Below are positions 1-64,000 of a stretch of DNA of 64,000 bases, piece after piece (positions within the stretch are counted from its first letter, which is position 1; each line of letters opens with the position of its first letter). Source of the stretch: Octopus sinensis (lineage: Eukaryota). The notes beneath the pieces are model-generated. The model had not been told where the DNA came from, did no database searches, and saw nothing but the letters and a program-made list of their open reading frames with translations. The stretch covers positions 38,812,001 to 38,876,000 of the forward strand of contig NC_043003.1 of NCBI RefSeq assembly GCF_006345805.1, written 5' to 3'. Made by a program: the position numbers and the translations under genes.

Positions 1-73
1 CAACTAAAATTCCTCAAGGTTGTGCCCCAGTATGGCTGCAGTCTGATGACTGAAACAAGTAAAGACAAATAAG

Positions 74-100
<27 letters not shown>

Positions 101-104
<4 letters not shown>

Positions 105-476
105 GTGAGAAAGGATCTACAGACGTTGGGACTCACAGAGAGGATGACAGGGGATTGAGACTCCTGGTGGTTTGCTGTGCTGAAAAGACACATCAAGCTA
201 GGCAAAATCATGGTTGCCCTTGATTATAGGCTCATCCCATGTGACCCTCCCCAGCTGAACATCCTTAATCTTGCGCATAAAAAGCATCCATGCCAGTGCT
301 GTGTAAAAGTCACCCTGTACACTCTGTAAAGTGGTTGGGGTTAGGAAGGGCATCCAGCCATAGAAATCATGCTAAGACAGACATGGAGTCTGAACATCCT
401 TCAACTGGTCAGTTCCTGTCAAATCATTAAACCCATGCTAGCATAGATAAAAGCTGTTAAATGATGATAATGATAA
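101..476 (+). mobile_element. RTE-type LINE 3' UTR/tail remnant
   Basis: Carries the recurrent tail GTTGG..TTAGGAAGGGCATCCAGC...ACCCATGCTAGCATGGAAA...GTTAAA(TGA)n that also ends the RTE ORF2 remnant at 4757-6692. Confidence 0.6.
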
Positions 477-494
477 GGTGGGGGTTCTTTTAGT

Positions 495-635
495 TTCTCT
501 CTACCAAATTCACTCACAAGGATTTGGTTGGCCCAGGGCTTTGGTAGAAGACCCTTGCCCAAGATACTGCATGTTGGGACAGAATTCAAGACTACATTGT
601 TGGGAGGAAGCATTTACCAGACAGCCATGCCTGCA
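495..635 (-). mobile_element. tRNA-derived SINE (family A) 5' fragment
   Basis: Degenerate match to the head of the full copy at 3333-3750. Confidence 0.55.
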
Positions 636-1129
636 GGAAAAGTGACCATTGAACTTTATTGATGTTGACTGTCTGATGGCACCTACTGTACAAAGTCAAT
701 GCAAGATTGCATTTTTTTGATTGTTTTGCTAGAAAATCAAATTGATTTTGATGTTGGTGTTATATTTATTCAGGTTTATTACTTGTTTAACACATTGAAT
801 AATATCACCTGTTTCCATCCTAGCATGAGTTGGGTGATTCAAAGGATTCGAATAGCCTGAGGGCAACCCAACGCCTGCTTTTGTGTGGGTTTAATGGCTG
901 GATACCCTTTCTAATGCCAGCAATTTTGCTAGCATGTACTGGTTGCTTTCTGTATTTTTTATGGCATCGACACTAGTAAGGTCACTAACTAACTTGCAAG
1001 ACAAGTTCTCTTGACAGAGTTGGGGTACAGCCTTGAAGGAGTGTGGCTTTGTGTCAGTTGTAAAGGACAAGAACAGTTTTCTTGTTGTAGAGGAGATACA
1101 TAGGTATCCCAATTGTATATCAATTACAT

Positions 1130-1573
1130 GACGGCCTGCTGTGCTAACCTTGGATCATAGAGTGACCTGCTGTTCTTGAGAAGACCTTTTGAGTCAAGTA
1201 CTTCAAAACCAACATCAAAATATAAATCAAATGGAAATTGTAGTTAAGATACCCGTGCTGGTGACACGGAAAAAGCTCCGTCTGAACGTGGCAGATGCCA
1301 ATGCCACCTGACTTGCGTCCATGTCAGTGATACGTAAAAGCACCAACCGACCGTGGCCATTTGCCAGCCTCCTCTGGCCCCTGTGCCGGTGGCACGTAAA
1401 AAGCACCCACTATACTCATAGAGTGGTTGGCATTAGGAAGGGCATCCAGCTGTAGAAACACTGCCAGATCAGACTGGAGCCTGGTGCAGCCTCCTGGCTT
1501 CCCAGACCCCAGTCAAACCGTCCAACCCATGCTAGCATGGAAAACGGACGTTAAACGATGGTGATGATGATGA
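1130..1573 (+). mobile_element. RTE-type LINE 3' UTR/tail with internal GGTGGCACGTAAAAAGCACC repeats
   Basis: Same tail as 101-476 and 18130-18612, ending in (GAT)n. Confidence 0.7.
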
Positions 1574-2041
1574 TTGACTGGGTTGACAGAACTGAAGCAC
1601 TCCGTGTTATTACCTATTATAGAGGGTTATTGAAACACAATGTTTTAAGTATTGTATGCTTTTGTAGTAGTGTCTAAAAGTGTCTCTAAACAATTTGAGG
1701 TATACAATAGCATATGAGAGAAATTAAGAGCATTTCCTCGTTTTGCTTTTTTCTGTTTTAGTTTTACATTGTTTTTGAAGCATTTCAGCGTTTTATAGGT
1801 TAAAAAACAACCTTGAGTGATATGCTCTTATGGATACACTTATAAATTATAATGAGCACTTAATCTATTGTCATTGTAAAATTGGTATGGTGATATAAAT
1901 TTTCATTTCACATCAGTTACCTTAGACAACAGATATAACTTATTCCATTCTGAATATGGCCACACACCTAGAACTGAATAAATGAGTAATTTAGTTCTCA
2001 TGTATAATGAAGACCAATAAATATATGTGTGTGAGTCTGTA

Positions 2042-2075
<34 letters not shown>

Positions 2076-2561
2076 CTAGCATGGAAAACGGACGTTAAAC
2101 GATGATGATATATATATATATATATGTATATATGTAAAAGAAGAATACAGTGTACGTTCAAACACAAAAGAGATACCCGAAGAATAGGATATCTGACTCA
2201 CTAGAAAGAGCAGTTAAAACTCCAAGCCACCAATTGTTGTAATTCCGAAAGTGATTGGAAAATAAAAACTTTTAGCTTGATCCTGGACCCTGCAAGGTTT
2301 CTGCAGACTTAAATACAGACTGAAATAAAATAACTTCAGCCTATATCTGGCGCTGCTTCTTCAGTAGGTTGCCAGGACTGAACACATATGCACGGAGAGA
2401 TAAATAACCCGCCACGTGTCTATAGGTTCTAATTTTTCGAATCTACTGCGCAGAAGCGGAACTCAACCAGCACTAAAAAAATAAATTGCCGATTTTCTTC
2501 CAGAATTAGCTAAAAAAACACACCTATGCCTGCACCTACTCTATGTGTGTTTGTGTGTGTA

Positions 2562-2945
2562 GTGAAGTTGTGTGGCTCAGTGGTTAGGGTATTTGGCATA
2601 TGATCATAAGGTCCTGAGTTCGATTCCGAGCAGTATTTTGTGTTCTTGAGCAAGACACTTTATATCACATTGCTCTAGTTCATTCAGCTGGCAAAAGTGA
2701 GTAGGACCTGTATTTCAAAGGGCTAACCAAGGTAGTGAGCTGGCAGAATCATTAGCACACCGGGTGAAATGCTTAGTGGTATTTCGTCTGTCGCTATGTT
2801 CTGAGTTCAAATTCTGCTGGAGTCAACTTTGCCTTTCATCCTTCTGGGCATGATAAATTAAGTACCAGTTGAGTACTGGGGTCAATATAATCGACTAGTT
2901 CCCCCCCCCCCACAATTTGAGGCCTTGTGCTTCCAGTGGAAAGGA
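2562..2945 (+). mobile_element. Two adjacent SINEs: tRNA-headed family B, then family C (Nin/Deu-like core)
   Basis: GTGGCTCAGTGGTTAGGG...GAGTTCGATTCC (Pol III A/B boxes), then GAGCTGGCAGAATC...TTCAAATTC..GTCAACTTTGCCTTTCATCC core repeated throughout the window. Confidence 0.7.
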
Positions 2946-3332
2946 TATTAAAGGGCTAACCTTGTCACATTCTGTGTCACTCTGAATCTTTCTGAGAACT
3001 ATGTTAACCCTTTCAATACCAACCTGCATGAAACTGCCTCTGGTTCTGTTATACAAATGTGTTTTCAAAAGTTCGGAATTAAAATCTTCCACCAAACCTT
3101 CGTCACACTAGCTTAACTATAATAAGCTATTTTATTAAATCCTTTGTTATATTTAAAGTTAATTGAAAGAAACACAGAGCATCTCAACAGAAATATGGTA
3201 ACGAAAGTGTTAATGGGTCGTGTGCCTGTGGAGTGCTCAGCCACCTGAACATTAATTTCTTGACTGGGCTGATCAGATCAACTGGAATCCTCGTTGTCAT
3301 GACTGACAGAGTGCCAGTTATATCTCTTTACT

Positions 3333-3538
3333 CTTTTACTTGTTTCAGTCATTTGACTGTGGCCATGCTGCAGCACCGCCTTTAGTCGAGCAAATCGACC
3401 CCAGGACTTATTCTTTGAAAGACTAGTACTTATTCTATCAGTCTCTTTTGCTGAACTGCTAAGTTATGGGGGACGTATACACACCACCATCGGTTGTCAA
3501 GCAATGCTAGGGGGACAAACACAGACACACAAACATAT

Positions 3539-3589
<51 letters not shown>

Positions 3590-3750
3590 TATGACAGGCT
3601 TCTTTCAGTTTTCGTCTACCAAATCCACTCACAAGGCATTGGTCGGCCCGGGGCTATAGCAGAAGACACTTGCCCAAGATGCCACGCAGTGGGACTGAAC
3701 CCGGAACCATGTGGTTGGTAAGCAAGCTACTTACCACACAGCCACTCCTA
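3333..3750 (-). mobile_element. Full-length tRNA-derived SINE (family A) with internal (TA)n
   Basis: Minus-strand head GGAGTGGCTGTGTGGTAAG...GGTTCAGTCCC, central microsatellite, tail GGCGGTGCTGCAGCATGGCCACAGTCAAATGACTGAAACAAGTAAAAG; paralogues at 50995-51404 and 54646-55040. Confidence 0.8.
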
Positions 3751-4144
3751 TGTGTGTATGTAACTAAAAAATTAAGTGCATATTATTGTCAGGTGGAATG
3801 TAGAGGCAAGACTGGAAAAGGTGCAAAGTTTGATTACTCATGTTAGATTGATGTGGTGGTCTCAACATATGTTTTTGTTATTTTCTATTTAAGTGGAAGA
3901 TTGATTTTATAACCTTTGACCCCCTGTTATAATTTAAGTGTCAAGTGACATAGTCTGTGGAATGTCTTTGTTCTACTGAAATTGTGTCTCCACCACCTCT
4001 CTGGTTATATTTGTTTGTTCATTAAACATCAACATCTAAGTCATGAAACATTAAATGATGATGATGATTTACCATGCTATTATGAGTTGACTGGAAATTC
4101 TGTGTGTGTGTATGTATGTATATATATATGTGTGTATATATATA

Positions 4145-4195
<51 letters not shown>

Positions 4196-4307
4196 TATAT
4201 AAGACCAAAGTTGTTGTTAGTAAGAAAGACGATAAAGACCAAAGTTGTTGTTGTTAGTAAGAAAGGAGATAAAACTCCCTTTCTGTCAGGTAAATGGCCC
4301 TGCTCAA

Positions 4308-4750
4308 TCATCATCATCATCGTTTAACGTCCGTTCTCCATGCTAGCATGAGTTGGACGGTTCGACCGGGGATCTGGGAAGCCAGAAGGCTGCACCAGGC
4401 TCTGGTCTTATCTGGCAATGTTTCTACAGCTGGATGCCCTTCCTAACGCCAACCACTCCGTGAGTGTAGTGGGTGCTTTTTACGTGCCACCTGCACTGGA
4501 GTCAGGCGAGGCTGGCATTGGCCATGGTCGGATTGGTGCATTTTACGTGCCACCTGCACGGAAGCCAGTCGAGGCGGCACTGGCTTCGGCCACGATTCGG
4601 ATGGTGCTTTTTACGTGCCACCGACACGGAAGCCAGTCGAGGCGGCACTGGCATCGGCCATGATTCGGATAGTGCTTTTTACGTATCTACAGTCCAGGGG
4701 TCCTGCCAGGTGCCAGTCATAGGATTGGTTCAATTTTGATTCCGATTTCG
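4308..4750 (-). mobile_element. RTE-type LINE 3' tail with ~65-bp minisatellite
   Basis: Reverse complement of the tail at 1130-1573; four GGTGCTTTTTACGTGCCACC-cored units. Confidence 0.7.
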
Positions 4751-4756
4751 ATTCGA

Positions 4757-6691
4757 TATACAGGAAAAAGAGTTAGAAGAAATTCCCTTCACTGCACCTA
4801 GTGTTAACTATGGACACGTAAGAGGTGCAGTGGACTTATAGTTAGATTAACAGATAAAGTCATCTTTGTATGGGGCAGATCTGCAGGAACAACAAGCACT
4901 AAGAGCACATGGGACTTAAATTCTCTCAAATGTCTAGGAGGCTATCTTGAGGTTGTAGAAAGTTTCTGTTACCTAGGTGACCAAATTAGGAATGGTGGAG
5001 GATGCTCTGAAAGTATTGTTTCTAGAATAAGAATTGGGTGGAGGAAGTTCAGAGAGCTATTACCTATATTGGCAAAAAAAATAGGGCTCTCTCTCTCAGA
5101 GTGAAAGGTAGACTATATAATGCTTGTGTGCAAACGGCTATACTCCATGGTAGCGAGACATGGGCTCTGAATTCAGAAACATGTAGATTGGAGAGAAATG
5201 AAGGTAGTATGCTCTGTTGGGTGTGCAACATCAGTGTGCATGTACAACAAAGTGCAACTGTATTGAGAGAGAAGTTGGGCATAAGAGGAATGAAATGTAG
5301 CATGCAAGATAGAAGACTACATTGGTTTGGGCATGTGATGCATATGAATGAAGATGGCTGTATAAAGAAGTGCCGATCACCGAAAGTGGATGGTACCTAT
5401 GGAAGAGGGGACCCAGGAAGATGTGGGATGATATGGTAGGGACCAATCTCAGGATGTTGGGCCTCATGGAGAAAATGACTACGGACTGAAATGTCTGGCG
5501 ATATGAAGTTCTAGGGAAGACCCACCAATGTCAGCGAAACTGAGTTCTAGAAGCACTGTGTCCCACCCACACTTAACAAAAAGATTTTTCACACACTCTA
5601 CTTTAACAAACCAAACTACATCTCTTCCTCATGTTTCCAATTCATGCACTAGGCTTACCTCCCACTCCGTAATCCTGTACTCTTGGCCCTGTGCCACTGT
5701 ATTATTGGTCTCCACTAGCTTCCAGTCTGTGTATTCCACCCATGCCATCTCACTGTATCATTACTATCTGTAGCCCTTGACCTGTGTGTTCCACCTACAT
5801 CTCTTCTCACATTTCCTCCTTCATACTCTATTCTTAGCTCTCATCACCAGTTCTATTCTCACAGCTCTGTGCCTCTGTATCATTGCTATCTGGTAGCTCC
5901 CCTGACTCTATAAAAACCCAGGTTTTCGCCAGTCACCCCCCCCCCCCCGCACCCTTTAATCATGCTTCCTTCACAATATCCTGCCAATTTTATTATGGAG
6001 TTCAAACCTCATGGGTATGCCCTGGCACTTTCCACCATCTATATCTCTCTTTTCCTTTACTCAACCATCCCATTTATATTCTGATTCCCATCCTTTGTGA
6101 GTATGCCTGGCACTTTGTCACCATCTCTATCCAGCTGTCTCCCACTCTATCTCTCCTCCTCCTGCACTTCCCTCAGGTTGGGTAACCATGTATTTCCTTT
6201 GTAGTAGCGCACCTGTTTCTGTCTTCATTCCTGATCTCTCTCTTCGGCCAGGTAACCGTGTACCTCTACAGCAAGACACCTGTTTCTGTCTCTCTGCCTT
6301 TCTATAATCTTTCATCATCCCAACAAGATACACATCCTCCAATGTCCCTTCCTTTCTCAAAAGAGTTTTTTTTTTCGTCTTGCAAGTACTTGGTGACCCT
6401 GTCAGTGCAGGTGCCACTTAAAAGCACCCAGTCCATGCTGTAAAGTGGTTGGCATTTGGAACAGTATCCAGGTGTAAAGACCTTGCCAAAACTGACCTCG
6501 CCTGTGCTTGTGCCATGTAAAAAGCACTAAGTCGACTCCACTGAGTGGTTGGTGTTAGGAAGGCCATCCAGCTTTAAAAACCTGCCAAAACAGTTACAGA
6601 AGTCTGGTGCAGGCTTCTTCTACCTAGCTGGCTCTTGTCAAACCGTCCCACTTATGCCAGCATGGAAGTCAGATTTTAAATGACGATGATG

Positions 6692-6692
<1 letters not shown>
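4757..6692 (+). pseudogene. 5'-truncated RTE LINE: ORF2 (RT C-terminal part) remnant plus 3' UTR
   Basis: Frameshifted VESFCYLGD..., LSLRVKGRLYNACVQTAILHGSETWAL, RRLHWFGHVMHM (typical RTE ORF2 C-terminus), followed by a CT-rich UTR and the RTE tail. Confidence 0.85.
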
Positions 6693-6724
<32 letters not shown>

Positions 6725-6756
6725 TATATACTCACACACACACACACACACTCAGA

Positions 6757-7050
6757 TGCATGGTTCAGTGGTTAGAGCATTGGGCTTACAATCATGAGGT
6801 TGTGAGGTCGATCTCTAGATTAGGCTGTGTGTTGTGTTCTTGAGCAAGACACTTTATTTCATGTTTAGTTCACTCCGCTGTAGAAATGAGTTGTGACACC
6901 ACTGGAGCCAAGCTGCATCAGCATTTCCCTTGAATAACATCAGTGGTGTGGAGACGGGAGGCTGGTACACATGGGTGACTGCTAGTCTTCCACAAGCAGA
7001 CTTGTGCTTTGGAAAGGAACATTCTAGGTGCAATCCCTTGGTCATTCATG
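6757..7050 (+). mobile_element. tRNA-derived SINE (family B-like)
   Basis: GCATGGTTCAGTGGTTAGAGC...GAGGTCGATC head and TTGAGCAAGACACTTTATTTCA body. Confidence 0.6.
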
Positions 7051-7489
7051 ACCAAAGGTTTTTGTTTTACCCTTTATATGTGTGTGGGTGAAATAATCAC
7101 AATGTAAAATAATGACGATAACTTGTAGAATTATTTCATTTGCATATGTGTGGAAGTTTGGGTAGTGAATCATGAAGCTTATGTACATATTATGTCAAAG
7201 GGGTCCCTCTCTTCTCTCTCATCTTTTTTTCAAGGGAAATTCATGAGCTGTTTGTTGCTATTAATATTGCCATAAATGTCTGCTTTGTTATGTATTTAAT
7301 GTTGTACTGTTGTATCAACTTTGTCGGCTTGTCACCATTAATGATAATAGCAACAGTAAACACCACAAAATTATTAGCAGCAACAACACTACAAATAATA
7401 CCATTTGCAATGAGCCAAGGGATACCTCTGTGATTGTTTAACTTGGTAGAAATAACTGCCAAATCTCTCAGATCACCACCTATCTTCAT

Positions 7490-7900
7490 CATTTAATGTC
7501 TGTTTTCCATGCTGGCATGGGTTGGATGGTTTGACCGGAGCTGGTAAGGTTAGGAGCCACACCAAGCACCGTTTTCTGTTCTGGCATGGTTTCTACAGCA
7601 GGGTGCCCTTCCTAATGCCAACCACTTTACAGAGGGTATTGGGTGCTTTTAACGTGGCACCAGCACCAGTGCTTTTAATGTGGCACCAGCACAGTTGCTT
7701 TTTATTTGGCACCAGCATGAGTGCTTCCTATGTGACAGCAGCATGAGTGCTTTTTATGTGGCACCAGCACTGATATCAATTCTGCTGTGGCGGATGGGTC
7801 TTCTTGAGTACAGCAATGCACCTGATATCTCGGTCCTTAGTCATTCCTTTCATAAGGCTCAGTATCTTCAAATTTGCCTTCAATACTTTGTCCCTTGAGG
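7490..7900 (-). mobile_element. RTE-type LINE tail remnant
   Basis: Starts CATCATTTAATGTCTGTTTTCCATGCTGGCATGGGTTGG; short-unit GTGGCACCAGCAC repeats. Confidence 0.6.
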
Positions 7901-8582
7901 TTGGGCCTTTTTTTAAAAAAAAATGAAGGATATACTGAATAATGTATTCTTAGATGTAGATATATTTCTGGAATTGAAACTGGGTGGTGCTTTCACTTAA
8001 GGCTGGCCTGTGGCTAAACAACACTGCCACCATTAGCACAAGTAGCATTGTCATTGTTGTCGTAATCATTATCATTATCTGTTGTGGTAGCAACAGCTGT
8101 AATACTAGTACCATCATCAACTGCAACAGCAATGGCAACATTAACAGTGACAATAAACACAGCAGTAACCACAAAACAACAACAGCTGTGGTGAAAACAA
8201 GGAATCAAAAGCGATCAATCTATGATAATGGCAGTTGACATATTTATAGTATTATAGTATAGCTTGTTAAGTATGCTGTGGCAGTGTATACAAATATACA
8301 GGTGGATGAAGGGCTAGGTGAGGTTGTTGACACAATTGTTGATAGATCCCACAGCTTTCAACGATAAAACCACAAACAAATGTATAAGAAAGAAATTAGG
8401 AGCAACAGTTGCTCAAGACTGCCTCTTCTATATTGTCCAAAATTTGACTGGTAATTGTTCTATTGTTTAACACCGGGTCACCCCAGTTGAATAGAGCTAT
8501 GATCAAAGGCATTCCTGCCATGACCATCCTGTCTTTTATTTAGCTGATTACATTATGTAATCTGTTATTGTACTTTGACTGA

Positions 8583-9000
8583 CATCATTTAATGTCCGCT
8601 GTCCATGCTGGCATGGGTTGGACAGTGTGACCAGAGCTGGTGGTGTTGGTGGTGGTGATGGTGGGGGTTCTGCACCAGACTCCGGTCTGATTTGGCATGA
8701 TTTCTACAGCTGGATGCCCTTCCTAATGCCAACCACTTTACAGAGTGCTGGATGCTTGTATGTGGTACCATACAAGCACTTTTATGAGGTACCACATGGG
8801 CGCTTTTACGTGGCAGAACACTGGCTCTTTTACGTGACACCACATGGGTGCTTTTATGTGGCACTGTACAGGTGCTTTTACATGATGCAACATGGACGCT
8901 TTTATATGATACTGCACAGCTTTTATGCATCACTGCACGGATGCTTTTATGTAACACTGCATAAATGCTTTTACAGGGCACCACCATGAGTGCTTTACAC
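8583..9000 (-). mobile_element. RTE-type LINE tail remnant with ~25-bp tandem repeat
   Basis: Same terminal motif; ~9 GCTTTTA(C/T)GTG-type units. Confidence 0.6.
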
Positions 9001-9259
9001 TACCAGAGAATCAGTCTTAACACTTCTGCCGAGGGGTGCAGGTCTTCTTGAGTATGGTCTTTTGTCATCTCACCTGGGAGAGAAAGAGAGACTTTCTCCA
9101 TCTCTATCTTTCTCTCTCTTCTTCTCCAACTGGGGTATTCTTATATCTCTTCTACAGCAAGGCACTTGTCTCTATCCCTCAACAACTCCTCAACTGGCAC
9201 AAAGCCACTTCCCTCAATACTACTACCTCATTTGAGAGAACTTTGTCTTCTTGTGTCAT

Positions 9260-9470
9260 AAGTTACTTGGTGACCCCACAGGTGCTGGTGCCATGAAAAA
9301 AGCACCCACTACACTCTGTAAAGTGGTTAGCATTGGGAAGGGCATCCAACTATAGAAACCATGCCAAATAGACAATAAAGTTGGTACAGCCCTCTTGCTT
9401 GCCAGTTCTTGTCAAACCATGCAAACTGTACCAGCATGGAAAACATATGTTAAATGATGATTATGATGAC
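9260..9470 (+). mobile_element. RTE-type LINE tail remnant
   Basis: CACCCACTACACTCTGTAAAGTGGTTAGCATTGGGAAGGGCATCC...CCAGCATGGAAAAC..GTTAAATGATGA. Confidence 0.6.
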
Positions 9471-10194
9471 AACTTACTTTTATTGAAATGGTAAAATCCA
9501 TGAGGAAATTTGGCTACTATTATTAGCAGGACAAGCAACTGTTTGGAGGTAATGTTTAATGGCTTGTATACACAAATATGTTCTGATGCACAAATTGTTT
9601 TCCCAGTGACATGGAAAAAGAAAAAAAAATGTTTGCATGTGCTTCACTGAATACTTGGACGTTTTGTATACAAACCTGAAAATATTAAAATAACTTTGGC
9701 ACATATTTCTCATGTCTACTAAAATATGTATTGACATTGAAGAACAATGTTTAGTGAAACTGTACGAAGTAGGGTATTGTTTTATCCATGTATGAGGCTC
9801 TATAATACCACACTCTGCTTGATAAATATATTCAATATTATATTTTATATATAAAATAAATATATTTTATTACCATAGGAACAGGTGCGGCTGTGTGGTA
9901 AGAAGCTTGCTTCCCAACCACAACATGGTTCCATGTTCAATCCCTCTGCATGGCACTTTGGGCAAGTGTCTTCTATTATAGTCTCACCCAAAGCCTTGTG
10001 AGTGGATTTGGTAGATGGAAACTGAGAGTTTATGTATTTTTAAAAATTTGTGTAGTACTTTTTTAATATACTTTTTTTTCTCCTTGAGTATGGCTCTTCA
10101 AGATAAGATAACAGACAAGTAGTGGAGGTGGGTTATCAATGTATTTTCTGAGGTCAACTCATTTAATTTAATTGTCAGTTACACATCTGGGCGT

Positions 10195-10700
10195 TTGGGT
10201 TTATTTATTTATTTTTGGCTCTGGAGGAAGACAGTACCCATTGCATGCCCCTCCAGACTGGTATGTGCGAGATTATTGTTGTTAATGTTCTTGAACCTTT
10301 GTAAGTCAATCTCTGTGGGAAAGATACTCACAGGAAGAAAATTCCAGAGGATTGATGTTCTAGGAAGGAAGGATACAATGATTAGTGAGTGACTTGGGGA
10401 TTTTGACCACTGCAATGGTGGTTGATGAGAAGAGGAGAGACAAGTAAGACAGGAATGCCTGAGTGTAGGAGGTGTAAGCCCAACCAGCTCTGAAGAGCAG
10501 AGATGTTATAGTAATGATAGAAAAATGTGGGCTAGAGGCTGAAACATCTCTATGACTGACTTTATATCAATTGAAGTAGGTATCAGACGCCATTGTCAAT
10601 AGTACTGTTGCACTGGAATTGGCTTGGCATGCTGAGTTCATATTCCCTCAGTAGGAAAAATCTTCATCTGAAAAATCAACATTCTCTAGAAGGACAGATA
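10195..10700 (-). pseudogene. CR1/L2-group LINE ORF2 3' end remnant
   Basis: Minus-strand SFLPRTSILWNFLPVSIFPTEIDLQRFK matches the SFFPRT..LWN.LP motif at the C-terminus of CR1/L2-group ORF2. Confidence 0.6.
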
Positions 10701-10871
10701 TGTCTCTTGTCTGCTTGACAATATATAAACCATTGGTAAGTATACTATCTAGTTGGGTCTTACTGAATAGGGAAACTTGATTATATGAGGGGCCCTTTCT
10801 CCATCTCATCCTCTCTGTCTCTCACTCTCTGTTGTTTGACATGAATCAAGACAACTTTTGGTTTGTTTCAG

Positions 10872-10952
10872 ATGCAGAAATGTATTGCACTGGATGAGAA
10901 GTTACAAGACATGGATCATACCATCACTGTCAACTCACAGTATGTGCAAAAG
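10872..10952 (+). CDS. COPS3: COP9 signalosome subunit 3, penultimate coding exon
   Basis: tttcag|ATG...AAG|gtaatg; 81 bp, phase 0/0, encodes MQKCIALDEKLQDMDHTITVNSQYVQK, matching the vertebrate CSN3 segment [27 protein letters not shown] (recalled). Confidence 0.9.
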
Positions 10953-11235
10953 GTAATGTTTTATATCATTGTCTCTTGTATCTTGTATCTTGATAAAAAA
11001 TAGATGAATTAAAACCAAAGAAACCTTTTTTTTTATTCCTCCGTCTTGAACTGCAACTGAACTTCTTTCCAATCTAATACTTGATGATGATGTTTTCATT
11101 TTAACAGATTTGTCTTTGAAGCTGCAACTAGCTGCGTATGCTGTGTACTAAACCAGTTGATTATTCTTATCTTGTCACTTGTAATTCACTGTGTTATAAG
11201 CTAAGGTTCTGACTCCGGTTTCTTGGTTGTAAATA

Positions 11236-12505
11236 TCAGGTCATTAAGAATGAAATGTCCAGTTTTCTTATGCACCAAACTTGACAGTAATTAACTCTGT
11301 TTTATCCTAACAATTCTTTGTTTTACAACATTGAAGAGTTACATCATCACTTTTCAAAATGCAATACATGGTGTCTGATTATATTGTGAGTTTTCTCTTG
11401 TAAATCAGTTTTTGTGAACCCATGGATAGATAAAAAATTCATGTTGTTTATGAGTTCCATCGTGGAACCAATGCATCCCAGACGTGCTCGAAACATCAAT
11501 AAGGTGTTTGGTAAAGATGTGGCAAATGAGCGTACTGTACCTCGATGGTTTGAGAAGTTCCAGTCTGGTGACTTTACTCTTGAAAATCAGCCCCATGGTA
11601 CACCTGAGACCAAGGTGGATAATGATGAGCTGAAAACTGCAGTGGAAGCAGATACATCTCAAACTACGCATGAGTTAGCAGCAAGGTTTGATGTTTCAAT
11701 TCCAACTGTATTGGACCGTCTGAAACAAATCGGCATGGTAAAGAAGCTGGACAAGTGGGTACCACATGAACTAAACGAGCATCAAATGACACATCGTCTT
11801 GAAACTTGCTGTTTTTTGCTGTCATGGTATAAAAGTGAACCATTTTTGCATCGTATTGTTACAAATGATGAAAAATGGATTCTTTTCAACAATAGCAATT
11901 ATTCTATATGGTGGTTGGATAGAGACAATGTGCCAAAACACAATCCAAAAAGAATATTCGCCAAGAAAAGCTAATGGTGTCTGTATGGTGATCCAGGACT
12001 GGTGTCATCCGCTACAGCTTCATGAGACTTGGTAAGTCAATTACAACAGATGTATACATCAACCAATTGGATGAAATGATGAGTGAATTTGCAATTAAAC
12101 AACTGAGATTGGTCAACAGAGACAGATCAATTCTCTTGCAAGACAATGTTCAACCATGCTGCACAAAGAACAGTACTTAAGTTACAGGAACTGAACCTGG
12201 AAGTACTTTGTCATCCACCGTATTCACCAGACCTTGCACCAATTGACTATAACATTTTCCAGGCATTAGAGAACTTTTTGCAAGGAAAAAACTTCAAATC
12301 TGAAGAAGATGCAAAAATGGCCTTTCATGATTTCATCACTTCTTGTTCCCCAGAATTCTTTGCTGCCTGCATATGTAAGCTACCAATAAAATGGCAAAAT
12401 TGTGTTGATAATTTAGGTGCATACTTTGATTAACTGCATTGCTTTTTGTTGCGATAAAATAAAACTTTCAGTTCAAAATTGAACATTTCATTCTTAATTA
12501 CCTGG
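11236..12505 (+). mobile_element. Full-length mariner (DD34D) transposon with frameshifted transposase, inside the last COPS3 intron
   Basis: TA-flanked ~28-bp imperfect TIRs (TCAGGTCATTAAGAATGAAATGTCC / GAACATTTCATTCTTAATTACCTGG); WVPHEL, TNDEKW and YSPDLAPIDY motifs in ORFs 11414-11974 and 12146-12433. Confidence 0.92.
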
Positions 12506-12807
12506 TATATATCATTATTGAGGAATTTAGAAAGAAGCTAGAGTGAACTTGCAGTCATTGCTTCAGATTCACCTAAGACTTTGGACTGTACATAGACTGG
12601 ATACCATTCACAAAATAAGACATGGTCTTATTTTCTTGTGAAATTTTTCAGTGTTGACATTGGGGGATTGACAGACTCATTAGAGTATTGGACAAAACAT
12701 CTTGCAGTTTTTCTGTTGGTTCTTTAAGTCCTAAGTTCAAATCCCACCTCGGTCATCTTTGTTTTTCATACTTTTGGGAGTCAATAAACTAAAGTACCAG
12801 TCTAGTA

Positions 12808-13216
12808 CATCATCATCATCATCGTTTAAAGTCCGCTTTCCATGCTAGCATGGGTTGGACAATTTGACTGAGGTCTGGCAAACCAGATGGCTGCACCAGA
12901 CTCCATTCTGATCTGGCAGAGTTTCTACAGCTGGATGCCCTTCCTAACGCCAACCACTCTGAGAGTGTAGTGGGTGCTTTTACATGTCACCGGCACGAGG
13001 GCCAGTCAGGTGGTACTGGCAACAGCCACGCTCAAATGGTGCTTTTTATGTGCCACCTGCACAGGAGCCAGCCCAGCAGCACTGGCAACGACCTCACTCG
13101 AATGTTTTTTCATGTGCCAGAATGGCGACGCTGGTAATGATCACACTCAAATGGTGCTTTTTACGTGCCACTGGCACGGAGGCCAGTTTGTTGCTCTGGC
13201 AATGATCACGCTCTGA
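12808..13216 (-). mobile_element. RTE-type LINE tail with minisatellite
   Basis: Near-identical in layout to the reverse complement of 18130-18612. Confidence 0.7.
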
Positions 13217-14377
13217 TTAAATTGACTTAACTCCTCCCCTGAATTTCAGAATTTGTGACTATATTAGAAACAATACTTCTTGGTATTGTGCTTGTTCAGT
13301 AACAACTGTGACAAATATTGATAAACTTCACATACTTCTTGTTAGCAACAAATAATTGGATGTTACAGTTTTTGTAAATGTTTTGACTTCCACCTTAAAC
13401 CTTGATTAAGCAGAAATATAATCAAAAGATTTCCAGTCATGATCACCCATTCTTTTAACCCTTTAGCGAACAGATTACTCTGTCAAATGTAATGCTTATT
13501 TATTCACATTGTTTAGAATTAATAACTGCTTATCTCATAGCTTTTAGAATTTGATAATGTTGATTGTTTATTTTTAACATGACAGTACGGAGTAGGTGGG
13601 AGAGGTTGAATCTGCCTGGTTTGAACATAAAACAGAATATTTTGGCTGGATATGGCCAGCTCAGATGTTAAAGAGTTAAGGAATATCTTTGTCTACATTG
13701 TTCAGTGTGTCCTTTCTTTACTGTCTTTAATTAAGACTGTAGGGTGTGATTTTAGGAAGTGTTGGTCACTATCACTTGCAAGTTGAATAACCACAGAGTA
13801 TCTAGACATGTTTAATTAGGTCAGTGCTTGTATGTACTGATGGCAGTCAGTCACAACAGACATAACCAAGATGGGTATAGTCAAAACATAACAGCATTAT
13901 GTTTGTAAACAGTACATCTATGAGAGATAAATTTGCCTTTTGCGATGTGCTTACATTGAGCATGATACACAGATAGCTATTTTATTCTAATCCTGCTTCT
14001 GTTGCATATAATAGATTTTTATTTAGCCAGGTGGCCATTTGCAACACCAGTGATTGCTTATTTGCTGTTTTCCTATATCGGTGATGACAGATGTCATCTT
14101 AACATGCATTTGGCTGTGATGCCAATTACATGTATGCAATTGGTAACACCCAACTAGGCAGAAATACTGCATCTAACATTCTCACCATCTGCAGCTAGGA
14201 TGATTTTCGTCTACTTCTATATATATATTCTGTTTTTAAACACAGCATGTCCATAAAAGATATCTCTGAATAAATACTGCAGTAAATATATTTTTATATG
14301 CAATGTATTTACATTAAGTATGATACACACATGGCTGTTTTAATCTAATAATGCTTCTGTTGTATATAACATAACAG

Positions 14378-14690
14378 TGAAGGTGCATGGCTTAGTGGTT
14401 AGGGTATTTGGCTCACAATCAAAAGGTCGTGAGTTCGAAAAACCAGTGGTACATTGTGTCCTTGAGCAAGACACTTTATTTCACATTGTTTCAGTACATG
14501 TACTCAGCGGGCAAAAATGAGTTGTGCGTGTATTTCAAAGGGCCACTCTCTCACATTCTGTGTTATGCTGAATCTCTTCAGAACTATGTTAATGGTATCG
14601 ATGCTTGTGGAGTGCTCAGCCACTTGCATGTTAATATCACAAATAGGCTGTTCTGTTTATTGGATGAACTGGAACACTGGTTGTCGTAGC
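14378..14690 (+). mobile_element. tRNA-derived SINE (family B)
   Basis: GAAGGTGCATGGCTTAGTGGTTAGGGTATT...GTGAGTTCGA head, body as at 32464. Confidence 0.7.
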
Positions 14691-15456
14691 CAATGGAGTG
14701 CCATACCTCCATATAACAGTTTTTGGCCCTTGTTTTAGGTAGTTTGCATCCTAGTATAATGTTTAGGGGCCCTTTAAACAACCCACACTATCCTGAGAGT
14801 ACTGTCCATCTCAATCTGTTCAAACACATCTACAAAACTCTAGATAATCACTGCAACACCATCCTGGGAACATTATCCCTCCTGACCTGTTCAAATATAC
14901 GAACACTCCAGAACACCACTACTACACAATCCTGAGAGTACCACCCTTTCTGTTCTGTCCAAACAGGTCAAAACACTACTACAACATCCCTGAGCACTAA
15001 CCACTACATTGCCATCCTCAAAAAACACTATCCTTTCCACTTTGACAAATGTAATAAAAATAGCAGCTAAATCTCTCTCATCTTATCTACAGTGTTAAAA
15101 AAAAAACAAAACAAGGGCACATTAATGCCATCCTAGTTATACTGATCATCCTCATCATCGTTGTTGTTTAACACCATCCTTCCATGCTGGCATGGGTTGG
15201 ATGGTTTGACAGGAGCTAGCCATGCAGAAACCTGCACCATATTTCTGTATCTGTTTTGGCAGAGTTATTTTTGTGGCTGGATGCCCTTCCTAACACCAAC
15301 CACCCTTGCAGAATGGGCTGCAATCTAAAAAAAAAAAAAGAAAATGGAACGATTATAGGTTTGTTTGATCAAGACTGCCTGAGGCTAACACCACCACCTC
15401 CACCACCAATGAATCTAATATTTCTGTTAAATGTTTTTTTCTTTTTATTTTTTCAG

Positions 15457-15519
15457 AGTTGTGGTTTACATGAGGAAGAACTGTCTGGTTCCTCCTCCAT
15501 CAAAGGTCAAGGATACTGA
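15457..15519 (+). CDS. COPS3: COP9 signalosome subunit 3, terminal coding exon
   Basis: Long pyrimidine tract and ttttcag| acceptor, phase 0, SCGLHEEELSGSSSIKGQGY*, comparable to vertebrate SMGSQEDDSGNKPSSYS* (recalled). Confidence 0.8.
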   Translation, partial: SCGLHEEELSGSSSIKGQGY

Positions 15520-15764
15520 ATCATCCCCCATCCCTCACCTAAACGCTATGGATTCTAATTGAGTCACACTGGTCAAGGAGACTTTAATGTGACCATTAAC
15601 TGGACAATGACCCTTCCTCCCATGATTTCACTGTTTTAGGATAAATTCCTTAAGATTGGCTTTTGTTCCAGTCTTGGAATTTGTTCTAACTCTCCCCTGC
15701 CCCAACCCACTATCACCTCCACCACCAGCCTGTTGCTATGGTAACTAATAACAGCTCAGACTCC

Positions 15765-15770
15765 AATAAA
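15765..15770 (+). terminator. Candidate COPS3 poly(A) signal
   Basis: AATAAA ~245 nt after the stop codon, followed by a T-rich tract. Confidence 0.5.
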
Positions 15771-16305
15771 CTGCTTTTCTTTTTATTGTTCCTTATCATG
15801 GTGTTGTTTTCTTTTTTCCTCTCTCTTTGTGTTATCATAATTATTAATATCACAGTTGTGTGTGTAATCACCATTGTTTAACGTCTATTTTCCCATGATT
15901 GCATGAGTTGGACAAAATTTGTTGAGACAGATTTTGTACAGCCAGATGCCCTGCTTGTTGCAAACCCTCACCTGATTACAAACAACGGTAATATCTTCCC
16001 ATGACCAGACATGTTTTCACAGAAGACTGGAAATGAAGAACATTGCTTACCTGGCAGTAACATTCAGTTACAACTATCCTTTGAAGTCAAGGCAAGGTGG
16101 TAGTACACACACACACACACACACACACACTGCAATGGCCTTCTTTCAGTTTTCATCAGTTCAGGACTAAAACAAGATACTCGTCCAAAATGTAATGCAG
16201 TGGGACTGAACTTGTGACCATGTGGTTGGGAAGCAAACTTCTTACCACACGGCCACACACACAATTTCACTTGCACATATGTATACATATAATAATAATA
16301 TATTT

Positions 16306-17140
16306 GGTGGCGTCGGCGTCCGTACCCTCGTTGGCACTTATGTGAGTACATATTCCTGTAAATTTGGTACGACTCTACACACTGTCTCTCTCTCCTACAT
16401 TTCTCTGCCTTTCACACTTTGCATTCTACTTTGATCTGTCCCCTTCTCTCTCTCTCTCTCTCTCTCTCTACTTCTCCTTTTCTCTTTTCTTGCCTCTGAT
16501 TCTCTGGTCTACTCTTCCCCCACTCTCACATTTATCTGTCTTTCTTACTTTGCACTCACTAGTCAATCTTTGACACACACTCTTTCTTCTCCCCTCTCTA
16601 ATTCCGTCTTTCTCTCTCTTCTCTCCCCTTTGTTGCCTTCGTCCCTCTTTTTCTCTCTCTCTTTGTTTCCTTTGCCCCCTTTCTTTTCTCTCTTTTCCGT
16701 CACGTGACTGCTGGCCAAATCAGCCTTTTGGCCTCCGACCAGTGCTGTGAGAACATCGTTGTCTTTGTCTGCCGAAAAGGCATTTTTTCCAAAATACCCC
16801 AGCTAAACTTGTTGTACTGTTATTAGTCGTGAGACACCTGCTGTTTTCGTCCTGTTTTTACCATTATTGTTTTTTGTATTTTATATTCGTGTGGCATCGT
16901 CCGTTTTTCTGTCCCTGTTTCGTATACATTCGATCCTTCTTCCAAGAAATCTAATGCTTGTAGCTTAGTTTTTCCTTGGGGCTGACCGGATCGGAGCGAT
17001 CTCAAGATTAATCAGCTGAAATTGCTACGATGATCCGGTTCTTGACTGAAGATTGAGGGCTTCGAATGTCCCGTCCGTGTTTTTTGTATCGTCTTCTAAG
17101 TGTTTTGTGTTCTTGTCCCAGTTTGTATTTTTCTACATAT
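16306..17140. repeat. Unclassified ~830-bp non-coding element between (TAA)n/(TA)n runs, possibly a Penelope-like terminal repeat
   Basis: Flanked on both sides by CATATAATAATAAT; CT-rich block, CACGTG, a hairpin at 16985-17039 and a T-rich end; no ORF. Confidence 0.3.
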
Positions 17141-17152
17141 AATAATAATAAT

Positions 17153-17188
<36 letters not shown>

Positions 17189-18129
17189 TCATGCTATATG
17201 CATTTATTTCCATTGTTGTGTGTGGTTTAGTGTATTGTGTATGTATATGTTCATCTGCATTATGGTCTTTTCCCCATGCTAGCATGGGGTTAGATGAATA
17301 CTGTATTATCAAAGCATTGTATCATAACTGGATACCCTTCCTGCTGTTAACTCTTAACTGTTTTTCAAGTAAAAGATTCTTTTGTATTTCATATATTTTT
17401 GAAAGTACTGAGCAGTCGGACGATTTCTTGATGGAATTGTCAACTGAGTTTACCAATTTTAATTCAGCCCTATTTTCAGGTGAGCACAGAATGTAAATGG
17501 AGCAAACCCATACTCAAAGACGTTAGGGTCATGTATTCAGATACATATATATCTAGAACTAAACGTGGCTGTGTGATTAAGAAGCTTGTTCCCCAACCAT
17601 TTGGCCTCATATTTAATCCCAGTGTATGGCACCTTGGGCAAGTGTCTCCTACTGTTGCCCTGGGATGTCCAAAGCCTTGTGAGTGGATTTGGTAGATGGA
17701 AATTGTAAGAAGCCTGCCGTGTGTGTGTGTGTCAGTTCGTGTGTACCCTTGTCCTGACACTATGCGATAATTGTAAACAATCATCAACGTAGTACAAGCA
17801 AAAATAGGATTTGCAACAGAAAGTGCAGCCATCCAGAAAGTTTTGTCCCCTGCCCAATAATTCTATTGTACATACTTTTAATATTCTGTATTTACAATAT
17901 TTTGTACATATTCTACATTATCAATGTTTGATGAATTCAACATTCTATACTTACAACTCCAAATATTTCATATTCTGTACTTATAGCTCTTTGTATTCCG
18001 TATTCCATTATATGTATTCCGTATTCTATTCAGTCCGTATCCCATACTTACAATACGGCTTTCCTAATCCTTATTTTCAATGCTCTATGCAATCCAGATT
18101 CCATACTTGCAATACTCTATACATTTCAC

Positions 18130-18612
18130 TTTTCATTACACTATCGAAATCGAAATCAAATTCGATGACTGGTATCTGTGCTAGTGGAGCGCTAAAAGCA
18201 CCATCCGAGCGTGATCGTTGCCAGAGCGGCTAACTGGCTTCCGTGCCGGTGGCACGTAAAAAGCACCATTTGAGTGTGATCGTTACCAGCGTCGCCTTAC
18301 TGGCACGTGAAAAAACATTCGAGCGAGGTCGTTGCCAGTGCCGCTGGGCTGGCTCCTGTGCAGGTGGCACGTAAAAACACCATTTGAGCGTGGCCGTTGG
18401 CAGTACCACCTGACTGGCCCTCGTACCGGTGGCACGTAAAAGCACACACTACACTCACAGCGGTTGGCGTTAGAAAGGGCATCCAGCTGTAGAAACACTG
18501 CCAGATCAAGATTGGAGCCTGGTGCAGCCATCTGGTTCGCCAGACCTCAGTCAAATCGTCCGACCCATGCTAGCATGGAAGGCAGACGTTAAACGATGAT
18601 GATGATGATGAT
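18130..18612 (+). mobile_element. RTE-type LINE tail with minisatellite
   Basis: GGTGGCACGTAAAAAGCACC units, terminal CCCATGCTAGCATGGAAGGCAGACGTTAAAC(GAT)n. Confidence 0.75.
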
Positions 18613-18725
18613 AAAGTGTACATTTTACATTTACGTCAGTATTTTATATGTACAATATTCCATACATTTCACATTTCAAATATAGAATATGAAATGTATA
18701 TTCTGAAATTTCATATTTTATATAT

Positions 18726-19772
18726 ATTATATCGAGTCAAAAGTTTTACAGTGTTTTAGTAACTTATTTGCTTTATTCGGCACATTACAACAAAAATAGC
18801 TATTTCTTTACTACCCACAAGGGGCCAAACACAGAGAGGACAAACAAGGACAGACAAACGGATTAATTTGATTATATCGACCCCAGTGCGTAACTGGCAC
18901 TTATTTAATCGACCCCGAAAGAATGAAAGGTAAAGTCGACCTCGGCGGAATTTGAACTCAGAACGTAGTGGCAGACGAAATACTGCTAAGCATTTCGCCT
19001 GCCGTGCTAACGTTTCTGCCAGCTCGCCGCCTTCTACAACAAAAATAGCGTAGCATTCAAAGTAGAAGCCCTCGTATTCCACCGTCAGAAGCCACCTTTC
19101 CACCTGTTTTTTGATCCCATGCTGATATCCATTTTTGTCTTTCGAGGCGAAGAACTCCTTCACTGAATTTTCATCCTCATCTTGGTTAATGAAGTGTCGC
19201 GAGCACAAAAAATAAAAGATGGATTGGAACGAGTAATAATCCGAGGGAGATATTTTTCTGCAACCCTAACGTGCGTAAGCAGTGGTTAAAAAAAATGGGC
19301 TAGCTTCTGGAATTTGTCGCCAAACATGGGCGTTTTGAACACAAGATAATGCTCTGCGTCTGATGGAATTATGAGGGGATAATTCACTACAAATTCGTTC
19401 CGGATGGTCGAACCATCGATGTCAACATGTACTCCGAACAGCTGGAGCGGTTGTATGCCATTGTGCGGCAAAATACCCGACATTGGTTAACAGAAAGCGA
19501 GCTCTTCCGCAGCAGAATAACGTAAGACCTCTTACCGCTCGAACAACCCGGAACGAGCTCCGGGAATTTGAGGGAATCGAATTGTTAGCACATCCAGCGT
19601 AAAATCCGTACCTCGTTCCCTCGGATTATTACTTGTTCCGATCCATGGCTCACTTCTTGCGCTTGCGTTTCATCAACCAAGAGGCCTCAACTTTGAATGC
19701 CAGACTACTTTTGTTGTAAATTGATTATAAAACAAATAAGTTTCAAAAATATTGCAAAATTTTGGCAATATA
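18726..19772. mobile_element. Two mariner 3' halves fused in inverted orientation
   Basis: Minus strand 18726-19246 encodes PSDYY..F...KEFFASK...GI....RW...VEYEGFYFE; plus strand 19247-19690 encodes KIMLCV*WNYEGIIHY...PSDYYLF; both outer ends are related TIR-like sequences. Confidence 0.65.
18801..19034 (-). mobile_element. SINE family C (Nin/Deu-like core) with 15-bp TSD
   Basis: TSD TACAACAAAAATAGC at 18786-18800 and 19035-19049; tail ...GCCCCTTGTGGGTAGTAAAGAAAT. Confidence 0.88.
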
Positions 19773-19804
19773 TCAATTCTACACGTTCCATCCTTCCAAT
19801 ATTC

Positions 19805-20018
19805 GAGCTGGCAGAATCGTTAGCGCGCTGGGCGAAATGCTTAGCGGTATTTCATCTGCCGTTACGTTCTGAGTTCAAATTCCGCCGAAGTCGACTTTAC
19901 CTTTCATCCTTTCGGGGTCGATTAAATAAGTACCAGTTACAGACTGGTGTCAATGTAATCGACTTAATCCCTTTGTTTGTGCCCTCTATGTTTAGCTCCT
20001 TATGGGCAATAAAGAAAT
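19805..20018 (+). mobile_element. SINE family C
   Basis: GAGCTGGCAGAATCGTTAGC head; tail TGGGCAATAAAGAAAT. Confidence 0.8.
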
Positions 20019-20199
20019 AAATATTCTATACATTTGATATCTCATATTTACAATAATTTCATACATCTTAAATTTCCCCTACAATATTTTTCATATTTCA
20101 TTAGGATGTCAGATAAATTTGATCGTTTTTTTTTCTACTTTATTCCTTATTTTTCATCAACAGTTTTCACAAATCAGTCAATAATATATTTTCCATTGT

Positions 20200-21130
20200 T
20201 CACGACTAGCATGTAAAAACCTTGTTAGTAGATATCACTGGGTCATGACTCGAAGAATTCATCGATTCACGTTTTCAGATCCTCGTTGTTGAGTGACTGA
20301 AAAAATGATAATCAGAATACGGAGGGGCGGTTGAACTTCCCATCCGAGCTCTTGACTTGCAATTTTGGTCAAATTAGCGACGTGAAGGCGAGCATTGTTG
20401 TAGAAGCACGCCGTGTCACCGGTCAGATTGTTTCAACTCGATTGCTTCGACGGAGCCGATGCATTTACCGAACATAAAGCTCTGCATTGACTGAGTGGTT
20501 GTTTTCATGCATTTCGTATGCAATCCCACCAAACGCAGACAATTGCCTTGCTTTATTGCAGCTCTGGTTTGGTTCGAGGTGTTGTTTGCTTGTTGGGACT
20601 TAGCCATTCTCCCGTTTTTTTTTCTTCTTCATACTGATATGAAGACTCTATTTTCTTCGCTGGTGACGTTGCAGTAAAGAAATCTCTGTTTGTTTCCACT
20701 AATAGCCTGGTGTGGAGTGAACAAACGTCAGGTGATATAGGAGCACTGGGGTTTGTCTCTTTCGCTCAGAGCATGTGGTACCCATATAGTGAGTTTTTAG
20801 ACCTCACCCATCGAGTGAAGGTTACGGGCGACGGTTATTATGAGAGTATCCTGTCTGCTGAGCCAATTCCCTAGTGGATTGGTACGGATCCTCGTAGATG
20901 AGCTCCTTCACTTGATTCTCGTTGAATAGAACAGGTCGACCGGAGTACAGAGAAAATGTGAGGCCGAATTTTTCCCTCCTTGAAGTATGAAAATAATTTT
21001 TGAGCATTTCTTGAAAAAAAAAAAAAAAAAAAAGCGAAGAGAAGCAGATGTCGAAAATGCTCATTTATTTCTACATGGTACTCTATCGCCACATGTTTGA
21101 AAAGAGGTAAGATCTATTTTAATTTCAAAA
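20200..21130 (-). mobile_element. Degenerate mariner remnant
   Basis: Minus strand EHFRHLLLFAF, SGRPVLFNENQVKELIYEDPYQSTRELA and HGVLLQ...QELGWEV fragments. Confidence 0.65.
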
Positions 21131-21905
21131 ACGATAAGCTAAAGCTGTAGAGGAAGACCAGAGCTAAAAAAAAACCCTATAAAACACAATGATAAAATCA
21201 TATTTATAATTCCACACGTTCCACATTCCACACTTACAATATAGCATGCATTTCATATATATTCTATCCTAACACCATATAGTCTTTACTATATATGCTT
21301 CCACGTTAGATATTCTACATCCTTCTACATTATATATCCAAATTCCATATTAGCTTCCATCAACAATATTTCTGCAACACTACTATGCAAATATGTGCAA
21401 CAAAGAGATCTTGTCTCAGAAAAAAAAGACAACAAAAAAAAAAACCTAAACCAAAACAATTATAACCTAGACGCACAGCAATTAAGTGAATATTCTAAGA
21501 TATATGTTAAATATAAAATAACAGACTCAATATAATATAACCCCTCTTCCTCCTCCTACCAGAAATCCGAACATTCTAAATTTGAAAATTAAACGAACAA
21601 TAAACAAAGGCAAAAAAAGGTAAACATCTCGAGGAAATCTAACAAAGAATTACTTTATAAGTTTTCTAAAATTCTATAAATTGATACACGTCTGCAGATT
21701 CAATTAACAGACATTCCATTACAACAAAGAACTACATTATATGTTTGCTACAGAATTCTTCATTGTTCATGTATAATTCTAGGGTCACCCCTATCATCAA
21801 AGATGCTCCCTCTTGTCGTAATCACTCCGTCTGTCTCTTTTCTGTGTGTGTTTATGTGTGTATATATGTATGTATGTATTAATATATATATATATATTAT
21901 ATATA

Positions 21906-21956
<51 letters not shown>

Positions 21957-22439
21957 AATCGGCAACAGAAATTAGAGTGACCAACGACCGAAACTTTCGT
22001 GCATCTGATAGTGCAAATGCACGCAACTCTCGACCCTTGAGATACTTTGTAAGTTTTGCCGATTAAGAATAGTGATAAAAATGTATACATTCCTGTTTGG
22101 AATTCTGTTTTCTTGGTGGTATCACTAAAAAAAAAAACATCCTGTGAAAGATAAATATCATTTAATATATACAGGATTTAAAACTGAGTTACTATTAGTT
22201 TCATGCTGTGAAAACATGATGTTCTGACAAGTTTGTATAGCATACCGTGTAGTTTCCAAGTAATCTTTCAGACTCAAATGTGGTAACAGGGCTGGTCTTT
22301 TTTGAGAAAAAAAGTACAAATAAATAATAATAATTATTATTATTATAAACACTGACTTTTGAAAAGAATGAGAAAGGACGCCGACTGTTGGTCAGATCCC
22401 CCACTTATTAGTGCAGAAATAAAAATAAAAATGACAGCA

Positions 22440-25400
22440 CATCCTAGGCACAGACGGTCTTACAATAAAACCTGAGCAAAACCTATTTATATTGGAAAGC
22501 TTAAAGATCTTGATTTGCAGGAAGCTTTCCAAGAACATCCTTCATCAATTCAGGGTCCACTTATATGAAGTAATCTACAAAAGTATATGATAGCTTTTCT
22601 GAATTATTTGGTTTTCAAAAAGCTGATAATTGGGATTTACTTGATAAAAATAATACGGAGGTAACTTTGCTACTTGAGCATAAGTCTGTGTTCAGAAAAA
22701 TCACTTCTTTAGAGTAATTTATCCTCCATTAGATGCAAAAAAGAGACGATGTGCTAAAACGAATTAAAAACAGAGGTACAGAGAGCAATAAGAAGTATGA
22801 AAAAAAGATTGTGGTGGGATTTGTCAAAAGATATTTAATCTGCTGCTGATTGCAATGATGCTAAAAAGATTTATGCTCTCATAAAAGAAAAAAAACATAT
22901 GGTCCTAAATTTGCAAGAATTACACCTTTATGCTCAAGGAATAGGGAAACATTCTTTACATCAATGGAAGCTATTGTAAGACGATGGAAGGAGAAATTTT
23001 TTAACTTCTTTATCTAAAGTTGTAATGTCACAAGTTCAAATCTCGATTAGTAAACTTAATCCTGGAAAAGTACCAGGAATAGATGGAATCGCAGCAGAGA
23101 TTTTCCAGTCTAGGGGCTACCATGTGGTAAAATTAATGCATGAAATAATTTGTGATGAATGGCCTGATGGTGTTATCCTCATTTATAAGGGGAAAGGATC
23201 ACGAGATGGATATGGTCATTCTAGAGGAATTACACTCTTATCCTCTACCGGCAAAGTACTTTCTGAGGTTCTCCTTGCACGATTAAACGATGAGATTTCA
23301 CCAAATGTTCTCTCAGAGTCTCAGACCAGATTCTTAGACCAAATCAAGAGATCATGGATATGATGTGTTCTGTAAGTCAGGTGCAAGAAAAATGTCAAGA
23401 GCAAAATCTAGATTTAGTCCAGGTTTTTGCTGATTTGACAAAGGCGTTTGATACAGTGGCTCGGCATGCATTATGGGAAGTTTTGCGTAAGTTTAGCTGC
23501 TCAGTACATTTCGTGAACATGATAAAATCTTTTCGTGATTACATGGACGTGTTTGCTAATGTTGGAGGAGTTCTTTCAGAATCTTTTAAAGTGGTAAATG
23601 GAGTAAAGCAGGGAGATATTCTTGGACCGACGATGATTTCTCTATATTTTTCGAATATGCTTGCAAATGCATTCAAAGATTGCAGGGAGGCGTATATATT
23701 CATTATAGAAGCACCGATAAATTATTTAATTTGGGAAGATTGTCAGCAAAACAAAGACGTTTATTTAGCTAATAAAATTTATTGTGCAGATGATTGTGAC
23801 TTGGTAACCCATTCAATGAGAGACATGCAGCACCTGAATCCAGTATGCCCTTTGGGCTGACAATAAGTTTGGATATAACTGTTGTTATGTTTCAACCAGC
23901 GTCCAACTCATACGAGGAAATACCCAAAAAATAACTGGAAACGTTCTGTGTGGGACAAGCCCATTGTAGTTCAGGCTTCTGCCATTAGGAGCTACCTGAG
24001 GCAAACTTCAGACATTAGTAAACCGATCGGCGTCGTCGAGTCAAGTCGTACTACCACGTGGTACGTCTTTGTTTTGCAGTGCTTCCGTTCATCGGAACTG
24101 TTCATCGATTTTTGCGATGACTGAAACGAAGGAACAACGTGCTTCAGTGAAACTCTGTTCTCTGCTGGTGCAAACGGCGACCGAAACAGTTGTCATGCTT
24201 TAAACAGCTTACAAGGACGCTGCCATGATCAAAACACAGGTTTATGAGTGGCTTTCACGCTTTAGGAATGGTCACTTGTCTCTTGAAAACCAACCTCATT
24301 CAGAGCAACCATCAACCTCCCGAACGAATGAAAAGCATCATGAAAATTTATGAACTGATCTTGGAGGACCATCAGCAAACAAATAATGAATTTGTTGATA
24401 TGATTGGTGTGTCCTAGAGCTCCTGCCAACGAATTTTGAGCGGGGATTTGCGAATGAAAAGAGTTGCAGCAAAATTTGTGTCTCGCTTGCTCACGGAACA
24501 TCAAAAGCAGTCATGACTGAATGCATGTCGTGGACGAAAGAACAGCTGGAAGTTGATCCGGGCTTTTTTTCGAAGGTCATTAATGGTGACGGAAGCTGGT
24601 GCTATGGAATTTGTAGATGTAGAAGAGGTGAAGAAGAAAAACGACGGAGTCATTAAAAGCATCACATTACCAGAGTTTCAAGACTGCTTCGAACAGTGGA
24701 AAACGCGTCTGAATCAATTCATTGCATCTAATGGAGAATACTTTGAAGGCGATAAAAGTGTAAACATGGAAAATTAAGTGACTAAAATAATATTGTAAAA
24801 TTCCGGTTTCTTTTGGGTATCCCCTCGTATTATGAACCTGAGATTTTTTTTCAAAACACGAAACTGAATGATGTGGATAAATTTACATATCTTGAAAGTG
24901 TGCTGGATCGGGTTTGTTCTATAGATGATGAAATGGCGAACCGTCTTCAAAAAGCATCTCACGCTTTCAAGAATTTTTGAAGGGCGAGTTTGGTCTAATA
25001 GAGATATTACCAGAAACACAACTGTTACAGTGTACAGAGCTTGTGTGCTTTCATACCTTTTTGCCTCATGTGAGACACGAATAGTATATAGGAAGTATCT
25101 AAAATTACTCGAGCGATTTCATCAGTGATGTTTGTGCACAAAATACCGGATTCTGAAGTAATTGTATGTGCTGGTGTGGATGACATTGAAACTGAAATTC
25201 ATTGACGTAGATTTCGCTGGATTGGCTACTTGGTTAGGGAATCTGTTCAACGCATGCCCAAACATCTACTATATGGTCAGATAAAAGGAGCAAAGAGACC
25301 TCAATGTAAATCAAAAATGCATTTCAAAGTAAGTCTCTAAAGAATTTCAAAATGATGCATGCAAACTGGGAGAGCGATGCAGTGAGCCGAGCAAAATGCA

Positions 25401-25800
25401 GGAAAAAAATGCCCGAGAAGGTGCTACCTTGTTTGAGGATTTGAAGGTAATAAACTGATAAAGAAAGAGGCAAAAATGGCTTTGCTTGTGGCCAACGATC
25501 TTTCCCTCCTAACTTGTAATGCCTGCAACCGTATTTGTTTCTCTCATACCGAACTAGTTAGACGTAAGCGGAAGCACGTATTTAGGCTCTCTACTGACTT
25601 TTCACAGTCATAACCTGATGAATTGTCTTGCTTTGTTTGGAATAAGATCTGCAGAAGTAGATCTGGGTTGACAAGGCACATGAAATGTCATAATAACAAT
25701 TCCCAGCAGTCTTTACAGCGAAATGAAACGTTTTCATGACGTCTGTGTGGAAAAATTTGTAAATCTCTTGCTAGATTCAAGAATTATTTCCGGTCACATA
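22440..25800 (+). pseudogene. RTE (BovB-like) LINE remnant interrupted by a mariner
   Basis: KLNPGKVPGIDGIAAEIF, QEKCQEQN..FADLTKAFDTV, GVKQGDILGP, CADD (YADD-like) and, after the mariner, YRACVLSYL..CET...LERFHQ. Confidence 0.8.
23913..24827 (+). mobile_element. Internally deleted mariner
   Basis: TA-flanked TIRs CGAGGAAATACCCAAAAA / TTTTGGGTATCCCCTCG; EQRASVK..., VYEW..RF.NG..SLEN.P.S..PST, RVAAKFVSRLLT. Confidence 0.85.
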
Positions 25801-26088
25801 ACACGTAGACAATCTCTAACCATCTTCTAGTAATTTTAAACTGTAAATATTCAGCTCCATACTACCTACAAATTTGTGTGTTGTTATTTTTAAAAACTAG
25901 TTTGGTGTGTGTGTACGCTGTCAATGCTGGAGTTGAGAAGTGTCACACTCATTTAATGAGGCTACAGCCATTACATACATACACATACATACATAATACA
26001 AACATACATACATACATACATACATACATACATGTATTCACGCATGCATACATACATACATACATAAATACATACACACATACACACA

Positions 26089-26129
<41 letters not shown>

Positions 26130-26314
26130 TTTATTTAAAGCAGCAGAAAATTCAACAAAACCTGTTACACTGAGTTTCCCGTTGCCGTTCATCGGAAAAC
26201 TCAGAGTAACAGGTTTTGTTGAATTTTCTGCTGCTTTAGATAAAGCATATTACTCTACCACTGGTATTTGAGTACTCTTTTTTCCACCTTGTTTCACATT
26301 TATGTGTTTACTCC

Positions 26315-26351
<37 letters not shown>

Positions 26352-26357
<6 letters not shown>

Positions 26358-26760
26358 GCTCAAAAAATAAGAGAGTGGTCAGTGACATGTATGTGAACAA
26401 CATAGACAAATACAGGCATATCAAATACCATACAACATAAATTCTTTATTTATTTAAACAGTTTCTGCCTCTTGATGATGTATCATAATTACCAATTGGC
26501 AACTGAGATCAGTTCGATATAAGAAAGGGAGATAATCTCAGGAATCAAGAATTCTCCAAAGTTGACATGCTATTAAGGCAAGGAGAGTTATTGTTCGAAG
26601 ATACGAGGATAGTTGTGGACACGCGTTTCTACCTCAATATGCATCATCTTCGTTTTCCCTACGAAGACTCAGGCGAAAGTCCTGAGTAGCAGGAGACTAT
26701 CTTGACCAAAATAAAAATATTATTAATCTCCACTATGATGTTCAGTATTCTCTCTTCCAG
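26352..26760 (-). mobile_element. Possible Tc1-like remnant
   Basis: TACACGCTCAAAAAATAAG resembles a Tc1 TIR; coding similarity is weak. Confidence 0.3.
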
Positions 26761-27197
26761 TATTCAACATGTTTAGTGTTGAATGCATACATTATCATTT
26801 AAATATATATGAGCATATCTAGATATGCAACTATATGCATGAGAATACATACATAAAACATACATACATATATGCATACATACATACATGTATACATACA
26901 TACATACATACATACATACATACATACATACATACATACATACATACATACATACAAAAATACCCTGTTGTTGATGTTGAAATTCCAATGAAGGAGCCTT
27001 GGATCTAGATTAGAAACCGATTCTTTCTCGATTGGCAAGAAATCTTGAATTAAACTGAATAATGACATACATACATACACACACACAGACATATATGTAT
27101 GAAATTTCTTTCGGCTTTAATAAAAATAGTACATTATTCCGCCTTTGGTATTCAAGTACTATCTTTTCCACCTTGGTTTGCACCTATGTGCTTACTT

Positions 27198-27245
<48 letters not shown>

Positions 27246-27612
27246 TGTATGTGTGTTTATGCGGGGCCATGTGATTAAGGAACTTGCTCGGTTTAACCAA
27301 TGGACACTTCACAGATTATATTTTGATCAATTAGAAATACATTCAGGACGACTTATAAACCCGATCTATAATCAAATCATTTAGGTCTAGAATTACATTA
27401 TGATGAGCTATCACAGTTTTCCTCTGCCATTAGCATAGACTATGCACGAGCGACTTTTCGAGAAGCGGGCCAAATGGGACATGGCTCATTATCCAGCGGG
27501 CCGCACTGCTAAAAAACATCATTAAGCGTGCCATGTGGGAACTCCCTCAACCTCCAAATATTTATGACTGCCATAGACTATCACACAGTTCCCGCACGCC
27601 GTTGCTATAGAC

Positions 27613-28276
27613 TAGTGATTCTCAACCATTGGTTCTTGTTTCTCTCGGATGGACCCTCGTAAACATGTGGTGTTTTAAAAATCTTACTATTTTTATCGTA
27701 GTCATCGTCGTCTGCTTTATTTCATATCCGAGAATTCGGTTTCCTCTTTGTTGAACGCTTCCTTTATGGTGATGGCGTGGATGACTAAGTAGACCAATTC
27801 TTGCATAGAAGAGTCGATGGCATTGACTGCATGGTAATACTTGTTGAGGACGAGGTTGATTTGGTGGGATTGGGAAAGCATATCCGCTACAAAATGCTTG
27901 AAAGCAACCGCCCACTCAATGAAGAACTTTACGTCCAGCAAATGGATCGGCTCCATCGAGGCAATCGAGTTGAAACGACCTGATCGGTGACACGGCGTGC
28001 TTCTACAACACAGCAACGCTCGCCTTCAAGTCACTAATTTGACCAAATTGCAAGTCAAGAGCTCGGTTGAGAAGTTCAACAAGTTCCCTTGTTTGATTGC
28101 TTCCTTTTCTCGTTTGGTGGTTTTATAAAATATCGTTAGGAATTGTATTAAAAAAACTGTTAAAATATTTTGTGTATTGTACGAGAAGTAAAACCAATTT
28201 ATTGCTCATAAATTTTAATGACAAAGTTTTACGTGGGCCCATAAGGGTCATGTGGGCTCTGGTTTGAGAACCACTT
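27613..28276. mobile_element. hAT (Charlie-type) MITE containing a mariner transposase fragment
   Basis: TIRs TAGTGATTCTCAA / TTGAGAACCACT, 8-bp TSD-like CTATAGAC / CTATTGAT; 27790-28080 encodes WWDWES...YVQQMDRLH...HGVLLQHSNAR. Confidence 0.6.
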
Positions 28277-29413
28277 CTATTGATAACCATACAATTTCCT
28301 TCTATCAAATTCCACTCTTTGGGTTCAATTTGGTAGACGGAAGCTGTATGAGAACCCATCCTGTTTTGATGTGGCACACACTGAATCCTCCATTCAATTC
28401 AACTTTAATATCTAGTTACTGGGTTACAGAGGAGTCCATTGTGTTGCAGGTATTCAATATTCAGTGTCCAATACGAGGAGAACTTCTTCTAACTATAACG
28501 GAGGATCTCATAGGCCTTGCACGCAGCTCTTCTTCCTTTCAAAAATCCATTTAAAAGAAATGTTTATGATTTAGGTACCAGGCCAACAATTTTGAGGGGA
28601 AGATTTTAGTCGATACCGTTGGTTTCAGATATTGACTGCGACTTTATCTTATAGACCCGGAACGGATGAAAGGCAAATTTGAACTTAGAATGTAAATAGA
28701 CAGAAGAAATGCCACAAGTTAAGGGCCCTGACAGCTCACCACTTTAAAAGATAGCGGGAGGGGAATATAAAAAACTAAGCGTAGGGATTTCCGACAACTC
28801 TGAGTACTAACTAGGTTCGACGGTGCTTAACTAAAAAAGCATGTCTTAAGATGGTGCTCCAGCATGGCTGCAGTCAAATGACTGAAACAAGTAAAAGTGT
28901 AAACCTTTCTGCTATAGGCACATGGCCTGAAAATGTGAGGGTAGGGGCAGTAGATTACATTGACCCCAGTGCTCAACTGGTACTTATTTTATCGACCTCG
29001 AAAGGAATAGAGGCAAAGTCAACATTCACAGAATTTAAACTCATAATGTAAAGCCAAAAGAAATGCCGCAAAGAATTTAGTCCAGCGTACTAGCGATTCT
29101 GTCAGCTCGCCACCTTAAAGTTAAGAGTAATAATGATTTTTAAAAAACAATTTGTAAATACCAGATATACCTGCAACACCATTCGAAAGACCTAAAGACA
29201 AGATATCTCTTATTTAGTTTAGACAAATATAATGGACATTTCTTACAACCAGAACCAGATTTATACAGACGAAAAGGAGCAATTTGCTCCAGGTTCTCTT
29301 GTCAGAGGGGTCCCTCAAGCTCGAGACAAGTTCGATGACTTGAAGGCAAGTTTTCTTAATTTGTAGCATGTCTGTTTAAGATTAGGCGAGTAAGTCTAAC
29401 TAATTCTTTAATA

Positions 29414-29625
29414 CAGGGTGTCCACAAAAACACTCGGTTGCGTTGCAGTGGGGTGGTAGCCATCTTTGGTTTCCTTGCGTTCACGTCAAAGATGGTGAGT
29501 CATCTGAAAATAAGAGAAAATATTATTGTTAGGGAATCTGTGGACACCATATTCATCAGAATATTTGAATTACTTTAGATATCATACAATCATGAAATCA
29601 GGGAATGTTTTTGTGGACACCCAGT
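29414..29625. mobile_element. ~210-bp Tc1/mariner-type MITE
   Basis: TA + CAGGGTGTCCACAAAAACA ... TGTTTTTGTGGACACCCAG. Confidence 0.65.
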
Positions 29626-30619
29626 TTATGACATCGTTTCCTTGATTTGGTACATTTAAATCTAAGCTATTTGTACATTTTACTAAACTCCTTGGAATCC
29701 GAACCAACAGCTTGTTAGTTTTAACATTTATATATAACATTTAATATTCATATATTTTATGTATATTTCTATGTAACATTTATATATTTGCATTTATGTA
29801 TAACTGGTCAGGGATCTTTTTTGCATTTAACATTTCTATGTACATAAATATGACTCGTCAATTCCTCTTGCATGCAATAAATGGACTTTGATGTGTAAAT
29901 AACGGTGATTTGCATGTATTTTAATTTTTGTGTATGAAGGTCTCAACATAACTGACAGGCCCTTCAAAATCTAAAACTGGCTCTGCTTACAGCATTATTC
30001 TATACATACTATCTTCTTTATTCAGTTAAGACAAAAATTATAATGATATGAGAACCTACTGATTAGCAGACACTGGAAGAAAAACCAGGCTCTATGTTCA
30101 GTACCATCCAAAAGATTATCTTACTTCTTATTTAGCTCGTGCAAACATAATCCTTTCTACTATAGACACAATGACTGAAATTTTGAGAGAAGGAGTTAGT
30201 CGATTATATCGACCCCTGTGCTCAACTGGGACTAATATTTATCGACCCCGATGAAAAGGAAAGTCGGCATTGGCGGAATTTGAACACGGAATGTAAAGAG
30301 TTGGAAGAAATGCCGCTAAATATTTTATCCAAGTCATCAGCAATTGTGCCAGCTCGCTTCTCTAATGCCAGGATTAATAATTCTGTCTATTATAGGCACA
30401 AGGTTTGAAATTTTTGTGGAGAGTGCTTATCGATTACGTTGACTCCAGTGCTTCACGGCTACTAATTTTCATCGACCCCGAAATGGATGAAAAGCAAAGT
30501 CAATCTCTGTGGAATTTGAACTCAGAACGTAAAGAGCCGGAAGAAATGTAGTTGAGCATTTTGTCCAGTGCGGTAACGATTCTGTCGAACCCACTGATTA
30601 ACAGGAATATCATGGGTAG

Positions 30620-30626
30620 TGATGAT

Positions 30627-30717
<91 letters not shown>

Positions 30718-32070
30718 ACAATTTGTCCTACACGATTAACCACAGTTCATATACCACGTGCGCAGATATACAATACGGAGAGTGATATAGTATATCACTG
30801 GAGAGCAGGCTGTATGGATCACACCCAAGGCTTTCTAGCAGCTAATTATATGGCAATGGGTCTGCTCGAGGGCTGCGCTAAACCACCACCACTACCACCA
30901 CCACCACCACCACCACCACCACCATCTCCAACAACAACATCATCAACAATAAAACCAAGGTTGTTGCCACCGATTTTACTGTCAAGAACCGTAATCAAGA
31001 AATGTCAAACGGCTTTACACAGTTCTTCACAAACCATTTTGAAAGCCTGGCATTTGATAGTCTCTTTTACAATATTACTATTGTTATTGGTATTGTTTTT
31101 GTTATCGTTCTTGTTATTGTTGAAGTTGCAGATATTGTTCGTGGTAGTGATGATTGGTGTCCCAGTGAAGATAGAAATAGGTGTGCTCATAGTGATGATG
31201 ATGATGATGATGATGGCAACAGTGGTGGCAACTGGTGACAGTGCTCGTGGTGGTGATGGTGGTGGTGGTGATGGTGGTGGTGGTGGTGGGGTGGGGGGTG
31301 GTGTTAGGAGACAACAAAAAAATTAGGGATAAAGAGGAGGCCTATTAAAACGAGATTAAAGACAATATCACAACAACGGAGAATCTCCATCACCGCAGCG
31401 CAGCCACCGACCATCACCACCACTACCACCACCACCACCACTACCACCACCATCATCATCACCATCATCATCATTACTACCCCCTTTGTCGTTATTATTT
31501 ACCATCAGCAAAATCGCTGTAATAGAACTGGGACGTCACCATCAATGCACCGTCGCCCTACGTCACATTATCCCCCATCCCCACTCCTCAGCACACCACC
31601 CCAGGCCGCATGACGATACCAAACACACTACACTATCATCACCACCACCACCACCACCATCTCCAAAACCATCACCATCACTATCACCATCGCCATCAGC
31701 ATCACTACCATATCAAGAAAACTACCACGATCACCATCACCATGTTACCATCATCATATATGACCACCATACTCCTCCTCCTCCTCCTCCTCCTCCTCCT
31801 ACTACTACTACTACTACTATTACTACTACTACTAGTTGTAATAGATATTGTTGCTACGTCTGTTAATTGTGTATTGAGTTAGTAGTATTAGTAGTAGTAG
31901 TGGCTATAGTAGTGGTGGTAGTGGTGGTAGTGGTGGTGGTGGTAGTAGTAGTGGTGATAGTTGTGGCAGGAGTAGTAGTAGTAATAGTAGTAGACGTGTT
32001 GTTGTTGTTGTTGTTGGTGGTGGTGGTAGAGGTAGTAGCAGTAGTAGTTGTGATGCTGAGTGACTAAAGA
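30620..32070. repeat. Compound microsatellite field: (GT)n, (CCA)n, (GAT)n, (CCT)n, (ACT)n, (GTA)n
   Basis: Direct reading; accounts for the poly-P/V/H ORFs. Confidence 0.95.
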
Positions 32071-32278
32071 GAGAGTGTCATTGTAAGTTTAAAAAAAAGA
32101 AAGGGGGAGGGTGGAGAGAGGGAAGGAGAGAAGGAAAGGATTGAACTGAAGGAAAGCAGACGAAATATGTGGGAAGTGGTGGCAATGATCCTTCCGTCTA
32201 TCAGAGAATGTTAAAATGCCTTGTTTATCGATTATACTTGTCATCCTAAATTGACTACGACATGACGGAGTGGTGGTG

Positions 32279-32329
<51 letters not shown>

Positions 32330-32333
<4 letters not shown>

Positions 32334-33213
32334 TGTGTGTGTGTGTGTGTGTGCGTGTGCGTGTGATGATGGTGTAGTTTGTAGTCGGGTATCGAGTTAC
32401 TTACTGGTCTGTGGTAGACGTAGGTGGTAGTGGCGGCGATAGTATTATGGAGTTGGTTAGTCGAAGGCACGTGGCTTAGTGGTTAGGGTATTCGGCTCTT
32501 GATCGTAAGGTCGTGAGTTCGATACCCGATGGCGCGTTGCGTCCTTGAGCAAAACACTTTATTTCACGTTGCTCCAGTCCATTCAGCTGGCAAAAGTGAA
32601 CAGTACCTGCATTTCAAAAGGCCAGCCTTGTCACGTTCTGTATCATGCTGGACATCCGGAGAGAACTACGTCAAGGAGTATTCAGCCACTTGCACGTTAA
32701 TTCATGACCGGATCGGATCAACAAACGGAGTACCAGTTATGAAGTTTCTTAGTGGATGTCATGTGTGTGTATGTGAGAGTGTGTGTGTGTGTGTGTGTGC
32801 GTGTGCGTGTGATGATGGTGTAGTTTGTAGTCGGGTATCGAGTTACTTACTGGTCTGTGGTAGACGTAGGTGGTAGTGGCGGCGATAGTATTATGGAGTT
32901 GGTTAGTCGAAGGCACGTGGCTTAGTGGTTAGGGTATTCGGCTCTTGATCGTAAGGTCGTGAGTTCGATACCCGATGGCGCGTTGCGTCCTTGAGCAAAA
33001 CACTTTATTTCACGTTGCTCCAGTCCATTCAGCTGGCAAAAGTGAACAGTACCTGCATTTCAAAAGGCCAGCCTTGTCACGTTCTGTATCATGCTGGACA
33101 TCCCGGAGAGAACTACGTCAAGGAGTATTCAGCCACTTGCACGTTAATTCATGACCGGATCGGATCAACAAACGGAGTACCAGTTATGAAGTTTCTTAGT
33201 GGATGTCATGTGT

Positions 33214-33251
<38 letters not shown>

Positions 33252-33690
33252 GCGTGTGATGATGGTGTAGTTTGTAGTCGGGTATCGAGTTACTTACTGG
33301 TCTGTGGTAGACGTAGGTGGTAGTGGCGGCGATAGTATTATGGAGTTGGTTAGTCGAAGGCACGTGGCTTAGTGGTTAGGGTATTCGGCTCTTGATCGTA
33401 AGGTCGTGAGTTCGATACCCGATGGCGCGTTGCGTCCTTGAGCAAAACACTTTATTTCACGTTGCTCCAGTCCATTCAGCTGGCAAAAGTGAACAGTACC
33501 TGCATTTCAAAAGGCCAGCCTTGTCACGTTCTGTATCATGCTGGACATCCCGGAGAGAACTACGTCAAGGAGTATTCAGCCACTTGCACGTTAATTTCAT
33601 GACCGGATCGGATCAACAAACGGAGTACCAGTTATGAAGTTTCTTAGTGGATGTCATGTGTGTGTATGTGTGTGTGGTGTGTGTGTGTGT
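32330..33690 (+). repeat. Tandem triplication (period 446-447 bp) of (GT)n + unique spacer + family B SINE
   Basis: SINE head AAGGCACGTGGC at 32464, 32910 and 33357; units almost identical. Confidence 0.92.
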
Positions 33691-33879
33691 GACAGAGAAA
33701 GAGAGAAAAAGAGGGAGAGAGAAGGAAAGAGAGAGAGAGAGAGAGAGAAAGACTGAGAGAGGGAGACAGAGGAAGTATGTGTGTGTATCGAAGCATCCTT
33801 GGTCCAAGCGTAAGCACTGCGGGTATTAATATTTTGGTGCGTCAGAGAGGCCTTAGTGATGGTTTACACACTCGAGTAA

Positions 33880-35440
33880 TGACCAGTGCGGAGCAACATC
33901 CCGACCACCGCCTTATCTGCTGATAACTCAATCTTCATTTCAAACCCAAGCCAGAGAGAAGAGGCTTTCCAAGAATGACACTTTTGATTAGTGACCCACA
34001 GTCTATTGAAGTAGGAGCTGATAACCAAGCGAATATTCAATCAAGGCTTGAGAACTCTAACTTCCCCCCAAATTCCTCTCCAGAAGCGCTTTGGGAACAT
34101 TAAAAAAAAAATCCCATCATATTGCAGTCCTCTGAGGTTCTAGGGATTGCAATATATAAAGTCATTGTATTAGCAACTCTCCGCTAACGTTCCGAGTTTC
34201 AGGATACCCAATGTTTCAGGACACCCCTACAAATTTTGGAATGTTTTCACCAGGCTATTCTCAACCCCCTCTGGAATGTCTTTCCTACCAATATTGAAGA
34301 ACTCAACATGTGGAAGTCACTAGCAACGAGGTCATGCTGTTGAAGTCGAAGGACTGCACGTAGTGAACAGGGGCTGATTCGGTGAATACAACTTGAATAC
34401 AATCTGAGAACAGATCTGGAAACAGATCTGTCCATAAGCTGCATCTTGGCATTTTACTCAGCCAGTTTATTCTACTAAAAAAAGCAGTCTTCCGGTTTTT
34501 GTCCAGTGAGTTTCAGTGCAGATTTCGTGAAATCCAGAACATGTGGTGGCCCAACTCCGTAAAGAGTTTTGTGTAAAGTTCGATGACTGTAGAATGTTTT
34601 ATAAGACTCCGAAGTCGGTGAGTGTTGCGCTATACACTCTTCACAGACAAGGCGTCCACATAAAACATTTGTAAGAATGGGAGCACACCGTTGCACATTC
34701 AAACTTCACGAATTCTTTGTCTGATGCTGGAAACAAGGTAAATGACTACAAAACTTTTGTGATGCCGTTATCATCACCCAGTATAAAACAAAGACTCCGA
34801 CTATCTCGAGATAGTTCTGCTTTTTATCGCAAGAAAAATCCTCGCAAAAAATACTTCTGAGCTAATTGATAGCCGTTACTGCAGAGAACACATGCCAGAA
34901 AGCTAGTATGGAATGAGAGGCAAAAGGAGCACCACCGATATGAAATTAACTCTTAAGGAGCTCCAAGAAAAATGCAGATAACAGAACAAAGTACCGTAAG
35001 TAAAGTTTGTAAACTTAGCAAAGCATTCAACATTGAATAGAGAAGCTATGTGGAAAATCATAGGGCTAATGGGATGCTTCCACCCGAAATCTTCGACCTG
35101 GTCATTCAGTTACATGATGATCCGCCGCGCAAAGTCAAACACAATAATGACTTCTCAGTGTCCCCCAGTAGGAGAAAAATGTAAATCAGGGTTATATCGT
35201 CCAGCCTATCTCTCATCAGAGCTTCCGAAGACTTTGATGAGGAGAGTCTCTCCATACCTGTTCGACACGAGGCGACTACAGTTCCACATAAAAACAGTGG
35301 AATAACTCATTAGGAAGGAACTCTCTACCAACAATGCTGCTCTTGTTGTCAAGGAGAGACAGTTCTGCAGCGCATAACATCCCGTTTCGTAGAGGATGCC
35401 CAAACCCTTCGGATTGGAAATCAGTTTGAAAAAAAAAAAA
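33880..35440 (+). pseudogene. Degenerate RTE LINE remnant interrupted by a minus-strand mariner fragment (~34460-34850)
   Basis: DHRLI..LNLHFKPK; G.RGKRSTTDM..TL.ELQEKC..QN...FVNL.K...LNREAMWKI (RT domain). Confidence 0.6.
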
Positions 35441-36559
35441 AACGTTCTCCACCCTCAGCGTCTGAGGAACACTCAGTTACTTAGATAGTAATCCAATGAA
35501 ATAGTAGTTCAGTCGACTGAACAACTGAATAATCATTGGGGAAACCTAGTGAGACCCATTTAGTCATTATTACACAACAGACTGTCACGTAACTTTCTGT
35601 TTTTCTTATTTTGGCACAAGATCAGCAATGTTGAGGAGATGGGGATAAGCTCCAGTGCTCAACTGGTCGTTATTTTATCAACCGCGAAAGGTTAAAAGGC
35701 AAAGTAAACCTCGGGAGAATTTGAACCAAGAACATAAAGATCCGGAGAAAATGTCGCTAAGCAATTTGTCCTGTTTCTAATTTTGGCAGAAGGTCAGCAG
35801 TTTTGAGGGGATGGGAGTAAGCTCCAGTGCTCAACTGGTCGTTATTCTATCATCCACAAAAGGTTGAAAGGCAAAGCAAACCTCGGCGGAATTTGAACTC
35901 AAAACGTAAAGGGCCGGAAGAAAAGCCGCCAAGTATTTTGTCCGGCGTGCTTAACGATTCTGCTAGCCCACGGCCTTAGACTGTTACGTAATACATAAGT
36001 AGTACATACGTATGTCTATAGGATGATGAGCTCCAGGCCTAGCATTGATCACGGGATTGATCAAAGCAATAGTAACAAGCACCATCTGGTACAACGCCAA
36101 TTACAGTAGAAAACAAAAAAACGACGGCTATATTAACGATGATAACAACAACAGTAACAACAACAACACGATAAATAAGTACTGCTGCATTTACTACGAA
36201 CATAAGCACAACAACAATCAAAAATACGTAAATTGCCTAAATGAGCTCGATGACAACAGCAGCAAATAACTGATCTCTCCACCACCACCACCACCAGCAC
36301 TATCACCACCACCACCACCACAACAATAACAACAACAACAACCACAACGAACAGAAAGAAAACGACGATGCAACAACAATAACAGCCAGCGATAAGTAGA
36401 GGAATTGCTCAACAATAACAACAGTAACAATAATGAAAAGTAAGAAGATGACCTACAGAGATAGTCCAATTTAGGGGATGTTCTGACATTTCACTGGAAT
36501 TACTTGGTCTGTCTTTAACATCATTACAGAGGCGTATGTGCGCGTGGGTATGCTGTATG

Positions 36560-36609
36560 CATATTTGTGTGCGTGTGCATATGTGCATGTGTTTATATAT
36601 ATTATATAT

Positions 36610-36644
<35 letters not shown>

Positions 36645-36976
36645 CTATATGTGTGTCTGTGTGTGTGTGTGTGTATATACATATATATGTATATATAAAG
36701 ATATATATTATACATAATACTATATACATACGTGGCACACATATATGCACATGCACGCATATATGTCTATCTGTATGTGTACACATACTCAGATAAACAG
36801 ATAAACAGATAGATAGATAGACGGACAGAGGGCGAGGGACAGAGAGAGGATCTGGCAACGAAAGAATGAGAAGCTTATACACACGTCTGTGTATATCTAC
36901 ATGCATGTATACATACACGTATACAGATATATATATATATATATAGATATATATATACATACATGCATAATATATG

Positions 36977-37008
<32 letters not shown>

Positions 37009-37086
37009 TATATTATATTATATTATATACATATATTATATATATATATGTATATATATATATATTATAAATATATATTATATATA

Positions 37087-37143
<57 letters not shown>

Positions 37144-37165
37144 TATATATATTAATATATTATAA
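36560..37165. repeat. Long degenerate (TA)n/(TG)n block
   Basis: Direct reading. Confidence 0.95.
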
Positions 37166-37169
37166 ACTT

Positions 37170-38200
37170 GGAGAGTGCATATTACTATTTCCAAGTGCAT
37201 ATTACTAATTTGGTAATAAAATGCAGACGGCTAGCTGGATGGACTCTCCGAACTTTCAGAACAAGAGAGGAGACACTGATGGTCCTTTTGAAGACATTCG
37301 TTCTCAGCCACTTGGACTACTGCTCCCAACTATGGTCACTACACAATATAAAGTTAAGAGCAGAACTCGAAGCAATCCAACGAAGCTACACTAAGAAGAT
37401 CGTCTCAATGTAACATATCAGCTACTGGGAAAGACTGAAAGTATTAAAACTCTTCTCCCTGGAGCGAAGGCGGGAGAGATATGCAGTGATATACATGTGG
37501 AAAATCCTGGAGGGTCTTGTCCCGAATTCTGGCATTCAAAGTTACCCCAACAGCAGAACGGGGCGCCACTGCATGGTGCCGAAGATCCCAACATCACCAT
37601 CAAAATACAAGACCAGATACTACTGCTCCTTGTGGTCTCTCCATCTCAAAACCTGAATCACCCCAGAGGGCACTCACTAAACGAATTGAAGTCATGACTG
37701 ATCTAAATTACTGAGACTGCCTTAAAGCCTTGAAACTCTACTCTCTCCAGCGCCGCCGCGAGCGGCACATCATTTGCACGATGTGGAGAATATACCACCA
37801 GCATTGCCCAAACGACCTGAACATTAGTTTCAAGGTTCATCCAAGGCTGGGACCACGGGCCATACGTCCCCTGCCCAATTCAGGATCACAACATATAGGT
37901 ACAATGCGACACAATTTCTTTCCTCAACAAGCCTGCCCTGTTTAACATTGTTCCAAAACTGATCAAAGAAGAAAAGGATCCCATCACCTTTAAACGGAGT
38001 CTGGACAGATTTCTTCAAGGAATGCCAGACATGTCACTCATACCTGGATACAACTCACTCAACAAGAACTCACTACTTGAATGGACCATAAACAAAACTT
38101 GACTAAAAAAAAAGGATTTAGATAATCCTATCAGGTGATGCTGTTAGGTTAGACATGGCCTGGAGCAATCTTTGGTCGAAACATATCTAAGTTTATCTAA
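37170..38200 (+). pseudogene. Two tandem CR1-group LINE 3' fragments
   Basis: GWTLRTFRTR...LSHLDYCSQLWS...LEAIQRSYTK...SYWERLKVLKLFSLERRRERY, then a second LKLYSLQRRRER...FKRSLDRFL segment and 3' UTR. Confidence 0.75.
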
Positions 38201-38302
38201 GTTTTATATATATATATATGACTATACTTGCATTCCTATACACACATACGCACACACTGATACAGACACTCATGTTCACACACATATACATACGTACATG
38301 TA

Positions 38303-38372
<70 letters not shown>

Positions 38373-38381
38373 CTGTCTGTT

Positions 38382-38415
<34 letters not shown>

Positions 38416-40089
38416 TCTATCTCCCCCTCTCTCTCTGTATACCCACACGCACGCGCACACTCACACATAAACATGAGAAGTTACGCAGTAAATAGAGTTG
38501 ATAATAATAATGACTTCTTACATAACACAAATACTGAGGGAAGTATACGATGTTAATCCCGTGACTGACTAGTTCGTCATTCGACTCGGAAAGCTGGAGG
38601 GCATAGTTGACTGGTGAAATTTGAAATGTGAAGGGACGTCATCGAAACAAATTTTCCACCGAAATTACGGAGTATTTACCTCATCATATTTTGACACGAC
38701 TGTGTTCTGTATTTATACGGTAGTTTTAAATTGGTATTAAACATTTGATGAAAAAACGGTCTGTAAATACTATTTATATTTGATAATGTATTTAGATATA
38801 ATGTCTAGGAATGAAAGTAGTGTAATAAGAAGGCTGTGATGTACATTGAAGAAAACAGGAGGAAGTATGTTGACAGAAATGAAGAGCAAGGGAGAGATAA
38901 AGAAATATGAAAACATGGAAATATGACAAAGGAAGAAAAAAGGAAAAGAATATGATTTGTGGCATTACTGTCGTTTATCGTGAAGCATATAACAATAAAC
39001 TTCACAAAACAGGCGGCGTATGTCAGAGGGAGGTGGCTCAAGAGCAAAGAAAGAATAAGGCTGACTTCAAGGGAATACAAAGAGTCGATAAGTAGCTTTT
39101 ATTAGAGGGGAGTGTGGAAACTAATAAGAAAATGAAAGATTCAATGCATACAGATAGAAAGGAGCAGGAAAGTAGCAAGTAAAAAGATTTAAAATAGGGG
39201 TGAGAAATTGATTAGTATATAAATTGATTAGTATATAAATAAATGAATGAAATACAATAAATATTCTTGAATAAATAAAATATAATAAACTAGAATAAAA
39301 TAAAATATATCAATAAAACACAATTAATACAATACACTTAAATCTGATGAAGTACAATAAAATAAAATACAATTAAAAAAATGATAATAAGATAAAGCAA
39401 AATACTATGAAATGTTATAAAGCAGAGTACAGTAGTATCGTACTCAAGATTCAACAGACAGATTCGAGTTCATTTACTAATACTGAGTTTCCATTCTTGT
39501 GTGAAATTCATTCGTTCAACACTGAGTCGCCAAATGATTTTTGGCTCAAAATGCGGCTTTTGAAGGAGAAGTATAGATATTTAAAGGGTATTCATCGGAC
39601 TTCAAAGAACTTTCAAAGGATCGAAGTATTTCAAGCAACTTCTAGAGAAATTTCGAAGAAATTCCAAAGAAATTTCATCAAAAGAATTGCCCTGTAATTA
39701 GCGTGTATACAAAATACAGTTTCTTACTATAAACTTGTTTTGGTGACGGCATTTCGAAATTAGCTCATAACTTGAATTAACCAAGTTGGTGGGGGTCGTT
39801 ACAATGAAACTTTTTTCGCTGGAGCATAATCAACATGGTCCAGATCCACTGACCATGATATATTAAATATTTTATGGAATCTTCATCTTTTAGTTGGCAT
39901 ACATGGTGTAAAAGAGAGACAATGTTCTTTTTTTTCGGGCTCTAAAAGATAATGTGTAATGTATGTATTATCTCTCAAATATTCTATTACGCTTAAATAA
40001 AATTGTTCCTTTCGGTCCACCATAGCACAGTAAACTCCTTGGAAGAACAAAGTGAACATATATAGTTATATATAAGCGAATATATATAT

Positions 40090-40122
<33 letters not shown>

Positions 40123-40125
40123 TCA

Positions 40126-40166
<41 letters not shown>

Positions 40167-40191
40167 TATATATATATAATATATATATATA

Positions 40192-40371
40192 TAAATGCCG
40201 GTGATATAAATGATTTAAATAACATCTTGTGCGTTTCACTCTATTTTCCATTTCTCTTTGATATATATATATATATATATATAATATATATATATATATA
40301 TCAAAGAGAAATGGAAAATAGAGTGAAACGCACAAGATGTTATTTAAATCATTTATATCACTGGCATTTAT
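40192..40371. repeat. ~70-bp inverted repeat (1 mismatch) around a (TA)n spacer
   Basis: 40192-40262 is the reverse complement of 40300-40371. Confidence 0.9.
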
Positions 40372-40506
40372 GTTTCGATGGATGCATTAAAATTAATCGG
40401 GGAGGGAAAATGAGGTGGAATAGTTGTATCAATCTCATCAGGGAGAAGATTATAAATAACAGTGTTTATTTAAGCAATTTTTACAAATGTAAGAAATTAT
40501 GATATG

Positions 40507-40573
<67 letters not shown>

Positions 40574-40786
40574 ATATATAAGGCGGATAGAAAACGCTAG
40601 TAATTTTAAAATATTGGTAAGAAAGTTGATGTCATAAGACGAGAGAAGGAAAAGAGAAAGAAAATTAAAGAAGTAATGAAAGAATAAACAAATAGAAAGG
40701 TGAATGACAAATGGATAGAAATGATAAAGGAAAGAATGGGATGTGTAGAAAGAAAAGAATAAAGTGAAATTTACAGATATTATTAG

Positions 40787-41011
40787 TTAAAGGGGGCAGA
40801 TATTATTTGATATAGCTGAAAGTGTGTTTTTCCAATGTAAACACCAGTAAACACTTTCTTTATAGATGTTGACAAATGCGTGTTTGGAAAAAAGGATAAA
40901 TAGTTGTTCGTCCGTACAAAGAGGGCAAAAAGATCTTGACAAAATTTTCCAGTCCAAAGAAAATTGCTTATTACAGTCTTTGAGATGCCAAATTAGTTTA
41001 CTAAAACACAC
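40787..41011 (-). pseudogene. Penelope-like element GIY-YIG endonuclease C-terminal remnant
   Basis: FSKLIWHLKDCNKQFSLDWKILSR..CPLCTDEQLFIL....VN..KE....CLH resembles the LSKYIW.LK......W.IL....C.LC..EK......N.R.E...CRH signature. Confidence 0.55.
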
Positions 41012-41178
41012 CGATGCTGGTGTGTTTACGTTCCCGTAACTTAGCGGTTCGGCAGAAAGAGATCGATAGGATAAGTACTAGGCTTACAAAGAATAAGTCC
41101 TGGGTCGATTTGCTCGACTAAAGGCAGTGCTCCAGCATGGCCGCAGTCAAATGACTGAAACGAATAAAAGAATGAAAG

Positions 41179-41229
<51 letters not shown>

Positions 41230-41231
41230 TC

Positions 41232-41526
41232 ACGTGATCACCTGACCGACCAGGCTATCAGATATTGCTACACATCGCTGGTCACAATGCGCTTCGCATT
41301 GTTTTAGCCTTCAGATTACGCCACCCCGCTGGGCTAAGCGAGCAGGTCAACAGAAGAAAGAGCGAGAGAAAGTTGCGGCGAAAGAGTACAGCAGGGATCG
41401 CCACCATCCCTTGCCGGAGCCAAGGTGTTTTCGCTCAATAAACACTCACAACGCCCGGTCTGGGAATCGAAACCGCGATCCTACGACCGCGAGTCCGTTG
41501 CCCTAACCACTGGGCCATTGCGCCTC

Positions 41527-41528
<2 letters not shown>
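41232..41528 (-). mobile_element. tRNA-derived SINE resembling the octopus OK family
   Basis: Head GGAGGCGCAATGGCCCAGTGGTTAGGGC...GGTTTCGATTCCCAGACC; paralogue at 56810-57046; the family name is from memory. Confidence 0.65.
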
Positions 41529-41577
<49 letters not shown>

Positions 41578-41581
<4 letters not shown>

Positions 41582-41729
41582 GTAGCTGTGTAGTAAGAAG
41601 TTTACTTCCCAACCATATGGTTCCGGGTTCAGTCCCACTGTATGATATTTTGGGCAAGTGTCTTCTACTATAGCATCGGCTCTTCATGTTGACTAAAGCC
41701 TTGTTGAGTGGATTTGGTAAATGGAAACT

Positions 41730-41762
<33 letters not shown>

Positions 41763-42010
41763 TGTGTGTGTGTGTGTGCATGTGTCTTTGTGTTTGTGTT
41801 TGCGCCTCGCACCCCAACGCTTGATAACCGGTGTCGGTGTGTTTATGTTCCCATAACTTAGCAGTTCAGCAAAAGAGGATGATAGAATAAGTACCAGACT
41901 TAAAAGAAAAAAAAACAATACTGGGGTCGATTCATTCGATTAAAAGTTCTTCAAGACGGTGCCCCAGCATGGCCGCAATCCAATGACTGCAACAAGTAAA
42001 AAGTAAAAGA
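41578..42010 (+). mobile_element. SINE family A
   Basis: Head GTAGCTGTGTAGTAAGAAG...GGTTCAGTCCC, internal (TG)n, tail GGTGCCCCAGCATGGCCGCAATCCAATGACTG. Confidence 0.75.
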
Positions 42011-42773
42011 TAGATTATACACGTCCGCGCGTGCACACATACACACGCATACACACAAACAGGTATACATGTACACAACACACATACACACACACACACA
42101 TGTGTGTGTGTAATGTTTACAAGTTTGTTTCGTCTATTAGGAAAAATAATTTGAATTGATATTAATAATATAAAGCTTTCTACATTTGCAGATAACCAAC
42201 TTAGGATCGAAAACTATTACTGATCTAACATGAAAACTGAGATATCTTTGTTTACCAAACGAACATGATATCCATCGCATAAAACTTTCATATTCGCCTG
42301 CTTCGATATCAAATAAGATATAAATATGTATCTGTGATATTAAACATGGCTAGGTTGCTCTTGCGGTCAAACATTGTGAACTTCTACGTAGTCACTCGAT
42401 TTGCAGGCAAATTTCCCACAAGTCACAAAATAATGTCTTAGAAAAGGAAGCCACATGAGATAATGTAGTCCTAGATTATACTGTATCTAAAAAAAAAAAA
42501 AATAACAATAATCCTTTCTACTAAAGGTACAAGGCCTGAATTTTGTGGGAGGGGACTAGTCGATTACATCGACTTCAGTGTTTCACTGGAACTTAATTTA
42601 TCGTCCCCGAAAAGATGAAAGGCAAAGTCGACGGTGGTAGAATTTGAACTCGGAACGTTGCGACGGGCGAATTAAAATAATAATAATAATAAAAAGGCTG
42701 CTTTTCAATTAGAAAAATAGGAAGCAAGTGCTGGAATGTACTACTTCTCTGAGCTTATATAGAGGAGTTAAGT

Positions 42774-43150
42774 CAGGGCCGAATTAAGATCCATTTAGGC
42801 TCTAAGCACTTCAAAGATTTTGGTGCCCCCAAATATATGTAATTCAAAATATAAATAATGATAAACCACAAAATAAATCTTTATTTTTCAAAATAAAACC
42901 AACAGCAATATGGAAAATATGTTTTATATACTTCCACTTTATTCATATTTGAAATTTTTTCCCCGTCTTTTTTTAATTGCAAAATCTTTGATTAGATTCT
43001 CAAAGTTAATCTTACGTAAAACATCTGCTTCTGTACTTAGTAGAGATAAGGAATCCAGAACTTTAGCAAGTTTAAAGTGATTTCTTTTGAGTAGTACACC
43101 GTTTACCATTTCTGTAGTGCCACCTCCTTCCCTTGATGTCCTAAGCATGT
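42774..43150 (-). mobile_element. hAT transposon 3' end (dimerisation domain remnant)
   Basis: CAGGGCCGAATTAAG terminus; minus strand LDSLSLLSTEADVLRKINFENLIKDFAIKKRR matches the hAT C-terminal L.LLSIE...L..IDF...I..FA..K.R. Confidence 0.55.
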
Positions 43151-43443
43151 GCTTACTTTGTTTAACGCTGAGTTAAGTAGATGGTCTAATGAAGCAGAGG
43201 TCAAAAAAGGGTGAGACAGAACTTTGGAACACAGAATTTCTGTCTCCGGCTTAGATGAAATGATGATAACGAGCTTGAGAGCAAGAACAACAAGAAAACG
43301 AGCTGTGATCCACTGTAAAGATTTCGAACGTTTAGCAGATCTGTTTTTGTCATGGCTTTCTATCACATGCACATTAAAATAAATGTACGTATACTATGTA
43401 TTTAGTTTTTCTGGACAAGATATTTTGTTTCTGTCAATCAGAC

Positions 43444-43529
43444 TGTTATGATGAGAGTTACGATGCCCCCTTGCGAGAGATAGACTAGTCCGAGTAAAGT
43501 ATAAATAGTAACGAGCCGAGTGAGTTCGA
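43444..43529 (+). promoter_or_regulatory. U3 part of the 5' LTR with TATA box
   Basis: Starts TGT right after the TSD; TATAAATA at 43500-43507, 30 nt upstream of AGTTCAG (43530). Confidence 0.75.
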
Positions 43530-45254
43530 AGTTCAGACTCGTTATTTTTATTTTTTTTATTTTTTATTTATTTTTTTTTTTTGAGTGAGTTATTTGGAGT
43601 TATTCTGATGTTTTGTTTCGAGTGAAGAGGTTGTGAGTTCGAGTTCGTTGGAGGACGTGGAATAATTTTTTTTCTTGAAAATGCAAGAGCAGACTTACGC
43701 GCGAGCGGCAGGCAGAGGCTTGGTTGACGGTGAGCTGGAGATGGAGGAGGTGGTGGTCGAACAAAAGACTTGCAAAGTATTTCGACAGTTTAAAGAGGGA
43801 GGGTGACTGTGTGATAGTCACACCGTCCGAGGAGGAGGAGCAGTGCAGAGAAGCGTACTATAACGTACAGGACGTGGTGTGTGGAGTCGAAAAAAATTGA
43901 AGTAGCGGAAATGGCAGAAGAAGTAGAAAGGTGTCTGAAGGAAATTGAGGGTGACCCACATTTTTCAAAAGAGGAAGGAAAGTATGCCACGGTGGTGGTA
44001 TATTTTGAAACAGAAAATGAGGCAAAAAAAACGCAACAAGACTTTTGAAATCGGATAAGTGGACTTTGCCACAGTGTCTGCGAAGGAGAGCAGTGAGGAT
44101 GAGAATCCATAGAATCTCACCCGAATTTAATATGGAAAGGTTGCTGCAGCAGTGCTGTTTAACTGCAAGGATGATGTGGAGGTACTGAAGGTGGAGAAGT
44201 CAGCGGAGGTGAAATGTGGTGGGGATATACGGTGCAGTTCTGGCACACATAACCGTGCGAGACCTGTACAACATCCCGGAGGAGCTGGTCTACCCTGACG
44301 AGACACGGCTCCGAGTTTGGGTAGAGGGAAGACCCCCAATTTGCTACAATTGTAAATCGAGGGGCCACATGAAAGATGTGTGCCCGCGGGAAAAAACAAA
44401 AGCACCAGAGGTTGTGATAGAGGATGTAAAGACCGTGTGTGGAGGAGCGAAAGCGGAGGAATACGAATGGAGGAGCAGTTAAGTGAGAAGAACGAGCGAG
44501 TGCAGAAGAGGAAAAAACAGAAGACGGAAGAGGTCAAGGGTGGAATCACCACCGAAAGATCAAAAAAAGAAAAAAATCAAAAGCAAGATAGCAGAAGAGA
44601 GAGAAGAGAAAACATACAAAGAAGGATAAAGAGAAGGCGAGAGAGCGGCCAAGGACAGAGTTTGAACAAGAATGGGAGACGAAGTGAACGAGCAATTGGA
44701 ATCGTGTAAATATGGAAGAAGGCCTACAGGAAAAACTTGAAGGCAGTTGTGATGTATATCAAGAATACAGAAGTGAGAAGAGACTTGTAGGTAAGAAAGG
44801 GTTGGTCAGGGTGAAGGTGAACCAAAACTGTATGGTGACGACGTGAAAGGCGTCATTATAGACAAAGAGACATATATAAAATTAAAAAAGATGTTTAATG
44901 CTATGCATATAACGCATTATGTGCGGTATGATAAATTGCCAGATGTTATAGACCAAACGGACCTATTGGATTATATGACGGACGAGCGTCTAATGTAGAA
45001 TTGTAATTGTAAAATTGTATAATGTTAACATGTAAATTTGTAAATTGAACTGAAATATATTAACTGTGAAATTGTATTGAATATATGAAATGTAAATTGT
45101 ATTTTAAACGGAACTGCGAGTTGGGGGTTCGTAAGCCGTTCCATCTCATTACATATAATTCATTTTACTTCATATTTTTTTTTACTTTATGTACCCCATG
45201 TCCCGTCTTGTAATGTCCCCTTCTTCGTGGCCCCTTTGTGGGTAATAAAGAAAT
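43530..45254 (+). mobile_element. Cassette A1: ORF1-only zinc-knuckle retroelement (1725 bp)
   Basis: Begins AGTTCAGACTCG, ends GTGGGTAATAAAGAAAT; roughly 95% identical to A2 by eye. Confidence 0.85.
43681..44998 (+). pseudogene. A1 ORF (ORF1p/Gag-like CCHC protein) with many 1-bp indels
   Basis: MQEQTYARAAGRG... to ...DYMTDERLM*; VEGRPPICYNCKSRGHMKDVCP retained. Confidence 0.85.
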
Positions 45255-47001
45255 AGTTCAGACTCGTTATTTTTTTTGAGTGAGTTATTTGGAGTTGTTC
45301 TGGTGTGTTTGTTTCGAGTGAAGAGGTTGTGAGTTCGAGTTCTTTGGAGGACGTGGAATAATTTTTTTCTTGAAAATGCAAGAGCAGACTTACGCGCGAG
45401 CGGCAGGCAGAGGCCTGGTTGACGGTGAGCTGGAGGTGGTGGTCGAACAGAAGACTTTACAAAAGTATTTCGACAGTTTAAAGAGGGAGGGTGACTGTGT
45501 GATAGTCACACCGTCCGAGGAGGAGGAAAGCAGTGCAGAGAAGCGTACTATAACGTACAGGACGTGGTGTGTGGAGTCGAAAAAAATTGAAGTAGCGGAA
45601 ATGGCAGAAGTAGAAAGGTGTCTGAAGGAAATTGAGGGTGAACCCACATTTTTCAAAGAGGGAAGGAAGTATGCCACGGTGGTGGTATATTTTGAAACAG
45701 AAAATGAGGCAAAAAGAACGCAACAAGACTTTTGAAATCGGATAAGTGGACTTTGCTACCAAGTTACTGCGGAAGGAGGGCAGTGAGGATGAGAATCAAT
45801 AGAATCTCACCCGAATTTAATATGGAAAGGTTGCTGGCAGCAGTGCTGTTTAACTGCAAGGATGATGTGGAGGTACTGAAGGTGGAGAAGTCAGCAGAGG
45901 TGAAGTGGTGGGGATATACGGTGCAGGTCCTGGCACACATAACCGTGCGAGACCTGTACAACATCCCGGAGGAGTTGGTCTACCCTGACGAGACTCGGCT
46001 CCGAGTTGTGGTAGAGGGAAGACCCCCAATTTGCTACAATTGTAAATCGAGGGGCCACATGAAGGATGTGTGCCCGCGAGAAAAAACAAAAGCACCAGAG
46101 GTTGTGATGGAGGAGTGTAGAGATGCGTGTGTGGAGGAAGCGAAAGCGGAGGAAGCACGAATGGAGGAGCAGTTAAATGAGGAAGAACGAGCAAGTGCAG
46201 AAGAGGAAAAAACAGAAGACAGGAAGAGATCAAGGGTGGAATCACCACCGAAAGATCAAAAAAAGAAAAAAATTAAAAGCAAGATAGCAGAAGAGAGAGA
46301 AGAGAAAACATACAAAGAACAGGAAGTAAAAGAGAAGGCGAGAGAGCGGCCAAGGACAGAGTTTGAACAAGAATGGGAGACAAGAGTGAACGAGCAATTG
46401 GAATCGTGTAAATATGGAAGAAGGCCTACAGGGAAAAACTTGAAGGCAGTTGTAATGTATATCAAGAATACAGAAGTGGAAAAGAGACTTGTAGGTAAGA
46501 AAGGGTTGGTCAGGGTGAAGGTGAACCCAAAACTGTATGGTGACGATGTAAAAGGCGTCATTATAGACAAAGAGACATATATAAAATTAAAAAAGAATTT
46601 TAGTGCTATGCATATAACGCACTATGTACGGTATGATAAATTACCAGATGTGATAGATCAAACGGACCTATTGGATTATATGACGGACGAGCGTCTAATG
46701 TAAAAGAATTAGAATTGTTAATTGTAAAATTATTTGATGTAAAGTTGTGTTTTGAACAGGAATATATGTAATGTTAACACGTAAAATTGTAAAATTATTG
46801 TAACTGTAAAATTGTATTGGAATATATGAAATGTACAATTGTATTTTAAACGGAACTGCGAGTTGGGGGTTCGTAAGCCGTTCCATCTCATTATATATAA
46901 TTCATTTTTTACTTCATATTTTATTTTTTTATTTTATGTACCCCATGTCCCGTCTTGTAATGTCCCCCTCTTCGTGGCCCCTTTGTGGGTAATAAAGAAA
47001 C
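45255..47001 (+). mobile_element. Cassette A2: ORF1-only zinc-knuckle retroelement (1747 bp)
   Basis: Begins AGTTCAGACTCG, ends GTGGGTAATAAAGAAAC. Confidence 0.88.
45376..46703 (+). CDS. A2 protein (~442 aa if one frameshift near 45720 is restored): RRM-like region, CX2CX4HX4C knuckle, charged linker, unassigned C-terminal domain
   Basis: ORFs 45370-45735 and 45732-46703 overlap; knuckle CYNCKSRGHMKDVC at 46032-46073; the VEGRPP.C context resembles Tx1/L1-clade ORF1p (ZCCHC3-like); no RT or endonuclease. Confidence 0.8.
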
Positions 47002-48660
47002 AGTTCAGACTTCGGAGTCGTTGTTATTGAACGCGCGTGAAATTGTAAGTAGGAAAAATTGTTGTACGTTTGTTGATACGGTTTCGTGTTATACTGTTTC
47101 TGTTCTGGCGGCCGTTGTCTGTCTGTGTGAGACAGACAAGAGGATATGGACGACCCCTCCCTGATGGAAGAGTCGGAGGAGGAATAGTTGTTCGAGACCT
47201 TGTCAGAAGCATCGACTTCTGAGGACGAGCTGATCGGCGCTGTGAATAATATGGATATTAAAACCGGGAAGACGTCCGCTGGAGCTGCAAAAAAGAAGAC
47301 GACAGAGGAAAAGGAGATTAACCTAGAAAAATTGCCAGGTTTTCAAGCTTACATAACTAAAGTAGGTGGTGAGGTAAAACTACTTCCACCAGAGAAACGA
47401 GAAGAATGGTTTATGAAAAGGATTATAAAATACCGGACATATGGAAAAGATAACAGGAAAGTAGAAATAATGAAAATGGAAGATATTGAGGAGGCGCTGA
47501 GAAGAGAGAAGGAAGAAATCACATTCATGACAAGAGGAAACGAGTTCGGAACCATAATAGTGCAGTTCGAAAGCAAAAATATAGCAAGGAAAATGGCAAC
47601 GAAGACAATAAAAACTGAAAAAGTAATATTATTACCCTCCTACATGAACCAAAGAATAAATAGAATAAGAGTTGAAGGGATACCCCACCCCACATTGAGG
47701 GTGAATGGGTCGTCGCGGCGATCATAAAAGATGTGGAAGAAGAGACAAACATTTTACAAGCGACCGTAAAAAATGAAGGTTTACGTGGCAAAACGCTAGA
47801 GATGAGCGTTCAAGCAGAGGAGGGTGCACTGGAGAAGATGGCGGACAGCATAATTTTGGGGAATATAGTAATGAGAGTGTGGGTGGAGGGCAGAGCACCA
47901 AGGTGCTATAAGTGTGGCCTGAGGGGGCCACATAAGAGCCTACTGCCCTCCCCCACAAAAAGAAACAGTGATCCAGGAAGAGGAGGAGACGGAGCCGGAA
48001 AAAGTTGAGGAGGAAGAATCTGAGGAGGAGAAGGAGGCCCAAACTGAGTGGGAAGACGTAAGGAAAAAAAGAAAAAGGAAAGTGAACTTTATCGAACCCC
48101 AATCCACCCCAACACCACCCGCACCCTCTGAGCCCCATCCTTCCCCTGCAAACAAAGATCCCACCCACTCCCCGCCTACATGAAAACCTAAAAACGCAGA
48201 CATACAGAGTAAACAAGAGCCCAAGTCCCATTTTTTATGTTTTGTAAAAAAAAAAGGAAGACAATGAGAACTCAACAAGATTCTTTGGTAAAGAAGCATG
48301 GTATGAGGGAGAAGATGGGAGTTACTTGGTGGTGGAAGGTGAAGTAATGGACATAAGGAAGATGTGTGTAAATGAAGGTGTAAAAGCGATTGAGGTGGAA
48401 TTTTCGAATGAGAAGATAAGAGTATGAAAGGATATTTGAGAAAGTGATAAGAAAAGAGGGACTTTTGATTGGAGATGATAGGTGACGAAGGGTTGACAAG
48501 GACAGGTAAGTGGTGTTGGCGGATGGGGCCGTCAGCATCGCTTTCATATTATCATTATCATTCTAAAAATTCATTCTCCATACTATTAATTATAATGTTC
48601 TATGTCCCCAATGTCTTGTGGTGTCCCCTCTGTGTCGCCCCTAGTGGGTAATAAAGAATT
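47002..48660 (+). mobile_element. Cassette B: diverged ORF1-only zinc-knuckle retroelement (1659 bp)
   Basis: Begins AGTTCAGAC, ends AGTGGGTAATAAAGAATT; protein homologous to A, DNA not obviously alignable outside the ends. Confidence 0.85.
47146..48183 (+). pseudogene. B ORF (~345 aa reconstructed), CCHC zinc-knuckle protein with one stop and two homopolymer frameshifts
   Basis: ATG 47146, TAG 47185; ...GTIIVQFES...LLPSYMNQR..IRVEGIP / WVVAAII...RVWVEGRAPRCYKCGLRG / HIRAYCP..., acidic and Pro-rich tail. Confidence 0.8.
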
Positions 48661-48835
48661 AGTTCAGAGTCGAGTGAAGTACGTGTTATTTCGCAGTGAA
48701 GTCGGAAGGTGTCGGTTGGTTAGTTAACAAAGAATATTGATTGTTAGTTCGTAAAGAGATTTGTTAGTTTGTTAAATTGTTTTTATTATTGTCTGGTTAT
48801 CTTATTTATTGTACATAACAAATTACGTTACAACA
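48661..48835 (+). repeat. R-U5 part of the 5' LTR
   Basis: Starts AGTTCAGAGTCG, ends TTACAACA; 48684-48835 aligns with 50394-50530. Confidence 0.85.
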
Positions 48836-48837
48836 TC

Positions 48838-48856
48838 TGGCGACAAGGGTTTCGAA
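48838..48856 (+). promoter_or_regulatory. Primer-binding site (tRNA-Arg-like, tentative)
   Basis: TGGCGACAAGGG.TTCGAA 2 nt after the LTR end; resembles the complement of a tRNA-Arg(TCG) 3' end with a short gap. Confidence 0.6.
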
Positions 48857-48905
48857 TCTCACGTAGATTATTTAACAATTTTTTCATGATACAACTTGTT
48901 AAATA

Positions 48906-50393
48906 ATGGAAGACCTATCAGCTTCCATAGTACAGTTGCAAAAGCAACAACAAGAGCAGCAACAAGAATTGCGGAAGAAACTATAACAGCAACAACAATT
49001 ATTGAAGCTATATTAAAAAAAGTCCAAAAATGAGTTAAGTTCGTTTTCGCCAGACGGTGTTTCGAACTTGATTAATGAATTCAGTTATAACCCAGAGGTG
49101 GGTATAACTTTTATATCGTACTACAGAAGGTACGATGAGGTTTTTAAATAAGATTGCAAATCATGGTCGGACGAACAAAAAGTGAGATTGTTATTCCGAA
49201 AATTTGCTCCGTTAGAGCATGAACGTTACTATAATTTCATATTGCCCAAAAAAACCTAATGAAATTTGTTTTAAAGAAACAATAGAATTACTGTGCAACA
49301 TATTCAGCGATAAAACTTCTCGTTAACACTGAAGTGTTGAAATATACCGAAAAAAAAGAGAATGATGATTTTATCACATACACAAGAACTGTCAACAGGA
49401 TGTGTGAAAGTTTTAAGTTCAAAGAACTTACACCCGAGATGTTCAAGTGTTTTATTTTCGTACAAGGCCTTACAGCAAGCGAAGATACAGAAATTTGGGC
49501 AAGAATTCTTTCTAAATTGAAACAAGCGAACTAAGATCTAACCTTACAGTCCCTAGCTGAAGAATGCCAAACGATGGTAAACCTGAAACACGATGTAGAA
49601 AAAATTCAAGTAAAGGATTCTTCAAAAATACAGATATGCTGACCGGAAAAGTACAAACCCCACCCCCAAAAAAGCGCCACGTCCTAATCCATGTTATGGA
49701 TGTGGGGGTGTACATTTCAGAAAAGACTGTTCATTTAAAAATAATAAAAAAACGTTACAGTTGCAAAAGAACTGGTCACCAGAGTTCACACTGCAGAACA
49801 AAATTACGAAGGTCAAACGTTAAAAATCTTAGAGAGCTCTCAGCAGAAACAAAAATCAACTCCCACATAAGAAAATTCGTACACGTAAAAATAAATGGAA
49901 ATTCATATTAAACTTCAACATGATATTGGAAATGAGATTTCAATAATAAATATAGACACATGGAAGAAAATAGGGAAACCTATGTTGAGAAAAACAGCGA
50001 AATCTGCTCCTAACGTGACGGACGACAAATTACATTTCTTAGACGAAATGTGGACTGATGTCACATTTCGGAGGAAAACATTCAAGGCGAAAGTCTTCAT
50101 CGTTAAAAATGCAACCGATCTGTTGGGTACCGATGGTTAGAATTTTTTGATTTATAGGATCTTCCCATAAATCTCTCTTGTAAAAACGTAGATGGTTGTT
50201 CCTCTAAAAATAATTCGTCTGAAGAGTTAAAGAGAAAATTTAAAAAAATATTTTCGCAACTACTCTTGGACAAACTAGGTCTATGCACAAAGGCTGAAGC
50301 ATGTTTTGAATTAGATGATAACAGTCACCGTTGTTCAAGCCTAATAGGAAAGTGCCTTCTGCGGCAATAAAGCAAGTGGACGTTGAGTTGGAC
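48906..50393 (+). pseudogene. Gypsy gag-protease remnant, truncated at the start of RT
   Basis: Poly-Q N-terminus, FSYNPEVG.TF..YYRRY..VF, KFKELTPEMFKCFIFVQGL, knuckle CYGCGGVHFRKDC, degenerate protease LQHDIGNEISIIN...W.KIGKP, then PLFKPNRKVP; multiple stops and frameshifts. Confidence 0.85.
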
Positions 50394-50530
50394 TGTTAGT
50401 TCGCAGTGAAGTCGGAAGGTGTCGGTTGGTTAGTTAACAAGGAATATTGATTGTTGGTTCGTTAAGAGATTTGTTAGTTCGTTACATTGTTTTTATCTCA
50501 TTTATTGTACGTAACAATTACGTTACAACA
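50394..50530 (+). repeat. 3' LTR remnant (distal R/U5 only)
   Basis: Aligns to 48684-48835 with about 8 substitutions and one indel; followed by the TSD. Confidence 0.85.
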
Positions 50531-50730
50531 CAGACGATGCACCATAGTCTTGCCATTAACCTTCAGTAAAATGGAACTAATTTTCGAGTGTTAATTGGTA
50601 AATATGCACATCGCCATTGGTGGGAGTATTATTTATTTAATTGTAGCTTGGCCAAGCTTCACGAACATTAACATACGAAGTGGTACCAAAAAGTTCCCAG
50701 ACTAGTTTTGTAGCACGCCAACAGATGGCA

Positions 50731-50935
50731 GCACACCGGGCGAAATGCTTAGCGGTATTTCGTCTGCATTACGTTGTGAGTTCAAATTCCGCCGAGGTCG
50801 ACTTTGCCTTTCATCCTTTCGGGGTCGATAAATTAAGTACCAGTTACGCATTGGGGTCGATGTAATCGACTTAATACCTATGTCTGTCCTTGTTTGTCCA
50901 TTCTGTGTTTAGCCCCCTGTGGGTAATAAAGAAAT
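50731..50935 (+). mobile_element. SINE family C (5'-truncated)
   Basis: Core GGTCGACTTTGCCTTTCATCCTTTCGGGGTCGATAAATTAAGTACCAG; tail GCCCCCTGTGGGTAATAAAGAAAT. Confidence 0.85.
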
Positions 50936-50994
50936 AGGTTGCATGCACAGTTAGAGCTAGCGGTGATCTTCATGAGGCTGTGTGCCGAGTGACA

Positions 50995-51404
50995 TTCTTT
51001 TTCTTTTTCTTTTTTTTACTTGTTTCAGTCATTTTGACTGCGGCCATGCTGGAGCACCGCCTTTAATCGAGCAACTCGACCCCGGGACTTATTCTTTGTA
51101 TGCCCAGTACTTATTCTATCGGTCTCTTTTGCCGAACCGCTAAGTGACAGGGACATAAACACACCAGTATCGGTTGTCAAGCAATGCTAGGGGGACAAAC
51201 ACAGACACACAAACACACACATACATATATATATACACACATATATACGACAGGCTTCTTTCAGTTTCCGTCTACCAAATCCACTCACAAGTCATTGGTT
51301 GGCCCGGGGCTATAGCAGAAGACACTTGCCCAAGATGCCACGCAGTGGGACTGAACCCAGAACCATGTGGTTGGTTAGCAAGCTACTTACCACACGGCCA
51401 CTCC
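50995..51404 (-). mobile_element. SINE family A
   Basis: Close paralogue of 3333-3750. Confidence 0.85.
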
Positions 51405-53874
51405 AACGGTGTGTTTACTTCGCAAGTTGTGAAATTTGCGTTTTTGTGATCAGGTGTATGCTATAGTCTGTGATTTTTGTCATGGACAGGAAGTTGGAAC
51501 AAAGAGCAAACGTGAAATTTTGCGTTAAACTTTGGAAATCTGCTACAGAGACATTGAGCATGCTTCGGCAAGCTTATGGCAATGAGGCAATGGGTCGTAA
51601 GCAATGTTTCGAGTGGCACACGCGCTTCAAAAGCGGAAGAACGTCTTTGGAAGACGATGAGCGATCTGGAAGGCCTGCCACGAGCGCCACCCCTTGAAAT
51701 GTGGAGAAAATTCATCAGTTAGTATATGAGGATCGTCAGAGGACAATCAACGACGTTTTGAAGTGTTTGAGGGAGGACATTATGCGAAAATGACCGGATC
51801 TGTGGAGCACGAAAACCCTGTCACCGAGCTCTTCTCACTTGTGGGTTTCTCGCCAAAAACAATACGGTATCTCTTCCGCCCCCGATCTATTCGCCAGATT
51901 TAGCACCTGCAGACTCCCATCTCTTCCCCAAGAGAAAAAGGCAGCTCAAAGGTCGCTGCTTAAACACCGTTGTCGAGATCCAGAGCAAATCGCAGAAGGT
52001 CCTCGACTCGCTTACGGAAAACGACTTCCCGGCCGGATTCCAAAAGTGACAGGAACGTTGGTACCGGAGTATTGATACGCAAAGTGATGATTTCGAAAGA
52101 GGTGATATTAAAACTTAGGCAAATAAGTTATTTTTTATTAAACATAACTAGTCCGGAAACTTTCTGATACCATCTCGTACAAACCATATGCTGTTTCAAT
52201 AAGAATAATTTCGTTCTTATCGGGCTGCGGGCGAGAGATTTGATGTTCCTACCTGACAAAGTCAAATTCCACAGAAACGCATGCGTTTATGAACAAATGA
52301 TCTTATTCACAGCCGATCTTGTGTCTTCACTCATGACTAAGAGAAGCACTTTCTCCCGGGACTATCTCGACAGCGGAAGGTCTTCTCATGTCTGAAGGCA
52401 GCCGAATGTGTTGAATATGACTTCATATGAATAAATTTCATTTAACGATCCTTTGTACGACATTATTATTTATCTAGACCTTCCAATATTTATTGAAATC
52501 ACCCAAAACTGCAAATCACTCAAAGTCTACTGCATTATGTATAAAATCTGACATAAATAGCACAAACTTCAGAATTAATAACTAAATATGGAAAGCTATA
52601 GCAAACATCGGTGATATTGACGAATATTTCGTAAATGCAAGACAATATTACTTTAGTTTATTAACTTTGGCAAATAACCTCAAGAAATAAGATAGATTCG
52701 CTATATCGATGTAATATACAGAAACGTAAAAATAGCGTGAAGTGGTTAACATGATGGAAAATAAACTATACTATATAAACATTGAAATAAGGCTACATAT
52801 TCTATATATCTAGGTATCATTTTTAAATGGTTGTTTGTCTGTATTACTTACAACCAATCTCGTTGTCTCTCCCTGTCTCTTCCTCAATCCCTATTTGCTT
52901 GCTTGTATAGGTGTGTATCTGTCTATTCTGTCTATCTGCCTGTATGGTATACATAGCTATCCAGTTGCCCGACTCTCTCAATGTATGTCTATCTATTTCA
53001 ATAAATTATGAACACGTGTTCTACGCGTGTATCCAAACACATGGATATTTAAAACACGTATCAACCACTTATACTGACGCGCACAAACTCAGAAACGAGA
53101 ACTGTCGCTTCCCAACCCACAGACACACACACACGTTTACATATACATACGCACACATATGTTCCTATATATATATATATACACACACACACGCGCGCGC
53201 ACAAACACTCGCACACAACAACAACAACAAATCACAAAACTAGGGGTAACTACATACAGATCCATCATACGGACAGCTATTAGGAAAGGTCACAGATGTA
53301 AGAGCTGATCACGTAGCTGCTGTTGGGTACTGGTTATTAAGTGGTGGCGGTGGGAGGTGACAGATAAACTGAGAAGGTGACAGTGTTTGAGTATGTGTGT
53401 CCGAGAGAGAGAGAGAGAGCTAGAGAGAGAGAAGAGAGAAGGGGGAGTGGTAGAGAGTCCTGGCGGTTTGGGGTAGAGAGAGAGATGGGGAAGGATAGAG
53501 ATGGAGAGGTGAGGGGGAAATTTGATATGTGACAATGATATATATATATATAATATATATACATATATATACATATATATACATATATATATACATATTA
53601 TATATATATACACACATATATATATATACATATATGTATATGTATATATATATATACATGCGCATATTTATATATATATATATACATATATATACACACA
53701 TATATACACATACATGCACACACTCTCACATGTATAATAGGTATATATACATACCTATTTATATATATATGTGTGTGTGTATTGTTTATATGTGTACACG
53801 TACGTACGCATACCTACGAATATATATATATGCATATACATATACATACATCACTCACACATACAGTCACCCCT

Positions 53875-53911
<37 letters not shown>

Positions 53912-54082
53912 CACACTCACACACGCACATACACATATACACAACACACACACACACACACACACACATCAGTGATCGGGAAAAAGACAGATAAACAGAG
54001 ATAGAAAGACATAATGCCGAGACAGAAAGAGAGAGAGGGGGGAGACATAGGAGAAGACAGAGAGTGGGAGGGAGGGTGAGGC

Positions 54083-54118
<36 letters not shown>

Positions 54119-54645
54119 AGCGAAGGAGATAATATGGAGTTAAATAAAGTTTAATGAACATTAATTGTGTGTTATCTTATTCAATCTCCGTTTTCACCCT
54201 TTTCGCCTTAATCTCTCTCCCCACTTTCTCTCCTTCCGCTGCTCAACTTTGCTCTTCACAAATGTTTCACTCAGCTACTGTTGTCTTTTGAAGCTAGTGT
54301 TATTCCTCGTGTTGTTGTTGTTGTTGTTGTTTGTTATTGCTATCCTTATTGGTGTTTTTTTGTTGTTGTTGATAATGTCTGCTTTGTTAGATTCGGTGTT
54401 AGTCCTTCTGTTATTGTTATCACCGTTCTTATTCTTGTTGTATGTTCATATAACGTATCTATCCTTTTTCTTGAGGCTAGTTATTTGCTTAAAGCTAATA
54501 AAAATAATATTCTCTTGCATTTCCGAAATATTTGTTAATATCACTATTTGTGCCCCAGCATGGCCACAGCTCATGAGCTGAAACTAGAATTAATCAATCA
54601 ATCAATCAATACATATTTCCTTCGATATTTAGTTATTAATTCTAT

Positions 54646-55226
54646 TTTACTCTTTTACTTGTTTCAGTCATTTGACTGTGGCCATGCTGGAGCACCGCCT
54701 TTAGTCGAGCAAATCGACCCCACAACTTATTCTTTGTAAGCCTTGTACTTTATTCTATCGGTTTTTTTGCCGAACTGCTAAATTACGGGGACGTAAACAC
54801 ACCAGAATCGGTTGGCAAGCGATGTTGGGGGACAAATATAGACACACAAACATACAAACACACACACACACATATATATACATATATACACATATATACG
54901 ACAGGCTTCTTTCAGTTTCCGTCTACCTACTCCACTCAGAAGGCTTTGGTTGGCCCGAGGCTATAGTAGAAGACACTTGCTCAAGGTGCCCGGAACCATG
55001 TGGTTCGTAACCAAGCTACGTACCACACATCCACTCCTACGCCTATATTCTGAAAGTTGTTCTATTTACGTGTCAGGTTTTCTGAGTTCAAATTCTGCTG
55101 AGGTCGACTTTGCCTTTCATCCAATCGGGGTCAATAAATTAAGTATCAGTTGCGTACTGGAGTCGATCTAATCGACTGAGCCCCTCCCCCAAAATTTCGG
55201 GCCTTGTGCCTAGAGCGGAAAAGAAT
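54646..55226. mobile_element. SINE family A (minus, 54646-55040) followed by a family C fragment (plus, 55070-55226)
   Basis: Match to the copies above. Confidence 0.75.
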
Positions 55227-55547
55227 ATTGTCATAGACAGCTATCACGCACACATTCCTAGCTTCCAAGTTCTGTTTTCTGATTGGATAAAAATAATCAA
55301 ACCTCTGTAACATTTTCTGGAACAAGTGAATAGCAAAAATAGATTCAGTGTGTAAAATTACATCAATATACCAAATTTGAAAATTTTCACTTAATTTTAA
55401 AATTTCAAAAACTGAATGAAACAGAAAGATCTCATGTTTGTTGATTCAGAAGGTTGACTGAGGATTGAACACGACGACGACGACGACGACCACCACCACC
55501 ACCACCATCACCACCACCTACTGCTACTGCTGCTGCTGCTGCTGCAG

Positions 55548-55580
<33 letters not shown>

Positions 55581-56809
55581 TACTACTACTACTACTACTA
55601 CTAGTAAAAGTTAGTAATGTACAAAGATAAACGTGGATTTTTTTTAAACATTCGGGGCTTCCACATATGTAGTGTAAATGATACCAGTGATTAGAAAGAT
55701 TAATTAAACTGACTTAATTAACGTTTTTGTATCAATTAAGACAAACAATGAAACAACATACTTTAGAATTTTTGTTGACACTCCCGGATTCCAGAATGTT
55801 TTTTGCGTGTGGTCCCAAATATAATAACCGACAACGGAAAGAGAGGAAGTGAAGTTACGTAATTTAAGAGCAGCTGATGTATTATTATAGCATGTAAAAT
55901 TTGTCGAATACTAAACTAGAAAACTAGCAAAATTAAACACCAGTAAATATTTTATCTCACTCTCAAAAATTTGTTTTTTCCGTTTTAGTTAAACAGAATT
56001 TCTATTTCGTTAATAATTAAAAAAAAATCTAAACAGTTAATAGAGTATATCATCTCTAAACAAGCACATCATATTTCTAAAGCTTGGGGACATATTATGG
56101 AGTGAAACGAACGTTACTCGAGCGTATGGGTAAATTTCTTTTCAGTTGTTTCATGAAACTACAAAATGGAAGAAACTAAACAAGAAACGCAACGAAAATT
56201 AGTATGGGAAAGAAAAAAGAAGGCAAAGAGAACAGCAAATTTGATGAGTTAAATTATAATTATTGTATGTACGGCGCATTTCCTGTTATTAAACATGGTA
56301 GCAAAAATATACATTCAAAATAACAAATCATATCATGGGTAAAGCTCTAGTGTGCGTATGTGTGTGTATATGTGTGTCTCACTATCTGTCTGTCTATCTG
56401 TTTTTCTGTCTATCTGTCTGTCTGTCGTCTATCTGTCACTCTCTCTCTCCGTCTCTCCCTCTCTTCCCCCACTCTCTCTCTCTCTCTCACTCTATCTATC
56501 TATCTAGCTATCTCTCTCTCTCTCTTTCTATATATATATATATCCTTACCTTCGAAAGGTGGAGTAGATGAAATAGGGACAACTGAAGAAGGGGAATATT
56601 CCTTGTGTTGTATGTCTTGTTTCTCTGTTTTTTCCTTTGCTTGACAAAAAGTTCGTTTCTATGTTTTTGTTTTTATGTTTTCGTTTCTCATTGTGTTCAA
56701 CGATTTTTTGATGTCCTGTACCCATATATGCATGTATATATACATATATATGTAGGTATGTACATATATGTATATATGCATATATTTATATATATTATAT
56801 ATTATATAT

Positions 56810-57044
56810 CGCTGGTCACAATGCGCTTCGCATTGTTTTAGTCTTCAAATGATGCCACCCCGCTGGCTAAGCGAGCAGGCCTACTAAAGAAAGAGTACAG
56901 CAGGGATCGCCCCCCCACCTGCCGGAGCATGGTGGAGCTTTAGGTGTTTTCGGTCAATAAACACTCACAACGCCCGGTCTGGGAATCGAAACCGCGATCC
57001 TATGACCGCGAATCCGCTGCCCTAGCCACTGGGCCATTGTGCTT

Positions 57045-57046
<2 letters not shown>
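56810..57046 (-). mobile_element. OK-like tRNA-derived SINE
   Basis: Paralogue of 41232-41528. Confidence 0.65.
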
Positions 57047-57100
<54 letters not shown>

Positions 57101-57104
<4 letters not shown>

Positions 57105-58125
57105 TCCACATGCAATAACTTTCTTTATGCGCTGATCCATTGAATTTGTTAAGGAAATGATATCCTCTTGTGTCATGCTTTGAGCAGCATCTACAATAGC
57201 ATCCCAGAGGGCTACTTTACTTGAAAACTGCCGTCCATCTTGGTAAATGCATCTCTTCAGGACATTCCACAGGTTCTCGATCGGATTTAAGTCAGAGGAA
57301 TAAGGTGGCTACTTCATCAAACGACCTCCAGTAAAGCCTATTTGCTGCAGGTATTCCTTAGAGTTTTTCGCTGCATGAGATGGGGCATTATCTTGCATGA
57401 AGACCAGCTTTCTCTTGAATGATAGGTTTTTGCTTTTTGAACCAGAGTTGGAAATTTTCTTTTAAGACGGTAATATATGTTTTCGCTGTCATCTTAATGC
57501 CATCTGGGACTTTCCATGGCCCGACCATCATACCACCAATGATATCAGTCCAAAACATGACCTCATCTCTCCCCCCCCCCTGTTGGCGTCTCAAATGATG
57601 AGGACAGTTTAAGCTGATTGATACCCAACATCTACTCCAACAATCTGGTCCGTCAAGCGTAGCACGACATTCGTCAGTGAACAGAACTGTTGAAAAACCA
57701 TTTCAGTCTCTTCTGCTTATGAGCAGCCTTCAGAGGGGGCCTTGTAACAAGTTTAACATTCCAGGTTACCTGCTTCAAGAGGCGACACCTGGTAATTTTC
57801 GATACGTCTTCCTTGCCACAATGTAAGAAGACTTCTTTACTTGTAGGACATGGGTTCCATACAACTTCCCTTTTCACACGTGGCAAAGTACTAGTCAAGG
57901 CAACCCTTGTCTTACCCTTATATGCTCTCGACCGGACGGAAATAGAAGGCTGCACAAATATCTTCACTTTTCGGTGATCTCTTCCCAGTATTTTTGATAT
58001 TTCTATGGTTGTTTTTCCTTTTCCAAGCTCTGACACGATGATAGACTTCTCATTGAAGGCAAGATCACTTTCTGACTCAAAATGACACTTAAATTGGGCA
58101 CCTGCCTAATAATTTGGGACAGCAG
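57101..58125 (-). mobile_element. Tc1-like (DD34E) transposon remnant
   Basis: HTH region KTTIEISKILGRDHR, VLFTDECRATLDGPD, FMQDNAPSH, PPYSSDLNPIENLW; TIR-like CTGCTGTCCCAAATTATTAGGCAGG. Confidence 0.85.
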
Positions 58126-58253
58126 AAATGTTGCTGCTACACGATAATGTACGCAGATAGGTGGTGCCAATAATCAGTGGGAAAAGAATTGATTTTGAGT
58201 GAATATACATTTATTTATTGAGAGAAGGTTGATTTGCTTAATGTGTGACGCAG

Positions 58254-58287
<34 letters not shown>

Positions 58288-58300
58288 ATATACATACAGA

Positions 58301-58674
58301 TATAAGAGAGTGTCCACTATGTGGTCGACTCTTGCGCTAAAAATAGATCCGCTATGGTCTCAACCACCAAGAATTGTTTCCAAGGAGAATTAGCACAACT
58401 ATGAACGTAAACGAGCAGTTCGGTTCAATAAATTGTATTCAAGACAAATTCTACTGAAGAGCTACATATATATTGTGTAAGTAAAATTGCATAATACATT
58501 AATAGCGAAACAATTGTCTAGAATTAATCTACATTTTTGTTATTTTTCACTTGTCCTGCTCGTTTACGTTCATAGTTGTGCTAATTCTCCCTGGAAACAA
58601 TTCTCGGTGGTTGAGACCATAGCGGATCTATTTTTTAGCGCAAGAGTCGACCACATAGTGGACACTCACTTATA
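58301..58674. mobile_element. Long-TIR MITE/foldback (~118-bp arms)
   Basis: 58301-58418 is the near-perfect reverse complement of 58556-58674. Confidence 0.8.
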
Positions 58675-58773
58675 TTTGTGTATTAATTTTTAGTGTATCT
58701 CTGGTTTTTATGCGCTAAACCACTTGGTGTTAAATTGATGGTATATTAAATTAATATCCAATTTTTTCACCCT

Positions 58774-58825
<52 letters not shown>

Positions 58826-58958
58826 TATATATATAGATATATATATATGTGTGTGTGTGTGTGCGTGCGATGTTTTTTTATTAGCAGCCATGATTTTTAT
58901 AATTCAGTAAATAATAATAATAGTATTTTATAAGCTTAAAGCTAATAAAATACTATTA

Positions 58959-59009
<51 letters not shown>

Positions 59010-59035
59010 ATATAGATATAGATGTAGATATATAG

Positions 59036-59066
<31 letters not shown>

Positions 59067-59161
59067 CGTGCGATGTTTTTTTATTAGTAGCCATGATTTT
59101 TATAATTCAGTAAATAATAATAATAGTATTTTATAAGCTTAAAGCTAATAAAATACTATTA

Positions 59162-59221
<60 letters not shown>

Positions 59222-59225
<4 letters not shown>

Positions 59226-59925
59226 CCGGGAGGGTAGACATTCCTCTTTTGATATTAATTTTCCCTAAGAGTGTTTCACCTGAGTAGAGATCTACTTTCC
59301 ATTTCTTCATGTTACAGCTAATCAATTCTCTTATGTTGTCTGCTATACTGAATATACTCAAACATTCACTTATCCATGAGTGTGGGACCACACCATAGGC
59401 TTTCCTATAATCTATCCATGCTATTGTTAGATTTTTCTTTCTAGCTTTTACTTAATTTAAAACTGCTTTGTCTATATATAATGGATCATGCGTTCCTCTT
59501 GCCTTCTTCGTGCAACCTTTCTGTTCTTCTGGTAGTAAATCCTTGTTGTCAAGGCGCTCATAAATGCTTTATGAAAGCATTCCTGTTAATAGCTTCTTCA
59601 CTAATTGTAAGCAAGTAATTGGTCTATAGATGGTAGCTGCATTACCCTTGCTCTTATCTTTCATAATGAGTACTGTCCTCCCTCTAGTCATCCAATCTAG
59701 TATTATTCCTCCATTATGGCAATCCTGAAGTTGTTCCCTCAGCCGCCCATATAAACTACTGAATTTCTATAGTCAGTACCCTTGAACTAAATTTGGTCCT
59801 GAGCCATTCCAATTCGGCAGTTTTCCTAACACTTTACTCATTAATGCTCTAGTTAATCTTAGATCTAGTTGCCTCTCACTCTCTACTTCTTCCCTCACTT
59901 TCTTTAACCATTACCCATATTCATT
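59222..59925 (-). pseudogene. Dong/R4-clade LINE RT fragment
   Basis: AWIDYRKAYGVVPHSWISECL...NIKRG; 5' end abuts (TTA)n. Confidence 0.75.
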
Positions 59926-59955
59926 AACCATTATTATTATTGTTATTATTACTAT

Positions 59956-60400
59956 TGCCTTTGCACAGCTTCTAACGCTGGAGATGTACTACAGTATCAG
60001 CTGTTCACTACCATTGAACTAAGGTAACATCTCTTATTCTTCGAGCACCTTCCGGAGTATTCGAGCGGCTCCAAGCAGTGCTGTTTACTGCAAGTGCTCC
60101 ACCCTTATTACAGCTCCTATTTGTTCTACGTATTTCTCGAGAATTTTGCTCACTGTTCCCAGGGCTCCGACAATTATTGGCACTACTGCTACCCTTTTCA
60201 TCGACCACAACTGCTTAATTTCCCAAGCTAACCTGGCATATCTAAGGAGTGAAACCGCTCAGGTGTTGATAGCTTCGATCTTATTCCGTGTATTTAATTT
60301 CGACTTAAGGATCAGTCTCAGTCTGCGCAAGTACTCCACCTTAAATTTTTCTGGTTTTAGTTTCATTACCACCCTTATTCACAATATTTTGTTTTTTCAT
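59956..60400 (-). pseudogene. Dong/R4-clade LINE, internally deleted 3' end
   Basis: LKSKLNTRNKIEAINT fused to WEIKQLWSMKRVAVVPIIVGALG...LLGAARILRKVL*; (TAA)n tail. Confidence 0.7.
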
Positions 60401-60505
60401 TGTCACTCATATAAGGTAGCGATTATCAGTGTTTTTATTGTAACATCATCACTAGATGTATCATTAATAAGCTCATGTGGAGGAGGAGGATCCATCCCTT
60501 TCCTT

Positions 60506-60565
<60 letters not shown>

Positions 60566-60567
<2 letters not shown>

Positions 60568-62247
60568 TTTCTTTTCTTCTTTCAAATTTGGTTCCATTTC
60601 TTGCCGAGTGTCTTCCCGACTCCTAGGGCAAAGAAACTCATAGTATACATTGGTAGGCCATTAAACCAAACTCAATAGTTCGTTCATTTTATTTATTTAT
60701 TTTTTTTAAAGTTAAATTAAAATACATGAGCAGCAACAGTTCTCACATCGACAATGCTCTTCTCAATACGTGTGATGTACCAGTTAAGACAATCTTTTGC
60801 ACTTCTTGCAGGGATGGTAAGCCAGGGATCATTCTCATATAATTTTCGGTTCCCTTCTTGATCATTCCTAGTGCTCCTACGATCACTGGTATTGTAACCG
60901 CCTTGAGATGCCACATTTTCTCAATTTCAATGAGTAGGTCTTTATATTTTCTGAGCTTGTCAAACTCTTTCGCTGAGATATTATGATCACAGGGGATGCT
61001 CATGTCGATCAATAAGCAAACTTTATTGTTTTGGCCTTTCACAACAATATCTGGTTTATTGGCCTTGATGGTTCGGTCTGTATGTACTGGAAAGTCCCAC
61101 AGAATGGTTACATTTTCTCCTTCAGTTACAGCCTCAGGGTGGTGATTATACCACTTGTCGGCAGTTTTGATATTGTAATGCCGACTTATTAGCCAGTGGA
61201 GATATTGGCCAACTCTGTCATGTCTTAATTTATACTCCACTGGTGCTAAGACTTTACATCCAGAGATTAGGTGGTCCACTGTTTCAATCATGTCGTTGCA
61301 GAATCGGCATTTTGGGTCTGCTCTATTTTTCATCACATTGGCCTGGTAGTTCCGGGTTAATAGGCTTTGATCTTGAGCAGCCAGGATGAAACCTTCGCTC
61401 TCTGCTTTTAGCCCTGAGCTCCGTAGCCACTGATGGGTTTGCTTCTGGTCAACATCAGCTTGTTTGCTGCGGGTCACATATTTGCCGTGCAGAGGTTTCT
61501 CCTCCCACCTATCAGCCAATTGCTCGTGCGCTTTTTTCGTTGCCATCATTTTCACCTTCTTTGCAACAATAGTTGCCGTACTTCCCTTGGGTTGTTCAGT
61601 TTGGGTATCCTGCACGAGATCAATAGCAAATTTTTTGCTTTCCTTTATAATAGAATGAAGCTTCTTTCGTCTCTCGTGATTTTCCACGAGCTTTAGCATC
61701 CAGTCATTCGATATTTCGAGATATTTGGCCAGTCCAATTGTGGTTGTTTTGTAAGCTAGTTCAAATTGGATCAGGCCTCGACCTCCTTGGGCTCTGGGAA
61801 GGTAAAGGCGATCTACGTCTGCCTTTGGGTGGTGCATCCTATTACAACTCAGCAGCTTGCGTATTTTCCTATCTATATTCTTTACTTCACTCATATTCCA
61901 GTTCAACACATTGTAGCTATAAGTAACAACTGGAACTGCTAAGGAATTTATAGCTAACACCTTGTTACGTGCATTTAGTTCAGATTTCAGGACTGCACGA
62001 ACTCTCCTATAACATTCCTTCCTGATCTTCTCTTTCATGCTTGCATGCTGAATACCAGAGCCTTCATTTATCCCTAAATATTTGTATGTTTGTTCTTGCT
62101 CAAGCTCTCTTATGACTGTGTAAACATCTAACACGACTGAATTTGTGGTCTTCACTTTCCCTTTCTGGAAAGTGGCCTTGGCACACTTCTCAAGTCCAAA
62201 CTCCATCCCGATGTCATCGCTGAATGCTTTCACGGTGCGCAAAAAAA
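60566..62247 (-). mobile_element. 5'-truncated Dong/R4 non-LTR retrotransposon in a (TAA)n microsatellite
   Basis: (TAA)n on both sides; uninterrupted frame 60743-62242. Confidence 0.9.
60743..62242 (-). CDS. Dong/R4 ORF C-terminal half: RT thumb, CCHC finger, restriction-like endonuclease (no native start codon)
   Basis: FSDDIGMEFGLEKCA, YKYLG, RLYLPRAQGGRGL, CRFC...ETVDHLISGC, RHDRV, KPDIVV...LIDMSIP...KLRKY. Confidence 0.9.
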   Translation of the reverse strand: MRTVKAFSDDIGMEFGLEKCAKATFQKGKVKTTNSVVLDVYTVIRELEQEQTYKYLGINEGSGIQHASMKEKIRKECYRRVRAVLKSELNARNKVLAINSLAVPVVTYSYNVLNWNMSEVKNIDRKIRKLLSCNRMHHPKADVDRLYLPRAQGGRGLIQFELAYKTTTIGLAKYLEISNDWMLKLVENHERRKKLHSIIKESKKFAIDLVQDTQTEQPKGSTATIVAKKVKMMATKKAHEQLADRWEEKPLHGKYVTRSKQADVDQKQTHQWLRSSGLKAESEGFILAAQDQSLLTRNYQANVMKNRADPKCRFCNDMIETVDHLISGCKVLAPVEYKLRHDRVGQYLHWLISRHYNIKTADKWYNHHPEAVTEGENVTILWDFPVHTDRTIKANKPDIVVKGQNNKVCLLIDMSIPCDHNISAKEFDKLRKYKDLLIEIEKMWHLKAVTIPVIVGALGMIKKGTENYMRMIPGLPSLQEVQKIVLTGTSHVLRRALSM

Positions 62248-62324
<77 letters not shown>

Positions 62325-62325
<1 letters not shown>

Positions 62326-62540
62326 GACTTCAGATAGACAGTACTCTACGCAATATGCGTATAGTTCCAAGTAATGCCGACTTTTGCAATACATCTAGAT
62401 GGTAGGGTAATTCTAAGGGTAATTCCAGATTGGGTGGTATTAAACCCAATACTCCGATGACAATAGGGATAACCTTTATGTTCGACTCTCGTAGCTGTCA
62501 CATCTTAGCGATCTCAATTCTCAGGGATCCATATTTATCA
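62325..62540 (-). pseudogene. Dong/R4 3' end, different subfamily
   Basis: VIPIVIGVLG...LQKSALLGTIRILRRVLSI* followed by (TAA)n. Confidence 0.7.
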
Positions 62541-62666
62541 ACTACTACTACTACTACTACTATACTACTACTACTATACTACTACTACTACTACTACTAC
62601 TATACTACTACTACTATACTTCTTTTTACCCCCATATTATTATTATCATCATCATCATCATTGATC

Positions 62667-63210
62667 GAGAGAGCAGTGCAGGCTATCAAAGTGACACTGG
62701 GGTAAAATATACAAAGCCCAGTATACCCATCATGACTACCCGTCTGATAAAGGCACATGCATCACAGCCATATATATATGCAACATGGTGATCTCATATC
62801 AAGAAAAACAGTGAATGACCTTGCAGGTGGGGCCCAGTTAGAATTTTCTTCTGGTCGAGTAACCCATCCCGCTCAAAAGGGTCCTTGAATAAGTGTTATT
62901 TAAGGGTGTTGAACGAAACACCCATGTTTCCACAGGTGAATTATTCAAACCCCAAAGAATCCTTCTCAACATATGGCTATGATGCTCCCCCACTACTTCT
63001 GCTCGTGATCAGAGATGCACATATTGTCAGCCACTAAGGGACATACTCAACTGGTTAAGGTCAAACAACTGACAAGCAAATCTGGTATTGAGCAGAATAT
63101 TTGCTGTAGCCCATCTTTTACACCAAGACAAAACAATGTATATGATAACACTTCCAATCAGTTAAGATCAGATGTCATGAGAGCCACTGCCTGGTACTGC
63201 ATCAGAGCAT
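62667..63210 (-). repeat. ~545-bp non-coding interspersed repeat, copy 1
   Basis: Aligns end-to-end with 63328-63874; flanked by trinucleotide microsatellites. Confidence 0.8.
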
Positions 63211-63281
63211 ATTTATTATTATTATTATATTATTATTATCATTATTATTACTATTACTATTACTATTACTATTACTATTAC

Positions 63282-63327
<46 letters not shown>

Positions 63328-63874
63328 GAGTGAGAGAGCAGTTCATGCCATCAAAGTGACACTGGGGTAAAATATACGAAGCCCAATATACCCATCATGA
63401 CTACCCGTCTGATAAAGGTACACCAGGCACATGCATCACAACCATATGTGCGCGACATGGTGATCTCATATCAAGATAAACAACACATGACCTTGCAGGT
63501 GGGGCCCAGTTAGAATTTTCTTCAGGTTGAGTAGCCCATCCCGCTCAAACGGTCCCTGAATAAGGGTTGTTTAAGGATGTTGAAAGAACCACCCATGTTT
63601 CCAGAGGTGAACTATTCAAACCCCAAAGAATCCCTCTCAACACATGGCTATGATGCTCCCCCACTACTTCTGCTCGTGATCAGAGATGCACATATCGTCA
63701 GCCACTAAGGGACATGCTCAACTGGTTATGGTCAAACAACTGACAAGCAAATCTGTGGTATTGAGCAGAATATTTGCTGTAGCCCATCTTTTATACCAAG
63801 ACAAAACAATGTACATGATAACACTTCCAATCAGTTAAGATCAGAAGCCATGAGAGCCACTGCCTGGTACTGCA
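63328..63874 (-). repeat. ~545-bp non-coding interspersed repeat, copy 2
   Basis: (TTA)n on both sides; orientation inferred from the (TAA)n tail. Confidence 0.8.
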
Positions 63875-64000
63875 TTATTATTATTACTATTACTATTATT
63901 ATTCAGTAGTTTTATTTTTATAGCGTGCTTTCACTTCACTACCGAGCGCAGCTCTGTGTGCCTTAGGTATGTGCTGTGATTTGTTGTGATGCTCTGATGG

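What the first reader, a model, noticed from the sequence alone, without database searches (positions are those of the whole stretch)
43444..50530. Candidate new system: ORF1-only zinc-knuckle retroelements arrayed at the transcription start site inside a gypsy LTR
Seen directly: TSD CAGAC - U3 with TATA (43444-43529) - [AGTTCAGACTCG cassette A1] - [AGTTCAGACTCG cassette A2] - [AGTTCAGAC cassette B] - AGTTCAGAGTCG R-U5 - PBS - gag-pro - 3' LTR remnant - CAGAC. Removing 43530-48660 restores a ~260-bp LTR. Each 1.66-1.75-kb cassette has one ORF (RRM-like region + CCHC knuckle), no RT, endonuclease or integrase, and the same 3' tail. Established precedents cover only parts: HAL1 (ORF1-only L1 derivatives), HeT-A (gag-only head-to-tail arrays relying on an upstream promoter), and Tx1L/Tx2L (LINEs that target another transposon). 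Inference: a non-autonomous family that inserts at the LTR U3/R boundary, borrows the LTR promoter, and separates the host element's own genes from it. That would make it a parasite, or possibly a restrictor, of LTR retrotransposons. I know of no description of this combination, but I cannot search the literature.
Basis: partly seen in the sequence, partly recalled or inferred. Interest (0 to 1): 0.92.

Follow-up and report, generated by a model that had tools for sequence, protein, structure and literature searches.

The report
ORF1-only LINE copies nested in LTR
Three dead copies of a short octopus retrotransposon that keeps only the first gene of its parent LINE sit head to tail inside the LTR of a broken LTR retrotransposon; this is a nested transposon pile-up of a known kind, and there is no evidence for a new anti-LTR system, although why all three sit at one 10-base site is not explained.

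Summary
A 5-bp duplication (CAGAC) flanks an LTR element whose 5' LTR is split, about 30 nt after a TATA box, by three same-strand cassettes: A1, A2 and B. A 10-nt sequence, TTCAGA(C/G)TCG, lies at every junction.

The cassettes are ORF2-less, ORF1-only derivatives of an octopod L1-superfamily LINE, analogous to mammalian HAL1. Their ORF has about 180 relatives, mostly Octopus and Argonauta proteins. In Argonauta hians and Octopus vulgaris the same ORF1 is followed by an endonuclease/reverse-transcriptase ORF2. Those full LINEs end in the same ~50-nt 3' tail, which the abundant tRNA-derived SINE also carries.

Eight related octopod loci show solo copies, 5'-truncated copies or head-to-tail arrays. 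Their target duplications are 6-19 bp and unrelated to each other, and none lies in an LTR. Head-to-tail arrays recur in this LINE lineage.

The claim that this family is dedicated to LTR start sites is therefore not supported for the family as a whole. It could not be tested for A and B in their own genome. The repeated 10-mer, and the similarity of the A 5'UTR to the LTR core promoter, are more than chance. They leave room for site re-use, homing or reverse-transcriptase strand transfer. All copies are degenerate.

The parts
43439..43443 (.). Left copy of the 5-bp target duplication (CAGAC) of the LTR element
   Evidence: Read directly. Identical to 50531-50535.
43444..43531 (+). U3-like 5' part of the 5' LTR. 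Starts with TG and carries TATAAATA at 43500-43507.
   Evidence: No second copy in the window. The assignment rests on the duplication, the TG start and the TATA box about 30 nt before 43530-43535.
43532..43541 (+). Junction 10-mer T1, TTCAGACTCG
43542..45256 (+). Cassette A1. ORF1-only LINE derivative, heavily frameshifted. Ends ...GGGTAATAAAGAAATAG.
45257..45266 (+). Junction 10-mer T2, TTCAGACTCG
45267..47003 (+). Cassette A2. ORF1 runs 45376-45732 and then 45732-46703, with one frameshift. 3'UTR and tail follow.
47004..47020 (+). Double junction: TTCAGAC (47004-47010) followed by TTCGGAGTCG (47011-47020)
   Evidence: The only junction with one and a half copies of the 10-mer.
47021..48662 (+). 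Cassette B. Divergent ORF1-only subfamily, at least four disruptions. Tail ends ...GGGTAATAAAGAATTAG.
   Evidence: Its relative in L004 is 66-73% identical at the DNA level.
48663..48835 (+). Rest of the 5' LTR (R-U5-like). Begins with T4, TTCAGAGTCG, and ends ACAACA.
48838..48855 (+). Primer-binding-site-like TGGCGACAAGGGTTTCGA, two nt after the LTR
   Evidence: Read directly. The matching tRNA was not identified.
48856..50385 (+). Degenerate gag (two CCHC knuckles), aspartic protease and the first residues of reverse transcriptase of the LTR element. The rest of pol is deleted.
   Evidence: The one homologue found, P0155 (35% identity), has DUF7083 and Asp_protease_2.
50386..50530 (+). 3' LTR remnant. 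Lacks the U3-like part and about the first 18-20 nt after the junction site.
50531..50535 (.). Right copy of the 5-bp target duplication (CAGAC)
50730..50937 (+). tRNA-derived SINE copy carrying the same 3' tail as the cassettes
18800..19023 (-). SINE copy with the same tail. Target duplication CTATTTTTGTTGTA.
19807..20020 (+). SINE copy with the same tail. Target duplication (A)ATATTC.

Best explanation
A1, A2 and B are dead copies of two subfamilies of an ORF2-less, ORF1-only derivative of an octopod L1-superfamily LINE. Each unit is a 5'UTR, an ORF1 and a 3'UTR. The ORF1 has RRM-like domains, one CCHC knuckle, a charged helical linker and a conserved C-terminal domain. The 3'UTR ends in a ~50-nt tail, ...GCCCCTTGTGGGTAATAAAGAAATAG.

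The same tail closes the full-length LINEs of this lineage and the abundant tRNA-derived SINE. The inferred mechanism is therefore that the partner LINE's ORF2 protein recognises the tail and copies the cassettes in trans by target-primed reverse transcription.

The cassettes lie head to tail in the 5' LTR of an old, internally deleted LTR retrotransposon. They sit at the site AAG^TTCAGA(G/C)TCG, about 30 nt after the LTR's TATA box.

I read the 10-mer at each junction as the target duplication of a first insertion that was then used again. This could happen by new insertions into a regenerated copy of the site. It could also happen by the reverse transcriptase jumping between RNAs that carried the 10-mer at an end. 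Head-to-tail array building is a habit of this LINE lineage and does not show a dedicated LTR-targeting system. The placement at the probable start site does cut the LTR promoter off from gag-pol, but that is a consequence and is not shown to be a function.

Shown: the identity of the cassettes, the shared tail, the existence of autonomous relatives, dispersed relatives with unrelated duplications, and arrays elsewhere. Inferred: mobilisation in trans, the order of events, and the way the site was re-used.
For: Relatives of the ORF:
- An exhaustive search with the A2 ORF gave 180 relatives at E<=1e-3 and 40 at E<=1e-10.
- Of the 20 top-150 hits whose source was looked up, 15 are Octopus bimaculoides, O. 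sinensis or Argonauta hians proteins and 5 are unnamed ENA or Logan sequences; they share one architecture and have no reverse-transcriptase domain of their own. A further look-up added two O. vulgaris proteins.

Autonomous relatives:
- A. hians locus L037 has ORF1 followed by ORF2 with Exo_endo_phos, RVT_1 and zf-RVT. It ends ...GCCCTTGTGGCGAATAAAGAAATG and has a 16-bp target duplication.
- O. vulgaris locus L040 holds a full LINE with the tail ...GGCCCCTTGTGGGTAATAA....
- A distant relative's ORF2 is closest to human L1 ORF2p, E 2e-27.

The tail:
- Alignment of cassette, SINE and LINE tails shows about 50 conserved nt.

ORF1-only relatives moved as units to ordinary sites:
- L004 is a B-like copy with a 19-bp duplication inside a SINE.
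- L003 has a ~16-bp duplication in an intron.
- L002 is 5'-truncated.
- L006 and L039 are single copies within their ~20-kb loci; their ends were not read.

SINE duplications are all different.

Arrays without an LTR:
- L001 has three cassettes of two subfamilies, the first 5'-truncated.
- L040 has at least three full LINEs at 99-99.6% identity with direct tail-to-head joins.

Structure and precedent:
- The model has a beta-alpha-beta-beta-alpha-beta fold before the knuckle. Its best fold matches are RRM domains, but they are weak.
- Non-LTR reverse transcriptases make head-to-tail products by template jumping (PMC11371274).
Against: - The partner machinery shows no target specificity. Two or three independent hits on one phosphodiester bond are therefore very unlikely by chance, and the re-use mechanism is not demonstrated.
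- Arrays in L040 join tail to head with no spacer repeat, unlike the window. The 10-mer could therefore be the cassettes' own 5' end and not a duplication.
- The A 5'UTR shares three further 9-10-mers with the LTR between -14 and +17 (p about 0.01). This hints at a specific A-LTR relationship that this explanation does not need.
- The A2|B junction carries one and a half copies of the 10-mer, which simple re-use does not predict.
- No other copy of A, B or this LTR could be examined.
Confidence: 0.6

Rival explanations
1. The A and B subfamilies, though not the whole family, home to the transcription start sequence of this LTR family. Their transcripts would start at, and read through into, TTCAGA(C/G)TCG. 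The read-through 3' end would anneal to the nicked target, as in R2- or SART1-type precise insertion. Every insertion would then land at the U3/R boundary, regenerate the site and use the LTR promoter.
For: - The 10-mer is at all four junctions and nowhere else in 238 kb (the 64-kb window plus 174 kb of other octopod DNA).
- A2's tail is followed by an extra TTCAGAC before B's own copy. This looks like 7 nt of 3' read-through from a source that was also followed by the site.
- The A 5'UTR contains GAGTGAGTT, GTGAGTTCGA and TCGAGTGAAG, which cluster around the LTR start.
- The tail's AATAAA would place RNA 3' ends 10-25 nt downstream, inside the 10-mer.
Against: - Zero of eight related loci are in an LTR.
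- The nearest B relative (L004) sits in a SINE with a different 19-bp duplication and a different 5' end.
- SINE and LINE copies with the same tail show no target preference.
- B's 5'UTR shows nothing significant beyond the 10-mer.
- There is only one locus, and no transcription data.
Confidence: 0.2
2. The array was acquired inside the LTR element's own particle. Cassette RNAs that begin, and by read-through end, with the LTR's first 10 nt were co-packaged. During minus-strand synthesis the strong-stop DNA transferred serially across them before reaching the genuine 3' R. The array would then be built exactly between U3 and R and copied into both LTRs before integration.
For: - It explains the exact U3|array|R placement without any site-specific nuclease.
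- It explains why every unit, including the LTR element's own RNA, starts with TTCAGA.
- The whole composite has integrase-type ends and a 5-bp duplication.
- The double 10-mer at A2|B fits one blunt end-to-end jump among homology-guided ones.
Against: - The 3' LTR region that would test this is deleted.
- It requires co-packaging of RNAs that lack the element's packaging region.
- It still needs an earlier event that put cassettes behind an LTR start site.
- No poly(A) is seen at the junctions.
Confidence: 0.1
3. An ordinary coincidence followed by local rearrangement. One or two random insertions happened to hit the LTR. A1/A2 then arose by slippage or unequal exchange between the flanking 10-bp duplications. 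The site has no special meaning.
For: - A1 and A2 are each other's closest relatives (4.8% substitutions) and share identical flanking 10-mers.
- The region is a dense pile of transposons.
Against: - B and A are different subfamilies, so at least two independent events hit the same bond.
- Ten bases is little homology for unequal exchange.
- The A 5'UTR similarity to the LTR promoter is unexplained.
Confidence: 0.1

Closest known systems
HAL1 (half-L1) of mammals
   Same: A non-autonomous derivative of a LINE that keeps only ORF1 and depends on the parent's ORF2 protein. HAL1 arose several times independently (PMC5753468). Here too several ORF1-only subfamilies coexist with full-length relatives.
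   Different: The parent is an invertebrate L1-superfamily LINE. Its ORF1 has RRM-like domains plus a CCHC knuckle, unlike the mammalian ORF1 with coiled coil, RRM and C-terminal domain. Recognition goes through a specific ~50-nt tail without poly(A), which a tRNA-SINE shares. Copies tend to form head-to-tail arrays.
HeT-A of Drosophila telomeres
   Same: A gag-only non-LTR element found in head-to-tail arrays, with each unit's expression depending on sequence upstream of it (my own knowledge).
   Different: HeT-A arrays are terminal and are added to chromosome ends. This array is internal and bounded on both sides by the two halves of one LTR. Relatives are dispersed with target duplications.
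Site-specific LINEs (Tx1L in Tx1D, R1/R2 in rDNA, SART1/TRAS in telomeric repeats)
   Same: A non-LTR element found at one exact sequence inside another repeat, with the target regenerated at each side. Some of these use read-through RNA ends to align on the target (my own knowledge; PMC7265360 was listed).
   Different: Those families are at their target in nearly all copies. Here relatives and tail-sharing SINEs are at unrelated sites.
LINE-SINE pairs with a common 3' tail (Ohshima and Okada)
   Same: The SINE, the full LINE and the cassettes end in the same tail. This is the classic signature of recognition by one reverse transcriptase.
   Different: Here a protein-coding ORF1-only element uses the same tail alongside the SINE.
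Template-jump concatemers made by non-LTR reverse transcriptases (R2 protein)
   Same: Head-to-tail tandem copies produced when the enzyme moves from the 5' end of one RNA to the 3' end of another (PMC11371274). This fits L001 and L040.
   Different: It has been shown for R2-type enzymes in vitro and in cells, and has not been shown for this lineage. The window's junction 10-mers need an extra assumption.

Membership tests
ORF1-only (HAL1-like) non-autonomous LINE derivative | Encodes a homologue of the ORF1 protein of an autonomous LINE | tested here: met
   The A2 ORF matches P0035 (E 1.4e-11) and the P0037 type. In L037 and L040 these lie directly upstream of an endonuclease/reverse-transcriptase ORF2.
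ORF1-only (HAL1-like) non-autonomous LINE derivative | No ORF2 (endonuclease or reverse transcriptase) | tested here: met
   Pfam finds only zf-CCHC. The ORF1 stop is followed by about 300 nt of 3'UTR and the tail. Units are 1.66-1.75 kb against 5.3 kb for the full LINE.
ORF1-only (HAL1-like) non-autonomous LINE derivative | Shares the 3' end with the autonomous partner | tested here: met
   Alignment of 12 tails from cassettes, SINEs and full LINEs.
ORF1-only (HAL1-like) non-autonomous LINE derivative | Amplified as a unit, with copies flanked by target duplications | tested here: met
   L003 (~16 bp) and L004 (19 bp) are complete ORF1-only units at unrelated sites. For the window copies the flanking 10-mer is ambiguous.
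HAL1 in the strict sense (mammalian L1 clade) | Derived from mammalian L1, with an ORF1 of coiled coil, RRM and C-terminal domain | tested here: not met
   Octopod origin. The ORF1 has a CCHC knuckle. Relatives' ORF2 is L1-like by best match, but the clade was not resolved.
Site-specific non-LTR retrotransposon | Nearly all copies lie at one target sequence | tested here: not met
   Relatives: eight loci, none in an LTR; the four related elements whose duplications were read, plus four SINEs, all have different targets. For subfamilies A and B themselves this could not be tested, because the source genome cannot be searched.
Site-specific non-LTR retrotransposon | The same target duplication at every copy | tested here: inconclusive
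   The window's three copies all abut TTCAGA(C/G)TCG, but this is a single locus.
HeT-A/TART-type telomeric array | Array at a chromosome end, with units joined by their 3' ends to the terminus | tested here: not met
   The array is bounded by both halves of one LTR and lies inside a 64-kb window of ordinary repeats.
Ty3/gypsy LTR retrotransposon (the host element) | LTRs with TG...CA ends, a short target duplication, and a primer-binding site next to the 5' LTR | tested here: met
   TG at 43444, CA at 48834-48835 and 50529-50530, CAGAC on both sides, TGG... at 48838.
Ty3/gypsy LTR retrotransposon (the host element) | Pol domain order protease, reverse transcriptase, RNase H, integrase, and gypsy-type reverse transcriptase | not testable with these tools
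   Pol is deleted after its first residues. The only homologue found is a 1.9-kb gag-protease contig. BEL/Pao is not excluded.
RRM-containing ORF1 protein (type with RRM plus CCHC) | RRM fold next to the zinc knuckle | tested here: inconclusive
   The model (pLDDT 79.9) has a beta-alpha-beta-beta-alpha-beta unit at residues 15-94. The best fold matches are RRM domains, but only at E 7e-3 to 0.1. Pfam finds no RRM.

The most novel reading that the evidence does not exclude
Subfamilies A and B may have become specialised passengers of one LTR retrotransposon family. Under this reading their RNAs start and end with the LTR's first 10 nt. That would let them either home to the U3/R boundary by annealing of the RNA end, or be stitched in during the LTR element's own strong-stop transfer. 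In both cases they would take over the LTR promoter and silence the host element. This would be a LINE-derived parasite of an LTR element that works by mimicking R.
Probability: 0.2. Interest if true: 0.7.

Novelty: new member of a known kind. Interest (0 to 1): 0.35.

Why it matters
The finding documents a diverse, amplified class of ORF1-only LINE derivatives in octopods. They share one 3' tail with a full L1-superfamily LINE and with the most abundant octopus SINE, and they tend to build head-to-tail arrays. That is useful for annotating cephalopod repeats, and it is an invertebrate parallel to HAL1. If the minority reading were right, it would be a rare case of one retroelement class exploiting the terminal redundancy or promoter of another. 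As the evidence stands, this is a nested-transposon relic.

Tried and rejected
- The word-indexed protein search with the A2 ORF found nothing. A family alignment as query returned only one low-complexity hit. The exhaustive search was needed.
- An exact look-up of the A2 ORF found nothing on record.
- A metagenome DNA scan for the tail followed by AGTTCAGA gave 29 hits, all chance matches in microbial contigs.
- A search with the LTR element's gag-protease gave one 1.9-kb contig at 35% identity. No related LTR, and so no empty site, could be fetched.
- The joined flanks of the whole composite found no empty paralogous site. Only SINE hits came back.
- Rfam at gathering and at E<=1 found no ribozyme or other RNA family in the region.
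- 5'UTR alignments between subfamilies were too divergent to fix the native 5' ends.
- The similarity of B's leader to the LTR beyond the 10-mer is not significant.
- Dating by LTR divergence against A1/A2 divergence is not resolvable, because only about 135-145 nt of LTR can be compared.
- A literature search for the tail sequence and for octopus ORF1-only elements found no description.
- L038 turned out to be an unrelated organism.

Full report
**1. Observation**

- CAGAC at 43439-43443 and at 50531-50535 flanks an element that starts with TG at 43444 and ends with CA at 50530.
- An 88-nt segment (43444-43531) carries TATAAATA at 43500-43507.
- Three same-strand units follow. Their bodies are A1 (43542-45256), A2 (45267-47003) and B (47021-48662).
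- Each unit ends in ...GGGTAATAAAGAA(A/T)(T/C)AG.
- Each unit is preceded by TTCAGACTCG (43532 and 45257) or by TTCAGAC plus TTCGGAGTCG (47004-47020).
- After B, TTCAGAGTCG (48663) opens a 173-nt segment that ends ACAACA at 48835.
- A TGG-type primer-binding site starts at 48838.
- Next come a frameshifted gag with two CCHC knuckles, an aspartic protease and the first residues of reverse transcriptase.
- At 50386 a 145-nt remnant begins. It matches 48684-48835 at 85% identity over 152 aligned columns including gaps. In a global alignment the two differ at 16 of 145 aligned positions, fewer by eye once the doubtful first ~13 columns are left out.

Joining the two LTR halves gives 261 nt. The 12-mer AGTTCAGA[CG]TCG occurs only at the three junctions in 64 kb, where 0.26 matches are expected. 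The exact 10-mer is absent from 174 kb of other octopod DNA that I fetched.

A1 and A2 differ by 4.8% substitutions and 30 indels. B shares only the last ~59 nt with A at the DNA level. It is homologous at the protein level: 32% over 80 aa, and 54% over 26 aa at the knuckle. By eye on the three-frame translation, none of the three has an intact reading frame.

**2. What the cassettes are**

Pfam sees only a CCHC knuckle. The fast protein search found nothing. The exhaustive search with the 323-aa A2 ORF found 180 relatives, 40 of them below 1e-10.

Thirty of the top 150 hits were looked up. Seventeen are uncharacterised proteins of Octopus bimaculoides, O. sinensis, O. vulgaris or Argonauta hians, one has no organism named, and the rest are unnamed ENA or Logan sequences. 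The window is therefore octopod DNA, which fits its SINEs. The relatives that were read share one architecture:
- an N-terminal RRM-like region;
- a second RRM-like unit that ends in ...VVEGRxPxCxxCGxxGHxxxxCP;
- a charged linker;
- a conserved C-terminal domain.

An AlphaFold model (pLDDT 79.9) shows a beta-alpha-beta-beta-alpha-beta unit, then the knuckle, a long helix and a C-terminal alpha/beta domain. Its best fold matches are RRM domains, though they are weak.

In A. hians (L037) the homologous ORF1 is followed by an ORF2 with Exo_endo_phos, RVT_1 and zf-RVT. The element has a 16-bp target duplication and ends ...GTGCCCTTGTGGCGAATAAAGAAATG. In O. vulgaris (L040) a 5.28-kb unit has ORF1, the same kind of ORF2 and the tail ...GGCCCCTTGTGGGTAATAA.... 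A distant relative from a marine metagenome has an ORF2 closest to human L1 ORF2p, at 2e-27.

The cassette ORF is therefore a LINE ORF1. The cassettes keep the 5'UTR, the whole ORF1, the 3'UTR and the tail, and they lack ORF2.

**3. The tail**

The last ~50 nt of A1, A2 and B align with the ends of three tRNA-derived SINE copies in the window. They also align with SINEs in O. sinensis and with both full LINEs. Sharing a tail among a LINE, a SINE and now an ORF1-only element is the classic sign that one reverse transcriptase recognises all of them. No poly(A) follows the tail.

**4. Where relatives sit**

I could fetch eight octopod loci through annotated relatives.

| Locus | Species | What is there |
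|---|---|---|
| L004 | O. sinensis | Complete B-like unit (66-73% DNA identity) inside a SINE, 19-bp duplication CAGAAAYGTTAGCACGCCG |
| L003 | O. sinensis | Complete unit in an intron, ~16-bp duplication |
| L002 | O. sinensis | 5'-truncated copy |
| L006 | O. sinensis | Single copy in the locus |
| L039 | O. vulgaris | Single copy in the locus |
| L037 | A. hians | Solo full LINE |
| L001 | O. bimaculoides | Three cassettes of two subfamilies head to tail, the first 5'-truncated |
| L040 | O. vulgaris | At least three full LINEs head to tail, 99-99.6% identical, tail joined directly to the next 5' end |

None of these loci is in an LTR.

SINE duplications are CTATTTTTGTTGTA, GTATTTCTA, GTTATGATGTTTC and ATATTC. 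The machinery therefore has no visible target specificity. Head-to-tail arrays recur in this lineage without any LTR.

One caveat applies. These loci were reached through annotated genes, so they are biased towards copies with open frames.

**5. The junction 10-mer**

Three readings are possible, and I could not separate them.

(a) It is the target duplication of an insertion at AAG^TTCAGAGTCG, and the site was then re-used. The family's duplications range from 7 to 19 bp. Several relatives begin with an oligo-T run right after their duplication (L037, L003), as A does after the 10-mer.

(b) It is the cassettes' own 5' end, so that the array is a plain tail-to-head concatenation as in L040. 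In favour of this, the A 5'UTR shares GAGTGAGTT, GTGAGTTCGA and TCGAGTGAAG with the LTR between -14 and +17. The probability is about 0.012 against dinucleotide shuffles and 0.001 against random window segments. B shows nothing significant beyond the 10-mer.

(c) It served as a short R-like homology for strand transfer.

The A2|B junction is odd. It has TTCAGAC and then TTCGGAGTCG. This looks like 7 nt of read-through carried by the A2 RNA, placed next to B's own copy of the site.

Because the machinery is not site-specific, two or three independent hits on one bond are not credible as pure chance. Some form of re-use, homing or template switching is needed.

**6. Mechanism**

I commit to the following.

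- The cassettes are HAL1-like ORF1-only derivatives, copied in trans through the shared tail. I have high confidence in this part.
- They entered an LTR by target-primed reverse transcription and grew into an array through the lineage's array-forming behaviour at a regenerated 10-nt site. I have moderate confidence in this part.

Non-LTR reverse transcriptases are known to make head-to-tail products by template jumping (PMC11371274).

The rivals are homing of A and B to the LTR start sequence through read-through RNA ends, serial strong-stop transfer inside the LTR element's particle, and coincidence followed by local duplication. The 3' LTR segment that would tell insertion after integration from acquisition before integration is deleted. 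Divergence dating is not resolvable either.

**7. Comparison and novelty**

HAL1 is defined as a non-autonomous L1 derivative that encodes only ORF1p, and it arose several times (PMC5753468). The octopod cassettes work like HAL1. They are not HAL1 in the strict sense, because the clade, the ORF1 architecture and the tail-dependent recognition all differ.

They resemble HeT-A in being gag-only and arrayed, but they are not terminal. They resemble site-specific LINEs only at this one locus.

I found no paper describing them. I could not consult Repbase or Dfam. An octopus LINE study reports RTE and Dong elements and does not report this lineage (PMC9115989).

I file the finding as a new member of a known kind. 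About 0.2 probability remains that A and B have a specific relationship with this LTR family.

**8. Limits**

- The source genome, other A and B copies, empty LTRs and transcription starts were out of reach.
- 'Gypsy' is unverified, because pol is missing.
- The start site at about 43530 is inferred from TATA spacing alone.

Noticed in passing
L040:4445-19184 (O. vulgaris OX597840.1): At least three head-to-tail copies, 99-99.6% identical with a 5.28-kb period, of a full LINE (ORF1 plus endonuclease/reverse-transcriptase ORF2). The tail joins directly to the next unit's 5' end. The array runs into an assembly gap. The annotated protein from this array (P0037) is named 'EPM2A-interacting 1-like'.
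   Followed up: partly
L001:9965-14588 (O. bimaculoides CM046605.1): Mixed array of three ORF1-only cassettes from two subfamilies. The first is 5'-truncated. Assembly gaps hide two of the junctions.
   Followed up: partly
window 43530-45254 compared with 45255-47003: Of the 30 indels between A1 and A2, 18 are single-base gaps in A1 and 14 of those are a G present in A2 and missing in A1. This is an odd bias that could reflect assembly error or a mutational bias.
   Followed up: no
window 51014-51250, 3324-3749, 54647-54898, 41006-41171: Copies of a second abundant octopus repeat (containing ...GACTGCGGCCATGCTGGAGCACCGCC...), usually followed by CA/TA microsatellite. It is also present in L001, L002 and L040.
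   Followed up: no
window 60743-62242 (- strand) and 60500-60560: LINE ORF2 C-terminal fragment (zf-RVT) whose 3' end carries an (ATT)n run. This is a different LINE lineage from the cassettes' partner.
   Followed up: partly
window 11414-11974 and 23354-23860: A mariner-type HTH ORF (HTH_48, HTH_Tnp_IS630) and a separate reverse-transcriptase fragment (RVT_1). The window is a dense transposon pile with no obvious host gene.
   Followed up: no
L007:3-6158 (marine metagenome contig, unknown animal): A distant relative of the same ORF1 family. The end of one ORF2 (zf-RVT) is followed about 890 nt later by ORF1 and ORF2 of a second copy, so LINEs stand in tandem here too.
   Followed up: partly
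window 44000-48000: Strong purine excess on the + strand across the cassettes (GC skew +0.31 to +0.34, AT skew +0.18 to +0.25). It reflects the Glu/Lys/Arg-rich ORF1 linker.
   Followed up: no
window 50380-50400: The internal deletion of the LTR element joins the reverse-transcriptase start to position about +18 of the LTR's post-TATA part, across a short shared TGTTA. It removes exactly the segment that would show whether the 3' LTR also carried cassettes.
   Followed up: partly
SINE body, e.g. window 50810-50830; L006 at 23028 (- strand): The tRNA-derived SINE contains TTCGG(G/A)GTCG internally, one or two mismatches from the junction 10-mer. This is probably coincidence.
   Followed up: no

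What the first reader, a model, noticed from the sequence alone, without database searches (positions are those of the whole stretch)
45241..45275. Junction geometry implies terminally redundant cassette RNA (two rival mechanisms)
At all three junctions AATAAA lies exactly 5 nt before AGTTCAG (45244-45249, 46991-46996, 48650-48655). Normal cleavage 10-30 nt after AATAAA would fall inside the next AGTTCAGA.. motif, so an RNA started at 43530 would carry the short R sequence at both ends. Model 1: the host's minus-strand strong-stop DNA jumps onto this RNA, copies it, and jumps back, giving U3-(R-cassette)n-R-U5 with no endonuclease needed. Model 2: sequence-specific target-primed reverse transcription by a partner LINE, with the 9-12-nt motif as TSD.
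Basis: inference. Interest (0 to 1): 0.75.

Follow-up and report, generated by a model that had tools for sequence, protein, structure and literature searches.

The report
ORF1-only LINE-type array in octopus LTR

Summary
AATAAA-N5-AGTTCAG occurs exactly three times (45244, 46991, 48650); with one mismatch allowed there are 4 matches and no shuffle reaches that number.

The AATAAA is not a free-standing poly(A) signal. It lies in a conserved ~55-nt 3' tail (…GCCCCTTGTGGGTAATAAAGAAAT). The three cassettes share this tail with a tRNA-type SINE in the same window and with an endonuclease+RT LINE in Octopus sinensis, whose ORF1 belongs to the cassette protein family.

Each cassette (1.66-1.75 kb) carries only that ORF1: a CCHC knuckle, and upstream of it a conserved domain I could not assign to an RRM fold. 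In other octopus loci such units occur in three forms:
- solitary, with unrelated 10-19-bp target duplications;
- 5'-truncated;
- in a second mixed head-to-tail array with no LTR features in its assembled flanks.

Target-primed reverse transcription by a partner LINE (Model 2) is therefore largely supported. Strict site specificity is not.

Model 1 (LTR strong-stop jumping) is unnecessary but not excluded, because the host's 3' LTR lacks the informative part.

Two things remain unexplained. The array starts at the TATA-predicted start site, and the LTR's R begins with the cassettes' first 8-12 nt.

This is a new variant of a known kind, of moderate interest.

The parts
43439..43443 (+). Left copy of the 5-bp target-site duplication (CAGAC) of the host LTR element
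   Evidence: The same pentamer follows the 3' LTR end at 50531-50535. It directly precedes TGTTAT, the LTR's first bases.
43444..43529 (+). U3 of the 5' LTR (86 bp), with TATAAATA at 43500-43507 about 30 nt before 43530
   Evidence: It starts TGTTAT, and the LTR ends ...ACAACA (TG...CA termini). Its last 40 nt share five 8-mers with the cassette 1/2 5'UTR (0 of 2000 shuffles).
43530..45254 (+). Cassette 1: an ORF1-only LINE-type unit made of 5'UTR, ORF1 remnant (43683-44998) and 3'UTR with conserved tail
   Evidence: 4.8% substitution divergence from cassette 2 (91.5% identity with gaps). tblastn matches to the ORF1 family. ORF1 is broken at least 8 times, counting stops and frame changes.
45255..47001 (+). 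Cassette 2: the same family as cassette 1 and the best-preserved unit; ORF1 at 45376-46703
   Evidence: Its 323-residue piece finds 180 relatives. The best are from Octopus bimaculoides, O. sinensis and O. vulgaris, with a more distant one from Argonauta hians. CCHC knuckle. At least 1 break, which cassette 1 shares.
47002..48660 (+). Cassette 3: a different subfamily of the same kind of unit; ORF1 remnant from 47147 to about 48470
   Evidence: At DNA level only the last ~70 nt match cassettes 1/2. It is colinear at 66-73% identity with the solitary element in L005. At least 4 breaks in the first ~1 kb of coding sequence.
45198..45254 (+). Conserved 3' tail of cassette 1 (the same block lies at 46945-47001 and 48602-48660). 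A 4-bp hairpin is followed by (G)TAATAAAGAAAT.
   Evidence: Alignment A3. Local-alignment z-scores are 10.2-12.6 against the SINE tail and 7.3 for cassette 3 against the L002 LINE tail. Hairpin arms differ between subfamilies but stay paired.
48661..48835 (+). R/U5 part of the 5' LTR. It begins AGTTCAGAGTCG, the cassettes' first 12 nt with one difference.
   Evidence: 48684-48835 matches 50394-50530 (9 mismatches in 137 aligned bases).
48838..48858 (+). Primer-binding-site-like sequence (TGGCGACAAGGG...) 2 nt after the LTR end
   Evidence: Read. It starts with TGG as PBSs do. No matching tRNA gene was found, so the tRNA is unidentified.
48908..50392 (+). Host internal region: a broken gag-protease remnant with no RT or integrase
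   Evidence: Two successive pieces match successive parts of Pfam DUF7083 (E 4.5e-4 and 4.8e-3). CCHC-like and protease-like stretches were read by eye. No stop-free stretch exceeds 116 codons.
50394..50530 (+). 3' LTR fragment (U5 part only). It starts TGTTAG, the hexamer that begins both the LTR (43444) and the retained part (48684).
   Evidence: The pattern fits a deletion between two TGTTAT direct repeats that removed U3, the start of R and anything inserted there (inference).
50531..50535 (+). Right copy of the CAGAC target-site duplication
50712..50937 (+). Neighbouring tRNA-type SINE copy that ends in the same tail (…CCCCCTGTGGGTAATAAAGAAATAG)
   Evidence: Further copies lie at about 18802-19036 (-), with a 15-bp TSD and no poly(A), and at about 19806-20019 (+).

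Best explanation
The cassettes are non-autonomous LINE-type retrotransposons that have kept only ORF1. ORF1 here has a conserved N-terminal domain, one CCHC knuckle, a Lys/Glu-rich stretch and a C-terminal domain. The cassettes also carry the 3' tail that the reverse transcriptase of a partner LINE family presumably recognises.

The AATAAA sits inside that tail, right after a small conserved hairpin. Copying starts 5-8 nt after it. This is why every unit, and the SINE that borrows the same tail, ends at the same distance from AATAAA without a poly(A) run.

[quoted passage not shown] Head-to-tail arrays are a by-product of that machinery. They could arise in one event, if the RT runs from the 5' end of one RNA onto the tail of the next or copies a read-through array transcript. 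They could also grow when a new copy is primed and resolved on the homologous tail/5'-end junction of a resident unit, with DNA-level duplication possibly adding units.

In this window such an array entered a genomic 5' LTR at its transcription start. The 8 nt AGTTCAGA shared by the LTR's R and the cassette 5' ends acted as target duplication and/or as microhomology for joining the 5' end.

Shown: cassette identity, tail sharing, the partner-type LINE, solitary, truncated and arrayed copies, and the host anatomy. Inferred: the RT's use of the tail, how arrays form, and the role of the 8-mer.
For: - Tail: the cassettes, five SINE copies, the L002 LINE and four cassettes from other loci align over ~55 nt that end in AATAAAG(A/T)3-5. 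Shuffle tests give z 10-13 for cassette vs SINE, and z 7.3 for cassette 3 vs the L002 LINE, with 0 of 200 shuffles reaching the score.
- Hairpin: the 4-bp hairpin before AATAAAG keeps pairing with different arms (GCCC/GGGT, AGGC/GCCT, GGGC/GCTC).
- Partner LINE: L002 carries an ORF1 of the same family (P0012, E 2.9e-18), followed by Exo_endo_phos (2.4e-12), RVT_1 (3.8e-16) and zf-RVT.
- TPRT hallmarks: solitary units have TSDs of 19 bp (L005, inserted in a SINE), 11 bp (L006) and ~10 bp (L010), all different and with no poly(A). SINE TSDs are 14-15 bp. 5'-truncated units occur in L001 unit A and L003.
- Arrays without an evident LTR: L001 holds at least 3 units of 2 subfamilies, with a sequenced tail-to-5'UTR junction and a truncated 5'-most unit next to unrelated DNA.
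- Not plain tandem duplication: both arrays mix subfamilies.
- No RT or EN ORF lies in any cassette.
Against: - Non-specific TPRT does not predict that the array begins at the TATA-predicted start (about 43530), nor that R starts with the cassettes' own first 8-12 nt.
- The TSS-proximal LTR sequence also shares significant words with the cassette 1/2 5'UTR. This hints at a closer LTR-cassette relationship than a chance hit.
- No TSD flanks the array other than the motif itself.
- The only autonomous LINE found is a distant, decayed relative in another species (37% identity in ORF1). No RT of the window's own subfamilies was seen.
- The L001 junction lacks AGTTCAGA and its 3' end lies in an assembly gap, so the two arrays may not share one mechanism and an LTR context for L001 is not fully ruled out.
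- Cassettes 1 and 2 share a frame break. That fits local DNA duplication as well as copying of a defective source.
- Divergence cannot order the events: cassette 1-2 is 4.8±1.0% and LTR-LTR is 6.6±4.1%.
Confidence: 0.6

Rival explanations
1. Reader's Model 1. During reverse transcription of the LTR element, minus-strand strong-stop DNA (complementary to R-U5) paired with AGTTCAGA at the 3' end of an array-derived cassette RNA. It copied that RNA, jumped again through the same 8-10 nt onto further cassette RNAs, and finally jumped onto the 3' R of the genomic RNA. The array would then have been built between U3 and R before integration and copied into both LTRs.
For: - It alone makes the position a necessity: the array lies exactly between U3 and R, at the TATA-predicted start.
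- Every junction carries the R-like 8-mer.
- The left junction keeps the cassette variant (…GAC) and the right junction the host variant (…GAG), as jumping would leave them.
- TSS-proximal LTR words recur in the cassette 1/2 5'UTR, suggesting past exchange between the two kinds of element.
Against: - It needs cassette RNAs that already end in the motif, so arrays must exist first. A mixed array exists with no LTR features in its assembled flanks (L001).
- It needs a LINE-type RNA to be packaged in the LTR element's particle.
- TPRT hallmarks are seen throughout the family.
- The two-LTR prediction cannot be checked here.
- No second copy of this LTR was found in 176 kb of related loci.
Confidence: 0.15
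2. Reader's Model 2 in its strict form. The cassettes and their partner LINE are sequence-specific for AGTTCAGA(S)TCG. Each unit is an independent insertion into that site, and the 9-12-nt motif is the regenerated target-site duplication.
For: A perfect 8-mer (11 of 12 nt) flanks each unit. If a TSD regenerated the site, repeated hits would be possible. The 8-bp length is not far from the 10-19 bp seen elsewhere.
Against: - Three solitary units and two SINE copies have unrelated TSDs and no common target sequence.
- The L001 junction has no such motif.
- The cassette-3-like solitary unit in L005 starts TGTTTGACACTTCG. This resembles AGTTCAGACTTCG although its TSD is different, and L004 has GGTTTCAGAC about 160 nt before its ATG. 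Both suggest the motif belongs to the element; the evidence is modest.
Confidence: 0.07
3. DNA-level processes built most of the array. One or two units were inserted by TPRT. Unequal exchange, replication slippage or gene conversion between the ~70-nt tail-plus-motif repeats then duplicated units, giving cassettes 1 and 2 here and units A and B in L001.
For: - In both arrays two adjacent units are ~91% identical and the third belongs to another subfamily.
- Cassettes 1 and 2 share the frame break of cassette 2, with no indel between them in that neighbourhood.
- The junction repeats are 80% alike over ~70 nt.
Against: - It cannot place units of different subfamilies side by side, so at least two retro-insertions at the same point are still needed.
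- It does not explain the position at the start site or the shared 8-mer.
- A shared break could also come from a defective source copy.
Confidence: 0.15

Closest known systems
HAL1 ('half-L1') of mammals
   Same: A non-autonomous LINE derivative that keeps 5'UTR, ORF1 and the LINE 3' end, lacks ORF2 and depends on the autonomous LINE (PMC5753468: HAL1 'encodes only ORF1p' and arose several times).
   Different: HAL1 derives from L1, with a coiled-coil/RRM/CTD ORF1 and a poly(A) tail. The ORF1 here has a CCHC knuckle, the end is a specific tail without poly(A), the partner has APE+RT+zf-RVT and its clade is unassigned. Arrays are not a described HAL1 feature (my knowledge).
HeT-A (with TART/TAHRE) of Drosophila telomeres
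   Same: A gag/ORF1-only non-LTR element that depends on a relative's RT and forms head-to-tail arrays of mixed families (PMC5537684; 10.1101/782904). From my own knowledge, HeT-A's 3'-end promoter drives the downstream neighbour and has been likened to a proto-LTR.
   Different: HeT-A arrays arise by addition to chromosome ends. The arrays here are interstitial, lying inside an LTR and in ordinary repeat-rich DNA, and solitary copies have TSDs. No promoter in the 3' end has been shown.
SINE-LINE pairs with a shared 3' tail (stringent recognition, e.g. eel UnaSINE1/UnaL2)
   Same: The SINE, the ORF1-only units and a LINE share a ~55-nt tail with a small hairpin. PMC4824008 states the principle: the partner LINE's RT recognises the tail.
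   Different: The borrower here is a 1.7-kb protein-coding unit as well as a SINE. Recognition by the RT is inferred, not tested.
End-to-end template jumping by non-LTR RTs (R2; Bibillo & Eickbush 2004, cited in PMC2881922)
   Same: It would give precise tail-to-5'-end joins of separate RNAs, full-length internal units and a truncated 5'-most unit, as in L001.
   Different: It is known mainly in vitro for R2. Nothing here shows that the octopus RT does it.
Microhomology-mediated 5'-end attachment of L1/Alu (Zingler et al. 2005, cited in PMC2881922)
   Same: It could explain why the cassette's first 8 nt equal the target sequence at the LTR.
   Different: The usual microhomologies are 1-5 nt. 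Eight would be exceptional unless the two sequences are related by descent.
LTR elements that carry foreign modules in their LTRs (Cassandra, Helenus/Ajax; PMC10886601), and retroviral transduction
   Same: Foreign sequence sits inside an LTR. If acquired before integration, it would be copied into both LTRs.
   Different: Those modules are small-RNA genes propagated with the LTR family. Here there is no evidence that the array is a family feature, and the insert is itself a retrotransposon array.

Membership tests
LINE-dependent non-autonomous retrotransposon (tail-sharing; HAL1- or SINE-like dependence) | 3' end homologous to that of an autonomous LINE | tested here: met
   Cassette 3 vs the L002 LINE tail gives z 7.3, with 0 of 200 shuffles reaching the score (alignment). 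L002 has Exo_endo_phos, RVT_1 and zf-RVT.
LINE-dependent non-autonomous retrotransposon (tail-sharing; HAL1- or SINE-like dependence) | Solitary copies flanked by target-site duplications of variable sequence | tested here: met
   L005 has 19 bp, L006 11 bp and L010 ~10 bp, all unrelated.
LINE-dependent non-autonomous retrotransposon (tail-sharing; HAL1- or SINE-like dependence) | 5'-truncated copies | tested here: met
   L001 unit A and the L003 unit start inside ORF1.
LINE-dependent non-autonomous retrotransposon (tail-sharing; HAL1- or SINE-like dependence) | No endonuclease or RT of its own | tested here: met
   Units are 1.66-1.75 kb. Their ORF pieces match only zf-CCHC.
LINE-dependent non-autonomous retrotransposon (tail-sharing; HAL1- or SINE-like dependence) | Mobilised in trans by the partner's RT | not testable with these tools
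   Inference from tail sharing only.
LINE ORF1 'type I' (RRM directly upstream of a CCHC knuckle; PMC4120745) | CCHC zinc knuckle | tested here: met
   zf-CCHC scores 21.3 bits (cassette 1 piece) and 19.4 bits (cassette 2 piece) against a 20.8 cut-off. The cysteine is nearly invariant in 39 relatives. A PDB profile search finds only knuckle proteins.
LINE ORF1 'type I' (RRM directly upstream of a CCHC knuckle; PMC4120745) | RRM fold upstream of the knuckle | tested here: inconclusive
   No Pfam RRM hit passes; there is only a 14-bit RRM_PARP14_1 hint. The single-sequence model has pLDDT 42.6, so no fold search was made.
LINE ORF1 'type I' (RRM directly upstream of a CCHC knuckle; PMC4120745) | Lies upstream of an APE-RT ORF2 in autonomous relatives | tested here: met
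   L002.
HAL1 | Derived from an L1-clade element | not tested
   The clade of the L002 LINE was not assigned because no reference LINE library was at hand. This is an analogue, not a member.
HeT-A-type telomeric array element | ORF1/gag-only units in head-to-tail arrays | tested here: met
   The window array and the L001 array.
HeT-A-type telomeric array element | Insertion restricted to chromosome ends | tested here: not met
   Solitary copies with TSDs lie inside ordinary DNA and inside a SINE. The window array lies inside an LTR element with unique flanks.
Site-specific LINE (R1, R2, Tx1 type) | All copies in one target sequence | tested here: not met
   TSDs and flanks are unrelated in L005, L006, L010 and the SINE copies.
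LTR retrotransposon (the host) | Two LTRs with TG...CA ends and a short TSD | tested here: met
   TGTTAT...ACAACA termini and CAGAC on both sides. The 3' LTR is present only as its U5 part.
LTR retrotransposon (the host) | PBS next to the 5' LTR, and gag-pol between the LTRs | tested here: inconclusive
   A TGG... sequence lies 2 nt after the LTR, but no tRNA was identified. There are weak colinear DUF7083 matches, and knuckle- and protease-like stretches read by eye. RT and integrase are absent.
Pre-integration capture into the LTR (strong-stop switching or transduction) | The same insert in both LTRs of one element | not testable with these tools
   The 3' LTR lacks U3 and the start of R. 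No other copy of the LTR lies in the DNA held.

The most novel reading that the evidence does not exclude
The LTR family and the ORF1-only cassette family may be coupled, not merely neighbours. The cassettes' 5' end (AGTTCAGA… plus further promoter-proximal words) would derive from the R/start region of this LTR family. Cassettes would re-enter such LTRs through that homology, either during the LTR element's own reverse transcription or through homology-guided TPRT. The result would be a composite in which a LINE-type passenger is transcribed from, and possibly propagated by, an LTR element. That would be a natural bridge between the two retrotransposition pathways.
Probability: 0.12. Interest if true: 0.8.

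Novelty: new variant of a known kind. Interest (0 to 1): 0.45.

Why it matters
ORF1-only LINE derivatives are known from mammals (HAL1) and from fly telomeres (HeT-A). This is a cephalopod lineage of the same design with several subfamilies in at least three Octopus species. It uses a specific tail shared with one of the octopus SINEs, and it forms interstitial head-to-tail arrays.

If the arrays come from RT template jumping or homology-guided reinsertion, they would be a natural record of a step known so far mostly from test-tube work.

The exact placement at an LTR's start site, together with the shared 8-12 nt, also offers a concrete case for asking whether LINE-type and LTR-type elements exchange sequence during reverse transcription.

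For annotation, the practical point is that AATAAA here marks a LINE/SINE tail, not evidence of a retrovirus-like R region.

Tried and rejected
- Word-indexed protein search with the 323-residue piece found nothing, and with a 39-sequence profile only one protein. The exhaustive HMMER search was what found the family.
- Several UniRef-only relatives have no contig on record.
- The PDB profile search returned only zinc-knuckle proteins.
- The single-sequence structure model was too poor to use (pLDDT 42.6), so no fold search was run.
- Rfam gave only chance-level hits in 42-52 kb.
- Smith-Waterman found no extended homology between host R/U5 or U3 and the cassette 5'UTRs. Only a word-count test was significant. 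I therefore rejected the idea that 48661-48700 is a stub of a fourth cassette: 48684 onward is present in both LTR copies.
- I considered that the true LTRs are only 48684-48835 and 50394-50530. I rejected this because the flanks then give no TSD, whereas 43444 gives CAGAC|TGTTAT.
- Dating by divergence cannot order LTR integration and cassette duplication.
- A search for the host LTR or gag in 176 kb of related loci found nothing.
- The Logan contigs L008 and L009 turned out to be a GC-rich LINE fragment of another organism and say nothing about transcript ends.
Full report
**Observation.** The sequence and a pattern search confirm AATAAA at 45244, 46991 and 48650, each followed after exactly 5 nt by AGTTCAG. 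With one mismatch allowed there are 4 matches against 0.24 expected, and no shuffle reaches 4. The same AGTTCAGA(S)TCG also lies at 43530. TATAAATA is at 43500-43507, about 30 nt upstream.

**Anatomy of the locus.** The region is a decayed LTR retrotransposon, 43444-50530, flanked by CAGAC on both sides (43439-43443 and 50531-50535).
- The 5' LTR starts TGTTAT and ends ACAACA at 48835.
- A TGG… primer-binding-like sequence follows 2 nt later.
- The internal 1.55 kb holds a broken gag-protease remnant. Two colinear pieces match Pfam DUF7083, no stop-free stretch exceeds 116 codons, and there is no RT or integrase.
- The 3' LTR is represented only by 50394-50530, which matches 48684-48835 (9 mismatches in 137 aligned bases). 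It begins TGTTAG, the hexamer that also begins the whole LTR and the retained part. A deletion between two TGTTAT repeats probably removed U3 and the start of R (inference).
- The 5' LTR is therefore U3 (86 bp), three cassettes (43530-45254, 45255-47001, 47002-48660), then R/U5 (175 bp).

**What the cassettes are.**
- Cassettes 1 and 2 differ by 4.8% in substitutions. Cassette 3 belongs to another subfamily: only its last ~70 nt match at DNA level, but its protein pieces are related.
- Each unit has a 120-150-nt 5'UTR, one gene and a ~300-nt 3'UTR.
- The gene is broken at least 8 times in cassette 1, at least once in cassette 2, and at least 4 times in cassette 3 (stops plus frame changes, lower bounds).
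- The 323-residue piece of cassette 2 finds 180 relatives in an exhaustive HMMER search. The best ones, and those looked up, are uncharacterised 'CCHC-type domain-containing' proteins of Octopus bimaculoides, O. sinensis and O. vulgaris, plus a more distant one from Argonauta hians. The window is therefore almost certainly octopod DNA (inference).
- Uninterrupted relatives such as P0007 (453 aa) carry both parts of the gene in one frame.
- Pfam sees only the CCHC knuckle.

**The tail.** The last ~55 nt of every cassette are homologous to the 3' end of a tRNA-type SINE present three times in the window (z 10-13).
- The SINE copy at about 18802-19036 has a 15-bp TSD and no poly(A); it ends …AAAGAAATA.
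- In O. sinensis locus L002, a more distant member of the ORF1 family (P0012, E 2.9e-18) is followed by an ORF2 remnant with Exo_endo_phos, RVT_1 and zf-RVT.
- That LINE ends in …CAGCCCTTGTGGCCAATAAAAAGAATTA, a tail significantly similar to that of cassette 3 (z 7.3) and of the SINE (z 4.3).
- Just before (G)TAATAAAG all these tails can form a 4-bp hairpin whose arms differ between subfamilies yet stay complementary. The best of 16 registers was taken for each sequence, so this is supportive only.
- AATAAA plus 5 nt is thus the fixed end of a LINE/SINE tail. That alone explains the constant spacing.

**Behaviour of the family elsewhere.**
- L005 (O. sinensis) holds a solitary cassette-3-like unit (66-73% identity) inserted in a SINE, with a 19-bp TSD.
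- L006 (O. vulgaris) and L010 (O. sinensis) hold solitary units with 11-bp and ~10-bp TSDs.
- L003 and unit A of L001 are 5'-truncated.
- None of these has poly(A), RT or EN, and no two targets resemble each other.
- L001 (O. bimaculoides) holds a second head-to-tail array of at least three units from two subfamilies. It has a sequenced junction (…CCTGTAATAAAGATTTAC|CTGTTATTATATTG…), a truncated 5'-most unit abutting unrelated DNA, and no LTR features in its assembled flanks; its 3' end lies in an assembly gap.
- These are hallmarks of target-primed reverse transcription, and they show that arrays belong to the family rather than to this LTR.

- An RNA read inside an array may run into the next unit before cleavage. 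What is copied, however, ends 5-8 nt after AATAAA, so the terminal redundancy is not transmitted.
- Model 2's predictions of a partner LINE with the same tail, 5'-truncated cassettes and a co-mobilised SINE are met. Sequence specificity is not.
- Model 1 is unnecessary for arrays but is not refuted for this locus.

**Mechanism.** I take TPRT by a partner LINE as the mover (confidence about 0.6 for the whole statement, higher for cassette identity).
- Three independent hits on one nucleotide by a non-specific endonuclease are implausible.
- The array was therefore made either in one event (RT template jumping, or copying of a read-through array RNA) or by homology-assisted reinsertion at an existing tail/5'-end junction.
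- DNA duplication is a possible contributor. Cassettes 1 and 2 share cassette 2's frame break, and both arrays contain a ~91% identical adjacent pair.

**What stays unexplained (note 3).**
- The array starts at the TATA-predicted start site.
- R begins with the cassettes' first 8-12 nt.
- AGTTCGA directly precedes AGTTCAGA at the left border.
- The 40 nt on either side of the motif in the LTR share 10-mers with the cassette 1/2 5'UTR: five shared 8-mers for U3 (0 of 2000 shuffles reach this) and three for R (about 0.5-1% of shuffles).
- The solitary L005 unit starts TGTTTGACACTTCG, and L004 has GGTTTCAGAC about 160 nt before its ATG. Both are modest hints that the motif is the cassettes' own 5' end and not a TSD.
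- A past acquisition of LTR start-region sequence by the cassettes, or homology-driven entry into the LTR, would fit. This is the novel case (probability 0.12).

**Comparison with known systems.**
- In design these are HAL1-like units (PMC5753468). In array habit they resemble HeT-A (PMC5537684). In tail logic they resemble stringent SINE/LINE pairs (PMC4824008).
- They are not members of HAL1 (clade untested), not telomere-specific and not site-specific.
- The ORF1 has the knuckle expected of 'type I' ORF1 (RRM plus CCHC; PMC4120745), but the RRM is unconfirmed.
- I could not consult Repbase or Dfam, so the family may already be catalogued there.

- All related DNA came from 12 contig look-ups, and no genome-wide census was possible.
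- My scripts printed the bounds of stop-free stretches, which I needed as query bounds. In my reasoning I also located one frame break of cassette 2 from the ends of ORF pieces.
- I repeat none of these places here. The consensus lines printed by the alignment tools were not used.

Noticed in passing
window 32210-33520: Three tandem copies of a ~446-bp unit (two of them 99% alike). Part of the unit is 85% similar to 2638-2728 (families D6 and D13). The region also has a strong GC skew.
   Followed up: no
window 51470-52170: Remnant of a Mos1-type mariner transposase (HTH_48, E 1.2e-9), just downstream of the LTR element. Similar-looking broken ORFs lie near 19000-19700.
   Followed up: partly
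window 3352-3748, 51033-51404, 54671-55055: A second interspersed repeat family (83-96% alike, D8, D10, D14, D16) with an internal CA/TA microsatellite. The same element occurs in L001 and L003.
   Followed up: no
L005 9440-11080 and L003 10440-10677: A cassette is inserted into a SINE (L005), and a SINE is inserted into a cassette (L003). The two tail-sharing families were therefore active over overlapping periods.
   Followed up: partly
L007 9718-11790: An ORF1-only unit in O. vulgaris lacks the AATAAAG tail and is flanked by a ~70-bp direct repeat instead of a short TSD. This may be a 3'-truncated copy or a segmental event.
   Followed up: no
protein P0016 (O. bimaculoides gene model): A predicted protein interrupts an RGS domain with a cassette-type knuckle and C-terminal segment. 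This is either a cassette inserted in a gene and annotated as exon, or a real exonisation.
   Followed up: no
window 31219-32060: A long GGT/AGT trinucleotide-rich stretch (D5) in the most GC-rich part of the window.
   Followed up: no
L002 9700-9790 and 15353-15380: The APE+RT LINE copy sits inside an (ATT)n microsatellite, and its tail ends …GAATTA. The tail may have been primed on a similar simple repeat.
   Followed up: no
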